Shown here: piece by piece, positions 1 to 64,000 of the stretch
Layout: the number at the start of each line of letters is the position of its first letter
How positions within the stretch are numbered: position 1 is the stretch's first letter
Origin: Nitrosopumilus sp.
Lineage (GTDB): Archaea; Thermoproteota; Nitrososphaeria; Nitrososphaerales; Nitrosopumilaceae
Assembly: GCA_965218695.1 (NCBI GenBank)
Contig: OZ244651.1
Coordinates: forward strand, 352,001 to 416,000
Direction of reading: 5' to 3'
DNA length: 64,000 nucleotides
The notes under the pieces: model-generated
What the model was told of the DNA's origin: nothing
Databases searched by the model: none
The model's input: the letters and a program-made list of their open reading frames with translations, nothing else
Made by a program: the position numbers and the translations under genes

Positions 1-117
1 GGGCCGGTTAGTGGTTCTTTGACACACGAAACTCTGCTCTTGCATGCACAGAACCATTATGGTTGGTTGGTCATTCAGAACGGAACTTGCATTCTTGAAT
101 AGTTGTAATTCTACAAA

Positions 118-2175
118 TTATTGTCCAGTGTCACCCCACCACTGCCCCATCTGGGATGCGGGGATGTGGTCGACTACCTTTTGCAGGATGGAGCCGAGTA
201 TTGGATTCTGGTTGCTGTATCCTACATCAAGGTCGTATTGGTGTCCTGTGGGGCCTGCATCATACACGTCGATTCCTGCCAGTCCGGCATAGTGCACAAC
301 GACCGGCCACGTGGCTGCAAACGCGTTTGCCTCGCCTGCCTTCATAAGTTCAAGTCCCTCGGCAAAGCCGCTTACGGAGATGTATTCCACGTCAGGATAA
401 TTCTCATCAAGCCATGATTCTATGGCATAGCCGGTTATGGTGATTAGTCGGAGATCCTCATCATCCATGGCGAACTGCCTGTCCTCAGATGCTGCTATTC
501 TTGTCTCCACTGTATAGTGTGAGGTTGTAAAGCTCATGTATTCAAGCCTGTCAGCAGTGGTGGCTACCATGTACATGACGTCGGCCTCACCATTCTGCAT
601 CATCGCAAGGGCATCACTCCAACTGGCTGCTGCAGGAACCCCTACAAAGTCAGATCCTGTCAGTCTGGAAAACTCTGCTGCATACTGGAGCGTGACTCCT
701 GCAAGGTTTCCTTCCTCATCAGCGTACTCTATTGGAGTCCAGCCGGGGTCAAAGGCTACGCGTATGGTGTCATTCTCTTCCAGCCATGCAGTCTCTTCTG
801 CAGTAAGTCCCAGGTATGATTTGGCAGGTGTCGCATCATTCCACCACTGTTCTATCTGGGATGCGGGGATGTGGTCGACTACCTTTTGCAGGATGGAGCC
901 GAGTATTGGATTCTGGTTGCTGTATCCTACATCAAGGTCGTATCGGTGTCCTGTGGGGCCTGCATCATACACGTCGATTCCTGCCAGTCCGGCATAGTGC
1001 ACAACGACCGGCCACGTGGCTGCAAACGCGTTTGCCTCGCCTGCCTTCATAAGTTCAAGTCCCTCGGCAAAGCCGCTTACGGAGATGTATTCCACGTCAG
1101 GATAATTCTCATCAAGCCATGATTCTATGGCATAGCCGGTTATGGTGATTAGTCGGAGATCCTCATCATCCATGGCGAACTGCCTGTCCTCAGATGCTGC
1201 TATTCTTGTCTCCACTGCGTAGTGTGAGGTTGTAAAGCTCATGTATTCAAGCCTGTCAGCAGTGGTGGCTACCATGTACATGACGTCGGCCTCACCATTC
1301 TGCATCATCGCAAGGGCATCACTCCAACTGGCTGCTGCAGGAACCCCTACAAAGTCAGATCCTGTCAGTCTGGAAAACTCTGCTGCATACTGGAGCGTGA
1401 CTCCTGCAAGGTTTCCTTCCTCATCAGCGTACTCTATTGGAGTCCAGCCGGGGTCAAAGGCTACGCGTATGGTGTCATTCTCTTCCAGCCATGCAGTCTC
1501 TTCTGCAGTCAGTTCCAGTGAAGACATTGCGTCAGTCATCGCGTCGTCAGATGCAGCATAGTATCCGGAGCCAAAGACGTACCCATCATGCAGCATAATC
1601 AGGGAGCGCTTGTTCTGTTCTGTCCCGGTTGCGGGGTTGTTGAATACATACTCTACCCACACCTCTCCCTCCTGAAGTTCTGATATAATCACGTCAGGTG
1701 GTTTGTTGGTGGATGCAATCAATACGCTGTCGACACCGACACGGTCAGGATTTGCTCCGTGTGCCACAATGATGCCATCAGAGTCTACTACAAACGGATA
1801 CGATGGGTCAGTCGACATCATTGCGGTTATGGTTGCAAACGCGCCATCCGGGTCTGAGTCGTAGAGGGCGATCGTGTCCTCGACCACTCCCCTGACTACA
1901 GACTCTGACGTGGATGGCAGGGAAAGGCTTACGCCTCGGTCCAACAACATTTCGTACGTGTCTGAGTACAGGCAGACAGGCATGTCAGAACCAGTTACAT
2001 ATAGATCTCTTGGGTCATTGCACTGTATCTCATGCAATGCAGTCCCAGCATTATACTGCTCCAATGGGGACGGATACTGTGTGTCCTCCATGGCATCGGA
2101 CAAGGCATATGCAGGCAACGCCGACACTAGTGTTACAATGGATAATACTCCTAAAAGGAAGAGATACTGTTTCAT
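118..2175 (-). CDS. Secreted Cache-like domain plus two tandem family-3 (amino-acid type) substrate-binding domains
   Basis: N-terminal signal peptide; thaumarchaeal SPLxQ...C...PxC...RG module; Cache-like segment (YPFVVD...HGANP...NPATG..K.S); two LTAEETAWL...IRVAFDPGWTPIEY SBP domains. Confidence 0.85.
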   Translation of the reverse strand: MKQYLFLLGVLSIVTLVSALPAYALSDAMEDTQYPSPLEQYNAGTALHEIQCNDPRDLYVTGSDMPVCLYSDTYEMLLDRGVSLSLPSTSESVVRGVVEDTIALYDSDPDGAFATITAMMSTDPSYPFVVDSDGIIVAHGANPDRVGVDSVLIASTNKPPDVIISELQEGEVWVEYVFNNPATGTEQNKRSLIMLHDGYVFGSGYYAASDDAMTDAMSSLELTAEETAWLEENDTIRVAFDPGWTPIEYADEEGNLAGVTLQYAAEFSRLTGSDFVGVPAAASWSDALAMMQNGEADVMYMVATTADRLEYMSFTTSHYAVETRIAASEDRQFAMDDEDLRLITITGYAIESWLDENYPDVEYISVSGFAEGLELMKAGEANAFAATWPVVVHYAGLAGIDVYDAGPTGHRYDLDVGYSNQNPILGSILQKVVDHIPASQIEQWWNDATPAKSYLGLTAEETAWLEENDTIRVAFDPGWTPIEYADEEGNLAGVTLQYAAEFSRLTGSDFVGVPAAASWSDALAMMQNGEADVMYMVATTADRLEYMSFTTSHYTVETRIAASEDRQFAMDDEDLRLITITGYAIESWLDENYPDVEYISVSGFAEGLELMKAGEANAFAATWPVVVHYAGLAGIDVYDAGPTGHQYDLDVGYSNQNPILGSILQKVVDHIPASQMGQWWGDTGQ
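149..1509. repeat. Near-identical direct duplication with 705-bp period (about 149-804 and 854-1509) encoding the two SBP domains
   Basis: Only a few substitutions between copies (HYAVE/HYTVE, GHRY/GHQY). Confidence 0.95.
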
Positions 2176-2348
2176 TTTATAATAGAAGCCATGCGTAATC
2201 CCTCCATTTCGTTGGGTTAAACCAGAAAAACCCAGAAAATATTAAAAATTCTGATTTAATTCTCGCCATGTTAGCCATGTGGGGATCCTGTCCTGCCAGA
2301 AATACAAAATAACGTGCGCAACCTTGCAGCACCACGATGTGCACGGAA

Positions 2349-3662
2349 TTAATTGTTTGAAACGGCGCTGCCGGGGACGTTTGCCTCTTCCCAGTTTATT
2401 ACCGGCCCCAGCGTGCTACCTGAAGGAGGTCCTTTCTTCATCTGGTTCCACAGGAGGTCCAGGTTTACGAGTCCGGTTATTATGTTAAATTCCCTGTTAA
2501 AGTCGCCAATCTTTCCCTTGTATGGCGCGGTAAGCCGGCCGTACCGCTTCAGCCTGCCGATGGAGTGCTCCACCTTTACCCTGGCCGAGTTGACGGCGTG
2601 GTTGTGCTCCTTTTCCTCCTTTGTAAAGCGCTTGTGGTTCTTGGTCTTCTTGTGCGGCTGCAGGGTGTTTGTGCCGGGCAGATCCTTTGCGATTCCCTTG
2701 TAGCCGCGGTCAGTAAGGGTGTGGATCCTGTCCTCTTCGGGGGTGTCCTCGTCGCACATGCGGTCCCACCATTTTCCAAACGGCAGCGGGCTCTCCCTGA
2801 GCAGCGTGATGTCGTGGACGGATCCCACGGTGCTGCCGGATATGGCGACTATCACCCCGTTTTCATTTATGCAGACTGTGGTGTTGAGCGTGAATTTCTT
2901 CTTCTTGCCCGAATACATCATGCTCCTCATCTGTTTTTCGTCCGGCCTCTGTATGGGGCAGTGCGTGCCGTCGATCATCATGATGCCCCCGTCAGGCCCG
3001 GAAATTATTTTTTTGAGATCCTCTTTTGTCTCCGTGCCTGCTATCTCCTTTGATATGTTGGCAGCAGTGGGCAGCGCCGCCTCGAGTACCGCGTCCATGA
3101 CGTCGATGTACCTGGACACGGTCGCCTGGTCTATTCCAAAGAATGCCGCAAGCGCGCCCTGCGTGGGGTTGCCCTTTTTGTACATCAGTGACATGAGTAG
3201 CGCGTGCCTTGGGTACAGCTTGCAGCGGTTCCCGGGATCCGACGCCCTCGTCTCGTCGTTCCTGAAGAGCGGGGATTTGCCGCTTTGTCTTATCCATGCC
3301 TCGGCCCTGTCAAGTATGTACTGGAATTGCCCCCTGCCCTTCAGCGTCGCGTCATGAAGCTTCTTCCCGACGCCGATGACGTCGTCAAACACCTCCACGC
3401 GGTGCAGCAGGGCGGGCTCCCCTGCGGCTCCGGACTCGGAGCCGTCCCGCGTGCTCCACAGGCTTTGCTCGTGCTTGGCGGCTGCCTCCAAGCGCTTGAT
3501 GTCAGCGTCCTGGCGCTTGATGTCAGCGTCCTGGCGCTTGATGTCAGCGTCCTGGCGCTTGATCATGTATCTGAGAGCCTTGTTCTCTTTTTGCAGGTCA
3601 CTTGTTTCCTGATTCGACAACAGTATGAACCGGCATATTCTGGTTTTAATTGGATGGATCAT
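2349..3662 (-). CDS. IS5/ISL2-like DDE transposase
   Basis: HTH (LAAFFGIDQATVSR), IDGTH, YSGKKK, DRGYKG, RVKVEHSIGRLK motifs. Confidence 0.92.
   Translation of the reverse strand: MIHPIKTRICRFILLSNQETSDLQKENKALRYMIKRQDADIKRQDADIKRQDADIKRLEAAAKHEQSLWSTRDGSESGAAGEPALLHRVEVFDDVIGVGKKLHDATLKGRGQFQYILDRAEAWIRQSGKSPLFRNDETRASDPGNRCKLYPRHALLMSLMYKKGNPTQGALAAFFGIDQATVSRYIDVMDAVLEAALPTAANISKEIAGTETKEDLKKIISGPDGGIMMIDGTHCPIQRPDEKQMRSMMYSGKKKKFTLNTTVCINENGVIVAISGSTVGSVHDITLLRESPLPFGKWWDRMCDEDTPEEDRIHTLTDRGYKGIAKDLPGTNTLQPHKKTKNHKRFTKEEKEHNHAVNSARVKVEHSIGRLKRYGRLTAPYKGKIGDFNREFNIITGLVNLDLLWNQMKKGPPSGSTLGPVINWEEANVPGSAVSNN
3492..3563. repeat. 21-bp tandem repeat (about 3.4 copies) encoding the heptad IKRQDAD
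   Basis: GCGCTTGATGTCAGCGTCCTG x3 plus a partial copy. Confidence 0.95.
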
Positions 3663-3748
3663 AAATTTTTGACAGCAGGGCTAACATGTCAGCGCGGAGT
3701 TTGAAAAAGTTCCGGATTACGCATATTTTCTAATATGTTTTAGTCACC

Positions 3749-3757
3749 TATATTTAT
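3749..3757 (-). promoter_or_regulatory. Probable TATA box of the SBP gene, now displaced by the IS
   Basis: ATAAATATA on the minus strand lies 23-31 nt upstream of ATG 2175 once the IS and one TSD are removed. Confidence 0.5.
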
Positions 3758-3970
3758 CATTATCTTGTAACTTGCATGATATGAAACTATGTTCTACAAA
3801 CATTAAATCATTTCTGCAACAGCGCAGTCTGTAACTGGAACATTACAGGTAAATGAAACACCAGTGAATCTGACATGACAGGGAATGTGACATGGCAGTT
3901 ATTTTGGAAAACGATCCGACAAGAATGCCACTTGATAAAGCGTATATACTGCTGATCTTCACTTATCTTC

Positions 3971-4060
3971 AGCGGGGTGGGGAAGTCAGACTCATCAGGG
4001 CTAGGTCATCCCGGCGGGCTCATAACCCGCAAATCAGTAGTTCAAATCTACTCCCCGCTA
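3971..4060 (+). tRNA. Initiator tRNA-Met(CAT) with a 15-nt intron in the D-loop (3990-4004, position 18/19)
   Basis: Acceptor stem AGCGGGG/CCCCGCT with A1-U72; anticodon stem GCGGG/CCCGC around CT-CAT-AA; TTCAAAT T-loop; bulge-helix-bulge GA-AGUC-AG^A-CU..AG-GGCU-AG^G-UC. Confidence 0.93.
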
Positions 4061-5370
4061 TCATTACTATAAAACCACGAAACCGACTCGTCAAAGTGCG
4101 CAGTGTTACACCTTCCAATCCGCTCCGGGGGACGGGTAAGGTGCCGCCGGGCAGATGCTACAGGCGTGTACGTCTGGCACCGAATCAATCTGGGCATGAC
4201 GGTATCCTCTTTCCTCTCCGATGTCGTGCCGCAACGGACGCACTTGAATCCCTGCCCGCGCCCCTTGGATTTCATCCTCTTGGAGCACTCCGGGCATCGT
4301 GGGTTTGAGGGGACAGCGTCGGTCTGAAGGTTCTGCACATCAAGGAACTCCAGGCTGATCGTCCTGGGATGGTTCGGGGATGCGCGCCTTATGCCGCCGC
4401 CCACGCACACCCTATCTCCTAGCATCAGGTGCGAGGCTACAGTGGAGAATCCCGTGGGACGGTATACTGCGCATCCGAACTCAACTCCGTCCGATTTTAC
4501 ACCAAACGTGACGTGTCCGCCGCGCATGATTCGCGGCCGGGCAGACACGGTTCCGGTGATTCTTCCAGAGGTGTAGGGTGTCATGGTACTTTCATCCAGG
4601 TCATGCCTGAGATGGTCGCCCGTGCCCTGGTTTGACTTGAATATCATGTGGCCGACTGGCCGCTCGTCACTTTCGAGCATTCCTGCTGCCAGTACCAACC
4701 GGTCGGCTCGCTCCCCACGGATCCCGTAGAATACCGGATCGGGTCCGTGCGGCGCTATCAGCACGCGCCCGCTTGCGTCGTCAACGCTGCCAAAGGTGTC
4801 GGGAAACGTCTTTGCCTGCATGGCCTTGACGCTGCTGGCAGATATTCTTCTCTTTTGCCCCAGCATGCCTCTTGCGCGGTATGCCAAAAGTTCTAGCGTG
4901 TGATCCCCAAACTCGTACCCTATCGCGCCTATCGCACCAACCAAGCCCTGGCCATTCCCTAGGGAAAGGTGGTCAAGTTTGCTCCTTTGAACCAGTCGTC
5001 TTGCGCTGCCCCGGCTGACAAGCTGCCACAGCGCCAGGCGGCCAAGGTCTGCAAATTCCGGCGGAATCTCGTCTCCCTCAACAAACACCAACCCGGGATT
5101 GGCCCCGTTGGCAGTGTCAGAGTACCGTGTCACGGCATCCCGCACCAGTTCCTTGGCACGGTCGGGATTGTCAGTGGAGATCTTCATCGAGACTGCCCCG
5201 TTTCCCCGGGTCTTCCACGGTATGTTGGGGTTGAAGCGAACTAGCCTTGGAAAGTCCAAAAACACGTCCCCTTGCTTGAGCAGCATGCCTGCCGTCTTGT
5301 ATGCAAGAAACGTGGTGCACATTCCCTCGGGGGAGTCGGTATCGTCAAACCCGACGTGCAGAGTCGCCAT
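4048..5370 (-). CDS. tiaS: tRNA(Ile2) 2-agmatinylcytidine synthetase
   Basis: GFDDTDSPEGMCTT, RFNPNIPWKTRGNGAV, PHGPDPVFYGIRG, SNQGT, C-terminal Zn ribbon. Confidence 0.95.
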   Translation of the reverse strand: MATLHVGFDDTDSPEGMCTTFLAYKTAGMLLKQGDVFLDFPRLVRFNPNIPWKTRGNGAVSMKISTDNPDRAKELVRDAVTRYSDTANGANPGLVFVEGDEIPPEFADLGRLALWQLVSRGSARRLVQRSKLDHLSLGNGQGLVGAIGAIGYEFGDHTLELLAYRARGMLGQKRRISASSVKAMQAKTFPDTFGSVDDASGRVLIAPHGPDPVFYGIRGERADRLVLAAGMLESDERPVGHMIFKSNQGTGDHLRHDLDESTMTPYTSGRITGTVSARPRIMRGGHVTFGVKSDGVEFGCAVYRPTGFSTVASHLMLGDRVCVGGGIRRASPNHPRTISLEFLDVQNLQTDAVPSNPRCPECSKRMKSKGRGQGFKCVRCGTTSERKEDTVMPRLIRCQTYTPVASARRHLTRPPERIGRCNTAHFDESVSWFYSNDSGE

Positions 5371-5557
5371 GGAGTCAGTATGGCGTGGGTGTTTTTAGTT
5401 GTTGGCGGTTCCCGTAGGTGAATGGTCAACAGCAGGTCTGCGCTTGCCAGTCCAAGTCTGCGTACCAATCCAAACGAATTCTTATCTGTCCAGGCATCTG
5501 TTCTGACACGGCAAAGCCACTTGGTTTAAATTAAAAGCACAGCACCACAATCTGACA

Positions 5558-6553
5558 TTGATAGTAATAGACGAGGAGAGGATATTCGAGGAGATTGAAA
5601 AGAGGCAGCCGGCATCTGTCTCGCTCAACGGCCCGGAGGGGATAATTGCCGGCGTTCAGAACACGGCAGTAAAGATAACAGAAAGGTTTGGAATCCCGGC
5701 ATACGTCATTGCAGACACGACGTGGGGGACATGCGACCTCAACGCCAAGGGTGCCGAGGTTCTTGGTGCCGGAATACACTTCAACATAGGCCACACCATA
5801 AACACCGAGTCCCCGGACGGGATCACGATACTGGTTGACGCATTTGACGACGTGGGATTTGACAGCGTGGCAAAAAAGTGCGCAACCATGCTTGCAGGCA
5901 GGACAGTCGGGCTTGTCACCGACAGCCAGCACCTGCTCCAGATGGAGCCGGTCAGGGAAATACTTGAAACCGACGGAGTCAAGGTCGTGATAGGCAGCGG
6001 AAAGGGCCAGCTAAACGACGGACAGGTGTTTGGCTGCGAGTTTTACCCCGCAACGGAACTAAAGAAGACGGTGGATGCGTACGTCTTTCTCGGGCAGAGC
6101 AACTTTCATGCGGCAGGAGTCGCGCTCTCCACCGGACTGCCGACGTACGTGCTGGATCCGTATTTCAACGAGGTAAGGGAGGTGAGCGAGTTTGCGCAAA
6201 AGCTCAAGAGAAAGTCCACGCTGGCAGTGTACAAGGCAGCGCAGGCAAAAACGTTCGGGGTGATAGTGGGGCTCAAGGAAGGGCAGCTGTCAAAGGTGTT
6301 TGCCCTGAAGATCAAAAGGGAGCTTGAAAAAGAAGGCAAGAAGGTCCAGTTGTTTGCGATGACAGACATAACAAACGAGAGGCTCAGAAACATCACCGGT
6401 ATTGACGCCTTTGTCCAAGTGGCATGCCCCAGAATCTCCACTGACAACCAGTTTGACATGCCTGTCCTGTCCACACCGCAGGCAAACGCCCTGCTCAAGG
6501 TTCTGCGAAACGAGGACGTCGAGGAGTATCTGGAGATTCCCCACTGGCTGTAG
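5558..6553 (+). CDS. dph2: Diphthamide biosynthesis enzyme Dph2
   Basis: WGTCD, GQVFGC and ACPRI supply the three Fe-S cysteines; TTG start. Confidence 0.93.
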   Translation: MIVIDEERIFEEIEKRQPASVSLNGPEGIIAGVQNTAVKITERFGIPAYVIADTTWGTCDLNAKGAEVLGAGIHFNIGHTINTESPDGITILVDAFDDVGFDSVAKKCATMLAGRTVGLVTDSQHLLQMEPVREILETDGVKVVIGSGKGQLNDGQVFGCEFYPATELKKTVDAYVFLGQSNFHAAGVALSTGLPTYVLDPYFNEVREVSEFAQKLKRKSTLAVYKAAQAKTFGVIVGLKEGQLSKVFALKIKRELEKEGKKVQLFAMTDITNERLRNITGIDAFVQVACPRISTDNQFDMPVLSTPQANALLKVLRNEDVEEYLEIPHWL

Positions 6554-6571
6554 CCGGATGGTGTTTGCGCC

Positions 6572-7648
6572 CTACAGGTGTGGCTTTATCAGGATCTTTC
6601 CAAACAGCCCCTTGCCACGCAGCATTCTCGTGTGCGCCTGGACTGCATCCTCTAGCTGATACACAGAGTCTATGACGGACCTTATCTGGCCTTTGGACAT
6701 CCAGTAGAGTCCCTGTTCCAGCTCGGCCCGGGTACCCTGGGTGGATCCGAGTATGTTGATTCCCTTGAAGAATATGTGGCGCAGGTCGGTCCGGGCGTCA
6801 TACCCGGTCGTGGCACCGGTGGTGACTATGGTTCCGCCGTAGTTGAGCAGTGTTAGCTCCCGGTTCCAGTGGGATCCCCCTATATGCTCAAATATCACGT
6901 CCACGCCGGGCACGTCGCCGTATGGTACCGGAAGGCCGGCTGCAATCTGCCTCACCTGCCTGTGCCAGTCGTCCTGCCGGTGGTCGACTGCATAGTCTGC
7001 CCCCAGTTCCAGCAGCCTGTCAAGCTTGTCCGGGCTGGCAGTGGCAATCACCACACACCCGTGCATCTTGGCGATCTGGATGCCATAGTTGCCAACCCCC
7101 GAACCGCCACCCATTACCAACACCAGCTGACCCGGCTGTATCCTGGCCCGGCCCACAAGCATGTGCCATGACGTCATCAGGGTCATGGATGCAGCAGCTG
7201 CATCATCGTATGACACGCCGTCGGGAATCCTGACTGCGTTGTACTCGGGAAGGTGGGCATACTCGCAGTATCCGCCCCACAGGGGTCCTGTCTCAAAGCC
7301 CCAGATGGATCTTTTTGGGCAGTTGTACTCTTTTCCGCCGGTGCATGCGCTACAGACCCGGCAGGACAGGTTTCCGTGCGAGACTATCCTGTCGCCCATA
7401 CTGATGCCGCGGACGTCGCTTCCCACCGCGACCACCTCGCCGGCAGCGTCTGTGCCGGAGATGTGGGGTAGCGGGACTGCCAGGGGCTTGCCCCTCATGC
7501 CCCAGATGTCGTCATAGTTGAGCGCGGCGGCCTCGACACGGAATACGACCTGATCGGGGCCGGGAGTCGGGCGGGGAACATCCCGGATCTGAAGTATCTT
7601 GGAATAGTCGTCGTCAACTGCATACCTGTCGTACACCAGCGCCCTCAT
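6572..7648 (-). CDS. Zinc-binding (MDR family) alcohol dehydrogenase/oxidoreductase
   Basis: GTDAAGEV, structural Zn CRVCSAC...C, GGGSGVG Rossmann motif. Confidence 0.9.
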   Translation of the reverse strand: MRALVYDRYAVDDDYSKILQIRDVPRPTPGPDQVVFRVEAAALNYDDIWGMRGKPLAVPLPHISGTDAAGEVVAVGSDVRGISMGDRIVSHGNLSCRVCSACTGGKEYNCPKRSIWGFETGPLWGGYCEYAHLPEYNAVRIPDGVSYDDAAAASMTLMTSWHMLVGRARIQPGQLVLVMGGGSGVGNYGIQIAKMHGCVVIATASPDKLDRLLELGADYAVDHRQDDWHRQVRQIAAGLPVPYGDVPGVDVIFEHIGGSHWNRELTLLNYGGTIVTTGATTGYDARTDLRHIFFKGINILGSTQGTRAELEQGLYWMSKGQIRSVIDSVYQLEDAVQAHTRMLRGKGLFGKILIKPHL

Positions 7649-8603
7649 TGCACATCTGGATACTTGGAGATATATCAGTGTAAGATACGGTTTGTCACGG
7701 CAGGGGTTGTTCAGGCCCCGAGCAGGTACGACACCGTGGTTACGAACTCGTTAACTGTGATATCACCTAGCGAGGCCATTCTGCCCAAGTTTGGCTTTAC
7801 CCATGACGGGATTTCTCCGTCCTGCGGCAGGTTCAGTGCCGCAAGCAGTTCGACGTCGGTTGCAGTCGTGGAGTCAAATCCTGCCCACATGCGGATGGCC
7901 AACAGCATGTCAGCCTCGGAAGTTCCCGGGTCAGGTGCGGGAACTACGGGGTCTGCCGGAATCGGCGTTGCAGTGGCGTTGGCTGCAGGTATTACCGTGA
8001 TTGCATCTATCATGTGTGCCAGCGTGGTGGAGGATCGACTGTCCCATGTTCTGGCCACCAGATTGGTGTTTCCCATTGTCTCATTAAACGTGACAAGGAA
8101 GTTGACATTGGTCTTGAACGAATATTTCTCATCTGTCTCCTGCGTCACAGTAACGTTTGAAAGCCAGCCGTTCGGATCCGTTACCAGGGTGTTGCCGTTG
8201 TCAAGCCTGATGAACGTGTCGCTGTTGAAGTAGTGTATGTCCATATCATGCAGGTTCATGTAGAGGGTAAAGTGGGCAATTGTGTTGTAGTCGTATAGGA
8301 CAAAGTCGATGCTGGTCGGCTGGTCGGCCACAACTTCCTGCGAGTCAAGCGTGTTGGACAGACCTGCTAGCGGATACCCCAGACCGTTTATCGTCACTGG
8401 GTAGTCAAACGTGCCGTTGACGACAATCGGGGATATGGGCGTGCGCCAGTCAGGGTCGTGGACGATTTGCAGTAATGCAGATGGGATATCTATGTTAAAT
8501 TGGGAATCGCGCAGTGCGTTAAGATCCAAGACCGGGGGATCATTGTTGCTGCCGCTCGAGCTGGATCTGTGATTGTTATTGGAGACGATTCCGGATGAGC
8601 CCG

Positions 8604-8677
8604 GGTTGCCGTTGCCGCCGTTGCCGCCGTTGCCGCCGTTGCCGCCGTTGGTGTTGGTGTTGGTGTTGGTGTTGATG
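8604..8677. repeat. Low-complexity 9-bp and 6-bp repeats (GGN and NT linker)
   Basis: (GCCGCCGTT)n followed by (GGTGTT)n. Confidence 0.85.
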
Positions 8678-11600
8678 TTCTGTGTATCATCATCATCGTC
8701 CCCTAAGCTCTGTTGTTGTTCTGCTATTAGTGGACCAAAAAATACTGGCTTTTCACGATCATCAAATGTGACGGATTCGACGGGATACAAAGGAAAGTAT
8801 TCAGTATCTATGTCTTCAAAAATGTTTCCTGAAAGATCCTCTATGGTTCCGGATGTCCGGTTATATGTGATATACGGGTCGACGCTGGATATATCAACAG
8901 GCAGGCTAGCAGTTAGCGTCAACTTGATTTCATCGCCGAAGATTTCGATCTTGGATGCTGGAATTTTGGTACCGTCGTACTCCACTGCAAAGTCCCCAGG
9001 GGCGGCATTCACGTCGACGATATCCTCGAGTAAATACAGGTTAACCACGTTAGTGGGGGACCCGATTGCGATGATGAGTCTGGGCGGAATTATGTCCACT
9101 ACGGTAAACTCGTCAAGGAAGGGCAGAATCTGATTTGGGGTGGTCGCATTATCAGACACGGCGCCGCGTTTGATGCCAAACAACGGGGTGTCCAGATAGT
9201 GGATTTCAGACTGGTGGGGCTGGTCAAACCAGACTGTAATGGATTGGTTGGTTATCGGGTCTTGCTTGGACATGTTATGGGACATGTTAAGGGACACGTA
9301 ATTTACGTAGTCGCGCACATACAGGTCTGCAAGATCCGGCTCGGTTACTGGTTCGGTGAACATGAGCGTCATGTTACCGAATTCCGGGTGGTATACGGCA
9401 GATGTGATTATCGGCGCAACAACGTGTTTCATCTTGTATGCGGCATATTCAACCGACGGCCGGGTGGTATCATTTATGGTAATTGGGATGTCGATGCGGG
9501 TGGTAATTTCATTTTTAGAGTAGTCGCGCACGGCATCCTGGTCGACGTCCAGCTTGGGTGTGGACATTGCGTTGAATTCATCTACCAAGCCCGAGTCTAG
9601 TATGGCATACATCATGGTGCCTGTCTGGTGTATTCGCGGAATGTCGTCAAACGGAATGCCGCCGGTGTGGATACCAGAGTCGCGGATGTGCAGTCCGGAA
9701 TCGTCCTGTATACGTACCGGCTCGTCAAACATGATGCTCAGCATTTCCAGACTGGTATCGTATTCCACCGATTCCACAATCGGCAGGTCCGTGTCGACTT
9801 TGGTGATTGGCCGGTCCGTCGCGACGGCAATAGGATTGCTCGATTCATCAGACACGGCACCGGCATCAATGTCCAGCTGGGGTGTTGTGCCAAGAGCTAC
9901 AAATGCGTCATTTTGGGACTCGTCAAACGTGACACTGAGGGAATTCATACTCCGCTGTCTCTGCGAGACATCACCAAGCGTGATGCCGCCCATATCGCTG
10001 CCGGATCCGCGTATGTGCATCTTTGAATAGTCCGGATTAGGTATGGATTCGTCAAACGTGACAGTTGTCGTGTTCAGAGCTGCATCATACGTGGATGATA
10101 CAAACGCAGGTGGAGTAGTATCGGATACGTTGATGGAAAGGCTGCCTGGCAGTACGGCATTGGCAGACATGTCGTATGCCGCAGCCGTTTCGTATGCCGC
10201 AGACCTGTCTATCCTAAGGTTGTGGTTTTCCATGGTCTCAAAGGCGGTCCTCTGGAGCTGGTCGAGTGTGGCAGTCATGGTATCGGTACCGGCGGTATGT
10301 TGTATTGAGGCGACATCGGCAAGGCTGATGCCCCAGCCGAGGAAATTCAAGTCGATGATGTGCATCTTTGCATAGTTCAGCAGAGATATCGGCTCGCTAA
10401 ACACGACAGTCAGCATGCCGTCACCGGTGGTGTATGTTGCAGAATCAAGTTCCGGGGGAATGGTGTCGGGTATGCTGAGAGTCAGGTTGGCAGCTGGCCG
10501 AATCGTGTTTGAGGCATCGGCAGCATCCGATACCGCACCGGCATCGATGTCCAATTGCGGCGCTGCCATGGATTCTATCGCCTCCTCCTGGGTGTCGGAA
10601 AGCAGGACAGTCATGTTGTTGCGTTCAGTGTGTTGATGATGGGTGATGTTAAACTGAATGCTGCCCACATCGGCGCCAGAATCGTGTATGCGTAGCTTTG
10701 TGTAGTCCGGATTGTCCACGTGCATGCTGAATGTGAGATATACTGTGTCGTCATCTGGGGAGTATTCAGCGTGAACCAGCGCAGGCGGCACGGCATCGTC
10801 TATGATTATCTCCAAGTCCGCAGCAGGCGCTATCTCGTTGTCCGAACCGTCAGACACCGTACCCTGAGGGATGTGCAGCCGCGGGGCGTGCATGCCGTCT
10901 ACAGTACCCACTTGGGACGGATTCAGCGTGGCGTTTACGACGTTGCCCGGTGTGGAGCTGAGATCGGCTGTGCCAAGGGATATGCCGCTGGTATGATTGT
11001 GGTTGACATCATGGATGTACAGTCTCTGAGAGCTGCCGACAGTCACGTTCTCGCTGAACGTGATGGACAGTATATCATCGCCGGTGCTGTAACGTGCAGA
11101 CTCGAAGACCGGCCGGATGGTATCGCTTATCACTATTGGGATGTCGTTTTGGGCTGCTATGCCGTTTCCAGAAAAATCAGACACCGCACCAGAATCCATG
11201 TCCAGCTGGGGTTCAGACATTTCGTCGAATGTTGCCTTCTTGTTACCATCAAGCAAGACAGACACTGTATTGGCGGTATTATGATGTCTGGGGGATATGG
11301 AAGAGAGCGTGATGCCGCCCGTGCTGTTGCCGGTATCTCGTATGTGCATCTTTGTATAATGCAGTGCCGTTACCGGATCGTCAAACGTGATGAACAGCAG
11401 TCTCAGATTGGTATCGTATGTCACCGATTCCACCGACGGCGGCGTAGTCGTGCCGTATGTGTCGATTGTCTGGTCCGGTGCGGCGAGAATCAGATTGCCC
11501 GATTCATCAGACACGGCGCCGGCATCAATGTCCAGTTGTGGCATGTCAAACTCTCCAAATGCGTCATTGTGGGAGCGAAGATTAACAATTATGGTGTTGC

Positions 11601-11754
11601 CGTGATAATGTACATTCGAAGTAGAGATAAGCGTGATGCCGCCCGTGTTGTTGCCGGATTCGCGGAGATGCAGTTTTGAATAATCATCAGGTGTTGATCT
11701 GGACCCCTGTTTTTGGTACCACTTTTTGCATCTTTTTCCGAATAATCCTGCCTC

Positions 11755-12588
11755 TCATTTATTCCCAACCTCCATCTTGCCTACAAACTCATCAGGTGTA
11801 AGATATCCCAGCGCCGAATGGATCCTGTCCTTGTTGTAGTCCTCAAAGGCCTTTGCAAGCACGACCTCGGCATCCTGAAAGCGTGCAAATTCATGCGGCC
11901 AGATGTACTCCCTCTTGAGCGTCCCGTGGAATGACTCCACGTGTCCGTTCTGCTCCGGCGTCTGCTTCCAGATGAACTCGTGTCTTATCCCCAGTGCCTG
12001 CATGGCCTTTTTGAATTCGCGGCTGCTGTACTGGGAACCGTTGTCGGTCCTGAGCCTCAGGTTTGAGATCTCTCCTGCAGACGACACCGCCTTTAGCACC
12101 GATTGCACTGCCGTGTGGGCAGGAGCCGTGGTGTCAAACATGTACGCCACCCACTTTCTGGTGAACACGTCAAGGACGTTGAAACAGTAGCACCATCCAT
12201 CAATCCCGCAGTGGATGTACGTTATGTCAGTCTCCCATAGCTGGTTGGGTGCGGTGGGCTTGAACCTCCTGCGCCTTGAGGCACGAATGATGTCGTTTTT
12301 AGTCTTTTTGGGCTCGATCCAGCCTATTTTGTGATATATTCGCTGTATTCTCTTGCGATTTGTTGGAATGTTTGTCTCCCTGGTGACCTGCGCTGCCATG
12401 CGCCTGGTTCCGTACGTGGGACGCTTGGAGGCTATGGTTCTTACCACGTCAACCACGTCCGGGTCCATGGCCACGTCTCTTGGCTTCTTGGTGTAGTACC
12501 AGGCATGCTTGGACATGCCGCAGTACTGCAGGGCCTTGTTCAGGCTCATACGCTTGCTTACATCACTGATGGCCTGCATCTTCATCAC
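11755..12588 (-). CDS. IS3 OrfB, integrase-core DDE transposase
   Basis: WETDITY, RTDNGSQY, NGHVESFHGTLKRE, RIHSALGYLTP. Confidence 0.95.
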   Translation of the reverse strand: MMKMQAISDVSKRMSLNKALQYCGMSKHAWYYTKKPRDVAMDPDVVDVVRTIASKRPTYGTRRMAAQVTRETNIPTNRKRIQRIYHKIGWIEPKKTKNDIIRASRRRRFKPTAPNQLWETDITYIHCGIDGWCYCFNVLDVFTRKWVAYMFDTTAPAHTAVQSVLKAVSSAGEISNLRLRTDNGSQYSSREFKKAMQALGIRHEFIWKQTPEQNGHVESFHGTLKREYIWPHEFARFQDAEVVLAKAFEDYNKDRIHSALGYLTPDEFVGKMEVGNK

Positions 12589-12896
12589 TTTGTTCCCTCC
12601 AAAGTTTTTTTTAAAATATCGTTGGCTACGGTGATCTCACCGATTATGCGCTTGAGGTTTTCCACCTCTGCCAAATGGTTTTTGGCCGCATCTCCCCTGT
12701 TTATGAGAGCATGTTTGCCTCCCTGCAGGAACTTGCCCTTCCAGTCCTGAAAGGTTGCAGGAGATATGTTGTGCTTTCGGCACAGCTCGGCAGCCGGCAC
12801 ATTGGTGGTAAAAAATTCCATCACTATCATGACCTTGTCTTGTGGACTTCGCCTCTTGCTCATGCCCTTCCCTCGACCCCCTGCTCCAAAAAACAT
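12585..12896 (-). CDS. IS3 OrfA (HTH); likely -1 frameshift fusion with OrfB
   Basis: AELCRKHNISPATFQDW HTH; A8C run (12604-12612) near the ORF end; true start probably MSKRR at 12863. Confidence 0.9.
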   Translation of the reverse strand: MFFGAGGRGKGMSKRRSPQDKVMIVMEFFTTNVPAAELCRKHNISPATFQDWKGKFLQGGKHALINRGDAAKNHLAEVENLKRIIGEITVANDILKKTLEGTK

Positions 12897-13474
12897 TCGG
12901 ATTTGATCGGTCTCATTCTAGCGGGGTCCGGCCCAGTGTGACGATCCTTTCGTCAAACGTGATGCGTACCTGGCGATCAGTTGCATTGTATATAGCAGAT
13001 ACAAACTCGGGAGGCGTGGTGTCATGTATGGTAATGATGTGTCTTCCTTCCAGAATCGGGGTGTCAATCCGGCCGTGTACGGCGGCATGATCCACTGCCA
13101 GCCTGGGAAGGAGCATGGTCTCAAAGGTCGTCTTCTGGTTGAAATCAAACGTTGCAGTTATGGTGTTGGTGTTGGTATCGTACTGTTTGACGGACACGTC
13201 TGCAAGTGTAATGCTGATGTCACCACCACGTATGTGTATCTTTGAATAGTCGATCATGGTTACCGGCTCGCTGAACTCTATGACGATCACACCGTCATTG
13301 GTGGTATACGTGGTAGAACTTGGCGCCGGCGGGAGCAGGCCGTATGCGGTGCCATATCCGGCAAGCAATACAGACACTGCCAAGACGGGCAGCAGGATCC
13401 AAGATCTGTTCAACAACTATGTTGTAGACATACAATATAGCACAAACAGCAACAATCCGTGTTTACCAACAAGC

Positions 13475-15621
13475 GTAAGAGGTCGCCTTTGCGAAGCGAT
13501 TCCGTGCCTGATCTGTTCCGATTAATTACCAACTGAGCTACGTTTTTGACCATAAATACCCGATTAATTGCACGTTATCAACACGGTCCTCAGGCAGGGC
13601 GGTTTTCGGATCAAGGCTCTTCCGGTTGGATCTTTTGCGCCGCATTTTCCGGCAGGCGCTGCGTGCCCAAAAGCTTTATGGATCATGCCTTCCCGTGTTA
13701 TGGCGTGGTGCCTGTAATCGACTTGGAAAAGATTGACTGGAACTCCGTAACCGACACCAAGTCCCTCTTCGAATCCGTCTTGGACATGCTCAAATCCAAG
13801 GACGAGGAGAGCATGGCACTGAGAAAAGACATCGAGCAGCTGAAGGAGGAGGCAGAGGCCTTCTCAGGGGAACACGCGATGCTGACGGAGATGGATGCCA
13901 GGATCAAACTGCTGGAAGAAGAGAATGTGCAAAAGGACTCCGAGATAGAGAAACTGAGGGCAGAGAATGCCGCCCTCCTGCAGGGATGCGACGTCTCGCA
14001 GGCAGTCATGGACAGGATAGCCCGCCTGGAACGGCAGGCATCAGAGCATGCCTCTCAGTTAAGGGAGGCGCGCGCGGCCAACTCGGCGCTGGCAGCCGAG
14101 AATCTGGGCATCAAAAGCCGCCGCTCCCAGAAGCGGCTCCGGGAATCACCCGGGCCTGCGCCGGACCCGTTCAGGAAGGTCGTCTGCCTGCGCACCGGCC
14201 GTGATCCTCCCCCGATATCCGAAAAAAAGCTAGTCGACATGCCCGCCTGCCCGCACGGCCATGCCCTCTCGAAGGAGCCCACCGAGGTGACCATCCGGGT
14301 AGTCGAGGAGATCATCGACGGGAAGCTGACCGGCATCCAGTATACCGTCGTCCGCAGGTACTGCGGGGAATGCGGCAGGCAGTTTGCCCCCGAGATCCCA
14401 GGGGTCGTCCCAGGGGGGCGGTTCGGCGCCAGCCTGACGTGCCTTGAGACGACGATGAGGATGTACAACATTCCCTACGAACCCATCCGCAAGCTGATCA
14501 ACATAATCTACCACGCAGGCCTTGCCAAGTCGACAGTCATCAGCCACGTGGATGCCGTTACGGGATCCCTCCACCCGCTCTACGAGGAGATGCTCGAGGA
14601 TATATTCTTCTCAGGGCATGTCTTTGGCGACGAGACCAGCTGGAGGGTAGCCGGGATACTGTACTGGCTGTGGATACTAGTCGGTGACAACTCGACTGTC
14701 TTTTACGTGGACAAGAGCCGGGGAGGAGACGTGCTGGAGACCCTGCTTGGAGGGTACGGCGGCCACGTCACCTCTGATTCACACGCTGCGTGGAACCGCA
14801 TCGGCAGGACCCACCAAAAGTGCCACTACCACTACCTCCGCGAGATCCTCCGCACCCTGACCATGAAGAACCCCGGGCCCGAATTCAAAAAGTTCGCCAA
14901 GGCCCTGAAGGGGATAATCACCGATTCCTGGTTCCCGGAGAAGGGACTCGACCCGGACGACGACGAGGCCACGCGAAACCTCAAGGTGCGCAACCTATTG
15001 GCCAGGGTGAGGCGCCTGATCTCCGGCGAGTATACAGACGCCCACTGCAAGCGGTTTGTCAAGCGGCTGCGGCGCGAGATCACCCACCTGTTCCCATTCA
15101 TCCGCCTCAACACAAAGTGCCATAACAACGATGCCGAGCGCCCCCTGCGGCCCAGCGTCGCATCCCGGAAGGTCTCAGGCGGCAGCAAGAGCCTTGCCGG
15201 CGCATACAACCACGCCGTCCTGGCCACCGTCCGCGAGACGTGCAGGAGGCGCGGAGTCAACCCGCATGACTTTTTGGTTGACTATATGCACGGTCTTGTC
15301 GAAAAAATTCCGACAGGAGCAGCAGCAACTGCATAAATCCTGCAAAATCCACTCCCTGACTGTTCCATGCAGACCCGTCGCGCCGGCAGCCTGGCATAAC
15401 CTCGCCTGATCCCGGCACAATTCACCGCCCGGCCGCTTCAAAAAAGGCCACTTCGCAAACCCGATCACCGGATCGGCCAAAACGTAGCTCAGTCTGACCC
15501 TCCCGGAAAAAACCTGAAATAATGCCAATTAAATGGGCATTTACGGCCGAAAACGTAGCTCAGTTGGTAATTAATCGGGGCAGATCAGGCACGGAATCGC
15601 TTCGCAAAGGCGACCTCTTAC
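13475..15621 (+). mobile_element. IS66-family (single-ORF, ISBst12-like) element, copy A; no TSD
   Basis: GTAA...TTAC ends; 72-bp TIR with 2 mismatches; flanks CAACAAGC and CCTGTATG do not match. Confidence 0.92.
13546..15336 (+). CDS. IS66 transposase (true start probably downstream)
   Basis: Coiled coil, CPHG...CGEC Zn finger, GDETSW, TSDSH, HQKCHYH, NNDAERPLR. Confidence 0.92.
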   Translation: MTINTRLIARYQHGPQAGRFSDQGSSGWIFCAAFSGRRCVPKSFMDHAFPCYGVVPVIDLEKIDWNSVTDTKSLFESVLDMLKSKDEESMALRKDIEQLKEEAEAFSGEHAMLTEMDARIKLLEEENVQKDSEIEKLRAENAALLQGCDVSQAVMDRIARLERQASEHASQLREARAANSALAAENLGIKSRRSQKRLRESPGPAPDPFRKVVCLRTGRDPPPISEKKLVDMPACPHGHALSKEPTEVTIRVVEEIIDGKLTGIQYTVVRRYCGECGRQFAPEIPGVVPGGRFGASLTCLETTMRMYNIPYEPIRKLINIIYHAGLAKSTVISHVDAVTGSLHPLYEEMLEDIFFSGHVFGDETSWRVAGILYWLWILVGDNSTVFYVDKSRGGDVLETLLGGYGGHVTSDSHAAWNRIGRTHQKCHYHYLREILRTLTMKNPGPEFKKFAKALKGIITDSWFPEKGLDPDDDEATRNLKVRNLLARVRRLISGEYTDAHCKRFVKRLRREITHLFPFIRLNTKCHNNDAERPLRPSVASRKVSGGSKSLAGAYNHAVLATVRETCRRRGVNPHDFLVDYMHGLVEKIPTGAAATA

Positions 15622-18016
15622 CCTGTATGTCACCGATCTTCCCCATCAGCCTGCCTACCAATACGAGTAGCTCGTCAAGCTCCCTGTCCGGAAAGCACTC
15701 CCTAGAGTGCACCGTATCGTACACGCTAGTAAGCCTGTCCACCCTGCCGATTCTCTGCACCAACCTCATGGGGTTCCACGGCAGGTCGTAATTGACCACA
15801 TAGTTGCAGTCCTGCAGGTTCTGCCCCTCAGACATCACCTCTGTCGAGACCAGTATGTCGATCTCTTCGTCCGGTCTTTCTTCCTCTTCTGACAAGTTAG
15901 CGGTAGGCGAAAACGCCTTTATGATCTTGGGACGGTCAGATTTCCTTACGCTGCCCGTGATCAGGCCGACCCTACTCCCCTCGAACTTGCCCTGTAGGTA
16001 TTTTTGCACGTACTTGGCAGTGGCCGTATACTCCGTGAACACTAACACCTTCCTGCTACCTGACTCTAGAGCCCCGTCCTCCCGGATCGTCTCGGCCACG
16101 ACTGCCGCCTTCTTGTCGTCTCCTCGTATGGCATTCAGGGCATCCAGATATTTTTTCAGATGAGCCAAGTCGGACTTTATGTCTCCCTTCATGCGTCCCA
16201 CGTCGTACTTGCTTGCGTCTTGCTGGGGCAGTCGCGTTATCTCATCCATGAACTCCTCATCTCTTGGCTCGCCCTCATCACCATCGCCTTCCATGTCCTT
16301 GGCGTTCCACCTTAGCATGATGCGGTTCAGCTCTTTTGGCGCCACGATGCGGTTCTCATCCAAGAGTCTGCCAAAATACTTGAACAGTCTGATCTTGTTT
16401 TCTAGGCTGGCCGTTATGGCACCAATGCTGCTCTCGAACCTCTTTAGGAGCAGTATGGTCTGGAGATGCGCCAGCACCTTGTACCTTTGCTTCTCCTCGT
16501 CGGTGAGGGTGGTGTTGTACATCTCCACCCCGTATGGTGTCATGTGGAGGGAGTTTATCGTGTCAAGCAGGTCTTGGTATATGTTGCCGAAGCGTTCTGT
16601 CATGCTGTACCGGATCGGCCTGTAGTTCCTTTCAGGAAACGTGATGGGTTTTCCACCAAGTGCCACATCCGGGTACACTTCCCTGATGAACGTCCTTGTC
16701 CGCCTCACCATAATGGCCTCGAGAAGCAGTTGGACTTTCTCCAGTCCCTCGTCGATCTTGTGGTTTGCTGCCCTTCTCATGTAATCGTACAGGTCTGGTA
16801 TCCCAATGTCGGCAAAATGATCGTCCTTCTCGCCGGTGATTATGGATACCTGATAGTAGAGATCCATGAGGGAGTTGTTGATCGGCGTGGCCGTCATCAA
16901 CAGGACCTGCTTCCTAGGCCCCAGACTGAGCAATTTCATCAGGTTATGCCGCCTGCCGGTGATGCGTGAGCGGAAGTTTTGGCTTTCGTCTATCACTGCA
17001 AAGTCGTACTTTTTGTACTTGAATACGTCAAAGTCTCTCCTGCCGGGCTCCTCAACGCCTATGGTTTTTGCCCTGATCTGTGCCTCATCGAGCTTGTCCT
17101 CCCAGACCGTGTCCCTTACCTGTGCCGGGGCTATCAGAAGTATCTTCCTGTTCTCGGCCATCTTTTTGCGCATAACCTCCAAGCCTATGTGCGTCTTGCC
17201 CAACCCGGTAGAGTCGGCAAGCATCGCCCCGCCGTGCTCGTCCATTGTCTGGAGCAGCACGGATACGGCGTCCTGCTGGAACTTGGGCAGATCGGCAGAT
17301 ATGTGGCCTTCCTCATCACCCATCGCCGTCAGCGCCCTCCTGTACTTTTCAAAGAGCATCTTCAGGTACACCTCGTGCGGCGATGCGGGCATGCCGAACT
17401 TGGACTGCTCCAGCACCTGAAGCATATCCTCCTTGGCGTCCCTTGCACCATCCCACATCCTCTCGTACCAGTCGCGTATCTTCTTCCAAGTTGATGTAAC
17501 AAAGATGCCCGCGTTCAGCTCGTCATTTTTAGATAGGCCCGCCTCCGTAAAGTTGCTGGAGCCTATGATGGCACCCTCCTGGCCCAGTATGTAACACTTT
17601 GCGTGGTTGAACCTGGATCTTCCCAAGCGCACCTGCACGTTATCACGCCTCAGCAGCTTGATCAGTCCAGTGACGTCGTCCATACGATCCGTGTCAAGCT
17701 CCTCCCCACCTAAGCCCGATTCCAAGGTCTCAGGAAGCGTGTTGGCGTATTTGGTATACTCTTCAAACGCGTCAAAGGACGGGGGCCTCAGGGCGTCCTT
17801 GCCAACTAGCAGCCTGAACCTGAACGAATCATTTGATGCTGCCCTCTCAAGTGCCTCTCGCACGGCCCCGTATCCGTTGACCTCAAAGTACCCGGTGGAG
17901 ACGTCAAGGAAGTTTATCCTGTCCAGATTCATGTTGATGACGCTTGCCATGTCATGTTTCCTGTTGTCAATGATGTCCGGCTCGGCCTTTTCCTTGTCAA
18001 AATTAGGCATAGTCAT
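15622..18016 (-). pseudogene. PLD-nuclease plus SNF2-like helicase, C-terminus cut off by IS66
   Basis: HAKCYI...GSSNFT PLD motif; LADSTGLGKT, IDESQ, MTATP, EGQNLQ, QRIGRVDR; the ORF runs into the IS66 TIR. Confidence 0.88.
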
Positions 18017-18485
18017 GGCGATCCTCCAGCGATCTTGTCATAGCATGTGGGGGCCAGTTTGCGAACCTCGCCGTAGAACTGTCGCAGGACCTTGTTGTCA
18101 TTAAAGTCGGCCGACTTAGCCGTTAGAAGGTCGGAGTTTTCAAGGAATTTGAAGGACTTTAGGATTGTTTCGTATTCTTTTTTTGTCAGTCCGTACGCGT
18201 GGGCGACCAGCGCGTCCAGTTTGGCAGTTGTACGGATACGTTCAGAGGGAGTCAGGAAGACATTCTCCATTCTCAGAGACTCGGCAAACCCCTCGAATTC
18301 ATCAGGACCCAAGACAAGTTTGGCAGACAGTTGCACCACATCATCGTAATGCTGCCTGTTTGGAATTGAGACTGTCTTGATGACCGTCGACACATGCATC
18401 TGAACCTTCGAGCGGGATACAAAATCAAACGGCATGGAGTTGAGGATACCGCACAGGTACGCTATTTGTTTGTTGTAGTCATCGC

Positions 18486-19732
18486 CAGCTAAGCGAAAAG
18501 TGCCTCATCTGAGATCAGGTAGGCGGTTTGGACTGGCGTATGAGGAGTGATTCCAACTGCACCTTGAACGTGAGCATGGTCATGACACTCTGCCTTTCGG
18601 TACCGTCAGAAAGCATTGCCCTGACGATTATCCATTCATTGTACAATGTTAGGGAATAGTAAAAACACAACATCCGCGATTCCATGTCCGAAATCCGCGT
18701 CTTGGCCCTGCACTCCTCGATTTTACCGTACCCGGTCTCTATTCCCCATCTTTTGGCATAAGCCTCCGTCTTGATTGTGGGGTGGTTTGTTGCAAACCCG
18801 ATGTATTTCTCTTCCGGGACATCAGGGTCTTTGGCGTTTTTTCTTTCAGTTATTATCATGGAATATTCGACGGAGCCCTGGTTGTTCTCAATCACGTTTG
18901 TTGAGATCCTTTCCCTCTTTCCTTGTGCAAAATCCTGCAGGGCTTCCACCACGTTGGGCGTGTTCCTGCACGGCATCAGGTACCTTACGCCGTTTGCCCG
19001 CAGCCTGCTTATCGTGTCGACTGAGAAGAATTCCCGGTCAAGCAGCGCCAGGCGGATCCTGATGCCCATCCCTGCCATGGTCTTGAGGACTGCATCCACG
19101 TAATCAGGCACGAATTCGAGCCTTTTGAGGTATGATGCTGCAAGGACCATGCGCATCTTGTCGTTTACGCACTGGACTGTCATGTAACGCTCAAAATACG
19201 TGGTTCCGTTTTTGTATTTGGAACGGGTCAGCTCCCCTCCGGGTGCCCGGTCATAACGCGGTATGAGGTGCATGTCGATTGCGATGTCCAGTCCTTCTTT
19301 TGGGAATTTGCCCAGTTTTTTGAATGTGTCAAGTTGCACTGCCACCATTTCTTCGAATGCGCGCTGAACCGTGCCCTGCTCCATCCCCTTGATTGCCGAT
19401 GCATGCCACCTGTCGGAGGGAGCGTCGCAGTGCGTGCGCTTTACCGCGTTTGCGCACCCGCCTACGGACGAATCCATGGTGGCTCCCCTCAGCATGCCGT
19501 GATTTAGATCGTCTGTTCCAAATACCGCATTGTACCTGTTTGACGTGTTGGCGCAGGCAAGCATGTTTTTCATGCCGCTTGCGACATCTTGATATATTCT
19601 TGGATTGTTCAGTAGATCGCGGCCCTGCTTGGTTTTTTGTCTAGACAACAAAAACCATAGGGCCGTACCCTTATTGATCTGCTTGCATTCTTGTCAGATT
19701 TTGCCTAGATCAAAGCACATTTCGCTTAGCTG
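18486..19732 (-). mobile_element. ISH3-family (IS4 superfamily) element
   Basis: TIRs CAGCTAAGCGAAAAGTGC / CAGCTAAGCGAAATGTGC; 6-bp TSD CATCGC. Confidence 0.92.
18515..19651 (-). CDS. ISH3-like transposase
   Basis: AIDMHLIPRY, LLDREFF, YAKRWGIETGY. Confidence 0.9.
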   Translation of the reverse strand: MLSRQKTKQGRDLLNNPRIYQDVASGMKNMLACANTSNRYNAVFGTDDLNHGMLRGATMDSSVGGCANAVKRTHCDAPSDRWHASAIKGMEQGTVQRAFEEMVAVQLDTFKKLGKFPKEGLDIAIDMHLIPRYDRAPGGELTRSKYKNGTTYFERYMTVQCVNDKMRMVLAASYLKRLEFVPDYVDAVLKTMAGMGIRIRLALLDREFFSVDTISRLRANGVRYLMPCRNTPNVVEALQDFAQGKRERISTNVIENNQGSVEYSMIITERKNAKDPDVPEEKYIGFATNHPTIKTEAYAKRWGIETGYGKIEECRAKTRISDMESRMLCFYYSLTLYNEWIIVRAMLSDGTERQSVMTMLTFKVQLESLLIRQSKPPT

Positions 19733-22700
19733 CATCGCTGGTCTCTAGGCGTCCGTTACGGGTCAGCACGACGGAGCGCATTGAATATGTATGAAATCTT
19801 TGCGGCGGGATTATTGCTGCTATCGTTGTTCGCATGTTGGTTGAACTAGATATGTCGCGAAACGCCAGTCTGAATGAATGGCAGAATTTTCTGGAGTCAT
19901 TCTTGTATGCGCGCTTGTGTTTTTCCCTTTGCAGGCCTGCGGACATGGGAGTGGTAAATATGGGCCTTGCAAAGGCATGGTTGAACTGGTGGATGTTGTT
20001 TCCCTCAAGCACCGGCCAGCCCTTCCCGCCGTCAGTCAGGAGGTCGGCATCGTTTGTCTTATGAAAACCACTTGAGAGTGCCACGCTCCAGCCGCCCCCC
20101 AATCCCATTCCCAACGTATCACACGCAGACATACTGGCCAGCACGGCAAGAATCTTCCCGTCAACCTCGGGGATGTGGAGATCGTCAGGAGACAGGTCGC
20201 GGATCATTCTCTTGGAGATCGTATGGAATTTTTCTTTCTCTGCGTCCTTGGTTTCAAGCGATGACAGGTTGTGCAGGTAGAATCCGGAAGGAATGTCGTC
20301 CCCTCCAGGCAGGTTTTTGATTGTCAGGAGCACGAACCGATACCTGCTGTCTATGGGGAATATCTTTTTGCGGTTCTCAAAAACGTACATCTGCCGCACG
20401 TCTGAATCCAGAATCTGTTCCCGCATTCCTGCCGAGCCCGTGTTTGAGAGTACCTGGGAGGGAATGAGTACGGATATGACGCCTCCCTCCGACACCAATG
20501 CCAGCATGCGCTCCATCATTATCTGCCACATGTCCCTGTCTCCCACGCCTTGCAGGGCATACGTTTTGTAGAATTCCGACTTTTCACGAAACGACTGGCG
20601 AAAATCGTCGTACTCTTTCCGGATGGCGGGATCTTTTAGGATCTCATCCTGTTTGGTTATTTTTTTCGGTTTGGTGTCGATGGCGCGAAATGCCGGGTAG
20701 TGCCGGGTAAAGAATTCGTCATCGGATGGTTTTACCTTGTCCCACGGCGGGTTTCCCACGATCAGGTCAAAGCCGTGCCGGGCATCCACAAACGCGTCCA
20801 TCATCTCAAGCTCCCAGTGGAAGAACCCATACTTGCTTTTCAGCCGCCGTGCAGTCGCAAGCGTATTTTGCATGTCTGCGTCTTCTGCTATCCGGCCGGA
20901 GAACCGGCGTATGTAGCCTGCCGCGTTCTTGCGAGCCGTTTTAGGTATCGCATTCTTGTCGATCTGTGCAGTGCAGTACACGTCCAGCATCTCCTTGTGG
21001 GGGGACATCACTCGTTCATACTCGTCGTGAGCGTCCTTACTCCGGTGGACCTGCTTTATGGTGACGTCTGCACTCTTGCTGACGCGATCGATTATGACTC
21101 CTATGTTGTCTGTTTTCTCCATCCAATCATCCAGCGATGCGCCCTTTGGATCCCCTATGTCGCGGCGCCACGCTCCCATGGTAGAGTCGCCTGCCTTGAT
21201 GTGATGATTCAGGTATGTCAAAGGAACGCCAATTGCAAAAGAGTCAAGCCACAGTGAGACGCGGGCAAGCTCGACTGCAAGCGGGTTGACGTCAACTCCA
21301 AATATGCACCGCTTCATCACGCGGCGCTTGAGCAGAACGTCATAAGTCAGCAATCTCTCGTTTATGGTTATGCCGTGTTTCTTCTGTTCGGATATTACTG
21401 TCTGCCTGTCTTTTTCTATATCGGCAAGCAACGGGTGTTGTGGGTATTTCCTGAGCATGCCGGTGGCCCATTTCGTAATCTGGTTCAACGCCTCAACCAG
21501 AAAGTGGCCGCTGCCCATGGAAGGATCCAATACCTGTATGTCAAGCAGTCTGTCCGTGCATGCGCGGATGTTTTTCTCATTTGGCATGTCTCCGTACCTG
21601 CTGAGATCAGGCGGCAGTAATTTTTCGCGTTCGTCAAATATCGGCTCAAGTCCGCGCTTGACCAAAAACGATACCATCTCCTGCGGGGTGTAGTAGCTTC
21701 CAGATGATTTTCTCGAGAGCGAACCTGTCCTTGACACTATGTAGAGGTCATTTTTCTTGTACGAGTACGTGGATTCGGCACGGGATGCAACCTCACGCAC
21801 AGCCTTGCCGTCTTCTACCAGCATGATGTCCCGATCTGCCTAGCGTACCTCGAATTCCATCAGAGTCTCGTAGATGTTTCCCAAGTGCCGTACGCCCAAA
21901 CTGGCATAGTCTACAGGTTCCCCGTCCTTTTCCATGAACCCCCTCAGCGTCCGGACCGCGTGGAAATTCCTGATGTTGATGCCGTCAATCTGCGGAGCAC
22001 TCCTGAAGAGGTCGCTGTTGTATTGCGGCAGGTTATGCTCCGGACTCCCATTCCTGACCCCTCGGAACAGATTCAGGACATGCTTCCAGCAACCGTACGA
22101 GTCAGGATCCGACTCCATGTCGTCAAGAGAATAGCGTAGCGCCAACAGGGACAACGGAGCGTATTTTTTGTCCCTGACAGGTAGCAAGTCACGCGATTCT
22201 GCATACAACAGGAACCATATGCGGTACATGATCTTTAGCGCAACCTCCTTGGCAGAGGCCAGATCGCCCGACTCGTACCTCCGAGTACCGTCATACCCCA
22301 GCACGCCTTTTACCAAGTCCACAAAGATGCCATCCGGCCTCAAAATCCGCTCAGCCAAGTTCGCCTCGAGATCTTGTACGTAGTCCCTGCCGTCGTCGAA
22401 TACCACGTCTATTTTGGCCTTGCCGTTTATCCTCACGTACGACGCGGCGCCGAATACGGCCGCCAAGTACCGCAGGACTGACTTTTTCCTAGATTTCAGG
22501 TTTATCTCAAAGTAGTTGGTGGTGGATGCAGATACCCTCGACGTGTAAAGCCTCCACGTGATCCCGTCCGTGAGGATGACCCACGGCGTCACGGCAAGTT
22601 CTGCCACCGCCCTGTAGCTTGGTGCCACCTCGGCCTGGTTCCTCTGGATTCCAAAGTCCGTCCCCTTCCCAACCACCACTATCGATGCTTCTGGAAAGGA

Positions 22701-23652
22701 ATGAGAACGGTAAACGCCATCATCATGATATTCAAGATCCGACCAGCCAAGCAACTCAAGCGACTTTGCAGAATCTCCATCCCATGCATCCTCCAAGCCA
22801 TCCAGTTTTGTCGCACCGCCTTCAAGCAGTCTGGTCTTTAGGTAGTGTGTAGAGAAGACGCCCTTGTTGATGAAATCTACGGCAGTGGTGGGTATGTTCT
22901 GTATAGTACTCTTGATGGCCCGCCGCATCTTCAGGCTGGTGCCGGCAGACGCAAAACCGGCAGAAGAAAGCGCCGTGACCACCTGTTCGCAGGCGTCAGT
23001 GCCGTCTAATGCAAAGACCAAGCTGCTTGATGCAGACTTGAAGTAGAGGCTGTAGTTTGATTTCAGACAGAGCAACACAGCACAGTGAAAGATGCCGGAG
23101 ACCTGTCGTTTTGCGTCCGGGATAGCCTTGGCCTTGTGCTCAAATAGTAATACCGGGATTGGAGTGTCGTTACCGTCAGCCCGCGTGAACCTGTACCGTC
23201 CCCATCCGGCGGAGTTGTTGTCGGGGAGGGGCCTGCATTCTTCGGATAGACCCATGGAATCCAAGACTCCTTTGATCCTGTTTGGAAATTGAGGGGTTTT
23301 TTCAGAATCTTTTGTCACTACACTACCGCCATTGTTTATTGGATTGGCACAGGTTCAGTGATAAACGTATTGACATTAAGATTAGTGGGGGTTATCTTAC
23401 GTGTAGCCTGTTGCGTAATTTCCTCCGCTCAGACTGAACGTGCACAAGCACCGTATGTATAATCCTGCACCACCCACGCCCCCATTATCAATCTGTTGTA
23501 CCTGGGCAACAAAACACGGTGCTGCATACAATTCGTTGATCGACATATTGCCCGTCTGGCACGCTCATCAATCATCCATTTCGCGGTCCGCTACGGCACC
23601 GAGATGCCTTCGAACCATAGAAATAGGTACGCTTATAGATCCCATTTTGTGA

Positions 23653-24048
23653 ATGTGCCTAATGCTGAAAACCAAGTCCATATATGCGCCGTCGGATCCT
23701 AACGACGGGGAGCGCGTTCTGGTCACTAGGTTCTATCCGCGCGGCGTAAAACGGGAGCGCTTCCACGAATGGCGGCGCGAGTTGGCGCCTAGCGTCAGGC
23801 TGCTCAAACAATACAAAGAGATGGAAATATCCGAAGATGAGTTTGAGCGATGCTTCAAGATTGAAATGAATGCCGTTGCAAGCAGACAGGCCATCAAAGA
23901 CTTGAGAACACGTGCAATGGTATCCAACGTGACGCTCCTGTGCTACGAACCGGAAGGAGAGATGTGCCACCGCAACATCTTGCAGGAGATCATACGCAAC
24001 ATGTTACACGCTTCGCTTAAATCTAAATACGCTGATTACCATGAATGA
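23653..24048 (+). CDS. DUF488/YeaO-family protein
   Basis: DGERVLVTRFYPRGV, ELAPS, VTLLCYE...CHR motifs. Confidence 0.88.
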   Translation: MCLMLKTKSIYAPSDPNDGERVLVTRFYPRGVKRERFHEWRRELAPSVRLLKQYKEMEISEDEFERCFKIEMNAVASRQAIKDLRTRAMVSNVTLLCYEPEGEMCHRNILQEIIRNMLHASLKSKYADYHE

Positions 24049-24768
24049 ATTTCTGTGTTGAGCCGCGTTACCCACCAGGAAATATTTGTCAAAATTCGGA
24101 TCGGTGATGCCCAGGTTTGTCAGTCCCTGTTCCATGTTAGCAGGGTTCTTTCTCATCCATTCATAGATGCCCCATTCTAGAATCTGCTGATCGTGAGGTT
24201 TTGCTGACCGGCAGCCCGAACAGTGATACTGTACGCGAGGCTGTTTCTGGTAGTTGTGTATCGTGAGGAACAGCACGTCAGAATCCAGCGTGGATTGCAC
24301 GGATGGGTTGTAGTTTTTTCTGTCTGCCATCCAGCTCTTGATTATCTTTGGTTTGATTATGCCCAAACTTCGTTTGGCGTCGTTAAGGTCCTGTACACAG
24401 CTGACACCGAATTCATTGTACAGTTTTTTTAGCAAATCAATCTGTTTTGGACGTGTCAGTTTGTCAACTACTTGGATCTTCTCTCTTAGTCTAGACCATT
24501 CGTCTTTCGATCCCTGAACTTTCCAGCTTTCGGCTCTGGTGTCTTGCGGGTTTTTTTCTAAAGGCATGCTTACGACATTCCATCGAGGCATCTTAGCTTC
24601 GGGCGGCACGGGGTATATCCTAACAAGTCCGTGTTTGGGAGAGTAACACGCCGTGCATACGGTTCTTCGGCTGTCGCTTATCTCATCAGGAACTGCGTTT
24701 CCCAACATAATAAGATCGTCCATTACAACTCTGTCCGGATCCACATTACCAAGTATGGTCAGTATCAT
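24004..24768 (-). CDS. Hypothetical protein, possible OB-fold/Zn-binding partner of DUF488
   Basis: Intact 254-aa ORF; TVCTAC...VRIYP...R.ES, CSGC...H..QILEWG and FLVGN...H...F motifs; family assignment is tentative. Confidence 0.6.
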   Translation of the reverse strand: MILTILGNVDPDRVVMDDLIMLGNAVPDEISDSRRTVCTACYSPKHGLVRIYPVPPEAKMPRWNVVSMPLEKNPQDTRAESWKVQGSKDEWSRLREKIQVVDKLTRPKQIDLLKKLYNEFGVSCVQDLNDAKRSLGIIKPKIIKSWMADRKNYNPSVQSTLDSDVLFLTIHNYQKQPRVQYHCSGCRSAKPHDQQILEWGIYEWMRKNPANMEQGLTNLGITDPNFDKYFLVGNAAQHRNSFMVISVFRFKRSV

Positions 24769-24801
24769 AAATCATTATCTATAGCTAAGATCAAAAGTTC
24801 G

Positions 24802-24944
24802 TGAATACATGATAACCCTGCCCACCCACCACATGTAGCGGGCTGACCCCTAAATACACATGGTCACAAAGACCTAGTTCGTGAATGAGGCTATCCGAGC
24901 TGCTGTGTTACTGACCATCCGAGCCCTTGGATGTTAGTTACATG
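24802..24944 (+). ncRNA. Orphan IS110 left end with a bridge-RNA-like structure (no recombinase attached)
   Basis: Colinear with the reconstructed IS110 left end (reverse complement of 42854-42881 joined to 41488-41597); conserved CCCC/GGTC-ACAAA-GACC frame; guide AGTTCGTGAAT (24876-24886) equals its own junction (24796-24806). Confidence 0.75.
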
Positions 24945-25270
24945 TCTTGATCCCGTACTTGTACTCAAACAGGTACAGGCCGTAGTCCACGCATTCCATG
25001 GCAAGCGCAATGTCCCTCATGGTTTTGTCCCAACCATGCGTGTGGTTTCGTCCTGCACGTATTAAAGACCCCCTGTAATCATGGCAACAGTTCTTCCAGA
25101 AGCATACCAAGTGCTGGCCGTCACATGGCGGCATCATTTTCTACGTGCCGTGCCTCACGTCCTCCATGGCATGCATGTTTTGCGGCAAGAGGCACGGCCA
25201 ATACCAGATCATTGGATCCGCACGCCCTTCGTTTTATTTGCACGAATTTTGGCGTGTCATCATGAATGGT

Positions 25271-25715
25271 TTATTCGTCTAACAAATGACGATCGTCGCC
25301 TTTCATACGGTCACGCAACTTTTTCAAGTTTTGTGCTCGTGCAACCTGATCATTGTTTTCACATATCTCTCGTAGAACAGTCACTTGAGACGCACTCATG
25401 TATTTACTGCCCAGTAGATCAACAATTCTATCGATAATCTTGTTTGCTGTATCAAAATTATAGGCTCCCGATAATAGTTTTAGCAACATATCCGGATTAT
25501 CGGGTTCTAATGCCATCATGATGTCACACGCCAAACCGACATAATTTGGATTTGAATGATTCAGACGTGGACAATGATGCCCGCCTGTAAATCCGATTGG
25601 AACTTTGCCGTCAAAAGTTACCGGGACTATTGTTTTCTTCAAAGCTAGAGCCATGCCTGCCTCCTGTTCCGTAAAATTTGCACCGTGATAATCTACAGAA
25701 ATTAGTTGAATAAAG
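25271..25715 (-). pseudogene. TIR-domain protein, 5-prime part lost at an IS66 end
   Basis: Upstream in-frame reading FIQLISVDYHGANFTEQEAGMALALKKTIVPV resembles the TIR betaC-alphaC(Glu)-betaD segment. Confidence 0.75.
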
Positions 25716-27241
25716 GTAAGTGTTCACGTCGTGCCTAATTCAGTTCACTCTTGGGTAAATTTTGTGCAAACCACAGATCCAAATAGGATGGTAATCCAAA
25801 CCCGATGTGAAAAGCCAGGCTGAACTCAAAAAGATGTACACGGATCTCAAGACTGAGAACATCAAGCTCAAGCAGACGATTGAGATGCAAGGGCAGATAA
25901 TTGAGGAATTGAATCTGGCAGTTGCTGATCTTAAGCGCAGGCTGGTGCGGCATGACAATTACAACACCCCGTCATCACAAAAAAGGGGGCCCGGATGGCC
26001 TGACACAAAGGGAAAAGGCGACGAAAAGAATGCCTACAATAAATCCACAAAAGCCTCCCGGGATCAAAAGGACCGCGTGGATGCGGCCGGCAGCGGGAAG
26101 TCGCGCGGGGGGCAAAAAGGCCACATGGGCCGCACCCGCAAGCCAAAACCCACCGAGTTTGAGGAACACACCCCGGAGGCCTGCCCCGAATGCGGCTCGG
26201 GTAGCCTTTCCATAGTGCAGTCAGAAAAACGCGACATTACCAGGGTGGAGCGCACGATAAAGGTCATCACCACGCGCCACACCATAAACACGTGTCGCTG
26301 CTCCTGCGGTCTGGTGGACATCAAGCCCGAGACCGGCCTTCCAGACAAGGGCAGCTACGATCCGAGCATAACGACTGATGTTGCAGACGATTACGTGTGT
26401 CGCATGCCGTTTAGGATGATCGCAGACCACATGTCGCGGTACGGAATTACACTCTCCTCGGGCACGGCGCACAACATAATGCGCAGGCTGGGAACGTCGC
26501 TGGGCGCCCCTGCGGCAGCCATTGCCGCCATGATACGCAAGGCCAAGATACTGCACGCCGACGAGACATCGATTCACCTAAACGGCCGCAACGTCTGGGT
26601 GTGGATACTGCACGATCCGCTGACCGGGCACGCGCTGTACGTGATACGGGACAGCCGGGGGGCAAAGGTTCTGAAAGAAGCGCTTGGGGGTTGGGACGGC
26701 ACGTTAGTGTGCGACGGCTGGACGGCGTACGGAAAATACCGCGTCCAGCGCTGCTGGTCGCACATAATACGCGAGGCCAGGGACATCTGCAACCGCAATC
26801 CGGACTGCCCAGGCGCGCGCAACGTCCTGAAGCACCTGCGCATAATCTATGATTATGCCAGAAGGGCAAGCAGGAAACGCTCGCGCTCTCTCCGGGACAA
26901 CGCGTCTGCCATGCTGACGTCATGCATCGAAAAGATCGTTGCAAGGTACGCCGACGATCCAATATTGGAAAAATTCATGGTCAAGATCAGCAATGCTGGC
27001 AGCGACCTGTTCCGGTTCGTGCTGAACCCAAAGATCCCGCCTACAAACAATGCTGCAGAACGCGGGTTGCGCGAGATAGTCGTGCACAGAAAAATACGGG
27101 GCAGCATAAGGGCAGAGGAGACGATGACGTGGATGGCGAATTTCTTTTCATGTGTAATGACATGGAAAAACAAGAAATTGGATTACTTGGCGGAGATTGC
27201 AAAATACGCCTAAAAATGAGTTAAACCACGTGAACACTTAC
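25716..27241 (+). mobile_element. IS66-family element; no TSD
   Basis: TIR GTAAGTGTTCACGT at both ends; flanks GAATAAAG and GAATTTCT do not match. Confidence 0.9.
25807..27213 (+). CDS. IS66 transposase
   Basis: NTPSS, GGQKGH, CPECG, HADET, VCDGW, QRCWSH, PTNNAAERGLR. Confidence 0.93.
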   Translation: MKSQAELKKMYTDLKTENIKLKQTIEMQGQIIEELNLAVADLKRRLVRHDNYNTPSSQKRGPGWPDTKGKGDEKNAYNKSTKASRDQKDRVDAAGSGKSRGGQKGHMGRTRKPKPTEFEEHTPEACPECGSGSLSIVQSEKRDITRVERTIKVITTRHTINTCRCSCGLVDIKPETGLPDKGSYDPSITTDVADDYVCRMPFRMIADHMSRYGITLSSGTAHNIMRRLGTSLGAPAAAIAAMIRKAKILHADETSIHLNGRNVWVWILHDPLTGHALYVIRDSRGAKVLKEALGGWDGTLVCDGWTAYGKYRVQRCWSHIIREARDICNRNPDCPGARNVLKHLRIIYDYARRASRKRSRSLRDNASAMLTSCIEKIVARYADDPILEKFMVKISNAGSDLFRFVLNPKIPPTNNAAERGLREIVVHRKIRGSIRAEETMTWMANFFSCVMTWKNKKLDYLAEIAKYA

Positions 27242-27305
27242 GAATTTCTTATGAAATATCCGGAATTTAAAAACGAAACGTAACTGAAGTATTAATTAAA
27301 AAACA

Positions 27306-28946
27306 GTATCTGTGTAGTTTTTTGATCAAATGTTGAACTCCATATCTACAATCAGAAAATCCGCGTCTGTCTAATTTTTTAAAACTATTTTTGATCACTT
27401 GATCGAGTTTTTCTCTCCGTCCTAATTTTTAGATCATTGTTGCCCACGGTTTGCATATGTCTGATGATAATTCCGAGTCAAGGATTGCAGAACTGGAGGA
27501 AAAAGTGGGTATGATGGCAGAGCAGATGGCCGAAAAAGACCGGCAGATGGCCGAAAAAGACCGGCAGATGGCCAAACTCGCTGATCTTTACGCTGCCGCC
27601 CTCAAACAGATCCAGGATCTCACGGCAGAGTTGCAGGAGGCAAAGGGCATCATATCGGCTGCCGTTGCAAGGAGCATCGGCGCAAAACCGGACAAAAAGA
27701 CCGGCAGTACCCGGCGCCGCGCAAAGGGCAAGGGCAAGGCCAAGGGCAAGCCAAGTGACCACAAACGCACGGGCCTTGCGCGTCCTGAAAGAATAGACGC
27801 AGAGGAGACGGCAGATCCCCACACGTGCGACAACTGCGGCAGCTCCGACCTCTCAGAATGCGTGTCCACGTACACAAAGGTGGTAAGGGAGGCTGCCAAG
27901 ACGGAACTAAAGCACATCAAGGTGACAGTAAAGAGAAGGCGTTGCAGGAACTGCAAGAGGACCGTGTCCGGCAGGACTCCGCTGGCACTGCCAAACTCCA
28001 GGTACGGGATCAACTTTATGATAATGATGGTCATCCTCCGGCTGCACGGCATGTCAGACCTCAGAATATGCAATATTGTCATGATGATGTACTCGGCAAG
28101 AATCACGGAATCTGCGATAAACCGCATGGTGTGCAGGATGGCCCGGGAGCTCGGGCCGCTGTACGAGAAGATCAAGGAGGAGGTAAGAAACTCGCGTGCG
28201 ATAAACGGGGACGAGACAATCTGGCGCGTCGACGGCACGAACTATTGGCTGTGGGTGGCTGTAGCCAGGTACGCCGTAATCTACGAGGTGCACCGCCACA
28301 GGAACTCGAAGGTTCCAAAAAAGATGCTCGGCAAGGACTACCCGGGATGCGTCACGTCTGACTCGTGGGCCGCGTGGAACGTCATCGGATCCGAACACCA
28401 AAAGTGCCACCTTCATTACGCCCGGGACATCAAGGACACCCTGAAATACAAGAATCCCGGCTACGACTACAAGCGTCACGCAAGGACGCTGCGCGCGATA
28501 CTGTGGGACTCGCACATCGACGGCGCCGTTCCGGGAGGGGCAGACGCGCTTGCCGCAAAGAAGAGGCTGGATCGTCGTATCGCGTCACTTATCGGCAGGC
28601 TCGAAAAGGACCGCGACTGCAAGCACTGCAACAGGATGCGCAAGAGGCTGGTGCGGGAAAAAGGCCACCTGTTTGCGTTTCTGGAGACAGACGGCGTCGA
28701 ATACCACAACAACCGGGCAGAGCGGGCCATCAGGCCGTGCGTCATCCTGCGCAAGAACAGCAACGGGAGCAGGTCAAAGAAGGGTGCAGATGCCATTGCC
28801 ACGCTGATGAGCATCAAGCAGACATGCAAGGCAAGGGGAGATGATCTTGGCACGATCCTGCGCGAGGGCCTGGCTCCACGTCAAAAAACTGCATAGACGC
28901 GCGTAGGCATGGAGTTCAACATTTGATCAAAAAACTATGCAGTTAC
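27306..28946 (+). mobile_element. IS66-family element
   Basis: About 38-bp TIR (GTATCTGTGTAGTTTTTTGATCAAATGTTGAACTCCAT / GTAACTGCATAGTTTTTTGATCAAATGTTGAACTCCAT); 8-bp TSD AAAAAACA. Confidence 0.92.
27451..28896 (+). CDS. IS66 transposase
   Basis: CDNCG, GDETIW, TSDSW, HQKCHLH, NNRAERAIR; 21-bp QMAEKDR repeat at 27522-27573. Confidence 0.93.
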   Translation: MHMSDDNSESRIAELEEKVGMMAEQMAEKDRQMAEKDRQMAKLADLYAAALKQIQDLTAELQEAKGIISAAVARSIGAKPDKKTGSTRRRAKGKGKAKGKPSDHKRTGLARPERIDAEETADPHTCDNCGSSDLSECVSTYTKVVREAAKTELKHIKVTVKRRRCRNCKRTVSGRTPLALPNSRYGINFMIMMVILRLHGMSDLRICNIVMMMYSARITESAINRMVCRMARELGPLYEKIKEEVRNSRAINGDETIWRVDGTNYWLWVAVARYAVIYEVHRHRNSKVPKKMLGKDYPGCVTSDSWAAWNVIGSEHQKCHLHYARDIKDTLKYKNPGYDYKRHARTLRAILWDSHIDGAVPGGADALAAKKRLDRRIASLIGRLEKDRDCKHCNRMRKRLVREKGHLFAFLETDGVEYHNNRAERAIRPCVILRKNSNGSRSKKGADAIATLMSIKQTCKARGDDLGTILREGLAPRQKTA

Positions 28947-29488
28947 AAAAAACAAAAAATCCCACTGTGCCGTACGAAATAGGGCTTACCCCTGTCCGGA
29001 GGGCAGGGAATATGGGAAGCCAGGTGATCCCCCAGCCTAGTAAAAATGCCGACGTGTAGGTCAGGCCAAGACATGCCAGCCTGTGGCATCCTATTGGCAG
29101 TATGAGAATTCGCGTAATGCCAAAACTGGTTCAATCCAAGGCATGATGATCGGGGGCAAAAGTGAATCGCCAATGCACAAATAGCTGAAACCATGAATGT
29201 CTTCACGCGCCGGATCAGGGAACTCTGGGTCTGACACCTGGAACCGAGCCCTGACAGCATGAATCCCAGTAGAATTTCCTTTTTCCCTTGCAATGCAGGA
29301 CATCTTGTACTGTAGGTGCTGAAAGAAAAATTTGCCCTCCTGATGACAGATAGCTTTGCCCATTATTACATAGCGCTACGGGAATCCGAAAATCTTTTGA
29401 ATCCACGTTTTATTCACGGATGCGTTCAATCCCAGGATTCCTAAATAAATGGTCGGAACAGATAAATTTCTTCCCACGAACCTTATTC

Positions 29489-29854
29489 ATGGAAAGAAAC
29501 CTTGAGCTCGAAGACAATGCAAGGGGGCTCGTGGTTCGTTTTATAGAATCGCTTAGTCAAAATGATCTCAAAAGTGCCAGAAACTGCGTAAATGATGATT
29601 TTGAATATATAAGCCCACTTGGGAATTATGATAGAGCAGAGCCATTCTTCAAACGCATGGAAGCGTCGCCTCTAAAATTTAACATCAAAAAAACCTTTGT
29701 AGATGGAAACGAGGTATGCGTGTTTGTTGATGTTCCTTTGGGATCTTTAACCCTGCTTGCATGTGGCCGGTACACTGTGGAAGAACAAAAAATCCGTTCA
29801 TTAAATCTAATATATGATCCACGGGTATTCCTAGAGGGAATATCCAACAAATAA
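29489..29854 (+). CDS. SnoaL/NTF2-like protein
   Basis: VVRFIESL...DDFEYISPLG...DGNEVCV...KIRSLNLIYDP pattern; upstream start at 29420 is also possible. Confidence 0.75.
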   Translation: MERNLELEDNARGLVVRFIESLSQNDLKSARNCVNDDFEYISPLGNYDRAEPFFKRMEASPLKFNIKKTFVDGNEVCVFVDVPLGSLTLLACGRYTVEEQKIRSLNLIYDPRVFLEGISNK

Positions 29855-30237
29855 TATTTTTCTTAGATTACCTGAGTGCCGCTCGCGAGTAACTGCCCGT
29901 CCCGGATAACCGTAAATGCCCGCCGGCAGGCGTTAGTTGCAGGCGTTGTGACAGAATCAGTCGTCTGAGGCCTTGGCTCGTGATTTGGTGTCCTGTCCTG
30001 CGCCTGCCGCAGGCGCCACGGCTTAGATTTCAGGCACCGCGAGTATTCTTGCCTCGCTTGGCATTGCAACACCGCCACGAACCCGGCATCGCTTATCTGC
30101 CAGTTCCCTCAAAGGAGGGTCTGCCACGATTCGACTGCCCAACGTCTAAACTCGAACCGCTGCGGCACGCAATGACTAACCGTGCCGAACCCGACTGCCG
30201 GAATTGAAAAGACTTCCGTGAAAAAACAAGTGGAAAA

Positions 30238-32384
30238 GTAAGAGGTCGCCTTTGCGAAGCGATTCCGTGCCTGATCTGCCCCGATTAATTACCAACTGAG
30301 CTACGTTTTCGGCCGTAAATGCCCATTTAATTGGCATTATTTCAGGTTTTTTCCGGGAGGGTCAGACTGAGCTACGTTTTGGCCGATCCGGTGATCGGGT
30401 TTGCGAAGTGGCCTTTTTTGAAGCGGCCGGGCGGTGAATTGTGCCGGGATCAGGCGAGGTTATGCCAGGCTGCCGGCGCGACGGGTCTGCATGGAACAGT
30501 CAGGGAGTGGATTTTGCAGGATTTATGCAGTTGCTGCTGCTCCTGTCGGAATTTTTTCGACAAGACCGTGCATATAGTCAACCAAAAAGTCATGCGGGTT
30601 GACTCCGCGCCTCCTGCACGTCTCGCGGACGGTGGCCAGGACGGCGTGGTTGTATGCGCCGGCAAGGCTCTTGCTGCCGCCTGAGACCTTCCGGGATGCG
30701 ACGCTGGGCCGCAGGGGGCGCTCGGCATCGTTGTTATGGCACTTTGTGTTGAGGCGGATGAATGGGAACAGGTGGGTGATCTCGCGCCGCAGCCGCTTGA
30801 CAAACCGCTTGCAGTGGGCGTCTGTATACTCGCCGGAGATCAGGCGCCTCACCCTGGCCAATAGGTTGCGCACCTTGAGGTTTCGCGTGGCCTCGTCGTC
30901 GTCCGGGTCGAGTCCCTTCTCCGGGAACCAGGAATCGGTGATTATCCCCTTCAGGGCCTTGGCGAACTTTTTGAATTCGGGCCCGGGGTTCTTCATGGTC
31001 AGGGTGCGGAGGATCTCGCGGAGGTAGTGGTAGTGGCACTTTTGGTGGGTCCTGCCGATGCGGTTCCACGCAGCGTGTGAATCAGAGGTGACGTGGCCGC
31101 CGTACCCTCCAAGCAGGGTCTCCAGCACGTCTCCTCCCCGGCTCTTGTCCACGTAAAAGACAGTCGAGTTGTCACCGACTAGTATCCACAGCCAGTACAG
31201 TATCCCGGCTACCCTCCAGCTGGTCTCGTCGCCAAAGACATGCCCTGAGAAGAATATATCCTCGAGCATCTCCTCGTAGAGCGGGTGGAGGGATCCCGTA
31301 ACGGCATCCACGTGGCTGATGACTGTCGACTTGGCAAGGCCTGCGTGGTAGATTATGTTGATCAGCTTGCGGATGGGTTCGTAGGGAATGTTGTACATCC
31401 TCATCGTCGTCTCAAGGCACGTCAGGCTGGCGCCGAACCGCCCCCCTGGGACGACCCCTGGGATCTCGGGGGCAAACTGCCTGCCGCATTCCCCGCAGTA
31501 CCTGCGGACGACGGTATACTGGATGCCGGTCAGCTTCCCGTCGATGATCTCCTCGACTACCCGGATGGTCACCTCGGTGGGCTCCTTCGAGAGGGCATGG
31601 CCGTGCGGGCAGGCGGGCATGTCGACTAGCTTTTTTTCGGATATCGGGGGAGGATCACGGCCGGTGCGCAGGCAGACGACCTTCCTGAACGGGTCCGGCG
31701 CAGGCCCTGGTGATTCCCGGAGCCGCTTCTGGGAGCGGCGGCTTTTGATGCCCAGATTCTCGGCTGCCAGCGCCGAGTTGGCCGCGCGCGCCTCCCTTAA
31801 CTGAGAGGCATGCTCTGATGCCTGCCGTTCCAGGCGGGCTATCCTGTCCATGACTGCCTGCGAGACGTCGCATCCCTGCAGGAGGGCGGCATTCTCTGCC
31901 CTCAGTTTCTCTATCTCGGAGTCCTTTTGCACATTCTCTTCTTCCAGCAGTTTGATCCTGGCATCCATCTCCGTCAGCATCGCGTGTTCCCCTGAGAAGG
32001 CCTCTGCCTCCTCCTTCAGCTGCTCGATGTCTTTTCTCAGTGCCATGCTCTCCTCGTCCTTGGATTTGAGCATGTCCAAGACGGATTCGAAGAGGGACTT
32101 GGTGTCGGTTACGGAGTTCCAGTCAATCTTTTCCAAGTCGATTACAGGCACCACGCCATAACACGGGAAGGCATGATCCATAAAGCTTTTGGGCACGCAG
32201 CGCCTGCCGGAAAATGCGGCGCAAAAGATCCAACCGGAAGAGCCTTGATCCGAAAACCGCCCTGCCTGAGGACCGTGTTGATAACGTGCAATTAATCGGG
32301 TATTTATGGTCAAAAACGTAGCTCAGTTGGTAATTAATCGGAACAGATCAGGCACGGAATCGCTTCGCAAAGGCGACCTCTTAC
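30238..32384 (-). mobile_element. IS66-family element, copy B (inverted, near-identical to 13475-15621)
   Basis: Same 2,147-bp length and TIRs; 8-bp TSD GTGGAAAA; one synonymous difference noticed. Confidence 0.95.
30523..32313 (-). CDS. IS66 transposase
   Basis: Protein identical to 13546-15336. Confidence 0.92.
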   Translation of the reverse strand: MTINTRLIARYQHGPQAGRFSDQGSSGWIFCAAFSGRRCVPKSFMDHAFPCYGVVPVIDLEKIDWNSVTDTKSLFESVLDMLKSKDEESMALRKDIEQLKEEAEAFSGEHAMLTEMDARIKLLEEENVQKDSEIEKLRAENAALLQGCDVSQAVMDRIARLERQASEHASQLREARAANSALAAENLGIKSRRSQKRLRESPGPAPDPFRKVVCLRTGRDPPPISEKKLVDMPACPHGHALSKEPTEVTIRVVEEIIDGKLTGIQYTVVRRYCGECGRQFAPEIPGVVPGGRFGASLTCLETTMRMYNIPYEPIRKLINIIYHAGLAKSTVISHVDAVTGSLHPLYEEMLEDIFFSGHVFGDETSWRVAGILYWLWILVGDNSTVFYVDKSRGGDVLETLLGGYGGHVTSDSHAAWNRIGRTHQKCHYHYLREILRTLTMKNPGPEFKKFAKALKGIITDSWFPEKGLDPDDDEATRNLKVRNLLARVRRLISGEYTDAHCKRFVKRLRREITHLFPFIRLNTKCHNNDAERPLRPSVASRKVSGGSKSLAGAYNHAVLATVRETCRRRGVNPHDFLVDYMHGLVEKIPTGAAATA

Positions 32385-32424
32385 GTGGAAAAGCATTTTT
32401 AAATTACATTTACTGTCGTGCTTT

Positions 32425-33081
32425 GTGAACAAGAAGATCATCATCATAGCAGCTGTCGCAGTGGCCATAGCCATAGCGGCAGCCTCGTTCCAGTCATCAC
32501 CGTCTGCTAATCCCGATCTGGTGGATCGGACCCATGGGACAGTCTCCACTACCCTGGGATCTCCGATTCTGGGAGACCCGTCTGCCCCTATTACAATTAT
32601 TGAATTTGGCGACTACCAGTGCCACTTCTGCCAGAAATGGTTCCATGAAACAAGGCCGGCAATAAGCAGCCAATATATCGATGCCGGAAAGGCAAACCTC
32701 GTCTTTGTTGATATGGCATTTCTGGGGCGTGACTCTCCAAAGGCAGCCCAGGCCTCATACTGTGCCGAGGATCAGGGGATGTACTGGGAGTACCATGATA
32801 TCCTATACACCTATCAGGAGTCCGAAATTGACGGGGGCTGGGCAAACTCAGAAAGACTAAAGGCGTTTGCCTTTTCCCTGGGCATGGACCTGGATCAGTT
32901 TACAGAGTGTCTTGATTCTGGCAAGCATGCCCAGCGCGTCCAGTACAATACAAACCAGGCAAGGGCAAGCGGAATAACATCGACGCCGGGATTCGTTATT
33001 GTGGGCCCCGACCAGCAAATACGGATAAGCGGGGCCCATCCGTTCTCTACATTCCAGCAAACATTGGATTCCATGATCTAA
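32425..33081 (+). CDS. DsbA-like thioredoxin-fold disulfide oxidoreductase
   Basis: N-terminal anchor, EFGDYQCHFC, cis-Pro TP motif. Confidence 0.9.
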   Translation: MNKKIIIIAAVAVAIAIAAASFQSSPSANPDLVDRTHGTVSTTLGSPILGDPSAPITIIEFGDYQCHFCQKWFHETRPAISSQYIDAGKANLVFVDMAFLGRDSPKAAQASYCAEDQGMYWEYHDILYTYQESEIDGGWANSERLKAFAFSLGMDLDQFTECLDSGKHAQRVQYNTNQARASGITSTPGFVIVGPDQQIRISGAHPFSTFQQTLDSMI

Positions 33082-33570
33082 ATGGCGCAGGCAGTACGAA
33101 TTGTATTCTCAAACATCCGGTTTGCGGCTCTGGCAGCTACCATTTTTACCCTCATGGCAACAGGGCTGCTGATACTGTCCGAATACATCTTTTTGGAGCC
33201 GTATGTGGTAGCCCACCTGCCGCCAGGAGGCGAACTTGGGTTTGCCCTGATCCTGATCCTTTCTGCACTATCTGCTCTGGTCATCCCCATGAACATCTTT
33301 AGAATAACTGCCCTGAACAACTCGAAACAGAAGATAAGCGGTGGCGCCTTTGGCTCTATAATCGGTGCTGCCGCCGGCGCATGCAGCTGCGGACCAGTGG
33401 GATTTGCCGTCATCTCTACGTTTGGATCCGTTGGTGCCACTGCCACTGCATTTCTTACAAACTACGAGATCCCGATCCGGATTGTGGCCATCCTGGTACT
33501 GGCCGTTACATACGTCACCACGGTAAAATCGCTCAGAACCGAATGCAGGCTTGACTATAGTGAAAAGTGA
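33082..33570 (+). CDS. Membrane protein with a CxC motif, translationally coupled to the DsbA-like gene
   Basis: Four hydrophobic segments, GACSCGP; native stop displaced by IS630. Confidence 0.75.
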   Translation: MAQAVRIVFSNIRFAALAATIFTLMATGLLILSEYIFLEPYVVAHLPPGGELGFALILILSALSALVIPMNIFRITALNNSKQKISGGAFGSIIGAAAGACSCGPVGFAVISTFGSVGATATAFLTNYEIPIRIVAILVLAVTYVTTVKSLRTECRLDYSEK

Positions 33571-34659
33571 AAGTTCGTTCCAAGTTCAGCACCTCAGACC
33601 GAAAACTATGTAGATCAGCCGGTCGCCTAACGCGGCATGATCAAAGTAACACGGGAAGAACTCGAAGTAGCATACAAAAAAGAAAAGGACCTCAGGGTGG
33701 GAGCCAGAATGCTTGCAGTACACATGGTACATTTTCGTAAAATGAGCATAGATGATGCGGCCGTCAATCTTCTGCGATGTCCCAGGTGGGTACGCAACTG
33801 GCTGGAACGCTTCGAGAATGGAGGTCTACAAGGCCTCCGGGATCTTCCCAGATCCGGCAGGCCGCCCAAGATTTCACCTGAAGCAATGGACGGCATACTG
33901 GACAAGGTAGACCGGTTCAAGACCACTCCTGCCGAACTGCAACAGGTCATACACAGGGAGACGGGAACAAAGATGCACAGGACGAACATCAGGAAAATCA
34001 TGCAAAAATACGGTCTGTCCCCCAAGGGGTCGCAAAGGATCCACATCAACAGGGCCACCAAGGCAGCCGTAAAAAGCTGGCAATATCGCCTCAAAAAGAG
34101 AATTTCACGCCTAGAAAAAGACGGTTTTGTCCTGGCCGTGCAAGACGAGGCGTTCTTCATACACGACGTAAAATCTGGCCGCAAGTATTGGTCCCCCGTG
34201 GGGGTGCCAATAACCGTGCCATACACTGGAAGCCACAAAAGAATTACCGCGTACGGTTCAATTACAATGGATGGCAGGCAGTTCTTCAGGACTGCCAGCG
34301 GGTTTAACGCGCCCACTTTTGTTGCTTATCTCAAGGCCATGCAGAGGCATTTTGGGAAGGTTGCCGTCCTGGTGGACAGGGCGTCCCCGCACCGCGCAAA
34401 AGCCGTCCGGACGCTGCTGCGCGAGAACAAGAACATCAGGATCATATACCTGCCAAAAGGCTCACCGTATCTCAACGCCGTGGAAGAATGCTGGCACCAG
34501 GGAAAACGGAACCTGCTTGTTTCAGAATACTACAAAACCTTCTTGGACATGCACAGTGCCGTCTCCCAGTACTATCGAACTGCGAGATTCAATCTGGATT
34601 TGATCAAATTCTTTAACAGAAAAGCCGAATTATTTTGCAAGAACTTTTGATCGCCACTA
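33558..34659 (+). mobile_element. IS630-family element
   Basis: TA duplication (33556-33557, 34660-34661) in the palindromic target GACTAGTC; TIRs TAGTGAAAAGTGAAAGTTC / TAGTGGCGATCAAAAGTTC. Confidence 0.9.
33637..34650 (+). CDS. IS630 transposase
   Basis: DLPRSGRP, QDEA, VDRASPH, SPYLNAVEECW. Confidence 0.93.
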   Translation: MIKVTREELEVAYKKEKDLRVGARMLAVHMVHFRKMSIDDAAVNLLRCPRWVRNWLERFENGGLQGLRDLPRSGRPPKISPEAMDGILDKVDRFKTTPAELQQVIHRETGTKMHRTNIRKIMQKYGLSPKGSQRIHINRATKAAVKSWQYRLKKRISRLEKDGFVLAVQDEAFFIHDVKSGRKYWSPVGVPITVPYTGSHKRITAYGSITMDGRQFFRTASGFNAPTFVAYLKAMQRHFGKVAVLVDRASPHRAKAVRTLLRENKNIRIIYLPKGSPYLNAVEECWHQGKRNLLVSEYYKTFLDMHSAVSQYYRTARFNLDLIKFFNRKAELFCKNF

Positions 34660-34800
34660 TAGTCTGTGCTGCCAATGTCCGTTCCGTCTGCCCTGAGACT
34701 CCCCGGTGCCTGATTTCAGGACTACCCCTGCCTAACTCTGTCCGGCATCCCGGACACGCAAAACTTGATCTATTTATTTGACTCATTTAGGCTTAACGTA

Positions 34801-35721
34801 GTGCAAAACTGGAACCTGATTATAGGAATCGTGATCATCGCTAGCCCCATACTCTTTGCAATGATCGTCTTTCCGGATTCGATAGCATGGAGCTGGAACG
34901 AGGGCAGGGGCGGCTATTTCTTTGCACTCGTATTTGTTGTGGCCGAGATGATCGGGCTAAAGACTGTCATATCCAAAAGACGGCTGCATGTGGTAATTCC
35001 GATGGCGGTCCTAGTCATCGTATATCTGATCTCCCTGGAGCATGGCCTGCGAGACTACATCGTAGAGGCCGCAGATCATTTCGACGTGCAGCTGATCTAC
35101 TCATGGACATGGATGTGGGACTTTGTGGTGATGGCCATATTTTTCGTTGCAGCACTGACTGTCTTCTTTGGACGGCGGTGGATCAGGATTGCCCCGGCAG
35201 GACCGATATTTCTTACCGGAACTGCAGTAATACTCTCCCTTGACGCATTCTTCCCCTACGACACGCTGGGCCCATTGCAGTATATTGTTCCCTACTTTGT
35301 TCAGGCAAACGTCTGGGTGATCACCGTGCTTGATCTTGGCACTGCAATAGCCAGAGACAACGTCATGTTTCTGCGCGGTGACCATGGCTCCATGGCACTC
35401 CAAGTGTTCTGGCCATCTGCAGGCGTTCACAGCATAATCATCTTCTCCCTGGTAATAGGGGCATTCATGCTCAAGATGAACATTGCCAGGCCCAGAAAGA
35501 TCGTCTATTTCATACTGGGAATAGTCGGCACCGTTGTTGTCAACCTGATTAGGATATTTTCCCTCTCCTGGTACGCCCTGAAGGTCACCACGGATCCTGT
35601 TGCCTGGGAGGAGTATCACAAGATTGCAGGCGAGATCATGTTCCTGCCGTGGCTCTTTGCGTTCATACTGGTTGTAATCCTGATAGAGTCCAGGCGTCTC
35701 AAGAAGCTGGAAAAGGTCTGA
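34801..35721 (+). CDS. Thaumarchaeosortase (archaeosortase/exosortase family)
   Basis: Multi-pass membrane protein; WPSAGVHS (Ser at the usual catalytic Cys position), NLIRI and conserved His; GTG start preferred over 34765. Confidence 0.88.
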   Translation: MQNWNLIIGIVIIASPILFAMIVFPDSIAWSWNEGRGGYFFALVFVVAEMIGLKTVISKRRLHVVIPMAVLVIVYLISLEHGLRDYIVEAADHFDVQLIYSWTWMWDFVVMAIFFVAALTVFFGRRWIRIAPAGPIFLTGTAVILSLDAFFPYDTLGPLQYIVPYFVQANVWVITVLDLGTAIARDNVMFLRGDHGSMALQVFWPSAGVHSIIIFSLVIGAFMLKMNIARPRKIVYFILGIVGTVVVNLIRIFSLSWYALKVTTDPVAWEEYHKIAGEIMFLPWLFAFILVVILIESRRLKKLEKV

Positions 35722-35728
35722 AAATACG

Positions 35729-36853
35729 CTAAAAATAATCTGTAATGCCCATCTGGCCCTGCATCTCTGAGAGCTCTGCGACCCTGATGCCAAGCCTCCT
35801 GACATCCAATGTCTGCCCCTCGAGTGCATCTGCCAGCAGCCTTTCTGCATTCCTTTGAAGCTCAGCCAGACTTGACGTCGGATTCTTTAGCATTCTTGAC
35901 TTTGTTCTGCCTGACAGATCCGAATGGATGAACTGAATTCCCACCGACTTGAACATCCTGTTGTTTCCTATGGCCACCTTGTGTACCCCACTGCATAGTT
36001 CAATCAGGTTTTCCAGGAGAAACCTGTAGTCTCTGGAATCCTTGCTCAGTGTTGCAATCTTGCTGTACTGTACGCTTGCCTCCCTCTCCCTGACCGGCGC
36101 ATCGTCGATGCCTCTGGCTGCATTGAATATGTATGCCCCGTGCTTCCTGCCAAACTCCTTGTTCAGGGTAAAGATGTCCAGTTTTTTTAAATCCTGCACC
36201 CCCTCCAGTCCCATTTCACGGAGTCTCTCCTCCGTCTTTTTTCCAATTCCCGGGATCGTCCTGATCTTTAGAGGCTCCAAAAACCCGTGCAGTCCGTCCG
36301 GCTGAACCACCGTCATGCCGTCCGGCTTTTGAAAGTCTGATGCAATCTTTGAGACCATTTTGTTAGGCGAGATTCCGATAGAACAGCTGATTCCTGTCCT
36401 GTGCCTGACTGCATTTTTGATCTGCTGGGCAAGGTGGGCGGCCCTCTTAAAATCGGACTCAACCCTGTCTGTCACATCCAGGTATGCCTCGTCCCTTCCC
36501 ACATACTCAAAGACATCCGCATAGCCCCTCATGACATCCATTGCATTTTCGGAGACCTCAGAGTAATACCCAAAATCCACCGGCAGGAACACTGCGTCCT
36601 CCCTATCCCTGAGCCGCCTTTTTGCAAATACTATTGGCATCCCTGATCTTGCCCCGTACTTCCTTGCCGTATAATTGGCAGTTGCAATGGCGCCACTGTC
36701 CCCGCCCCTGCCTGAAAACACACAGACGCAGACAGGTTTTGACTTGAGTTCCGGCGTCCTGATCTCTTCACACTGAGCATAGAAATAATCAAAATCTATG
36801 TGACAGATTATCCTTCCTTCTGACATACCCCAACTACCCTGGATTGTCACCAT
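35729..36853 (-). CDS. dinB: DNA polymerase IV (Y family)
   Basis: HIDFDYFYAQCE, ANYTARKYG, GRDEAYLD, AKIAS-like motif, KPDG. Confidence 0.93.
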   Translation of the reverse strand: MVTIQGSWGMSEGRIICHIDFDYFYAQCEEIRTPELKSKPVCVCVFSGRGGDSGAIATANYTARKYGARSGMPIVFAKRRLRDREDAVFLPVDFGYYSEVSENAMDVMRGYADVFEYVGRDEAYLDVTDRVESDFKRAAHLAQQIKNAVRHRTGISCSIGISPNKMVSKIASDFQKPDGMTVVQPDGLHGFLEPLKIRTIPGIGKKTEERLREMGLEGVQDLKKLDIFTLNKEFGRKHGAYIFNAARGIDDAPVREREASVQYSKIATLSKDSRDYRFLLENLIELCSGVHKVAIGNNRMFKSVGIQFIHSDLSGRTKSRMLKNPTSSLAELQRNAERLLADALEGQTLDVRRLGIRVAELSEMQGQMGITDYF

Positions 36854-36901
36854 CTATCAATTTTGGGTTTCATCTAAATACCCGAGATTCCAATCTTCAT
36901 C

Positions 36902-37144
36902 ATGGAATATCCGATATCTGTCAACGAAAACGGCCTGAACCTCAAGCCTGAAAAAATGGAACGAGAGAAGCTTTATCACTGCATATTCAAGGACAAGGTA
37001 ATGCTTGTCTTCAAAGATTCTCAAGATGTTCTAAACTGCTATGAAGTAGAGGAAGCCGGACTAGTTGACCGGATCCGGAAATGCAATACCACTGACGAGT
37101 TAGAAAAAATATTTGATGAATATCTTAAACATCAGCAAGAATAA
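36902..37144 (+). CDS. Small hypothetical protein
   Basis: ATG-started 80-aa ORF behind an AT-rich promoter-like stretch. Confidence 0.7.
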   Translation: MEYPISVNENGLNLKPEKMEREKLYHCIFKDKVMLVFKDSQDVLNCYEVEEAGLVDRIRKCNTTDELEKIFDEYLKHQQE

Positions 37145-37183
37145 TTATATACAAGCAATGTGGGTATCTAATTATAGTGATGT

Positions 37184-38872
37184 ATGGACTTGAGTGACTC
37201 CAATAATTCCAAAGACGCAGAAGAAATTTTATCGGAATTTGATTCCCGAGATTCAATCCCAGAATCAACTACTGAAAAAAAGACAGAACCAACACCGGCC
37301 CCAACAGCCGAACCCGCTCCAGAACCAACAGCCGAACCCGCTCCAGAACCAACAGCCGAACCCGCTCCAGAACCAACAGCCGAACCCGCTCCAGAACCAA
37401 CAGCCGAACCCGCTCCAGAACCAACAGCCGAACCCGCTCCAGAACCAACAGCCGAACCCGCTCCAGAACCAACAGCCGAACCCGCTCCAGAACCAACAGC
37501 CGAACCCGCTCCAGAACCAACAGCCGAACCCGCTCCAGAACCAACAGCCGAACCCGCTCCAGAACCAACAGCCGAACCCGCTCCAGAACCAACAGCCGAA
37601 CCCGCTCCAGAACCAACAGCCGAACCCGCTCCAGAACCAACACCGGCAGTAGCAGCTGAGTCAACTCCCGAACCAGCCGCCGAACCCGCTCCAGAACCAA
37701 CACCGGCAGTAGCAGCTGAGTCAACTCCCGAACCAGCCGCCGAACCCGCTCCAGAACCAACACCGGCAGTAGCAGCTGAGTCAACTCCCGAACCAGCCGC
37801 CGAACCCGCTCCAGAACCAACACCGGCAGTAGCAGCTGAGTCAACTCCCGAACCAGCCGCCGAACCCGCTCCAGAACCAACACCGGCAGTAGCAGCTGAG
37901 TCAACTCCCGAACCAGCCGCCGAACCCGCTCCAGAACCAACACCGGCAGTAGCAGCTGAGTCAACTCCCGAACCAGCCGCCGAACCCGCTCCAGAACCAA
38001 CACCGGCCCCAACAGCCGAACCCGCTCCAGAACCAACACCGGCAGTAGCAGCTGAGTCAACTCCCGAACCAGCCGCCGAACCCGCTCCAGAACCAACACC
38101 GGCAGTAGCAGCTGAGTCAACTCCCGAACCAGCCGCCGAACCCGCTCCAGAACCAACACCGGCCCCAACAGCCGAACCCGCTCCAGAACCAACACCGGCA
38201 GTAGCAGCTGAGTCAACTCCCGAACCAGCCGCCGAACCCGCTCCAGAACCAACACCGGCCCCAACAGCCGAACCCGCTCCAGAACCAACACCGGCAGTAG
38301 CAGCTGAGTCAACTCCCGAACCAGCCGCCGAACCCGCTCCAGAACCAACACCGGCAGTAGCAGCTGAGTCAACTCCCGAACCAGCCGCCGAACCCGCTCC
38401 AGAACCAACACCGGCCCCAACAGCCGAACCCGCTCCAGAACCAACACCGGCAGTAGCAGCTGAGTCAACTCCCGAACCAGCCGCCGAACCCGCTCCAGAA
38501 CCAACACCGGCCCCAACAGCCGAGCCAGCAGTTCCGCCCACCGCAGAATCACAATCCGATTCAACTACGAGTGAAACTTCGGATTCATCTAAAACATCTG
38601 AAAGGCGTGATGTGATTTTTGTGGGCGCAAAACCAATAATGACTTATGTGTCTGCAACCTTGACACAACTTTCCACCAGATCTATGGTAACCATCAAGGC
38701 TCGAGGCAAAAAAATTACACATGCAGTTGATGTGTCCCAAATGATCGTCAAGAGAATGAATTCAGTTGGATACATCATCAAAGATGTGCGAATCGCATCC
38801 GACTCTCTTAAATCCCAAGATGGAAAACTGCGTAACGTATCCACCATGGAAATTGACATATCAAAAGGGTAA
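37184..38872 (+). CDS. Alba-domain nucleic-acid-binding protein with a very long Pro/Glu/Ala/Thr repeat N-terminus
   Basis: C-terminal VIFVGAKPIMTYV...IKARGKKI..AVDV...RNVSTMEI is an Alba fold; no signal peptide. Confidence 0.88.
   Translation: MDLSDSNNSKDAEEILSEFDSRDSIPESTTEKKTEPTPAPTAEPAPEPTAEPAPEPTAEPAPEPTAEPAPEPTAEPAPEPTAEPAPEPTAEPAPEPTAEPAPEPTAEPAPEPTAEPAPEPTAEPAPEPTAEPAPEPTAEPAPEPTAEPAPEPTPAVAAESTPEPAAEPAPEPTPAVAAESTPEPAAEPAPEPTPAVAAESTPEPAAEPAPEPTPAVAAESTPEPAAEPAPEPTPAVAAESTPEPAAEPAPEPTPAVAAESTPEPAAEPAPEPTPAPTAEPAPEPTPAVAAESTPEPAAEPAPEPTPAVAAESTPEPAAEPAPEPTPAPTAEPAPEPTPAVAAESTPEPAAEPAPEPTPAPTAEPAPEPTPAVAAESTPEPAAEPAPEPTPAVAAESTPEPAAEPAPEPTPAPTAEPAPEPTPAVAAESTPEPAAEPAPEPTPAPTAEPAVPPTAESQSDSTTSETSDSSKTSERRDVIFVGAKPIMTYVSATLTQLSTRSMVTIKARGKKITHAVDVSQMIVKRMNSVGYIIKDVRIASDSLKSQDGKLRNVSTMEIDISKG
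37285..38523 (+). repeat. Compound tandem repeat: about 14 x 24 bp, about 6 x 60 bp, then mixed 60/36-bp higher-order units
   Basis: ACAGCCGAACCCGCTCCAGAACCA units; 60-bp period visible as identical sequence lines 37621-37980. Confidence 0.97.
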
Positions 38873-38873
38873 A

Positions 38874-39092
38874 TTAAAAAAATTAATTCTAGCAGCAATT
38901 GGAATTTTAACGGTTATAATCATACTTGCACTATCTGAAAATTCGTGTGGATTGCAGCATATCCAAATTTTAAATGATATATCCACATATGAAGAAACAC
39001 TGGATCCCGAGTTTTGTGAGGCCGTGGTAAGCAGGATCGACCTGTTTAACAATCAATGCATGCCAATGTTTGAAACCCTAGACTGTGGTTAA
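38874..39092 (+). CDS. Small putative exported protein with four Cys (start uncertain)
   Basis: KKLILAAIGILTVIIILAL hydrophobic leader; no canonical start codon at the expected position. Confidence 0.45.
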   Translation, partial: LKKLILAAIGILTVIIILALSENSCGLQHIQILNDISTYEETLDPEFCEAVVSRIDLFNNQCMPMFETLDCG

Positions 39093-40376
39093 TACAGGAC
39101 ATATGTCAAAAACGTTATTCCAAGGAGAGCGGCATATTCTCAAGTAGTTAATTGACAAATTTTCAGATAAAATATGGTAGGAAAGGCTCCGGTGGATTTC
39201 GGTGATCAAGCCATTAGATCATATGAGTAATCGACCACTTTCAACATAACAAAAATACGCCGCAATAGATCCTATGATTAACCCCCCATCACATCGATAA
39301 ATTTAGATCAGGCACGATCGCGTTTCACATCAAATGCCAGACTCACCTGATCAGATCATACGCAAGTTAGAACAGGAAAACAAAAAGCTAAAAAAGATTC
39401 TAAATCAGAAAGACAAAAAGCTGGAGCAGAAAGACAAAAAGCTGGAGCAGAAAGACAAAAAGCTGGAGCAGAAAGACAAAAAGCTGGAGCAGAAAGACGA
39501 GGAGCTGAGCCTTGAGCGCAGCCTGTGGAAGCGCAGGGACGGCGCGTTGAGCAAGGATGCCGGCAAGAGTGAAATGCTGCACCGGATCGAGGTTTTTGAC
39601 GAAATAATCGGCAGCAAGACCAAGATTTACCGGGCCACGCTAAAAGACAAGGAAAAGTTCCAGTTCATGCTGGCGTATGCCAAGGAATACATGAAGCATT
39701 CTGGCCGGATGCCGCTGTTTCGCGACGACGACTCCAGAAGGTCCGATCCCGGAAACCGGTGCAAGCTGCACCTGAGGCACGCCCTGCTCATGGCGCTGAT
39801 GCACAAAAAGGACAACATCACCCAGGGCGTGCTTGGCGCAGTCTTCGGGATAGACCAGGCCGCCGTGTCGCGGTACCTCAAGGTGATCGACGCGATGCTG
39901 GAAGGGACGCTTCCCACGGCAGACAGCGTGTCAGGGGAGATATCTGCAGCCCCCACCAAGGAAGAGTTCAAGAAGATCGTGCCCGGGCCCGACGGGGGCG
40001 AGATATTCGCAGACGGCACGCACTGCCCCGTGCAGCGCCCGTCCGAAAGGACGGTCAGGCGCATGAAATACTCTGGCAAGAAAAAAAAGTTCACCATCTA
40101 TGTTAACCCTCCCCCGGACTTATCCAGTTTTTGCAACCAGCTTGTCACTTTGGGTATGTTTTTTGCCTTCTTAAGCATTACCTGCAAGCAGAATCCTGCC
40201 CGACCGGCAGAAAATACGGCTTTTTGCCCCGCGGTGTGACACGCATAATCCCTTCCGGGGGGTCTGGGGGGCTGGCCCCCCAGCATTCATGTAGAAACAT
40301 CCCATAGTTCCCATAATTTGTGCACAGCATCCGCTAGACTCGGCATTGCCTACTGGCACCACCACCGGTTCCACAC

Positions 40377-41495
40377 CTACTCGTCCTTCATGACTTGTCT
40401 GATCTTGGAGCGATACAGCTTTTCGTTTCTGTCCTCGTACAGGGTGTCTTCTGTCAGCATGTGCCAGATGATAGTCAGCATCTTGTTTGCCACGTGCGTT
40501 ATGGCGACGTGGTGCTTGTGCCTCTTCATGATGCGCGTGTAGTATTCCTTCACCCTTGCGTCATGGAGCACTGCAGCAAGCGCGCACTGGACCATGATCC
40601 AGTTGACCTTCCTGTTTGAGTCCTTTTTCATCCTGCCGTGGTATGACGTGTCGCCTGACTGGTGAAGCGTCGGGCACATGCCGGCCCAGGACACGAACTT
40701 TTTTGGGTTCCCAAACCGTTTGATGTCGTCGATCTCTGCTGCCAGCAACGCTGCAGAAAATACGTTCATCCCAGTCATGCTCAGCAGCAGCTTCGGGTAG
40801 TGGGTGTCGCGGACGTATCCCTTGATCTCGACTTCGGTCTTTTTTATCTCGTCGTTGCAGTGCCGTATCTGCGATATGCAGCCGTCCAGCACGAACCTGT
40901 CCCGAGAATTCTTCATGTCTGCCTCTTCAAGATACTTTAGGGCCTTTCCCCTCCAGATGTGGCGTCCTCCATCCTTTGGATTTATGTCGCATTTGTCTGT
41001 CAGCGTGTGCACAAAGTTGATCACTTTTGTCCGGTCCTGCACCAGGGTTATCTGGTACCTGAGGATCTGCTTCATTCCCCTGGATTCGGCCGAGCCTATG
41101 TGGCAGCTCGAAATCAAGTCGGCTCGCAGCAGGTGGGCAAGCATCCTTGCGTCTATGGTGTCGTTTTTTATGCTGGCCGACGAGATTGCCTTGATCTTGA
41201 ACGGATTGGCAAGCATCAGCGGGATTCCGGCAGATTCAAATGCATCAGCAGTCTTTATCCAGTGGTTTCCTGTGGATTCGCAGACTGCCCTGCACTGACC
41301 GTATGTGGCCTTTGCGTATGCGGCAAACTCTGATGAATCCCGGGACGTGTTGCTGTACGATGACTCTTCCAGGATTGTCCCTTCATGGCTCATCACGCAC
41401 GTCACGCATTTTCTCTTTCCTATGTCGATTCCAATACTCTTTTCTATTTCTTTCACCTCCTTTTTTTTGTGTGGCAGGCCGGAAGCTGCATCCAT
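40377..41495 (-). CDS. IS110 DEDD recombinase (true start probably near 41447-41456)
   Basis: GIDIGK, CESTG, KNDTIDA and QSG motifs all intact. Confidence 0.93.
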   Translation of the reverse strand: MDAASGLPHKKKEVKEIEKSIGIDIGKRKCVTCVMSHEGTILEESSYSNTSRDSSEFAAYAKATYGQCRAVCESTGNHWIKTADAFESAGIPLMLANPFKIKAISSASIKNDTIDARMLAHLLRADLISSCHIGSAESRGMKQILRYQITLVQDRTKVINFVHTLTDKCDINPKDGGRHIWRGKALKYLEEADMKNSRDRFVLDGCISQIRHCNDEIKKTEVEIKGYVRDTHYPKLLLSMTGMNVFSAALLAAEIDDIKRFGNPKKFVSWAGMCPTLHQSGDTSYHGRMKKDSNRKVNWIMVQCALAAVLHDARVKEYYTRIMKRHKHHVAITHVANKMLTIIWHMLTEDTLYEDRNEKLYRSKIRQVMKDE

Positions 41496-41597
41496 CTATC
41501 AGGGCTCGAAGCCCAGTAACACAGCAGCTCGGATCGCCCCATTCAACAACTAGGTCTTTGTGACCAGGTGAATTTAGGGGTCAGCCCGCCACAGGTA
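41480..41597 (-). ncRNA. Putative IS110 bridge RNA (target-binding and donor-binding loops); 5-prime end separated by IS630 and continuing at 42854-42870
   Basis: CCCC-[TAAATTCACCT]-GGTC-ACAAA-GACC-[TAGTTGTTGAAT]-GGGG, then AGCTGC-[TGTGTTACT]-GGGCT-TCG-AGCCC-[TGATAGATGGAT]-GCAGCT; three of the four loop strands clearly match target or donor. Confidence 0.8.
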
Positions 41598-42851
41598 TAC
41601 CAAAAGTGAAAAGTTGATGCGATTGTCACATATTTTACCACATCTAAAGTTATACCAATTTCACGTCCCACAGTCAATGAAGATCAAGACGATGTTGAAA
41701 AGATACGCCGCTGAGACAGACTGCGATACCAAGGACCGCATGATGCTGATCATCAGAGTCAAACGTGATGGAATAACCATGAGGGATTCTGCAAAATCCC
41801 TGGGAAAGTCAGCCTCGTGGGGCTACAAGTGGCACGAGCGCTACCTGGAAGTCGGATTTGACAGGCTGGGAAACATGCCGCGCTCCGGCAGGCCGACCAA
41901 GGCGAGCAAGGCAGACATGAAGAAGATCAGAAAGGCCGCATGCAGGAAACCTGTCTGGACTGGCATGGAGATGCAGCAATACATCCAACAGAAGACCGGA
42001 GTGAAGTACGAACTCGGATATGTGCGCCAGATACTGCGCGGGTGGGGCTATTCCCAAAAGGTTCCCGTAGGAAAACATGCAAGAAGGGCGCCTGACGAGG
42101 AGATCAGGAAATTCCAAAAAGAGATGCCAGAGCTTATAAAAAAAAGAACAGTGAAGGAACAGTCGTAGCGATACAGGACGAGTCCATAGTAATCTCCGAT
42201 GCGCGGCCGCGAAGACGCGGCTACACCAGGAAGGGAATACGGGCGTTTTTCACGTACACCGGCTCACACTCCAAGACGATAATCCATGGACTAATCACCA
42301 CGGACGGCAGGGGCATGTTCCGGCAGTACGATGCGTTTACCAAGGACACCTTTGAGGACTTTCTAAGGCAGGCGATGTACAGGTTCAAGAAGATCTGCCT
42401 GATCATGGACAAGGCCTCCCAGCACAGGGCATCAAACATACGCAAACTGCTTGATGGCACAGACGGCCTGGAGATAATCTTCCTGCCAACTGCGACCCCG
42501 GACCTGAGCGCCATAGAGACGTACTGGAGGGATCTCAAACGGGCAGTGCTTGACGTGCCGTACACCAGCCTGAGCATGCTCCGCGAGGCGATCACCAGGT
42601 ACGCGAGGTACAAAAAACCAAATCTGGTAGTCGAGAATTTTCTGTACAGGGCCATCTAGAACGACATCAAACCACACCGGATCCACGCCGCCTAGCGTGT
42701 GCCATGCACGGCGCATCAGAGCATGCAATGTCTAATGTTCGGGGCGTCTTTTCTCGTCATTTGGGAATTCAACGCACCTCGTAATTTCCAGAGATGGATG
42801 TCGCATCAAAAATTTATGAGCGATTTTGATATGAATTTTTCATTGCTGGTA
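41598..42851 (+). mobile_element. IS630-family element inserted in the IS110 left end
   Basis: TA duplication (41596-41597, 42852-42853); TIRs TACCAAAAGTGAAAAGTT / TACCAGCAATGAAAAATT. Confidence 0.92.
41677..42659 (+). CDS. IS630 transposase in two frames joined by a probable -1 frameshift
   Basis: HTH ORF to 42168; A8G run 42138-42146; the -1 frame continues KNSEGTVVAIQDES...MDKASQH...PDLSAIETYW. Confidence 0.85.
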
Positions 42852-43771
42852 TAGTGGGTGGGTGGGGTTATCATGTATTCAACAACACCAACGTGTACGC
42901 CAACAAAAACGGGGTGATAATCGGCATATCCAAGAGCACCGTCGGGTCAGTCGGCGACATCACGCTTCTCAAGGAACGCCCCATGCCGTTTGGAAGATGG
43001 GAGGAGGCGATGCACGACCCGGATCTGCCCGAGGCACAACGGTGCCACGTCTTTGTCGACCGCGGCTACCAGGGGATCGAAAAACACCTGCCCGGCACGA
43101 CCCCGGAGATCCCGTACAAGAAGAGCAAGAAGGCGCCCCTGACGCCGGAGCAAAGGGAGCACAACCACAGGATCCACTCCGAGCGCGTGCTAGTCGAGCA
43201 CACCATAGGCAGGCTCAAGCGCTACGCGCGTCTTTCCGACCCGTACGACGGAACCGCGGCGCAGTTCAACCGGGAGTTCAACGTGATCACAGGGCTGGTG
43301 AACCTGGACCTTTTGTGGGACTACGTGCAAAAGGGCCCGCCGCCACCGGGCCGGTGGAGGATGCAGGTAGACTGGGACAAAGCCTGCTCCCGGGAACCTG
43401 TCAAGTAGAATTCAGGGCACATCGAGGTGCTACAGGACTGCGCACGCCATCTTGGATTTTGTAATAAATTAATTCGCCACGCACTCGGCATAGTTGGCAT
43501 TTAGTCGTATTTTTCTGATTTTATGGCCCAAACCGGCAAGATGGGAGGGATTACTCATGAGTTCTATTAGAATTTACCAGAATCGAAGCCATCCGGGCGC
43601 GCGTCGGCCTCTCGCTCCATGGCACGATGCACGGGCGCTGGTTATTAATTGACATTTAATCAGATTTAAAATACCGATCAGCTACTTTTGTAGATTAAAT
43701 CATTCGGAAAGATCATCGGACCGCATAATGACGGATTGTCTGTTCTATTCGAGAGTATTTTGTATCAGACT

Positions 43772-45063
43772 CAGTCTTCCCAGAAGTAGCTCAGGGTAGC
43801 ACCGGCGGCGGGGGCTCCGGCGGCTCTTTGTAGCCAAATACGATCAGCAACAGCAGCATGTCCCTGAGATCCTGTTGGGTGATCGGGGGATCCGTGGGAT
43901 AAATCCCGGTAACGTGCATCAGCGTTGCGTTTGCCATTACCCAAGCGTTAAAGACGGCTACAGAGTACACAAAGCACAAAAGTCGCGCCATCGGGTTCTT
44001 GCTGTGCGTCTTGGCCCTTGTGTTTTCTATCATCCGGTATCCAGTCTCTATGCCCCACCTGTTCCCGTACGAGTCCGGATCCACGTCGGGGACGTTGGTG
44101 GCAAACCCGATGTATTTCTCGTGCGGCAGCAGCTCGTCGTCGTCCTTTCTTTTCTTCCTCTTCTTCCTTTCTGTGATGGTCATCGTATACGACACCTCCC
44201 TGCCATCTCCCCCGACGATGACGGATTTGGAGACGCGGCCGCGCCTGCCTGTAGCAAACTCTGCGATGGCATCCACCACAGTATCCGTATTCTTGCATGG
44301 TATCAGATATTTGATGCCCATGTCCCCAAGCGTCCCCATTACGTCTGCCGTAAAGAACTCCCTGTCCAGCATCGCCATTCCGATGCAGGCCCCCACGTCC
44401 CGTGCAGAGCCGATGATTTTACGCACGAAATCGGCAGTATCCTCAAGTGACGGCATGTTCAGGACGCCTAACACGAGGCGAAGGTTCTGAACCGTGGACT
44501 GTATCGTGATGTACCTCTCAAAGACGTGTGTCCCGTCCTTGGCCTTTGAGCGCACCAGTTCTGCCCCGTAGCTCTTGTCGTATCTGGGTATCAGGTGCAT
44601 GTCGATTGCCAAGTCAATCTCCTGGTCTTTCTTGAGCAGTCTCATCTTGCGCATCTGGTCAAGCTGCAGGACGACTGTCTTGGCAAAGCATTTGTAGACG
44701 TCGCTGCCACGCGTCCGGGATGCCGCATCGCGCATCCACTCATCACTTGGGCGTGAGTCCCCGTCTGCACCGCCGATTCTCTTGGAGGACCTGGTGCATC
44801 CGGCCACCTGCCTGCCGTGCGCACATGCGCCTGCCATGCTTCTGTGAAAATCCTCGGTGCCGTAGATGGCATTGTGCCTGTGTGAGACCATGATGCACGG
44901 GGACATGCCTGCCCCTACCGTGTCCAGAACATCTTGATATATGCGTGGGTTGTTAAGCAAGTCGCGTCTCAGTTGGTTCATTGGTAGTTCGATGACCTTC
45001 TGAGATTGCCCTAATTGATCTGTTTTGATTTTGGGCTGTTTTCAGGTACTTCTGGGAAGACTG
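43772..45063 (-). mobile_element. ISH3-family element
   Basis: TIR CAGTCTTCCCAGAAGTA at both ends; 5-bp TSD AGACT. Confidence 0.92.
43791..44981 (-). CDS. ISH3-like transposase
   Basis: AIDMHLIPRY, MLDREFF, YGNRWGIETGY; paralogue of 18515-19651. Confidence 0.9.
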   Translation of the reverse strand: MNQLRRDLLNNPRIYQDVLDTVGAGMSPCIMVSHRHNAIYGTEDFHRSMAGACAHGRQVAGCTRSSKRIGGADGDSRPSDEWMRDAASRTRGSDVYKCFAKTVVLQLDQMRKMRLLKKDQEIDLAIDMHLIPRYDKSYGAELVRSKAKDGTHVFERYITIQSTVQNLRLVLGVLNMPSLEDTADFVRKIIGSARDVGACIGMAMLDREFFTADVMGTLGDMGIKYLIPCKNTDTVVDAIAEFATGRRGRVSKSVIVGGDGREVSYTMTITERKKRKKRKDDDELLPHEKYIGFATNVPDVDPDSYGNRWGIETGYRMIENTRAKTHSKNPMARLLCFVYSVAVFNAWVMANATLMHVTGIYPTDPPITQQDLRDMLLLLIVFGYKEPPEPPPPVLP

Positions 45064-45122
45064 AGACTTGGCAAGGCACTTAATCTCATCCCAGTTGATT
45101 TTTGGCCCACAACGCATTGCTA

Positions 45123-46210
45123 TAGTGTCAATCAAAAGTCTTCTACGTCAGTCTGAGCGTAACATTTTTTGATCACTCCGCACTACCGCCCACATGGATG
45201 AAAAAAGCAAAAAGCTGTTAATCCAGGCCTACAAGAGAGAGAAGAGGGGAACCATAAAGGGTAGGATCCACGCCGTCTGCATGGTCAAGATCAGGGGGCT
45301 GGGCGTATCCGAGGTGGCATCACTGTGCTTTTGCGACCCGCACACTGTCACAAGCTGGGTCCGGCACTTTGAAAGCGAGGGTCTTGCAGGCCTGGAAGAC
45401 AGGCCCCGCCCGGGCAGGCCGCCCAAGGTCGGGCTTGAGAAGATTGCGGGGCTTGCAGCAAGGACTGGCAGCATCACAACTCCAAAGCAGCTCAAAGAAA
45501 ACATACGCAAAGAATTCAAGGTGACATACCACATTTCAAACGTCACAAAGATAATGCACAGGCTTGGCCTGTCTGCCAAGACGGTCCAGCGCATCCACGT
45601 CAACAGGCCAGGGATCAAAAAGATCAGGCAGTGGCAGCGCAACGCCAAAAGGCGGATTTCACGCCTGCAAGAGAAGGGTTTTCTCCCAGTCGTCTTTGAC
45701 GAGGCCATATTTGTAGACGATCCGGCATCGGGCGTAAAGTATTGGTCGCCAGAAGGCGAGCCGATTGTCACGACATACAAGGGACGGCACGGAAAGGTGG
45801 TGGCATACGGTTCCATTGTAACAGACGGCAGGCAGTTCTTCAGGACGCATGAAAAATTTGACAAGGAGACGGTCCTGCAGTATCTCAAGGATCTGGTCAG
45901 GCATTTTGGAAAGGTGGTCGTAATCATGGATAATGCGCCACAACACAAGTCAAGGATCGTGATGAAATTTCTAAAGGAAAATCCCGACATCAAGGTCATG
46001 TGGCTTCCAGCTGCAACGCCCGAGCTTAGCGGCGTGGAGGAGTACTGGCACCAGGCAAAACGTAACGTGCTGGTGTCCGAGTACTATGCCACGATAGTGC
46101 AGATGCGCAACGCGATGTCGGAGTATTTCAGGACCGCGCGTCCAAGGATTGACGTAATGGAGTTCATCTGTAGAAAGTCCCTAAATGTAAAAAACTTTTG
46201 ATCGACACTA
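45123..46210 (+). mobile_element. IS630-family element
   Basis: TA duplication in a CTAG target; TIR TAGTGTC(A/G)ATCAAAAGT. Confidence 0.92.
45194..46201 (+). CDS. IS630 transposase
   Basis: DRPRPGRP, FDEA, MDNAPQH, PELSGVEEYW. Confidence 0.93.
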   Translation: MDEKSKKLLIQAYKREKRGTIKGRIHAVCMVKIRGLGVSEVASLCFCDPHTVTSWVRHFESEGLAGLEDRPRPGRPPKVGLEKIAGLAARTGSITTPKQLKENIRKEFKVTYHISNVTKIMHRLGLSAKTVQRIHVNRPGIKKIRQWQRNAKRRISRLQEKGFLPVVFDEAIFVDDPASGVKYWSPEGEPIVTTYKGRHGKVVAYGSIVTDGRQFFRTHEKFDKETVLQYLKDLVRHFGKVVVIMDNAPQHKSRIVMKFLKENPDIKVMWLPAATPELSGVEEYWHQAKRNVLVSEYYATIVQMRNAMSEYFRTARPRIDVMEFICRKSLNVKNF

Positions 46211-46595
46211 TAGTCTTTGCAGGTCTTCAATGCCTTGGTCACGTCCCGCCCTAAACTTTGCAACAACCAATCCTTCCAAAGAGATGGCATTAACGGTAGT
46301 CCCCTTTTTGTCTACCGGAATTACCGCTGCCGTCTTTATAATGTGCTTCAGCGGAATGCCATTCAAGTCTCGCCTATCATATACATCAATCTTTTATCCC
46401 CCTGTGTGATTTTTTATCTTTTCGCTGGTCGATTGTGTATCCCTTGTCCAAAAACTCGGCGTTTGTTATTTGTTCGGCAACGACAAAATTCCGATCCAGG
46501 GATTGCCGCTGCTCACCGGCATGCAGCATGACTGCAACTGTCCCGACAAACGTGGCAGTTCCAAAATCTTGGTAAATGTATATGGTTTCTTTAAT

Positions 46596-48079
46596 AGAAG
46601 ATATGCGTAATCCGGAACTTTTTCAAACTCCGCGCTGACATGTTAGCCCTGCTGTCAAAAATTTATGATCCATCCAATTAAAACCAGAATATGCCGGTTC
46701 ATACTGTTGTCGAATCAGGAAACAAGTGACCTGCAAAAAGAGAACAAGACTCTCAGAGACATGATCAAGCGCCAGGACGCAGCTGCCAGGCACGAGCAAA
46801 GCCTGTGGGGTACGCGAGACGGCTCCGAGTCTGGAGCCGCAGGGGAGCCCGCCCTGCTGCATCGCGTGGAGGTCTTTGATGAGATCATCAGAGTCGAGAA
46901 AAATCTTCATGACGCGACGCTGAAGTGCAGGGAACAGTTCCAATACATGCTTGACAGGGCCGAGGCATGGATAAGGCAAAGCGGCAAATCCCCGCTCTTC
47001 AGGAACGACGAGACGAGGGCGTCGGATCCCGGGAACCGCTGCAAGCTGTACCCAAGGCACGCGCTGCTCATGGCGCTGATGTACAAAAAGGGCAACCCCA
47101 CGCAGGGCGCGCTTGCGGCATTCTTTGGAATAGACCAGGCAACCGTGTCCCGGTATATCGATGTGCTAGACGGGGTGCTTGAGGCGGCGCTGCCCACTGC
47201 TGCCAACATATCAAAGGAGATAGCAGGCACGGAGACAAAAGAGGATCTCAAAAAAATAATTTCCGGGCCGGACGGGGGCATCATGATGATCGACGGCACG
47301 CACTGCCCCATACAGAGGCCGGACGAAAAACAGATGAGGAGCATGATGTATTCTGGCAAGAAGAAGAAATTCACGCTCAACACCACCGTGTGCATAAACG
47401 AAAACGGGGTGATAGTCGCCATATCCGGCAGCACCGTGGGATCCGTCCACGACATCACGCTGCTCAGGGAGAGCCCGCTGCCATTTGGAAAATGGTGGGA
47501 CCGCATGTGCGACGAGAACACCCCCGAAGAGGACAGGATCCACACCCTTACTGACCGCGGCTACAAGGGAATCGCAAAGGATCTGCCCGGAACAAACACC
47601 CTGCAGCCGCACAAGAAGACCAAAAACCACAAGCGCTTTACAAAGGAGGAAAAGGAGCACAACCACGCCATCAACTCGGCCAGGGTAAAGGTAGAGCACT
47701 CCATCGGCAGGCTGAAGCGGTACGGCCGGCTTACCGCGCCATACAAGGGAAAGATTGGCGACTTTAACAGGGAATTTAACATAATAACCGGACTCGTAAA
47801 CCTGGACCTCCTGTGGAACCAGATGAAGAAAGGACCTCCTTCAGGTAGCACGCTGGGGCCGGTAATAAACTGGGAAGAGGCAAACGTCCCCGGCAGCGCC
47901 GTTTCAAACAATTAATTCCGTGCACATCGTGGTGCTGCAAGGTTGCGCACGTTATTTTGTATTTCTGGCAGGACAGGATCCCCACATGGCTAACATGGCG
48001 ATAATTAAATTAGAATTTTTAATATTTTCTGGTTTTTCTGGTTTAACCCAACGAAATGGAGGGATTACGCATGGCTTCT
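46596..48079 (+). mobile_element. IS5/ISL2-like element, copy B
   Basis: TIRs as in copy A; TSD AAT (46593-46595, 48080-48082). Confidence 0.92.
46665..47915 (+). CDS. IS5/ISL2-like transposase
   Basis: Nearly identical to 2349-3662 but 21 aa shorter in the coiled coil. Confidence 0.92.
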   Translation: MIHPIKTRICRFILLSNQETSDLQKENKTLRDMIKRQDAAARHEQSLWGTRDGSESGAAGEPALLHRVEVFDEIIRVEKNLHDATLKCREQFQYMLDRAEAWIRQSGKSPLFRNDETRASDPGNRCKLYPRHALLMALMYKKGNPTQGALAAFFGIDQATVSRYIDVLDGVLEAALPTAANISKEIAGTETKEDLKKIISGPDGGIMMIDGTHCPIQRPDEKQMRSMMYSGKKKKFTLNTTVCINENGVIVAISGSTVGSVHDITLLRESPLPFGKWWDRMCDENTPEEDRIHTLTDRGYKGIAKDLPGTNTLQPHKKTKNHKRFTKEEKEHNHAINSARVKVEHSIGRLKRYGRLTAPYKGKIGDFNREFNIITGLVNLDLLWNQMKKGPPSGSTLGPVINWEEANVPGSAVSNN

Positions 48080-48204
48080 AATGAATGGATTCATTTGGCA
48101 GCATGGCAGCAGCGTCATTGTATCCAGTCTAGTCCTGTCTAAGAACCCCGATCCCATGACCCATCTAATGGACCAGGTAATTCCAAGCGTGCCGCCTGTT
48201 TTTG

Positions 48205-48825
48205 TCATTGGTTTAAGGAAAATAACATGTCCACTCCAAAATAAACCAGCGTCAGGCTCAGCCCGAACACAATCATCTTCAAGCTTCGGCTTGAAAGTAT
48301 CTTTGCCCCTCTCGATGCAAGATGTGCGACAATACCCAGCCAGGCAAAATCCATCCAAATGTGTAGCGCAAACAAAACCAGCATGCCGCCAAATGCCCAG
48401 ATTAATAATGCATCCGAAATTAGCTTAAACCCGATAGTAATCCACCAGATTATAAAAAATGGGTTTAGTCCGCTAAGGGCCATTCCTGTAATCAGGGGGC
48501 TCCTCCTTGACTCCGTGACGAAATTTCCGCCGTTCCCAAACAATGCCCTGATCTGCATGCCTGCAAACACAAAAAGGAAGACTGCCCCCAGAATCGAAAT
48601 TACTACCCTGTACTCTGAAAATGACTCAAGCGAGACTGCCCCGATACCCAGTATTATGACTATGGGAAATTCAACAATCGCATGTCCGACTGCCATCTTG
48701 AGGCCTGCCCTCGTGCCTCCCTTTAGTCCGTATGAGATGTTTGCCACAAAGAGTGGTCCAGGTGCCATCACGCCTGATGCTGAAACCACCACTACCAGCA
48801 CTACAAACTCTAGAACCTGGGTCAT
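48205..48825 (-). CDS. LysE-family amino-acid exporter
   Basis: MAPGP, GHAIVE, LNPFFIIWW; six TM segments. Confidence 0.88.
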   Translation of the reverse strand: MTQVLEFVVLVVVVSASGVMAPGPLFVANISYGLKGGTRAGLKMAVGHAIVEFPIVIILGIGAVSLESFSEYRVVISILGAVFLFVFAGMQIRALFGNGGNFVTESRRSPLITGMALSGLNPFFIIWWITIGFKLISDALLIWAFGGMLVLFALHIWMDFAWLGIVAHLASRGAKILSSRSLKMIVFGLSLTLVYFGVDMLFSLNQ

Positions 48826-48876
48826 TATTCCCTGAAATAAGTAATCAAGAGAAATTCCGCCTTGGCCAAACCGTAT

Positions 48877-49821
48877 CTACTTCAGCCTTGCAGCCAGTGC
48901 AGCATAGATGAACGGTAGTATCGTTGTTGCCTCTGCGTGGAGCGTAGTCTGTTTTGCTTCCTGCGTCACTTTTCCCCAGGATATTGCCTCCTTGACGAGT
49001 GCCCCGCTGAGGCTTCCGTCAAACTCCTGTGCCGTTGTTATGTAGAATGCATAATCAAGTCCGTCCCTGTACTGATTCCACCACATCGTATGGTGTTTTG
49101 ATAGTCCCCCTCCAATCATGAACGCCCCCGATTTTTCCGCCTTAAAGACCAGTCCTGAAAGAAGATTCGCATCCCCTATCATGTCTATCTTGAAGTCGTT
49201 ATGCTTCTGTGTGAACAGCCATATCTGGCTCCCGACTGCCCCGTCCATAATTCCGGGCACTACCACGCTGACATTGTTTTTGTATGCCCAATAAAGAAAA
49301 GAGTCCTCTGCCATATGACTTCCAATCATTTTGCATATCTGTGCCGTAGTCATCTCCCTTGTCCCGTTTTGATACTCCTCCTCCAGAAATGCCTGCATCC
49401 TCTCTTCTATGATCGGGCCGTAGCTGCTCATGGGCACCAGTATGTTTCCCAACCTGTGAATCTCCTGCTCTGCCAGTTCCCCGTCGTCCATTGTAAACGA
49501 GCCTTCCTTGTAGTGTGAAAAATGCCTTGCAATGTCATGATCCAGTGCCCCGCAGGTTGTCACCACCACGTCAAACCATCCGTTTTTTATCATGTCCCTG
49601 ATGATTCCCCTCAGGCCAGTCGATACCACTGCCCCAATAAACGAGAGAAACTTGAGACAGTTCTCCTGCGGGATCATCTCTCCGAGAATCTCCAGCCCGT
49701 CTGACAGATTTACCGATTCAAATCCCCCGGACTGGGAGAGCTCCTCAAATATTTTTAATATCGGAGTATCTGAATTAATCTCAATATCCTTGACTGGTCG
49801 GCCTGGCTCTATCATGCCCAT
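48877..49821 (-). CDS. dys: Deoxyhypusine synthase
   Basis: STGLRG, IGGGLSKHH, DGSLSGA...EAISWGK; start set at the MGMIE ATG. Confidence 0.93.
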   Translation of the reverse strand: MGMIEPGRPVKDIEINSDTPILKIFEELSQSGGFESVNLSDGLEILGEMIPQENCLKFLSFIGAVVSTGLRGIIRDMIKNGWFDVVVTTCGALDHDIARHFSHYKEGSFTMDDGELAEQEIHRLGNILVPMSSYGPIIEERMQAFLEEEYQNGTREMTTAQICKMIGSHMAEDSFLYWAYKNNVSVVVPGIMDGAVGSQIWLFTQKHNDFKIDMIGDANLLSGLVFKAEKSGAFMIGGGLSKHHTMWWNQYRDGLDYAFYITTAQEFDGSLSGALVKEAISWGKVTQEAKQTTLHAEATTILPFIYAALAARLK

Positions 49822-50020
49822 ATTCGTTGGCGCCGTGTATAAAACTCTGCCTTGACTGCTAGAGACGGGACTCCAAGCCTGTGTTCGATTACACAACTCG
49901 GGGGGGGGGGGAAGGGATCGCAGGCACGACACATCTTATTCTTCGATGCGCCTGGACACAATGAACAGTCAGCCACCCGAGTCAAAAGCTTTAAACCCGT
50001 CTGTCAGCACATCCATTCGA

Positions 50021-51124
50021 ATGGCAGACAGAATAAAGGTCGGACTGGTCGGTATCGGAAACTGCTTTTCAGGACTGATTCAAGGAATCGAGTACTACAG
50101 AAAGGACCCCTCCCAGGAGGTGATTGGAATTATTCATGATAAACTGGCAGGATATGGAATCTATGACATCGACTTTGTATGCGGGTTTGATGTGGGTGAA
50201 AACAAGATTGGAAAGACCATCAACAGCGCCATATACGAGTACCCGAACATGGTTGACTGGATTCCCAAAGACGAGATGCCTGCAACAGACGCACTGGTCT
50301 ATGAGAGCCCGGTGCTGGACGGGGTTGGACTGTGGGTTGAAAACCGGATCAAGCCAATCGTCAGTAGCAAGACGACTGATCAGATAGCCGAAGAGGTCAA
50401 GCAGATAATTGCCAAGACCGGCGCTGAGATCATCGTATCCTATCTGCCTGTAGGCTCTGACAGGGTGACTGAGTTTTGGGCCCAAATCTGTCTTGATACC
50501 GGCACTGCATTTGTCAACTGCATCCCGTCATTTATTGCCTCAGACGCGGCGTGGGCCAAAAAATTCGAAGAAAAGAACATTCCCTGCATCGGCGATGACA
50601 TCAAGGGACAGGTTGGGGCGACCATCGTCCACCGAACCCTTGCCAAACTCTGCAATGACAGGGGAACCAAGATCGAAAAGACATACCAGATTAATGTCGG
50701 GGGCAACACCGACTTTCTAAACATGAAGGAGCAGGAGAGGCTGATATCAAAAAAGATCTCCAAGACCGAAAGCGTACAGAGCCAGCTTGATAAACGGCTT
50801 GACGACGATCAGATCTATGTGGGGCCCTCTGACTTTATCCCATTCCTGAGGAATACCAAGCTCATGTTTATGAGAATCGAGGGACGCCAGTGGGCAAACA
50901 TCCCCTACAACATGGAGGTCCGCCTGGAGGTAGACGACAAGGCAAACTCTGCAGGAATCGTAATTGACGCCATCAGGCTGGCAAAGATAGCGCTTGACAG
51001 GGGCATTGGCGGGCCAATCAAGTCGGCAAGCGCGTACCTTATGAAACACCCGATAGAGCAGACATCTGATGTTGCAGCAAAGGCAGAATGCGAAAGATTC
51101 GTTGCCAACGAACCCGCTCCGTGA
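50021..51124 (+). CDS. ino1: myo-inositol-1-phosphate synthase
   Basis: GLVGIGNC, SYLPVGS, GDDIKGQVGAT, NVGGNTDF, SKKISKT. Confidence 0.93.
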   Translation: MADRIKVGLVGIGNCFSGLIQGIEYYRKDPSQEVIGIIHDKLAGYGIYDIDFVCGFDVGENKIGKTINSAIYEYPNMVDWIPKDEMPATDALVYESPVLDGVGLWVENRIKPIVSSKTTDQIAEEVKQIIAKTGAEIIVSYLPVGSDRVTEFWAQICLDTGTAFVNCIPSFIASDAAWAKKFEEKNIPCIGDDIKGQVGATIVHRTLAKLCNDRGTKIEKTYQINVGGNTDFLNMKEQERLISKKISKTESVQSQLDKRLDDDQIYVGPSDFIPFLRNTKLMFMRIEGRQWANIPYNMEVRLEVDDKANSAGIVIDAIRLAKIALDRGIGGPIKSASAYLMKHPIEQTSDVAAKAECERFVANEPAP

Positions 51125-51271
51125 CGGCATGCCTGAGGCCACGCGCCTCTACTGGTAGACGCCTGTGTACTGCAGACCGGATCACATCCCCCTCCGGCCG
51201 CGACTCCCGCCGGGAAACGCCTAGGCATGGCTGTGTTTGAAACTTAAGTACCGTCTCTGCCAAGCGATCCA

Positions 51272-53074
51272 GTGAGAAAGGTTGCGATATTGGTGCTGGC
51301 AGCGGCGATATCTGTGCTGTCTGCAGTGGGGTTTGAGGCATACGCCGAACAGGTTCCAACGCCCCTCCAGCAGGCGCGTGATGGCGTGCCCTTCGAGGCG
51401 ATGCAGTGCCGCGACGGCAAGGTGCTGATGGAGTCATCTGGCGGGACGCCTGCATGCGTCAGCGAGTCATCCTCTGCCAAACTTGCAGCAAGGGGCTGGA
51501 AGGCAGCCGCAGAGTTGCAGACCACTCCAGAAATAGCCTACAACGGACACGCCTGCAAGGGCCAACAGGAGATGGTCAATATTGCAAAGTTCGATTCCGG
51601 ACTATTCGACAGGATCGGCGAGATGTTGGAGGCCAACGTCACGGGCAGTTACTCCGTGCTACTCATAGTCTCCGATGTCGACAAGCGGGCAGTGGAGCAG
51701 ATACTGACTGACTGTCACGGCGCCAAGGATGTGGGGGCAGGCGAAACGCTGTCGTTTGTGACTGCCAGCGTGCCGCTTGGGGAAATTCCGACTCTGTCCG
51801 CGTACGATGAGGTGCAACGTATAGGCGCCGGTGAGCTGTTTGTGATTCCGGTAGTCCTAGATGACACGGAAGGAACAACGTGGGTCCAAATTGACCCCGT
51901 ACAGTGTGGCGGCAATCCGTGGGGAGGTGCGTACAGCAGTCCGGACGTGATCAAGGAGTATTATGCAGGTCTGGGCGTGGGCGTAGTCGATCTCAAGACG
52001 GCACACACCCGTCAAGTGGTATGTGCTGCTTGTTCGTGTCCCGCCGGAATAACGCTGTACCTGCAGGTATCTCATGACGATGTCAGGACGATGCTAAGCT
52101 TGGGATTCGCGCCTCCTGACAAACAACCAGACACTCCCAGAAAACCAATGGTCAGCAGTACAGACACAGAAAACACCGGCGACAGGCCGTTTGTCACCAC
52201 ATGGAGGACCATCTCATCAGACGAGTCCATAACCATTTCTGTGGGCAACGCGACTGGCACCTACACGGTAGACTGGGGCGACGGTAGCACCTCGGCCAAC
52301 GCCACTGGAGACCAGAGTCACGCATATTCGGATGCCGGAGAATACACTGTCCGCATATCCGGAGACTTTACGAGGATATTGCTTGGCGAAGATTATGACA
52401 ATGCCTACAAACTCGTATCAATTGAACAGTGGGGCGACATCCAATGGGAGTCTATGGCCTCTGCGTTCAGGGGAGTGGTGTTCACGTCTCATGCTGCCGA
52501 CACTCCGGATCTCTCCAAGGTAGCAGACATGAGCGGCATGCTACAAGATTCTGATTTCAATGGCGACCTCTCAGGCTGGGACGTCTCGAGTACAGAAAGC
52601 ATGCACGGGATGTTCAACCGCGCCTCGTCCTTCAACGGCGACCTCTCAGGCTGGGACGTCTCGAGTACAGAAAGCATGCACGGGATGTTCAACCGCGCCT
52701 CGTCCTTCAACGGCGACCTCTCAGGCTGGGACGTCTCGAACGTGGAACACATGGCCGGTATGTTCAACCGCGCCTCGTCCTTTGTTCAGAACTTGGGCAA
52801 TTGGTACATCGTGTTTGACCGCACCACAATCGGTGATCCCACCGGAATTATCGGGAGGATGTCTGCACAAAACAGTCATCTGGATAGTCAAGGTCCAATA
52901 TATGACATCGGTTCAGGCGGCGATTCTGACTACTTTGAGATCGTCGACGGCGACATGCTCAGGATGAAGGATGCTGCAGACGTCTCAAAAGAGCCATCGT
53001 ACACGGTCAACATCACATCTGCTGGAGGGTATGGCACTGGGAACTTTCGTGTGTTTGAAATAACCGTACGCTGA
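51272..53074 (+). CDS. Secreted BspA/DUF285-repeat surface protein with a PKD-like domain
   Basis: Signal peptide, PLQQ...PACV...RGW module, VDWGDG, FNGDLSGWDVS repeats. Confidence 0.88.
   Translation: MRKVAILVLAAAISVLSAVGFEAYAEQVPTPLQQARDGVPFEAMQCRDGKVLMESSGGTPACVSESSSAKLAARGWKAAAELQTTPEIAYNGHACKGQQEMVNIAKFDSGLFDRIGEMLEANVTGSYSVLLIVSDVDKRAVEQILTDCHGAKDVGAGETLSFVTASVPLGEIPTLSAYDEVQRIGAGELFVIPVVLDDTEGTTWVQIDPVQCGGNPWGGAYSSPDVIKEYYAGLGVGVVDLKTAHTRQVVCAACSCPAGITLYLQVSHDDVRTMLSLGFAPPDKQPDTPRKPMVSSTDTENTGDRPFVTTWRTISSDESITISVGNATGTYTVDWGDGSTSANATGDQSHAYSDAGEYTVRISGDFTRILLGEDYDNAYKLVSIEQWGDIQWESMASAFRGVVFTSHAADTPDLSKVADMSGMLQDSDFNGDLSGWDVSSTESMHGMFNRASSFNGDLSGWDVSSTESMHGMFNRASSFNGDLSGWDVSNVEHMAGMFNRASSFVQNLGNWYIVFDRTTIGDPTGIIGRMSAQNSHLDSQGPIYDIGSGGDSDYFEIVDGDMLRMKDAADVSKEPSYTVNITSAGGYGTGNFRVFEITVR
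52556..52782 (+). repeat. 75-bp tandem repeat (3 copies) encoding DUF285 units
   Basis: GGCGACCTCTCAGGCTGGGACGTCTCGA at 52562, 52637 and 52712. Confidence 0.92.
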
Positions 53075-53290
53075 CGTGCACGAGTTGCAATCTTTCCAGG
53101 CGCCTGACGTCAAGCGTGTTTGACTTTTGGGTTATGGGAACCCATCCATCATCGTTTAAGAACAGCATGGTATAATTACATCCAATGCGGCCACAAAACC
53201 ATATGGATAATGACACGTTCCAATATTCGCCGAAACATATTCTGTCATCTAGTCAATTAAACTTGTCAGTCACTAATTATTCCATATTAT

Positions 53291-56200
53291 GTGGGTGTAT
53301 CCTTATTGGTTCATATTAAAAAAGTAGAGATCTTCGGATTCAAGTCGTTTGGATTTCGAAACACCACCGTCCAGTTTGAACCCGGACTCGTCTCCATCTC
53401 GGGCCCAAACGGCTCCGGCAAGAGCAACATTCTGGATGCCATAATCTTTGCCATGGGCGAGAACAAGCCCAGAATTATGAGGGTTGACCGGCTGCGATCG
53501 CTGATCCATGATATCGACGGAAACCGGCGCGGCCCCAAGATGGCACGATCCAGCGTTCACTTTGACAACTCTGACCGAAAGATCCCTGTGGACTCTGATG
53601 CAGTCGAGATAACAAGGGAGATGGACATAAACGGCGAGAACACGTACTATCTCAACAGAAAAAAGACAAACAGAAGCCATATCCTTGACCTTTTGGACAT
53701 GGCAGATGCGGGACTGGGACAGCTTAACGCCATCCAGCAGGGGACGGTGACTCGAATCTCGGAGTTTACCTCTGATGAGAAGAGAAAGGCGATCGAGGAT
53801 CTGATAGGCCTGTCGTACTTTGATGAGAAGAAGAAGGAGGCAGTAGATCAGCTTGACACGGCTGACCGGAGGCTTCAGATTGCCCTGGCCAAGATGGATG
53901 AGGTCAAAAAGAGGATAGACGAGCTGGACGAGGAGCGAAACCAGATGCTTCGTCACGACCTGCTGGCAAGGGAGATCGACCGGTACAGGGCCGTGTCTGC
54001 TGCCAACAGAATCAGGACAATCTCAGACCAAAAGTCTGCCAAGGCCGAATCCCTCGGCCAAACCGCAGAGAGGATATCGTTCCTACGTGACAGGCAGAAT
54101 ACCCTGCGCGCCGAGATGGACTCACTTGAGGCCCAGAAGGCAGAGATGATGACTGCAGCAGACGACTACAGCAGGGCAAAGTCATCCCTTGACACGAAGA
54201 TAAGCACTGCCCGGGAACGGTACGAGGCTGACAGCGGCGCTGTGGGTACTGCCAAAAGGAGGATTGCGCAGATAAACTCCCGGACCCCTGAAATCAAGAC
54301 CGAGCTTGAAGAGATCAGCCGCGCCAAGGCCGGCCTTGAGGCCAAGATCCAAGATGCCCGCGGATCCATCGACGAGATCACCGCCCAGACCCGCAAAGCC
54401 GACGAGGCCCTCAAGGCGATAGACCCGCAGAGGAACATGATTCTTGGCCGCCAGTCCGCAGCTGCTGCCAAAAAATCCAAGACCGATGAGAAGATCAAGG
54501 GCCTGACGGCGCAACTAAACCAGGAGAGACTGCGCCTCTCCAAGATCACCTACGAGTGCGACGAATCCGACAAAAGAGTCACCGCAAATCTTGCCAAACT
54601 GGACAGCATGGGGAAGGCAATCTCTGAGCTGACTGCCAGCAAGCTCCAACTGGAATCCATGATGAGGAGCCATAACGGGACGATCCAGGGGCACAAATCC
54701 CGCATTGAAGAGTTGGGCAGTACAAGGTCAAGGGTGAGCCGGGACATGGAGGATCTGGGAATGATACTGGAGAAATCCAACAAGGCTGCAATCCAGTACG
54801 AGTCAAAGATCAAGATGATCCGGAGGCTGATGCATGAGGACTATACCGTTGCGCAACTCAAGGCCGACGCATCCAGGCTGGGCATCGAGGGCCTGGTCTA
54901 TGAGATGATCACCTGGGACAAAAAGTACGAACGCCCGGTCCTTGCAGTCGGCTCTGACTGGATCAAGGCCATCGTGGTAAACGATTTTGCAACCCTGCTT
55001 GGAATTGCCGAGGTCGCAAAGAGCAGAAAGCTTCCAAAACTCAAGATCATCCCGCTGGATGCTATCCCAAAACTTGATTTTGAGCCTCCCAAAAGACCCG
55101 GGGTCCTGGGAGTCCTTGCCGACCATGTCAGGTGCGATGATGCGCATTCCGCACTCAAGACCCTCCTCTTTGGGAACGTGGTTCTGACCGACGGCAGGGA
55201 TTCTGCCTTTGCCCTCTCGCAGGAGGGATACAAGGCAGTGACCCTGGACGGGGAATACTTTGAGGCAGACAACGGGGCAGTAGTAATCGAGATAAACTCC
55301 AAGATCTCAAAACTGACCAAGCTGATATCCATGAGCAGCGACATAGACGGCCTCTTCGAGTCCATCGGGCTGATCAAGAGGTACCTGGACAGAAAGAGGC
55401 GCCATCTGAAGAGGCTTGAAGGATCCACCCAGTCAAGCACGGAGAACCTCTCGACGTCTGAGGCCTCCCTTGCCGCCATCCGCGAGAACCACTCCCACCT
55501 CCGGTCCGGCATCCCCTCCAAGATCGAGGCAAAAAAGACGCTCGAGGAGCAGACCTCCAAGATGCGATCCCGGATATCTGCTGCCGCATCCGAGATGTCT
55601 GCCTGCAAGTCACGCATCGACTCCCTGCAAAAGGGAGTCTCCCTGGCAGAAGAGGATTATGCAGGAGGCCAGCAGGCACTGATTGCCACCGAGCTTGCCG
55701 AGATCAACAAAAAGAAGATGGCCGCAGAGCAGATCCGCACCCAGATATCCGGACTACACCGCGAAGAGTCCTCCCGGCTGGCAGCGCTTCAGGACCAGGC
55801 AGGCCGAGAAACATCAAAGTCCGGCGTTCTGGAATCTGAGGCAGAATCCCTGGCATCGGAACTGCAGGATCTGCATGAGAAGGTCCAAAAACTGGAGGCC
55901 GGCATGGCCTCAGAGAACGAGGTCCTCGTAGGACTCAGGGAACAGGAGCAGAACCTCATCGCCACGTCCGGCTCGTCAATAGGCAGGCTAAAAGAGTATG
56001 ACGACCAGATCAAGGCGCTCCTGGCAGACGAGCAGGGCGTGTCCCGGGAGGCTGCCACGCTGGAGCGCCGCTCAGACTCCCTGGAGCGTGATCTGCAGGA
56101 GCTGACCGAGGCAGAGGCCGACCTGCAAAAGATCCTTGATGCGTTCGGGCTAGACCGAAACGCAGAAGTCTTTGATGTCGGCCCGGTCCTTGAGGGGCTT

Positions 56201-56827
56201 GAGGCAGAGATCGGCTCCCTTACGGCACTGAACGCAAAGGCCCCCGAGACGTACCTTGCAGTCACAGACGGATACCGCTCCATGTCGGCAAGAAAGAACT
56301 CCCTCGAGGAGGAGCGAAACTCGATAGTCGCCTTCATCGAGAACGTCGAGAGGGACAAGCGCCAGACGTTCCTTGACGCCTTTGACCTGGTGGACAGGGA
56401 GATCCGCCTGATCTTCAACAAGATGACCGGCGGAAACGCGTGGATGGAGCTGCAAAACGAGGACGACATATTCAGCTCCGGCATCTCGTACCTAATCCAG
56501 TTCCCGAACAAGCCAAAGAGGGAGTCCACCTCGATCAGCGGCGGCGAGAAGACGCTTGCCGCCATCGTCTTTGTGCTGGCGCTTCAAAAACTCAAGCCGT
56601 CGCCGTTCTACCTGCTGGACGAAGTCGATGCGCACCTTGATGCGCCAAACTCCGAGAGGCTCTCAAAGATACTCGAGGAGAGATCCCGCAAGAGCCAGTT
56701 CATCATGGTCTCCCTCAAGGACTCCGTTGTCCAGAAGGCGGGGCTGATCTACGGCGTCTTCCCAAAGAACGGCGTCTCCCACGTGGTCGTCTACAAGGAC
56801 AAGCGCGCGCCGTCTGTCCGGGCCTAA
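53291..56827 (+). CDS. smc: Chromosome segregation protein SMC
   Basis: GFKSF, GPNGSGKSN, long coiled coils with hinge, SGGEK, LLDEVDAHLD. Confidence 0.96.
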   Translation: MGVSLLVHIKKVEIFGFKSFGFRNTTVQFEPGLVSISGPNGSGKSNILDAIIFAMGENKPRIMRVDRLRSLIHDIDGNRRGPKMARSSVHFDNSDRKIPVDSDAVEITREMDINGENTYYLNRKKTNRSHILDLLDMADAGLGQLNAIQQGTVTRISEFTSDEKRKAIEDLIGLSYFDEKKKEAVDQLDTADRRLQIALAKMDEVKKRIDELDEERNQMLRHDLLAREIDRYRAVSAANRIRTISDQKSAKAESLGQTAERISFLRDRQNTLRAEMDSLEAQKAEMMTAADDYSRAKSSLDTKISTARERYEADSGAVGTAKRRIAQINSRTPEIKTELEEISRAKAGLEAKIQDARGSIDEITAQTRKADEALKAIDPQRNMILGRQSAAAAKKSKTDEKIKGLTAQLNQERLRLSKITYECDESDKRVTANLAKLDSMGKAISELTASKLQLESMMRSHNGTIQGHKSRIEELGSTRSRVSRDMEDLGMILEKSNKAAIQYESKIKMIRRLMHEDYTVAQLKADASRLGIEGLVYEMITWDKKYERPVLAVGSDWIKAIVVNDFATLLGIAEVAKSRKLPKLKIIPLDAIPKLDFEPPKRPGVLGVLADHVRCDDAHSALKTLLFGNVVLTDGRDSAFALSQEGYKAVTLDGEYFEADNGAVVIEINSKISKLTKLISMSSDIDGLFESIGLIKRYLDRKRRHLKRLEGSTQSSTENLSTSEASLAAIRENHSHLRSGIPSKIEAKKTLEEQTSKMRSRISAAASEMSACKSRIDSLQKGVSLAEEDYAGGQQALIATELAEINKKKMAAEQIRTQISGLHREESSRLAALQDQAGRETSKSGVLESEAESLASELQDLHEKVQKLEAGMASENEVLVGLREQEQNLIATSGSSIGRLKEYDDQIKALLADEQGVSREAATLERRSDSLERDLQELTEAEADLQKILDAFGLDRNAEVFDVGPVLEGLEAEIGSLTALNAKAPETYLAVTDGYRSMSARKNSLEEERNSIVAFIENVERDKRQTFLDAFDLVDREIRLIFNKMTGGNAWMELQNEDDIFSSGISYLIQFPNKPKRESTSISGGEKTLAAIVFVLALQKLKPSPFYLLDEVDAHLDAPNSERLSKILEERSRKSQFIMVSLKDSVVQKAGLIYGVFPKNGVSHVVVYKDKRAPSVRA

Positions 56828-57807
56828 TCCAGATCCACGTAGCATGCAGCAAGGTGGCCGCCTTCTGTCCTCTCCAGGTCAGGCTCCTTGACGCACTTTT
56901 CCATCGCATATGGACACCTTGACCTGAACCTGCATCCTCCAGACACGCCTGCCTCCGGGGGCTCCGTGATCCTGATCCTCTTCTCCCGGTGCCGGTTCTC
57001 GGGATCGGGATCCGATATTGCGTCGATCAGGGCCTGCGTGTACGGGTGCCTGGGACTTAGCAGCACCCTGTCTATGGGCCCCATCTCCACGATCCTGCCC
57101 CTGTACAGGATGCCGATGTCCTGCCCGAAATACCTGGCAGTCGCAAGGTCGTGCGTAATGTATATGAACGATATCTTGTGCTCCTCCTGTAGCTGGCGCA
57201 TCAGCTCGAGCATCTCTATCCTGATGGAGACATCCAGCATCGAGACCGGCTCGTCTGCAATGATCACCTTGGGCTTTAGCGCCAGCGCCCTTGCCAGCAC
57301 GACCCTCTGCCTCTGCCCGCCTGAGAGCATGTGGGGGTACTTTGCCATGACATCCTCCACCGGCGCCAATCTCACCTCCCGGAGCACCTGGACCACCCTC
57401 CGGTGCCGCTCCTTGCTGTCCCCAATCTTGTGGATCTCAAGCGGCTCTGCCACTATGCTGCCCACCTTCATCCTGGGATTGATGGAGTCGTACGGGTCCT
57501 GGTGGACCATCTGGCAGCCCATCCTGATCTCCTCCAGGCCCTTATGGGTGTGCCGGACTGCATTGCCGTCAAAGAAGACATCCCCCGAGTCAGGCTGCAG
57601 CGATCCCAGTATCAGGCGCGCTATGGTGGACTTTCCCGAACCGGACTCGCCTGCCAGCACCAGCACCTTTCCGTCCTCGAGCGTAAACGATACGTCATCG
57701 ACTGCCCTGATCTCAGGAGTGGCAGAGCCAAATATTCCCCGCTTGACAAAATACTTCTTTAGATGCTCAACCTTTAGAATCTCGCCCAACACCACTAATC
57801 CTGACAT
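56824..57807 (-). CDS. Oligopeptide/dipeptide ABC transporter ATP-binding protein
   Basis: GESGSGKST, LSGGQRQR, ADEP, HPYT, GCRFRSRC. Confidence 0.93.
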   Translation of the reverse strand: MSGLVVLGEILKVEHLKKYFVKRGIFGSATPEIRAVDDVSFTLEDGKVLVLAGESGSGKSTIARLILGSLQPDSGDVFFDGNAVRHTHKGLEEIRMGCQMVHQDPYDSINPRMKVGSIVAEPLEIHKIGDSKERHRRVVQVLREVRLAPVEDVMAKYPHMLSGGQRQRVVLARALALKPKVIIADEPVSMLDVSIRIEMLELMRQLQEEHKISFIYITHDLATARYFGQDIGILYRGRIVEMGPIDRVLLSPRHPYTQALIDAISDPDPENRHREKRIRITEPPEAGVSGGCRFRSRCPYAMEKCVKEPDLERTEGGHLAACYVDLD

Positions 57808-57835
57808 TCCCGTATATCAAGAGAATGGTCAGATG

Positions 57836-57912
<77 letters not shown>

Positions 57913-57966
57913 TCCCGGCCATTCCCGTAACAAGGAATTTATGTAAAGCAGAAAGCGCCCTAGTAC

Positions 57967-59010
57967 TTGAATGTGACAACCCAGAAGAAAAGGTACAAAA
58001 AATACGTCGTGGACTCGCGACTCCGTTACTTCAAGCCGCACTCGACTAAGATAACACGGACGTTTGCCCAGGAGGCCTCGTCGGGACTAAAGGACGCACC
58101 AAGGTCAATCCCGCCGATGTTCTTTTACGACCTAAAGGGCTCGGATATCTTCGAGGAGATATGCGCCCTGCCAGAATACTACGTCACCCGGACCGAGATC
58201 GGCATACTGGCCGGACTCCAAAAGGACCTGCAGTCGTACATCGACGGCCAGGTCAGGGTCGTGGAGCTTGGCAGCGGCATGTCCGTCAAGACCCGGACGA
58301 TCCTTGATGCCGTCGCCGGCATGCAAGACGTCGTGGAGTACATTCCAATCGACGTCTCTGACATCCTTGCAGAAAGTTCCGAGCAGCTGCTGCGTGACTA
58401 TGACTGCCTGAGCATCACCGGAATCATCGACACCTACGAGGGGGGGCTGGAGTTTCTCAGGGACTATGGTGGCAAGAGGAACCTCATACTGTTTCTCGGC
58501 TCCAGCTTTGGAAACTTTTCACCCGAGGACGGGGAAAGATTCCTGCGCTACGTAGGCCGCATGATGCGGCCCGGGGATCTCTTCATGATCGGGCTGGACC
58601 TTGTAAAGGACAAAAGTGTGCTAGAGTCTGCGTACGACGACTCCCAGGGGGTGACTGCCCGGTTCAACCTCAACATGCTCTCCCGAATAAACGACGAGCT
58701 TGACGCCGACTTTGACCTGCAAAACTTTGCCCACCACTCAGTCTACAACGAAAAAGAGCAGAGAATCGAGATGTACCTCAAGTCGCTCCTCAACCAGTCC
58801 GTGGTCATCTCAGAGTGCGGCCTGAAGACTAATCTCAAAAAGGGCGAACTAATCCACACCGAATACTCCCACAAGTTCACGCTACCGCAGATCAGGCGGC
58901 TCCTCGAGGGTGCCGGATTTCAGGTTAGGCGCGTATGGCTTGACGACAACCGGTACTTTTCAGTCACCCTGGCATCCAAGCTGCCACTACCCGGCGCACC
59001 TGAACCCTGA
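57967..59010 (+). CDS. egtD: L-histidine N-alpha-methyltransferase (ergothioneine synthesis)
   Basis: FFYD..GS..FEEIC.LPEYY.TRTE, ELGSG, AYDDSQGVTARFN, IHTEYSHKF. Confidence 0.93.
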   Translation: MNVTTQKKRYKKYVVDSRLRYFKPHSTKITRTFAQEASSGLKDAPRSIPPMFFYDLKGSDIFEEICALPEYYVTRTEIGILAGLQKDLQSYIDGQVRVVELGSGMSVKTRTILDAVAGMQDVVEYIPIDVSDILAESSEQLLRDYDCLSITGIIDTYEGGLEFLRDYGGKRNLILFLGSSFGNFSPEDGERFLRYVGRMMRPGDLFMIGLDLVKDKSVLESAYDDSQGVTARFNLNMLSRINDELDADFDLQNFAHHSVYNEKEQRIEMYLKSLLNQSVVISECGLKTNLKKGELIHTEYSHKFTLPQIRRLLEGAGFQVRRVWLDDNRYFSVTLASKLPLPGAPEP

Positions 59011-60294
59011 CATCAGCCACCGCTCGTCCAGCCTGAAAAAGTTCCTGTAGCTTGCCCTGATGGAGTCGCTGGGGGTGCCAAACGAGCCCCCCCTCAGAAC
59101 CTTCTGGTTTGTAAACCACTTGTCGTTGTACTCGTCAAACCCCGACTTGAATCCAGGATACCCAGTAAACTCAGACGAGGTCCACTCCCACACGTCCCCA
59201 ATCATCTGCTGGCATCCGTAGTGGCTGGCGCCGCTCCTCCCGTACGCGCCTGCCTCTGCGCATCCCCATATGTACGACTCCAGCAGGTTGCACCGCTCTG
59301 GGGTGGGCGCCTGGTTCCCCCACGGGTATGCAGTCTTTGCCTGCGCCTTCTCGCTCCAGCATGCAGCCTTCTCCCACTCGGCCTCGGTGGGCAGCCTTCT
59401 CCCTGCCCACTTGCAGTACGCGCCTGCCTCGTAAAAACTGACATGGCACACCGGCTCGTCCGGGTTGATACTCCTGATTCCGCGAAAATCCCTCACGCTC
59501 CACTGGCCGCCGATCTTCTCCCAGTACATCGGGGCGCCCCATCCATTCCCCTTGACCTTCTCCCATCCGTCTGAGAGCCAGTACTTGTACGTCTCGTATC
59601 CGCCGTCCTCTACAAACTCCAGAAACTGCCTGTTTGTCACCGGAAGGACATCAATGGCGTACTCCTCCAGGTATACCTTGTGCTCGGGCAGCTCTATGTC
59701 ATAGCAGTAGCCGTCCCCCCCGTACCCCATGGTGTAGATGCCTCCGCCGATCCGCACCGAGCCTGCCTGCACGCTGCCTGCCTTGGGGGCGCTGCCTCTT
59801 CTTGCCGGCCTGTACTGCTCTGCCAGGAGGTGCTGCAGGTCGTAGACTAGCAGCTCCTGGTGCTGGCATTCGTGGTGGAATCCCATGGTGATCAGCCTGG
59901 CCCCGTCCTCGTCCATGTCGTGCGTCCGGATGAAATCCTCGACCCTCTTGGTAACCATCCCAAAGTATTCAAAGATCTGCTCTGTCGTGGGCCTTGAGAT
60001 GACGCCGCGCAGCCCCTTGTCGTGCGGAACCCCGAACTGCTGATAGTACGAATTAAGGTACTCTGAAAACTCCTCTGAATAAAACTCATAGCCTGAATCC
60101 AGCTTGCTCATGATGGCCTCGTAGATCCAGCTGACGTGGCCCACGTGCCACTTTGGGGGGCTCATAAATACGGCAGTCTGCACCACAAAGTCGTCCTTTT
60201 CCAGCGTCTTTACAAGTTCCAGCGTCCTCTGCCTTGTCCTCATGAACATGTCCAGGAGGGATCTCCTGTCCTGTAGCATGGTGCTGCCTGCCAA
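58987..60294 (-). CDS. egtB: Ergothioneine biosynthesis sulfoxide synthase
   Basis: SPPKWHVGH, HECQHQE, FGE-like domain (RLPTEAEWE, GDVWEWT, YRNFF, GFRCA). Confidence 0.93.
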   Translation of the reverse strand: MAGSTMLQDRRSLLDMFMRTRQRTLELVKTLEKDDFVVQTAVFMSPPKWHVGHVSWIYEAIMSKLDSGYEFYSEEFSEYLNSYYQQFGVPHDKGLRGVISRPTTEQIFEYFGMVTKRVEDFIRTHDMDEDGARLITMGFHHECQHQELLVYDLQHLLAEQYRPARRGSAPKAGSVQAGSVRIGGGIYTMGYGGDGYCYDIELPEHKVYLEEYAIDVLPVTNRQFLEFVEDGGYETYKYWLSDGWEKVKGNGWGAPMYWEKIGGQWSVRDFRGIRSINPDEPVCHVSFYEAGAYCKWAGRRLPTEAEWEKAACWSEKAQAKTAYPWGNQAPTPERCNLLESYIWGCAEAGAYGRSGASHYGCQQMIGDVWEWTSSEFTGYPGFKSGFDEYNDKWFTNQKVLRGGSFGTPSDSIRASYRNFFRLDERWLMSGFRCAG

Positions 60295-60357
60295 CGTTCT
60301 TCCCCCAAGCAGATCCCTTATTATATCTGATCTCGGGCCCCGTCGGCTGCCGAATAC

Positions 60358-61818
60358 TCAGTATCCCCTTGCAAGGATCGGCCGTGATGCTGCTGCCTGC
60401 CTGTGGCAGCACATGCATGTCATGTCAGAGTCTGTGCCGTCTGACGACGGCGGAATGACCCTGATCTCGGCGCCCGTGTCATCCTTGATCCGCTTTTCAC
60501 ACTCTGCCCCGCCGCACCACGGAACGGCAAAGAACCCGCCGCTTTTCATCCTCTCCTTGAACTCTGCATAGTCTGTAACCCCAAAGGTGTTTGCCTCTGC
60601 CTGCTCCTGCGCCCTTTTGAACATGTCCTTCTGGATCTCCTCGAGGATTCCTGGAATCCTTTCGGTCTCTGCAATGCCGATGCTGCACTTTTCATGGTTG
60701 TGCCTTCTTACCACCTGCATGTTCTGTTCCTGGATGTCCCGCGGGCCTATCTCGATGCGTATGGGGACCCCCCTCATCTCCCAGTCGTTAAACTTGTATC
60801 CTGGCGAGAATCCGTCCCTGTCATCCAGATGCACCCTGACGCCCCTTGATGCCAGGTCCACCATGATCTCTCCGGCCTTCTCCATCACCGCCTTTTTTGT
60901 GGCGTCGTTCCTGTAGATTGGCACTATTACTGCCTGTATCGGGGCGACCATGGGGGGCAGCACCAGTCCCTGGTCGTCCCCGTGCACCATGATCATCGCG
61001 CCAATCAGCCTCCACGAGACGCCCCATGACGTCTGCCATGCAAAATGCTCCACGTTGTCCTTGTCTGCAAACTTTACCTCAAATGGTATGGAAAAGTTCT
61101 GTCCCAGAAAGTGGGACGTTCCCATCTGCAGCGCCTTTCCGTCGGGCATTATCGACTCTATGGTGTCCGTATACATGGAGCCTACGAACTTTTCGTTCTC
61201 GCTCTTCCTTCCTGCAATGACCGGGATTGCCAGCTGCTCCTGGACGGTGTCCCTGTAGATCTCCAGTATCCTTGAGACCTCCTCTTCTGCCTCCTCCCGT
61301 GTTGCATGCACCGTGTGCCCCTCCTGCCACAGAAACTCTGAGGTCCTGAGGAACGGCTTTGTTGCCTTGATCTCCGCCCTCAGGGCGGTGTTCCAAAAGT
61401 TGATCTTCAGAGGCAGGTCCCTCCAGCTCTGGATCCACTTTGAGTACATGGTGTACGCCAGCGTCTCTGAAGTCGGCCTTAGCGCAAGCCTGTCCCCTAT
61501 GACATCACTCCCTGAGTGGGTTACCCAGAACACCTCCGGATTGAACCCTGCAAAATGCTTCTTCTCCCTTCCAAGGAGCGATTCGGGAATCAGTATGGGC
61601 AGGAATCCGTTCCTGACACCCTCCGCTGCAAACCTCTCATCAAGCCTGACCCTTAGCGACTCCCAGATGGAGTACCCGTCGGGCCTCAAAACGATAAGCC
61701 CCTTGACGGGCGCATAGTCTGCAAGCTTGGCCTTTTGAACCACCTGGGTGTACCACTCGCTAAAGTCTTCTTTCTTTGAGACCGTGATGCCTATGTCCTC
61801 CTTGTTCAATACAACCAC
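60358..61818 (-). CDS. proS: Proline--tRNA ligase (archaeal/eukaryal type)
   Basis: FSEWY, LRPTSET, FLRTSEFLWQEGHT, QTSWGVS, terminal ARGY. Confidence 0.96.
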   Translation of the reverse strand: MVVLNKEDIGITVSKKEDFSEWYTQVVQKAKLADYAPVKGLIVLRPDGYSIWESLRVRLDERFAAEGVRNGFLPILIPESLLGREKKHFAGFNPEVFWVTHSGSDVIGDRLALRPTSETLAYTMYSKWIQSWRDLPLKINFWNTALRAEIKATKPFLRTSEFLWQEGHTVHATREEAEEEVSRILEIYRDTVQEQLAIPVIAGRKSENEKFVGSMYTDTIESIMPDGKALQMGTSHFLGQNFSIPFEVKFADKDNVEHFAWQTSWGVSWRLIGAMIMVHGDDQGLVLPPMVAPIQAVIVPIYRNDATKKAVMEKAGEIMVDLASRGVRVHLDDRDGFSPGYKFNDWEMRGVPIRIEIGPRDIQEQNMQVVRRHNHEKCSIGIAETERIPGILEEIQKDMFKRAQEQAEANTFGVTDYAEFKERMKSGGFFAVPWCGGAECEKRIKDDTGAEIRVIPPSSDGTDSDMTCMCCHRQAAASRPILARGY

Positions 61819-61854
61819 CCACAGAGCAATTTAACTAATGAGCCTTTCGTAGAT

Positions 61855-62139
61855 TTACAGTGGGTCGCCCTTGCACAGAACCATGCCCTTGACCCTGCTC
61901 TGGAAGTTTGGACACACAAAGCACTTGATAAAATGCGTCTCCTCCTTGAGGACCGGACAGTCCACAAACTCCATCTTCATCTTTTTGAGCATCTTTGGAC
62001 TGACACCCTTTAGCTTCAGCTTGCCCTTCTCGTCCATTATTCCTGACGCCTTGAGTTCGGCCTTCAGGTTGTTATCCATCTTCTGCCTCTTCTCGGTATT
62101 CTCAACCTTTACTTCAAACTTGTGTTCTAACTCGCCCAT
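61855..62139 (-). CDS. Small hypothetical protein with a Cys cluster
   Basis: CPVL...CFVC...C pattern; co-oriented upstream of proS. Confidence 0.7.
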   Translation of the reverse strand: MGELEHKFEVKVENTEKRQKMDNNLKAELKASGIMDEKGKLKLKGVSPKMLKKMKMEFVDCPVLKEETHFIKCFVCPNFQSRVKGMVLCKGDPL

Positions 62140-62252
62140 ATCGGTTGTTCTGGTGCCTGTGATTTATTGTTAACTATCTATGGCAATATATCAGGACACG
62201 CAGTTCCGTTTGGGATGCGGCCTGCCCGAACTGCAGGCGCAGATTCAAGCTC

Positions 62253-62966
62253 ATGTATTTAATTATCACAAAATCTAGGGCAAGACTGATGGATTCCAGC
62301 GAACATGTCTCCAAGGGAATCTCGCTTGCCAAACTGGGCAGACACGAGGACGCCATCCTGTGTTTCGATGAGGCAATACGAATGGAACCAAACAATGCTG
62401 CTGGTGCCTACAACAACAAGGCGCTCTCGCTTATTAAACTGGGCAGACACGAGGACGCCCTCCTGTGTTTCAATGAGGCAAAACGAATGGATTCAAATGA
62501 TGGTCGTATTAATTATGTCAAGGCATTCACGCTTGCCAGGCAGAACAGACACGAGGAGGCCATCCTGGGTTACGATGACGTACTGCGGATAGATCCAAAC
62601 CTTGTTGTTGCGCATATCAGCAAGGGAATCTCGCTTGCCAAACTGGGCAGACACGAGGACGCCCTCCTGTGCTACGACGAGGCAACAAGGATGGAACCAA
62701 ATCGCGCCAGCGCCCATTACAACAGAGCACTCTCGCTTGCCAAACTGGACAGACACGAGGACGCCCTCCTGTGCTACGACGAGGCAACACGGCTGGGACC
62801 AAATTATGTTCGTGCTTACCTTGGCAAGGCACTCTCGCTTGCCAAACTGGGCAGACACGGGGACGCCCTCCTGTGCTACGACGAGGCAATACGAATCGAT
62901 CCAAACGATGCTGATGATGCCTACAACGGCAGGGCACTCTTGCTTGCAGAATTGGACAGCCAGTAG
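62253..62966 (+). CDS. Tetratricopeptide repeat protein
   Basis: Six 34-aa units (KG.SLAKLGRHEDALLCYDEA....P) with a 102-bp DNA period; start may be 62289. Confidence 0.92.
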   Translation: MYLIITKSRARLMDSSEHVSKGISLAKLGRHEDAILCFDEAIRMEPNNAAGAYNNKALSLIKLGRHEDALLCFNEAKRMDSNDGRINYVKAFTLARQNRHEEAILGYDDVLRIDPNLVVAHISKGISLAKLGRHEDALLCYDEATRMEPNRASAHYNRALSLAKLDRHEDALLCYDEATRLGPNYVRAYLGKALSLAKLGRHGDALLCYDEAIRIDPNDADDAYNGRALLLAELDSQ

Positions 62967-63170
62967 TCCAGAATATGCCCTCTCACCACTCCTCCAATCC
63001 TCCATTATCCGTCCCAAAGCACTCTGCCCCGGCAAGATCCCGGCGCCCCATTCCCCCCTGTCGGGATCATCTCCGTTCCCGCTCAGGATGATGCGGGAAA
63101 CCACGATGGGAGCCGGCGCGGGCATCCACTAAACAGAGACAAGTATTTCTGGCAGGCCTTCCTGTATACT

Positions 63171-63374
63171 GTGTTGTCTCCGGGTAACTTGATAGCAATA
63201 GTAGCAGTATTTTGCGGTGGATTTATGCTTGTGCGTGGCATGCTTCCGACTCTTTCGGGCGAAGTGTTCAATTTGGAATTTGTCGGGGTGGGGGCCATCG
63301 TAACGGTGCTGGGTATTGTTGTGTTGAAAAAGAGGAGTCTTGCAAAGCAAAAAAGTCTTGGAAAGAAAAAATAG
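63171..63374 (+). CDS. Small two-TM membrane protein
   Basis: Two hydrophobic stretches and a basic tail; start uncertain. Confidence 0.45.
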   Translation: MLSPGNLIAIVAVFCGGFMLVRGMLPTLSGEVFNLEFVGVGAIVTVLGIVVLKKRSLAKQKSLGKKK

Positions 63375-63657
63375 TCCTGACCACGTCTTTGCTGCGAGGC
63401 CAGCATCGTCTCTGTTGCACTGCAATCTGTCTTGACGCCGGGTGCGGCATCTGCCACACGGCATCCGTTCTCCCGCCGCTCCTTAAACCGACCCCCCACA
63501 CGCACCATGGCGATAGCGCCGTCATGCTGTTCCTGCACGAACGCCATTCCATGACTCCATGCCGTGATGATTTTTTACAACAAACCAAAGAATCCCTGAA
63601 AACTTTGTTTCCTAATTACTCTCGACACAGATACCAGTCTGTGCAATTCTGTCTATG

Positions 63658-64000
63658 TCATCGTCTTGCCCCCTCATCCCTTGCAGTTTTTGGATCGGGC
63701 TTGTAGACTTGCACGATCCTTGGCGTGCCGTACCCGCCGTCGATCGCAGTATCGATCATCTGGTTGTACAGCTGCGCTTTTCCGTATATCTCGGCCTTGA
63801 CGTTCTCCCACTTGCGCGCGCTTATGCACTCGCCCAACACCCGCTTGAACGTGGAAAATGCAATCTCGACTGACCACCGGTCGTTGTACCCGGACTCCCT
63901 GCGCCACGCCTTCTGGAATTCCCTCTTTTGTTCGCGCGTGAGGCCTGCAAACTTGAGTCCTGCCGTCTTGTCCATGCAGTCCATGCCACCCAGCTGCCTG
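63658..64000 (-). CDS. IS5-family (IS903/ISH1-like) transposase, C-terminal part; runs off the window
   Basis: WRRESGYNDRWSVEIAFSTFKRVLGE Y-R-E-K motif. Confidence 0.85.
   Translation of the reverse strand, partial: RQLGGMDCMDKTAGLKFAGLTREQKREFQKAWRRESGYNDRWSVEIAFSTFKRVLGECISARKWENVKAEIYGKAQLYNQMIDTAIDGGYGTPRIVQVYKPDPKTARDEGARR

Follow-up and report, generated by a model that had tools for sequence, protein, structure and literature searches.

The segment at positions 24802-24913 (+) of the window, by which the whole 64,000-nucleotide stretch of DNA analyzed here is meant, raises the question of whether a bridge-RNA region standing without a recombinase is a working, trans-acting guide or the remains of a past insertion. 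By alignment, the segment matches the left end (LE) of an IS110-family element colinearly, and it is one of 15 LE copies of this family in a genome of 2.63 Mb in 9 contigs; the host is archaeal, the archaeal SSU model being the best of the rRNA clan with a full-length match of 1468 bits. The initial annotation had described the segment as a copy of the LE and bridge RNA of the same IS110 family as a full element elsewhere in the window, and on this point sequence reading and alignment agree. It had placed the end of the copy at 24944; the LE homology does begin at 24802 but ends at 24913. It had also reported that no recombinase or right end follows, and blastn and tblastn searches of the locus likewise find neither beside this copy, which is referred to below as the orphan.

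The orphan is preceded by the repeated motif CTATAGCTAAGATCAAAAGTTCG (24776-24801, +), which forms the left half of the insertion target and has uninterrupted copies elsewhere, and whose last five positions, GTTCG (24797-24801, +), are the ones read by the 3' guide strand, family covariation being found only at -5 to -1. The core dinucleotide TG of the left junction follows (24802-24803, +), TG being present at both junctions of complete copies, and then, according to the alignments, the start of the LE with one half of the subterminal inverted repeat, ATGATAACCC (24804-24846, +). In the consensus structure the 5' strand of a long closing stem occupies 24834-24845 (+), and its 3' partner is missing. 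The target-binding loop (TBL) given by the RNAalifold structure extends over 24847-24890 (+) and consists of an outer stem CCCC / GAGG with one C·A mismatch (24847-24850 / 24887-24890, +), a 5' guide strand TAAATACACAT complementary to the right flank (24851-24861, +), an inner hairpin, again from RNAalifold (24862-24874, +), and a 3' guide strand TAGTTCGTGAAT identical to left flank plus core (24875-24886, +). The last stretch common to intact LEs, 24891-24913 (+), comprises a linker and the 5' half of a donor-binding loop (DBL), within which the outer stem strand GAGCTGC is followed by the loop strand TGTGTTACT.

The sequence AGTTCGTGAAT has exactly two matches in the 64-kb window, one at the junction of flank and LE (24796-24806) and one inside the RNA (24876-24886). 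The 3' guide strand of the orphan repeats the left flank GTTCG and the core TG, agreeing with its own flank at 5/5 programmable positions and at the core, whereas the reference element at 40097-42879 has GTTGT at both places; the 5' target-loop strand is TAAATACACAT (24851-24861) in the orphan and TAAATTCACCT in the reference. With the repeats AGTTCGTGAAT and GTTGTTGAAT located, the proposal that guide and flank differ in step between the two copies holds, as does the accompanying observation that the other guide strand differs as well.

The reference element (40097-42879, -) measures about 1.53 kb without an insertion that it carries, and comprises, all on the minus strand, the right end (40097-40376), the gene of a 372-aa recombinase (40377-41495), the bridge RNA (about 41466-41595), an IS630-family insertion of 1254 bp with TA on both sides and HTH and DDE_3 domains (41598-42851), and the LE tip (42854-42879), with core TG at 42881-42880 and 40096-40095. 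It is an IS110-family element as initially assigned, but it is "full" only in a qualified sense, its own LE being split by the 1254-bp insertion. Because of this split the true left junction, 42880/42881, lies 1.3 kb from the guide (41541-41552), and GTTGTTGAAT is accordingly found both at the junction, 42877-42886(-), and in the guide, 41541-41550(-). The recombinase matches PF01548 (3.4e-24), PF02371 (1.4e-22) and NF033542, "IS110 family RNA-guided transposase" (226.9 bits, cut-off 140); alignment to IS621 (chain 8wt6_A, E 9e-13) indicates conservation of D, E, D..D and the SG serine, the roles of the DEDD/Ser residues of IS621 being taken from their description in PMC11208158. The element lies inside a DDE-transposase gene of another insertion sequence, whose frame, on direct reading, is restored by removing the element and one copy of TG. 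A 4-bp core TGAA was considered for it and rejected, the bases after TG varying between copies. An identical twin is present at genome position 2050750 (C1:2047983-2050769). Both twins reside in copies of the same DDE-transposase insertion sequence and differ in their damage, the LE being split here and the right end there; the two may have spread as passengers of their host insertion sequence. IS630-family elements, recognizable by TA duplication and TACCA...TGGTA ends, have entered LEs of the same subfamily twice at different TA sites, between LE tip and bridge RNA in the window and inside the left-target guide at C1:630372 (L007).

Ten of the 15 LE copies in the genome adjoin a recombinase gene, and seven of these ten genes are uninterrupted, among them the copy at genome 239159-240271. 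All complete copies have a structured RNA in the interval from left junction to recombinase start, 33 nt inside the LE, and the consensus fold obtained with RNAalifold from 11 LEs is a long closing stem that encloses two modules of stem, internal loop and hairpin. A covariance model built from 11 LEs was run on a sample of 141 genomes of the genus and has matches in 21. In the alignment of 85 matches, 83 of them distinct, compensatory, two-sided changes are seen at 31 of 34 base pairs; for the 83 distinct sequences the proportion of paired cells is 89%, compared with 78.6% after shuffling and 26-46% with slid partners, and none of 500 shuffles attains the observed pair values. Of the two loops, the first is hypervariable, with 1.5-1.9 bits at each position, and the second is conserved except at two positions. 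A two-loop architecture of this kind is that of bridge RNA as described in PMC11208160 and PMC11208158. Searches of Rfam at gathering scores, and of Rfam 15 at E up to 0.1, return no family for the bridge RNA or for the orphan locus.

Every complete copy has the junction layout left flank-TG-LE ... RE-TG-right flank, and TG is identified as the core because the bases after it differ between copies. The 3' strand of the DBL, TGATAGATG, is equal to the right-end tip ATAGA plus core TG, and the 5' strand TGTGTTACT, judged by eye, fits TG-AATACA only discontiguously. The subterminal inverted repeat of about 10 bp (ATGATAACCC / GGGTTAACAT) is evident on direct reading, and the right end is about 280 nt long. 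A handshake-like role for the variable dinucleotide that follows ATAGATG was considered and rejected for lack of covariation with target positions: comparison with right-target +1, +2 and left-target -2, -1 gives 33, 29, 21 and 29 of 100 against an expectation of about 27 ± 4, the highest tally, 33/100, facing an expected 27.6 ± 3.9. A subgroup with AG as core occurs in other genomes of the genus (L033, L036, L038, L051, L054, L061, L062, L083), and there the change from TG to AG is joint at the junction, the target-loop strand and the donor-loop strand (TGATAGGAG).

The initial annotation had proposed collecting all copies of the LE and examining guide/flank covariation, and the outcome is strong covariation at both loop strands. 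For the left flank, the 85 model matches were reduced by seven (two from the window's own split LE, one whose LE breaks off within the guide, and four whose loop strand is not 12 nt long), which leaves 72 distinct flank/guide pairs, drawn from 21 genomes of the genus. In the first loop, the 3' strand reproduces the sequence of left flank plus core: matches at positions -7 to -1 number 12, 17, 46, 62, 56, 56 and 57 of 72, whereas shuffled pairings give 12.8, 17.6, 19.0, 19.7, 22.7, 18.5 and 24.8, with a per-position maximum of 40 at -5 to -1. The total is 306 against 135 ± 9.6 in shuffled pairings, the maximum in 10000 shuffles being 174, and with one row per distinct guide (59 rows) it is 256 against 112 ± 8.6. 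The programmable left part therefore consists of five positions plus the core and does not include -6 or -7, because covariation is present only at -5 to -1. The core at the junction is the core in the guide in 64 of 72 copies (56 TG, 8 AG). The 5' strand, taken as its reverse complement, corresponds to the last right-end base, the core and the right flank; among the copies with a right end in this genome, 7/9 match their right flank at 5-8 of 8 positions, for a total of 42/56 over seven distinct pairs, whereas 1854 derangements average 29 and reach at most 35. The exceptions are the reference element and its twin, which match at 2/8 in register and have the six bases GGTGAA with a one-base shift.

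These results narrow several of the initial claims. The 11-nt identity at the orphan exists as a repeat, but only five of its nucleotides and the core TG are informative: the A at -6 is not part of the guide, position -6 matching in 17/72 pairs family-wide against 17.6 in shuffled pairings, and the trailing AAT, taken for variable guide, is constant element sequence. With up to one mismatch the 11-nt repeat has 0.9 chance hits expected per window, and 24/100 shuffles contain at least two, and the significance of the guide/flank match is therefore drawn from the family-wide test because a single 11-nt repeat is weak alone. Natural retargeting among relatives is confirmed by the covariation, yet it is not new, because such covariation is published behavior of bridge and seek RNAs: covariation over 5,511 target pairs led to the discovery of bridge RNA (PMC11208160), and "natural reprogramming" is described among seekRNA relatives, ISEc11 compared with ISXne4 (PMC11187229). 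Archaeal IS110 recombinases are also on record, 662 being counted in one survey (bioRxiv 10.1101/2024.06.21.599552).

The target motif is uninterrupted at two other places in the genome, reading ...AAAAGTTCG-TG-TGGA.... The orthologous locus in the genome of a sister species, G002 (L015 about 2004), is an empty site: its left flank is 96% identical to that of the orphan over 504 nt and continues ...AAAAATTTG-TG-TGGATTAATTCAG, after which comes a 1.1-kb multicopy repeat. From the orphan's 5' strand TG-TGTATTTA is predicted, and both the G002 ortholog and the paralogous empty site in this genome have TG-TGGATTAA, a match of 6/8, such that the initial prediction of a right flank resembling TG-TGTAT is approximately borne out. 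At the empty cognate site 2426894(-) the left target and core are perfect and the right target matches at 6/8. By comparison of these sequences the orphan insertion is apparently one that went to its cognate site, and it would be younger than the split from the G002 species because the G002 site is empty. As a motif, the GTTCG-type target is conserved over about 30 nt (24776-24803; C1:2426888, 1197886; L015 about 1980-2020), has a TATA-like CTATAG about 20 nt before the core, and is located at the edge of the 1.1-kb multicopy repeat, of which it may be the end or the promoter. At C1:2266382-2266648 two solo right ends in inverted orientation are separated by about 50 nt, and after each of them comes TG-TGGATC, which is the right half of this target.

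The nearest relative of the orphan in the genome is the LE at 912813 (c912813), which blastn finds to be 95% identical. It is the sole other GTTCG-type copy in the genome; it shares the left guide and the flank motif with the orphan, its 5' strand differs by one base, and its recombinase is truncated and contains a stop. Decay of the orphan is slight, because only 6 of about 113 LE positions differ from this sibling. Up to 24905 the orphan is at least 93% identical to GTTCG-type LEs; identity collapses from 24914 onward, the intervening 24906-24913 being invariant in all LE copies; relative to c912813, 18/19 positions are identical up to 24905 and 15/27 over 24906-24932. Because family homology is lost after 24913, the orphan is left without half of the DBL and without closing stem, recombinase or right end; specifically, it lacks the DBL inner hairpin, the DBL 3' strand, both 3' stem strands, the partner of the closing stem, and the right flank. 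No hidden right end or right flank was found downstream. Two candidates for the right flank were discarded: CGTGTGG at about 25036 is a 7-nt coincidence, and a match to G002 at 25193-25258 corresponds to sequence 64 nt past the right end in G002, with no right end preceding it here.

Within the part that is retained, the guide strands and the inner hairpin of the TBL are present, the outer stem is mismatched, and the predicted fold is weak. The C·A in CCCC/GAGG is uncompensated, 50 rows of the family alignment having CCCC/GGGG, and other variants of this stem in the family are compensated, as in CTCC/GGAG and CCGC/GCGG. The predicted TBL fold is -7.6 kcal/mol (z -0.37) for the orphan and -17.2 (z -2.40) for the sibling at 912813. 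The orphan region as a whole is not predicted to adopt the family fold, at -36.2 compared with -51 kcal/mol, and a check of bridge-RNA completeness indicates that its DBL and closing stem are not intact. The initial suggestion that the RNA could act in trans is not borne out: half the DBL and the closing stem are gone, the TBL stem is disrupted, the predicted fold is weak, and the orthologous site of the sister species has no orphan. A metatranscriptome (X1), of which contigs only are available, has none over 24743-24877 and has no bearing either way on transcription of the orphan; its contigs over 24500-24735 and 24908-25019 derive from relatives, because they contain 5-7 differences and run into unlike sequence. 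Debris of the IS110 family is common in the genome, because 5/15 LE copies are without a recombinase and two solo right ends are also present.

The sequence joined to the orphan at 24914 is the 3' end of a degraded small multicopy ORF (24914-25137, -), with the stop codon at 24934-24936 (-). The complete ORF encodes 95 aa in G002, where several copies exist, and the window copy is short by about 96 nt; the minus-strand ORF 24934-25137 was considered as an intact gene and rejected, being a shortened copy of this 95-aa ORF. Pfam has no family for the small multicopy ORF or for the ORFs adjoining the orphan. In another genome, G018 (L016), an LE of a different subfamily (G018a), with TCTAG both as left guide and as flank, is fused with this sequence at the identical point: from 24914 onward the window and G018 are identical at 21/27 and then at 82/98 positions. 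The TBL stem of G018a is mismatched as well (CACC/GGGG). Over 24914-24932 the orphan resembles G018a and a further LE copy, c2257459, and not its own sibling. The other copies of the small ORF have unrelated 3' flanks. The small ORF is found near IS110 LEs in three loci of three genomes, two of them fused at the same point of the DBL DNA, and the small-ORF loci are the window copy (24914-25137, -), L016 about 1620-1730, L018 1575-1862, L020, L021 and L022. In G002 the small ORF lies 330 nt upstream of a complete bridge RNA that has no recombinase. Contigs of two further studies cover 24807-25300 and 24871-25077 with zero differences, and the junction of the orphan is therefore not an assembly artefact, because both cross it; a third contig spans the whole stretch and may be the source of the window. 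Downstream of the orphan come 775 bp that have no second copy in the genome, and then an IS66-family element begins at 25706 (25807-27213, +), one of about 40 nearly identical copies in a genome exceptionally rich in insertion sequences.

The reading favored here, with a probability of roughly 80%, is that the orphan is the relic of an RNA-guided insertion, truncated and slightly decayed, and not a working gene. An element of the GTTCG subfamily would have inserted at AAGTTCG-TG-TGGAT, at the edge of the multicopy 1.1-kb repeat, its own TBL picking the site through a 3' strand equal to left flank plus core and a 5' strand complementary to core plus right flank; in the order of events reconstructed here, this insertion would postdate the split from the sister species G002. 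A later rearrangement would then have exchanged everything beyond LE nucleotide ~110 for the small-ORF tail, the likeliest route being recombination within the 23-nt LE-invariant stretch 24891-24913, with a pre-existing fusion of LE and small ORF like that in G018 as the putative partner, and the process would have removed the DBL's 3' half along with closing stem, recombinase, right end and right flank. A homologous exchange with such a fusion would account for the loss of the right flank as well, and the guide/flank identity would therefore be a fossil footprint of the known bridge-RNA mechanism. Some residual function is nevertheless conceivable, given the integrity of both guide strands, which continue to match cognate empty sites, the in vitro recombination that separate TBL and DBL RNAs of IS621 are reported to support (PMC11208158), and the seven recombinase ORFs of sibling subfamilies that the genome has without interruption. 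Also against a relic of this history are the slightness of the decay relative to the sibling and the occurrence of the same junction between LE and small ORF in a second species behind another LE subfamily, which could mean that a specific process forms the junction.

The intact guide strands are also the starting point for a different explanation, in which a promoter such as the TATA-like CTATAG some 20 nt upstream drives transcription of the orphan, a trans-acting guide module whose TBL alone loads a dimer of a sibling recombinase and, together with the DBLs of intact RNAs, steers circles or rearrangements to AAGTTCG-TG-TGGAT. Such a division of labor has precedent, in that the TBL and DBL of the IS621 synaptic complex are described as coming from two RNA molecules and separate TBL and DBL RNAs of IS621 are reported to support recombination in vitro (PMC11208158); moreover, the TBL scaffold is nearly identical across subfamilies, and the genome offers the seven intact recombinase ORFs together with unoccupied cognate sites. 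The GTTCG specificity, if it is used at all, must act in trans, because the recombinase of the 912813 copy is truncated and contains a stop. However, the 4-bp outer stem of the orphan TBL contains its uncompensated C·A, the TBL is predicted to fold weakly and the region as a whole lacks the family fold, the 3' partner of the closing stem is missing, the stem of the G018 counterpart is mismatched too, and the empty G002 site indicates no conservation of the orphan; integrated copies of IS621 are, in addition, described as expressing their bridge RNA weakly (PMC13626964). A trans-acting orphan is accordingly judged very unlikely. It is highly doubtful, too, that the genome keeps guide modules uncoupled from recombinase genes, with the GTTCG specificity surviving through use in trans, although this would also cover the complete bridge RNA without a recombinase in G002. 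That RNA (L022/L047, C1:1974615-1974772) scores 160.8 bits and has a left guide GTTCG identical to its flank, with no recombinase or right end within about 2 kb, and as a candidate orphan guide RNA it surpasses the copy in the window.

A further explanation retains the truncation of the orphan but regards it as non-accidental, the junction after LE nucleotide ~110 recurring by a site-specific process: either the small-ORF unit inserts specifically into DBL DNA, or the recombinase uses DBL DNA, which mimics the right end plus core, ATAGA-TG, as a pseudo-site. The same junction and downstream sequence (82/98) indeed stand behind two LE subfamilies in two species, each LE being closer to a complete element (the orphan to c912813, at 95%, and G018a to c2257459) than to its counterpart; in G002, moreover, 330 nt separate the small ORF from the recombinase-less bridge RNA downstream of it, and LEs are frequent insertion targets here, because IS630-family elements entered this LE twice, at different TA sites. 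Nevertheless, there are two examples only, the other small-ORF copies have unrelated 3' flanks, and a single fusion followed by homologous exchange in the invariant 24891-24913 needs no new mechanism and predicts the likeness of 24914-24932 to G018a and c2257459, so that a site-specific process is considered unlikely. Chance, finally, could produce an 11-nt repeat, given 0.9 expected hits with up to one mismatch per window and at least two hits in 24/100 shuffles, and the junction could in principle have been created in assembly; with a family-wide covariation far beyond that of shuffled pairings, and with contigs of two further studies crossing the junction without difference, the combination of coincidence and artefact is extremely improbable.

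The family to which the relic belongs resembles IS621, an IS110-group element of E. coli (PMC11208160; PMC11208158), in that the left end encodes an RNA upstream of a DEDD/Ser recombinase gene and from the same strand, the target loop varies while the donor loop is conserved, the target-loop strands represent left target plus core and the complement of core plus right target, and a 2-nt core occurs at both junctions; one nucleotide past the core complement matches the last base of the right end, at the place where IS621 has its handshake guide. It differs from IS621 in the order of the guides, the RTG-like strand being 5' and the LTG-like strand 3' here while the IS621 order is given as stem-LTG-stem loop-RTG (PMC11208158), and the order is likewise reversed relative to that described for ISEc21 (PMC11187229). 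Further differences from IS621 are a core of TG (AG in a subgroup) instead of CT, a programmable left part of 5 nt instead of 7, the subterminal inverted repeat of ~10 bp and right end of ~280 nt, the archaeal host with proteins only distantly alike (E 9e-13), and, for the orphan, the absence of everything past the first half of the DBL. In placing the complement of the top strand first, the guide order is like that described for the IS1111 seekRNA elements ISEc11, ISKpn4 and ISPa11 (PMC11187229), and the long right end and long subterminal repeats are like those described for the IS1111 group (PMC11208160), but the RNA is upstream of the recombinase here and downstream of the transposase gene in IS1111. 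The family is thus mildly unusual in combining the upstream, IS110-type position of the RNA with the IS1111 order of the guides.

As an RNA module of the IS110 family at a locus without a transposase, the orphan is comparable to the "orphan ssr9" loci described for ISPpu9 of Pseudomonas putida (PMC12288879). Ssr9, however, is not a bridge RNA, and by that account has recombination boxes of its own and moves via circles, whereas the orphan has no right element boundary and is truncated inside the RNA. It is also like solo ends and other truncated remnants of insertion sequences, examples of which here are the 5/15 recombinase-less LEs, the two solo right ends and the nested insertions. Such a remnant keeps a readable record of target choice because the guide is carried in the element end itself.

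For the most part these findings confirm in an archaeal genus what bacterial IS110 and IS1111 elements showed, that an element's own RNA loop spells its insertion site, with close relatives in the family differing mainly in the letters of the loop. The approximately 70 natural guide/target pairs, with cores TG or AG and 5 + 2 left positions, constitute a specificity table for an uncharacterised archaeal bridge recombinase, and the combination of an upstream RNA with the IS1111 guide order bears on the divergence of the two subgroups. Remnants like the one at 24802-24913 are usable to date and map past insertions.

Follow-up and report, generated by a model that had tools for sequence, protein, structure and literature searches.

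Both guide segments of a predicted small RNA from an archaeal IS110-family element match a site inside the transposase gene of another, multicopy transposon

Introduction

One locus in a 64,000-nucleotide stretch of Nitrosopumilus DNA (the whole stretch that was analysed, called the window here) raises the question of how a transposon comes to lie inside the transposase gene of another transposon. The inserted element belongs to the IS110 family, the interrupted gene is that of a multicopy IS5-like element, and the genome of the window is crowded with insertion sequences. A sequence-only reading of the locus had proposed that an RNA guide was aimed at a conserved motif of the IS5-like transposase gene, and that the insertion suppressed a competitor. 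Two points are therefore at issue, namely whether an RNA encoded by the element specified the site, and whether the site was selected for its effect on the other transposon.

According to Durrant et al. 2024 (PMC11208160), elements of the IS621/IS110 group encode a non-coding bridge RNA in their left end, ahead of the gene, and this RNA has one loop for the target and another for the donor. The loops are described there as pairing with opposite strands flanking a 2-nt core that is itself part of the guide, with repeated DNA as the preferred target. The same source gives the IS110 group a left end longer than the right and a subterminal repeat of only 2-3 bp, and the IS1111 group subterminal inverted repeats of 7-17 bp and a long right end (PMC11208160). 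In IS1111-type elements such as ISEc11, ISPa11 and ISKpn4, the seekRNA is reported to lie downstream of the gene, with the top-strand complement coming first (Siddiquee et al. 2024, PMC11187229). REP sequences and attC sites are among the targets that these two papers name for the family (PMC11208160, PMC11187229), and, to judge by paper titles, the inverted repeats of Tn21-type transposons and IS1384 are published targets as well. IS110-family targeting of other mobile elements is already in print. One survey lists 662 archaeal IS110 recombinases in its catalogue (bioRxiv 10.1101/2024.06.21.599552).

The analysis reported here gives a probability of roughly 0.8 to the reading that this archaeal IS110-family element chooses its insertion site by a bridge-RNA-like RNA encoded just upstream of its DEDD recombinase gene.

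Results

The interrupted gene encodes an IS5-like transposase of the DDE_Tnp_4 type. Its N-terminal part, including the CA core, lies at 39334..40096 on the + strand, as judged from the list of open reading frames, an HTH_Tnp_4 match and the joined frame KKKKFTNN, and its C-terminal part lies at 42882..43408 (+). Joining the two flanks gives a single frame of 429 codons (...MKYSGKKKKFTNNTNVYANKNGV), with the insertion falling between the KKKKFT and NN codons and splitting the DDE_Tnp_4 domain. An uninterrupted IS5-like paralogue within the window carries PF13359.

The IS110-family element occupies 40097..42879 on the - strand, as delimited by BLAST against the genome and by comparison with a copy whose left end is intact. 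With a slash at the border of the inserted sequence, the left junction reads ...AAGTTCAC-CA/TCTATGTT... and the right junction ...CATGTATT-CA/ACAACACC. The dinucleotide CA (TG in the orientation of the element) is the sole sequence common to both junctions, with copies at 40095..40096 and 42880-42881, and comparison within the genome found one CA at the insertion point of empty IS5-like paralogues. The left half-site AAGTTCAC (40087-40094) adjoins this core, and the right half-site ACAACACC is 42882-42889. Contigs from 4 runs on 39300-43500 give no evidence of excision: the joint 40094->42880 equals the empty IS5-like paralogues, and the joint 41595->42852 equals a copy that is free of the nested insert.

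The IS110 span of 2783 bp consists of 1527 bp of its own sequence and a nested IS630-like element at 41598..42851 (+), flanked by a duplicated TA (41596-41597 and 42852-42853). The terminal inverted repeats of the nested element are 41596-41618 and 42831-42853, and its transposase is in two frames (41614-42168 and 42315-42659). The insert parts the first 26 nt of the IS110 left end (AATACATGATAACCCC..., 42854..42879, -) from the RNA gene described below. A second genomic copy at C1:2048000-2050749 has no IS630-like insert and supplies the intact left end. The right end of the element is non-coding and 280 nt long (40097..40376, -), ending ...GGGTTAACATAGA, compared with about 130-170 nt for the left end. 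Both ends carry an arm of an imperfect subterminal inverted repeat of about 14 bp (40101-40114 and 42860-42873), in which 11 of 14 positions match and the arms are offset by 2 nt.

The DEDD recombinase gene occupies 40377..41453 (-) and matches PF01548 (E 3.4e-24) and PF02371 (E 1.4e-22). It scores 226.9 bits, against a cut-off of 140, with the model NF033542 'IS110 family RNA-guided transposase', and the GIDIGK motif with which the domain begins is recognisable by eye. The frame has 372 codons and is open up to an ATG at 41495, though the likely start is a GTG that follows a GGAGG near 41453. The PDB match was the IS621 transposase with only distant similarity (E 9.4e-13), and plasmid-borne matches, which are about 33% identical, bear no finer label than 'IS110 family transposase'. 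The insertion is site-specific with a short shared core, there are no ordinary inverted repeats at the very tips, and 33 of 34 parsed relatives have a TG core. Of the features by which the IS110 family is recognised, the element has the PF01548 and PF02371 domains, a core common to donor and target, a predicted two-loop RNA and covariation of its guides.

Upstream of the recombinase gene, in the left end, a bridge-RNA-like non-coding RNA of about 117 nt is predicted at 41475..41591 (-). The prediction comes from an alignment running from the left tip to the recombinase start in 13 elements (8 in this genome, the other 5 elsewhere in the genus or order), with relatives reaching down to 40% protein identity, and from the hits of R1, a covariance model built from that alignment. 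RNAalifold places an outer stem around two loops with internal hairpins, one for target binding and one for donor binding. The alignment contains 27 pairs, 13 of them with compensatory changes on both sides, and 94.3% of the cells are paired compared with 28-53% when the partners are slid by 1-3 columns. The observed covariation was reached in 0 of 500 column shuffles. The fold of the single sequence agrees with that of the alignment, and its energy is unremarkable (z = -1.69). Rfam has no family for the RNA, whether the RNA region was searched at E up to 1 or the whole window at gathering scores. In this genome R1 picks out 16 strong copies. Among 151 genomes sampled from the class, it gives more than 100 hits, spread over 21 genomes (including the unpublished genome G164) that belong to 12 of 48 genera. 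By analogy with the characterised members of the family, the RNA would be produced, bound by the recombinase and used in transposition through a circle; a search for RNA runs containing the sequence returned none.

In element orientation, the target loop reads CCCC-U-AAAUUCAC-CU-GG...hairpin...CCU-AGUUGUUG-AAUGGGG. The 5' target guide, AAAUUCAC(C) at 41567..41575 (-), reads in the same sense as the IS5-like coding strand, at AA[A/G]TTCAC-C. The 3' target guide, AGUUGUUG at 41544..41551 (-), is complementary to CA-ACAAC(T), with its last two bases, UG, corresponding to the core. Both guide segments of the predicted RNA thus match the site inside the IS5-like transposase gene. The sequence-only reading had named AAATTCAC, the reverse complement of window 41568-41575, as a guide. 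This is borne out, since AAATTCAC is part of the 5' target guide of a bridge-RNA-like molecule backed by compensatory changes in its structure and by guide-flank covariation across 34 elements. The matches counted in that reading are also correct, with 7 of 8 bases at the occupied site and 8 of 8 at the other two IS5-like copies in the window, both of which are uninterrupted. Both belong to another subfamily; one carries AAATTCAC-GC-TCAAC at the same codons (47367..47381, +), and the other, at ~2890 (-), carries AAATTCAC-GC-TCAACACC, as at 47367. The second guide, AGUUGUUG, which covers the other half-site and the core, had gone unnamed, and the pairing then proposed is one base off the register of the sister elements.

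The donor-binding loop was placed at 41493..41523 (-) by comparing guides and ends with those of relatives. Its 5' side, UGUGUU(AC) at 41516-41523, roughly complements the first six bases of the element, and its 3' side, UGAUAGAUG at 41493-41501, has the same sense as the last bases of the element plus the core. The donor guide changes together with the right end (ATAGA-TG versus ATAGG-TG), its 3' side reading ...AGGUG in two relatives with the known right end ...ATAGG. Among relatives, the 5' side varies in step with the opening six bases of the left end. Both relations were judged by eye, with no statistic behind them. The 5' side is unpaired with the core, having AC or AG in place of the required CA.

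The 3' target guide has the same sense as the left-end flank plus the TG core, and this relation was tested in the 34 elements that could be parsed out of 37 (27 non-redundant pairs; 3 were unparsed), 5 further loci having been excluded beforehand because their anchor was missing or misplaced. On average, 4.52 of the 6 bases before the core agree with the left flank, compared with 1.92 +/- 0.23 in shuffled pairings, and the observed mean was reached in 0 of 10,000 shuffles. The 5' guide is the reverse complement of the core plus the right-end flank, and it matches 6-10 of 10 bases in 9 pairs of a sister element and its site. In all sister elements the two bases before UGG are CA, the core complement, and the preceding eight pair with the flank. 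The window type has CC in place of the conserved CA (41567-41577). Its 5' guide matches only 3 of 10 positions in the sister register, but a shift of one base raises this to 8 of 10 for the occupied sites and to 9 of 10 for the best of the empty ones. The junctions of the window type are ordinary, with TG on both sides. Both the shift and the CC count against an RNA-guided choice of this site.

These observations also bear on a different view of the site, in which the AAATTCAC match is incidental, the 5' guide is out of register and the site is chosen by the 3' guide and core or by protein-DNA contacts. The poor match in the sister register is what that view would expect, as is the AC or AG on the 5' side of the donor loop where core pairing needs CA. 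However, a contiguous 9-base match, AAAUUCACC, abuts the core, which by our reckoning is far beyond chance (about 4^-9 per offset), and the 5' guide tracks the flank in the 9 sister pairs. In addition, no target that fits the usual guide register with 2 or fewer mismatches was found in the genome. An incidental match is therefore considered highly improbable. When the genome was scanned for the predicted guide site with CA fixed, there were 0 sites at 0-1 mismatch, and at 2 mismatches three empty sites, namely two host-type copies and one unrelated site.

The potential targets in the genome were counted using tblastn with 105 residues around the motif. This returned 61 rows, of which 41 represent 38 IS5-like copies in five subfamilies and the other 20 represent more distant families. 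The host-type subfamily has 7 copies with the site AA[A/G]TTCAC-CA-A[C/T]AA[C/T]A, and 3 of them are occupied. None of the 31 copies of the other subfamilies is occupied; these are a second subfamily of 17 copies (AAATTCAC-GC-TCAACA), a third of 6 (AAGTTCAC-CC-TCAATA), a fourth of 7 (GC[A/G]CACAC-GT-ACAACA) and a single copy with CGCTTTAC-CT-ACAACA. The occupied copies are those in the window and at C1:2048000 and a truncated remnant at C1:630373. The aim originally ascribed to the guide, a site within a multicopy IS5-like transposase gene at the KFT-NN codons, agrees with this census. Elements with the same guide do not lie mostly in sequence outside insertion sequences: 3 of 3 are in the same IS5-like site, and none was found elsewhere. 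All three are themselves damaged, being interrupted or truncated. Exact scans of public genome and metagenome collections, which possibly do not include the window's own genome, found neither the guide within its scaffold, GACCCCTAAATTCACNTGGTC, nor the left junction, GTTRTTGAATACATGATAACC (0 hits each).

The host-type copies that are empty lie at C1:1020805, 2369363, 1638624 and 1806018; two have AAATTCAC-CA-ATAACA and two AAGTTCAC-CA-ACAATA. With G-U pairs allowed, their match to both guides equals or exceeds that of the occupied copies, and all four retain open frames of 424-584 aa. The 5' half-site is also present in 23 copies of two other subfamilies (17 exact and 6 with one G/A difference). 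Since copies with a perfect 5' half-site stay empty, insertion needs the core and the right half too. The sequence-only reading had held that the unoccupied copies with 8 of 8 matches differ at the core, and so they do, but the 17 such copies differ in the whole right half-site as well. Its expectation that unoccupied copies lack the CA core fails for the four host-subfamily copies, which have CA and good matches to both guides and yet are empty. For both reasons the proposal that core variants escape finds no support in the form in which it was made.

The census is equally relevant to the idea that the guide was selected to disable a competing transposon through a conserved catalytic motif, from which the competitor could not escape. 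The insertion does split the DDE_Tnp_4 domain, the 5' half-site does occur in the 23 copies just mentioned, and further elements of the clade have likewise settled in other insertion sequences of this genome. The full site, however, is present in only 7 copies, and the IS5-like family is not silenced, since the four empty ones keep their open frames. Suppression of a competitor, as first stated, is therefore not supported, and like the proposed safe havens it is hypothetical. The target is also not unusually conserved. Across the five IS5-like subfamilies, 5 of the 16 bases of the target are invariant, a level reached by 669 of 1464 windows; nothing here therefore points to selection of the guide for a stretch of maximal conservation. 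Sister elements, moreover, enter terminal repeats (see below), where the transposase gene need not be disabled. Selection for disabling a competitor is thus regarded as unlikely.

A shared site need not reflect targeting if one chance insertion was later spread by transposition of the host IS, by segmental duplication or by gene conversion, and two of the three occupied copies do show signs of such a history. The full copies of the window-type element in the window and at C1:2048000 have 100% identity over 1417 bp. Their host copies are 91.4% and 96.1% identical on the two sides (about 630-690 nt), but within this there is a single mismatch from -148 to +155 of the junction, and near the junction the two hosts have common variants that are absent from the empty copies. 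These two copies probably stem from one insertion event that was moved by conversion or duplication, and because of their near-identical flanks the events are counted as at least two and not as three. The remnant at C1:630373 does not fit a single insertion. Its 74 nt of IS110 sequence are identical to the window type, whereas its right half-site differs (ATAAC) and there are 4 differences in the nearest 32 flank bases; its host copy is 91% identical to one pair of empty copies and 87% to that of the window. An identical IS110 end beside a different right half-site and flank marks C1:630373 as an independent event. The window-type element has thus landed in the same IS5-like transposase-gene site, at the same bond, in at least two independent insertions. 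Both guides match the site, guide-flank matches run throughout the family and sister elements recur in other insertion sequences at the sites predicted for them, all of which makes the spread of one chance insertion a poor explanation and an improbable one.

The clade has 17 copies with a left end in this genome, and 10 of these lie inside other insertion sequences. Three of the 10 are of the window type. Four sister copies lie 8-10 bp inside the terminal inverted repeats (GC[C/G]TGT-TG-CATAATT) of a 1.13-kb IS5-family element, which scores 197 bits with NF033579 against a cut-off of 140; two of the four, identical and facing outward, sit at C1:239034-243188 in the terminal inverted repeats at either end of a single 1.1-kb IS5-family element. 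Two further sister copies are at the tip of another DDE_Tnp_1 element, an arrangement that is also seen in a related genome, and one 45%-identical relative is within an IS630-like gene. Of six further copies examined, one is 28 bp outside a repeated element and five have a non-repeated left flank. Empty sites for sister elements were found 8-10 nt inside the ends of insertion sequences.

In other genomes of the class, an IS5-family gene was found in 1 of 28 left flanks and another IS110 gene in 1 of 28, in a test that detects only homologues of eight query proteins from this genome (IS5-like, IS5-family and IS630 transposases among them). At 1 in 28 flanks elsewhere, homing into other insertion sequences is a feature of some lineages in an IS-rich genome and not of the whole clade.

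Several further observations concern members of the clade and their surroundings. The window itself contains a left-end fragment of a sister IS110 element with a different guide pair (24803..24963, +). The left half-site AAAGTTCG-TG is common to four elements from three genomes (L032, L052, window 24791-24802 and C1:912813); their 5' guides differ, and their flanks are otherwise unrelated apart from TATA-like stretches about 20 nt upstream. One relative whose recombinase is 49% identical (L003, G014:C1, ~1820470-1821970) lies directly after three 30-nt direct repeats with a spacing of 35-37 nt, which look like a CRISPR array, and the flank past its presumed right end misfits its 5' guide.

The IS110 copies are also hit by other elements. 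The left end of the window type was struck twice by IS630-like elements (41596-42853 in the window and C1:630445-631703). The hit in the window is at a TA 26 nt from the IS110 tip, and that in the C1:630373 remnant lies 47 nt further inward, at a CTAG, and was made by an IS630-like relative with 87% identity in opposite orientation. A 1.2-kb IS5-family element, which has about 27 copies at mostly unrelated sites, is at the same right-end position in two IS110 copies that share only 88% identity (C1:2048095-2049295 and C1:194247-195447); independent hits or exchange between the copies could account for this. At C1:446860-448260 (L024), the terminus of another IS630-like copy is found 14 nt past the right end of the IS110 relative that lies within the IS630-like gene, adding another level of nesting.

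Discussion

The data presented here suggest the following course of events for the window-type element. The 5' segment of the target loop, AAAUUCAC(C), would pair with the strand complementary to AA[A/G]TTCAC-C, and the 3' segment, (A)GUUGUUG, with CA-A[C/T]AA[C/T]. Together the two guides would specify about 16 bp, a site present only in one IS5-like (DDE_Tnp_4) subfamily, at the KKKKFT-NN codons just past the region of the first catalytic Asp. The segments of the donor loop would match the two ends of the element itself, whose junction in a circle intermediate would read ...CATAGA-TG-AATACATG..., and recombination at the common TG/CA core would then insert the element and split the transposase gene. 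RNA-guided homing into a multicopy transposon is well supported. Why such a target is used is most likely a matter of lineage sorting, in which guide variants that hit harmless, dispensable repeats persist and multiply. Inactivation of the host IS is regarded as a side effect. Neither a new mechanism nor a transposon arms race is established by these data.

The case is a new example or variant of a habit already known for the IS110 family and not a new kind of system. Like IS621, the window element has a DEDD recombinase with PF01548 and PF02371, an RNA upstream of it in the left end, and target and donor loops that would each pair with opposite strands across a 2-nt core; the core is part of the guide, and the target is repeated DNA. 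However, the polarity is reversed compared with IS621, in that the 5' sides pair with the right-end flank in the target loop and with the element's own left end in the donor loop. The core of IS621 is CT, unlike the TG of the window element. The outer stem that encloses both loops is another difference from IS621, as are the lack of an Rfam family for the RNA and the distance of the recombinase (E 9.4e-13).

Unlike the IS110 group, the element has a right end (280 nt) longer than its left end (about 130-170 nt) and the imperfect subterminal inverted repeat of about 14 bp. The subterminal inverted repeats (11 of 14) and the longer right end are instead as in IS1111, and so is the order of the segments in the RNA, with the top-strand complement before the bottom-strand complement. 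In contrast to IS1111, the RNA is encoded upstream of the gene, in the left end. The clade of the window element thus mixes layout features of IS110 and IS1111, and this grouping is by layout and not by tree. With regard to targets, the sister elements in the terminal repeats of two IS5-family elements resemble published elements that target another mobile element, whereas the window site is within transposase coding sequence, at a motif of the catalytic domain, and in an archaeal host. The literature searched contained no account of such an RNA layout and no IS110 element aimed at a DDE_Tnp_4 coding motif, although the supplementary tables of the main papers may include related elements. What is new is the archaeal RNA family absent from Rfam, the mixture of IS110 and IS1111 features and the one-base shift of the guide register.

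A broader reading can be put forward only tentatively. One IS110 clade could have radiated into guide variants that home into different resident transposons, with the IS110 copies hit in turn by IS630-like and IS5-family elements, which would amount to an RNA-programmed network of transposons. The clade would then be an intermediate between the IS110 and IS1111 layouts, and its recombinase would accept a 5' guide displaced by one base, so that the single substitution of CA to CC could retarget the element. This wider scheme is possible but rather doubtful.

The locus offers a natural case in which the reprogramming of bridge-RNA guides within one genome can be read from sequence alone. It adds to the known bridge and seek RNAs an archaeal RNA family in which the layouts of the two groups are mixed. 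The one-base register shift, if functional, bears on the rules of guide design for bridge recombinases, and the nested pattern illustrates how site-specific elements can multiply in a small genome while host genes are spared.

The genome in which the window lies is archaeal, its SSU rRNA scoring 1467.9 bits with the archaeal model and 1099.1 bits with the bacterial one. A tRNA-like gene at 3971-4060, read by ARAGORN with a four-base anticodon loop and scoring 29.9 bits against 29 with the Rfam tRNA model, may be an intron-bearing archaeal tRNA. A 562-codon frame at 37184-38872 is mostly taken up by nearly perfect tandem repeats (30 and about 60 nt per unit) with a high content of Pro, Glu, Ala and Thr; the C-terminal part that comes after them is non-repetitive.

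Follow-up and report, generated by a model that had tools for sequence, protein, structure and literature searches.

Recombinases of the IS110 family that are directed by a bridge RNA (seekRNA) are established, and thousands of guide RNAs have been predicted, with archaeal genomes among those surveyed as outlined in a 2026 preprint. Archaeal IS110 recombinases have already been catalogued, according to the available accounts. In view of these surveys and the archaeal catalogue, the existence of such an element in a thaumarchaeote was to be expected. A literature search turned up no publication that describes an element of this kind from this lineage, in keeping with the original prediction for this locus, which was made from the DNA letters and knew of no characterised case. 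The family may already be contained in the supplementary data of Durrant et al., in the tree of Supplementary Fig. 2 of Siddiquee et al., or in the set of 86 covariance models that accompanies the 2026 preprint.

Two kinds of described systems are relevant here. In IS621 and ISCro4, as described in PMC11208160 (Durrant 2024) and PMC11208158 (Hiraizumi 2024), the RNA lies upstream of the gene for a DEDD+Ser recombinase and contains a target loop and a donor loop, both of them internal. Each guide has its 3' end at a core of 2 nt, and the 3' strand of the target loop is followed by a handshake extension. All of these properties are shared by the element analyzed here. IS1111-group elements, as presented in PMC11187229 (Siddiquee et al. 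2024), have subterminal inverted repeats of usually 11-13 bp and, with few exceptions, a downstream non-coding region. In their seekRNA, the complement of the top strand sits 5' of the match to the bottom strand. For related elements, the RNA has been described to co-purify with the transposase and to be cut from a longer transcript.

The element, its recombinase and its target site

The window, a stretch of 64,000 nucleotides from the genome of a Nitrosopumilus sp. (contig OZ244651.1, positions 352,001 to 416,000), contains a minus-strand DEDD+Ser element bounded by the TG core at 42881-42880 and by the tip of the right end (RE) at 40097 (Table 1). It is inserted within the gene of an IS5-like transposase, whose own frame stops at 40094; the listed open reading frame extends to 40239, inside the element. 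The element is itself interrupted by an IS630-family insertion sequence, and measures 1531 bp without and 2785 bp with this insert. The IS630 target dinucleotide TA is duplicated at 41596-41597 and 42852-42853, the insertion point corresponds to position 28 of the left end of the element, and the IS630 frame is broken into 41614-42168 and 42315-42659. The non-coding stretches of the element comprise 172 nt upstream and 280 nt downstream of the recombinase gene. Relatives range in length from about 1270 to 1690 bp, so the long right end is not family-wide.

Table 1. Coordinates of features at the locus (positions in the window)
Feature	Positions	Strand	Remarks
Target gene, 5' half (IS5-like transposase)	39334..40094	+	Pfam HTH_Tnp_4; continues at 42882 in uninterrupted copies
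Core dinucleotide TG, right junction	40095..40096	-	empty sites hold one TG
Whole IS110-family (probably IS1111-type) element	40097..42881	-	TG core and left end down to right-end AGA, IS1111 convention
Right non-coding end, 280 nt	40097..40376	-	inverted repeat GGGTTAACAT (40109-40100), then AGA (40099-40097)
Recombinase gene, 359 aa	40377..41456	-	from GTG at 41456; PF01548 and PF02371
Predicted bridge RNA (seekRNA) core	41470..41593	-	closing stem P1 plus one module each for target and donor binding; covariance model
P1, 3' strand (CGGCCUGCC)	41473..41481	-	partner of 41582-41590
Donor loop, 3' strand AUAGAUG	41493..41499	-	same sense as right end and core
Donor loop, 5' strand UGUGUUACU	41515..41523	-	positions 1-6 complementary to left-end positions 1-6
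Target loop, 3' strand GUUGUUG, then handshake AAU	41541..41550	-	left junction 10/10
Target loop, 5' strand AAAUUCACC	41567..41575	-	8/9 at this site; 9/9 at empty sites
P1, 5' strand (GGCGGGCUG)	41582..41590	-	pairs with 41473-41481; all 9 pairs vary on both sides among relatives
IS630-family insertion sequence, 1254 bp	41598..42851	+	terminal inverted repeats, TA duplication; Pfam HTH_32/HTH_33 and DDE_3
Left terminus: AATAC, then subterminal inverted repeat ATGATAACCC	42865..42879	-	9/10 against reverse complement of right repeat
Core dinucleotide TG, left junction (CA on the + strand)	42880..42881	-	same TG at 40095-40096; single TG in empty sites
Target gene, 3' half (DDE_Tnp_4 domain)	42882..43408	+	Pfam DDE_Tnp_4 and DDE_Tnp_1

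The boundaries follow from comparison with two uninterrupted copies of the target gene, which read ...GTGTTAT-TG-GTGAATTT... The single TG in these empty copies indicates a core of 2 nt and an insertion without target duplication, likewise described for IS5075 / IS4321 and ISEc11 (PMC11187229). Contigs from public sequencing runs link 40094 to 42880 with two letters shared, and another joint, from 41595 to 42852, corresponds to a left end free of IS630. The joints, which were found in four runs, match only other copies in the same genome, namely an empty target site and an IS630-free left end, and are therefore not independent evidence of activity.

Comparison of the termini revealed that the subterminal repeats ATGATAACCC and GGGTTAACAT agree in 9 of 10 positions, with a mean of 8.0/10 over 25 relatives at the same offsets. 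Beyond the repeats, the element extends by 7 bp on the left (TG plus AATAC) and by 3 bp on the right (AGA); offsets of 5(+2) and 3 gave the best repeat match in 14 of the 25 elements. IS5075 / IS4321 and ISEc11 have the same end plan according to PMC11187229, with a 7-bp left extension, a repeat that starts with ATG, a repeat that ends with CAT, and a terminal AGA. With 10 bp, the repeat in our element is somewhat shorter than the 11-13 bp given there as usual for the IS1111 type.

The recombinase matched the NF033542 model ("IS110 family RNA-guided transposase") with 227 bits, against a cut-off of 140, and the two Pfam domains PF01548 (3.4e-24) and PF02371 (1.4e-22). Its open frame extends back to 41495, so that the true start is uncertain. 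The catalytic residues D, E, D, D and S are intact and align with those of IS621, as had been read from the sequence originally. Similarity to the IS5075 transposase runs end to end with 23% identity (E 2e-20) and similarity to IS621 amounts to 51 bits in two pieces; at this level, protein similarity cannot place the element between the groups. The presence of archaeal AmoA identifies the host as an ammonia-oxidising archaeon, in agreement with the thaumarchaeote that had been proposed.

The predicted guide RNA upstream of the gene

With the IS630 sequence removed, the upstream non-coding region is predicted to fold, on the minus strand, into an RNA of 124 nt (41470-41593; fold z-score -3.19). 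The consensus structure was derived from 30 sequences and consists of 25 pairs, with 94.1% of the cells paired, compared to 32-47% for slid partners. The original prediction had called for a covariance model across homologous left ends. In this alignment, compensatory changes were present in 18 of the 25 pairs, a number that was not reached in any of 500 shuffles, although shuffle tests overstate independence for related sequences. G.U pairs exceeded A.C pairs (55 versus 16), a bias in favour of the gene-sense strand. At 41470-41593, the covariance model reaches 134.3 bits, but this score is not independent, because the sequence type was in the model. Altogether 24 of 29 relative loci had been used to build the model; among the 5 loci left out, 4 had an upstream match and one (L051) had none.

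The predicted RNA is closed by a long-range stem (41590-41582 / 41481-41473), which covaries and is well backed by this covariation. This stem had been missed, and a start at 41480 for the RNA region cuts through it. Enclosed by the stem are the two internal loops with their capping hairpins that had been described for the minus strand without IS630. A 5' stem-loop preceding them, also part of the original prediction, was not supported. Only 57.2% of its cells were paired over 30 relatives, against 51-54% for slid controls; it was tested as a fixed helix in a region of poor alignment, where a hairpin at varying positions is possible.

A search of positions 39000-44000 against Rfam 15 in E-value mode detected no bridge-RNA family, and the sole match was a chance one to RsmY (E 0.88). 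In IS5075 and in a Neorhizobium relative, the non-coding sequence downstream of the gene had no match to the model (R1) at E values up to 1, which is evidence neither for nor against homology with typical IS1111 seekRNAs. The model also did not match the 280-nt downstream region of the element itself. Neither a promoter nor a terminator for the predicted RNA could be named from the sequence. One idea is that the AT-rich right inverted repeat is a candidate TATA box acting across the junction of a circular form.

Guide strands, flanks and ends

Taken as reverse complement, the 5' strand of loop 1, AAATTCACC (41575-41567), agrees with the right flank at this site in 8 of 9 positions, and agreement is complete (9 of 9) in both empty target gene copies. 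In the copy analyzed here, a register shift of +1 nt is needed for this right-arm guide to fit, and one mismatch remains. Family-wide, agreement with the right flank was 4.65 of 7 positions versus 2.17 for shuffled sequences, a value that no shuffle out of 100,000 reached. On the 3' side of the same loop, GTTGTTG (41550-41544) is identical to the left flank followed by the TG core (7/7), and the family-wide values for the left flank guide were 4.77 of 6 versus 2.05 (again 0 of 100,000). Therefore, both strands of loop 1 match the two target arms, as originally claimed.

Loop 2 relates in the same manner to the ends of the element. Its 3' strand ATAGATG (41499-41493) is identical to the right end plus core. 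In 25 of 26 relatives, the 5 nt preceding the core were those of the right end of the same element, through 5 sequence variants. In the 5' strand, TGTGTT (41523-41518) pairs with AATACA at the left end via one G.T wobble; most relatives have AACACA there, and to this sequence the complementarity is complete. Family-wide, this strand reached 4.5 of 6 positions versus 3.16 in shuffles, based on 22 distinct pairs, and none of 100,000 shuffles was as high. All four guide strands thus covary with the flanks or the ends.

Both right-hand guides had also been said to extend into the junctions that arise by recombination. For the target loop this holds: the trailing AAT equals the first three nucleotides of the element, and the family-wide handshake value was 1.91 of 3 versus 1.53, a value that 816 of 100,000 shuffles reached. 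In the donor loop, the handshake into the right junction is 1 nt long here and at chance level family-wide (0.96 versus 0.79 of 3; 9766 of 100,000 shuffles as high).

These observations agree with an RNA-guided recombinase element of the IS110 family in which the predicted two-loop RNA would specify both target and donor. By analogy with IS621, ISEc11 and ISEc21, the element would leave as a circle in which ...CATAGA is joined to TG-AATAC.... A roughly 124-nt RNA (from 41593 to 41470), running in the direction of the recombinase gene, would then fold into the closing stem around two modules. In the first, the 3-nt extension would fit the incoming left end once strands have been exchanged; in the second, the two loop strands would likewise pair with the element's own left and right ends. 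The DEDD+Ser recombinase would swap strands at the TG (CA) core, leading to insertion without duplication. By the same analogy, the RNA would be made, the recombinase would bind it, and recombination would depend on it.

Class assignment and natural variation

The sequence features expected of the IS110 family in the broad sense are present: DEDD and Ser domains, a structured region with two loops, covariation with flanks and ends, and core insertion without duplication. Within the family, the element combines properties of both groups. It shares the upstream RNA region with the IS110 group in the strict sense, but it has neither the order with the left-arm guide first nor the absence of repeats, or repeats of 2-3 bp, found in that group. 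Conversely, subterminal repeats, extensions of 7 and 3 bp and guide order are those of the IS1111 group, and the RNA region is not downstream. Because of the structure of the ends and the guide order, we consider it quite probable that the upstream stretch is the left end of an IS1111-type element (IS110 family in the broad sense) with a guide RNA upstream of the recombinase gene. For these comparisons, the IS5075 sequence served as IS1111-type control and IS621 was represented by published descriptions. In IS5075, the complement of the right-flank top strand sits 5' of the strand in left-flank sense, as in our element, and thus the positive control shares the guide order. A difference from IS5075 / IS4321 and ISEc11 is that they carry their guide RNA downstream of the gene according to PMC11187229.

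The original prediction had instead assigned the layout of IS621 to the locus, i.e. an IS110-group element with a 5' stem-loop, a target loop, a donor loop and the left guides on the 5' side. The two hairpin-capped internal loops are in line with it, and so is the upstream position of the non-coding region, which the IS110 group shares; IS621 and ISCro4 are the only solved relatives. Nevertheless, this assignment is unlikely. The order of guides relative to the direction of the RNA is reversed compared with the descriptions in PMC11208160 and PMC11208158, and the geometry becomes identical to that of IS621 only when the DNA is read antisense to the genes. Donor and target had been written in just this antisense orientation, which hid the reversal. 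Moreover, the 10-bp subterminal repeats with their 7-bp and 3-bp extensions are unlike the ends described there for IS621 / ISCro4, and the core is TG (CA) rather than CT. Finally, a covarying closing stem takes the place of the non-conserved 5' stem-loop, whereas IS621 and ISCro4 are described with a 5' stem-loop followed by two independent modules. The assignment of the IS621 layout is correct only in part.

The structure could also act without any free guide RNA, either as DNA, with a single-stranded end pairing with the target as in IS200/IS605, or as an mRNA leader or translation control. The lack of a terminator between structure and gene and a Shine-Dalgarno-like GGAGGTG directly after the structure would fit such a role. 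We regard it as rather improbable, since a mere leader would show no covariation with flanks and ends, and the protein is not an HUH enzyme, but a DEDD+Ser recombinase of a family named RNA-guided by NCBI. The reported co-purification of a processed RNA with the transposase of related elements also argues against it. The short length of the guides (7-9 nt) and the register shift needed for the right-arm match would speak for chance, or for copying of target sequence into the element, as source of the loop-flank matches. This source is nevertheless highly implausible and refuted by the sequence statistics: the concordance of three guide strands was unreached in 100,000 shuffles, and each of five right-end variants has its counterpart in the donor loop (25 of 26 elements).

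Taken as an IS1111-type element with upstream RNA, the locus is a modest addition to what is known, a clear case of a rare hybrid in which ends and guide order are of the IS1111 type and the RNA lies on the upstream side. It also bears on the movement of guide RNAs between element ends in IS110/IS1111 evolution, and the recombinase could be a candidate compact enzyme with a different core. Other IS1111 relatives with upstream or long two-sided non-coding regions are ISMtsp17, ISHvo10 and ISAcp5, which were compared by their description in PMC11187229. A further relative is found in a different archaeal class, on a Haloarcula sp. plasmid (NZ_CP142029.1, locus L057), where it is annotated merely as an IS110 family transposase. 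Its protein is 33% identical end to end, and it has an upstream non-coding region and, as read by eye, a repeat with 13/13 agreement, extensions of TG plus 5 nt and of 3 nt, and a 3' target guide that matches the left flank. The match of this element to the covariance model is weak and marginal (14.9 bits, E 0.021).

At least five guide specificities occur within the Nitrosopumilus genome, each with its own flanks. Intact subtypes are represented, for example, by copies at C1:239030-240550, C1:776520-778049 and C1:2255941-2257463 of this genome. Several diverged subfamilies are present in one genome, with guides and insertion sites shifting together, which amounts to a natural reprogramming experiment. 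We are inclined to believe, with some reservation, that an archaeal IS1111-type clade, present in ammonia oxidisers of the Nitrososphaeria and with relatives in Halobacteria, has moved its guide RNA 5' of the gene. In this clade, the RNA would be closed into a three-way junction by the covarying stem, and at least five guide sets in one genome would have been reprogrammed naturally, with a register slip of 1 nt at some sites. If true, this would offer a ready reprogramming series, supplied by nature, for a recombinase of mesophilic archaea that uses a TG/CA core.

The subtype in the window has a twin elsewhere in the genome, which is 99.9% identical and free of IS630. With IS630 lying between its terminus and the RNA core, the copy in the window is probably unable to express the RNA from a promoter at the junction, and the twin could serve it in trans. 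Both copies of the subtype are interrupted, by IS630 in the left end here and by a 1211-bp insertion sequence in the right end of the twin.

Boundaries of the nested elements and their recombinase

Three insertion sequences are nested at the locus, described here as read on the minus strand. An IS5-like transposase gene is split in two by the IS110-family element, and an IS630-family element in turn interrupts the non-coding left end of the latter. The same genome carries a twin copy of the IS110-family element that is 99.9% identical, lies in the same IS5-like gene and is free of IS630. Comparison with this twin fixed the IS630 limits and the uninterrupted left end. Two copies of the target gene without an insert (...GTGTTAT-TG-GTGAATTT...) contain the TG only once, which places the element on a core of 2 nt, TG (CA on the plus strand), with no duplication. 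Contigs from public runs contain the same two joints, but both joints are identical to other copies in this genome and are no independent evidence.

Coordinates of the features in the window
Feature	Position	Strand	Remarks
IS5-like gene halves		plus	5' half HTH_Tnp_4; 3' half DDE_Tnp_4
Recombinase gene	40377-41456	minus	Pfam DEDD_Tnp_IS110 and Transposase_20
Left end of element	begins 42879	minus	
Right end of element	finishes 40097	minus	
Core TG	42881-42880 and again 40096-40095	minus	
Right non-coding end	40097-40376	minus	280 nt in the window's subfamily
Closing stem of the RNA	41590-41582 with 41481-41473	minus	9 bp
IS630 in left end	41598-42851		TA duplication
IS630 reading frame in left end	41614-42659	plus	split into 41614-42168 and 42315-42659
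Orphan bridge-RNA fragment	24834-24954	plus	51.4 bits
Alba-domain protein	37184-38872	plus	562 aa; C-terminal Alba domain (E 1.9e-11)
Weak DDE_Tnp_1 protein	43791-44981	minus	adjoins the element
Intact IS630-family transposase	45194-46201	plus	close by

The recombinase matched the NCBIfam model "IS110 family RNA-guided transposase" with 227 bits (cut-off 140). Alignment with the solved IS621 recombinase showed D, E, D, D and serine at the corresponding positions, confirming the original prediction of an intact catalytic set. The genome also encodes an archaeal AmoA, which marks its host as an ammonia oxidiser among the archaea, as had been supposed.

Both copies of the window's subtype are interrupted, the twin by a 1211-bp DDE_Tnp_1 insertion sequence in its right end (G000:C1:2048095-2049305 in the window's own genome; locus L002:290-1500). 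A copy belonging to another subtype has a gap of identical length at that position (G000:C1:194237-195447). These two cases suggest that the DDE_Tnp_1 element has a site preference for this right end.

About 12 further copies in the genome are 78-88% identical, and homologues at E <= 1e-20 were found in 70 of the 401 same-class genomes searched, a tally in which the window's own genome and one marked as unpublished are counted. Relatives have total element lengths between about 1270 and 1690 bp. The genome has further DEDD_Tnp_IS110 genes, which are more distant and belong to other lineages, at G000:C1:447604-448056, 444561-445010, 2319403-2319852 and 1721112-1721561.

A covarying two-loop fold of a putative RNA and its guides

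Among 29 loci taken from other genomes, 24 yielded a complete left end, and these were aligned with six own copies (30 sequences). The covariance model also matched upstream of the gene in four of the five remaining loci (115, 62.5, 35 and 30 bits); the fifth, L051, gave no match. The bridge-RNA model had no match in the right non-coding end.

The consensus has 25 pairs, with 94.1% of cells paired, against 32-47% when partners were slid by 1-3 columns, and both sides had changed at 18 of the 25 pairs. None of five structure measures was reached by any of 500 shuffles, a count that is not a probability because the sequences are related; the slid control is unaffected by kinship. The fold that emerged consists of two modules within a closing stem, all nine pairs of which show compensatory changes, and each module comprises an outer stem and a large internal loop, capped by a hairpin. 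There are 55 G.U pairs against 16 A.C cells, indicating that the fold belongs to the gene-sense strand. The two-loop fold that had been read from one sequence is thus supported across homologous left ends. The 5' stem-loop proposed alongside it was not supported: only 57.2% of its cells are paired in the 30 sequences, no better than in slid versions, and it shares part of its bases with the covarying fold.

The variable alignment columns are exactly the loop strands. Taken in the RNA direction, loop 1 has a 5' strand that is reverse-complementary to the right flank and a 3' strand that is the left-flank sense plus TG, followed by the first three left-end bases. In loop 2, the 5' strand is reverse-complementary to the left end's first six bases, and the 3' strand is the right-end sense plus TG.

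Guide matches of each element to its own sites and to shuffled partners, from stored sequences; the right-flank count takes in L027, a locus whose right-end call is not credible, and four elements had no right-end call
Comparison	Observed	Shuffled	n	Shuffles as high
Loop 1 3' strand, left flank	4.77/6	2.05	30	0/100,000
Loop 1 5' strand, right flank	4.65/7	2.17	26	0/100,000
Loop 2 5' strand, left end	4.5/6	3.16	22 distinct pairs	0/100,000
Loop 1 3-nt extension, left end	1.91/3	1.53	11 distinct pairs	816/100,000
Loop 2 3-nt extension, right flank	0.96/3	0.79	26	9766/100,000

Both strands of loop 1 therefore fit the two target arms toward the core, as the original prediction had it, and the 5' strand of loop 2, for which only a loose match had been noted, fits the left end. 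In 25 of 26 elements, and across five sequence variants, the 3' strand of loop 2 is identical to the element's own right end, the match first proposed; the sole exception is L027. Both right-hand guides had been thought to extend into the junctions. This stands in part for loop 1, whose extension covaries weakly (ACT, for example, occurs with left ends beginning ACT), but not for loop 2, whose extension showed no covariation with the right flank in 26 elements.

By eye, own-genome subtypes with differing loop 1 strands occupy correspondingly differing sites. In the window copy, the left guide matches at 7/7 positions (10/10 with the extension) and the right guide at 8/9 at its own site and 9/9 at two empty sites, the latter guide fitting only one base nearer the hairpin than in most relatives. 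This slip was seen in 3 of 26 elements (the window copy, at 41567-41575, and the relatives L039 and L043), which suggests that one bulged base beside the core is tolerated. Another relative (L028, genome G227), with the 3' target guide TGTTGTTG, is located within a GTT/GCT microsatellite.

The orphan fragment in the window has an intact target module, a truncated donor module and no recombinase gene behind it; its 3' guide, GTTCGTG, agrees with its own left flank.

Relation to IS621 and IS1111-type elements

In IS621, as described, the handshake bases come after the 3' strand and the bridge RNA runs inward, starting at the junction and continuing into the left end. Our element has this geometry only when its DNA is taken on the antisense strand of the genes, as had been done in writing the original donor and target. 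The proposed IS621 layout accordingly survives as a geometry in that frame; the guide order is reversed and IS1111-type, the feature by which Siddiquee et al. (PMC11187229) separate IS1111-type seekRNAs from the IS110 type.

The same authors describe subterminal inverted repeats of usually 11-13 bp, extensions of 7 bp (left) and 3 bp (right), and a non-coding region that, with few exceptions, lies downstream. The window element begins with TG+AATAC, then ATGATAACCC, and ends with GGGTTAACAT, then AGA; its inverted repeat matches at 9/10 positions (mean 8.0/10 over 25 relatives at the same offsets). In repeats, extensions and guide order it fits the IS1111 description. Annotated IS5075 from an E. 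coli plasmid, taken as control, has the same end plan, and its downstream region carries a right-flank complement (9/10) 5' of a left-flank-sense strand. The recombinase aligns end to end with the IS5075 transposase at 23% identity (E 2e-20), too distant for classification without a tree. With the downstream regions of IS5075 and a Neorhizobium relative, the covariance model did not demonstrate homology to typical IS1111 seekRNAs. In the Neorhizobium relative (33% identity) the long non-coding stretch lies downstream. A Haloarcula plasmid element whose protein is 33% identical shares the hybrid arrangement of the window element, with a perfect 13-bp repeat and a marginal covariance-model match.

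Judged by sequence, the element is assigned to the IS110 family in the broad sense and, because of its ends and guide order, to the IS1111 type, with its putative guide RNA upstream. The feature is real, with strong support, and RNA-guided recombination would most likely be its mechanism. It is a known type of system and not a new kind, namely an IS1111-type element with the rarer upstream guide RNA. A preprint of 2026 describes 32,190 bridge RNAs predicted under 86 models across genomes of bacteria and archaea, and the present RNA family may already be among them. Literature searches returned no paper on "bridge RNA" with Thaumarchaeota or Nitrososphaer*, and none on guide RNAs for IS110 with Nitrososphaera.

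State of this copy and its surroundings

Both the RNA core and the frame of the recombinase are intact, and neither differs from its counterpart in the twin. However, 1254 bp of IS630 now lie between the RNA core and the terminus, parting it from any circle-junction promoter, so that expression of the RNA in cis appears doubtful. Other subtypes are present in the same genome as full-length copies whose frames are open.

One base, at 42138, is missing from the contigs of three public runs, and given this the IS630 copy may carry a frameshift when compared with others. Nested mobile elements cluster in this region. In the Alba-domain protein, about 440 residues of near-perfect Pro/Glu/Ala/Thr repeats precede the domain.
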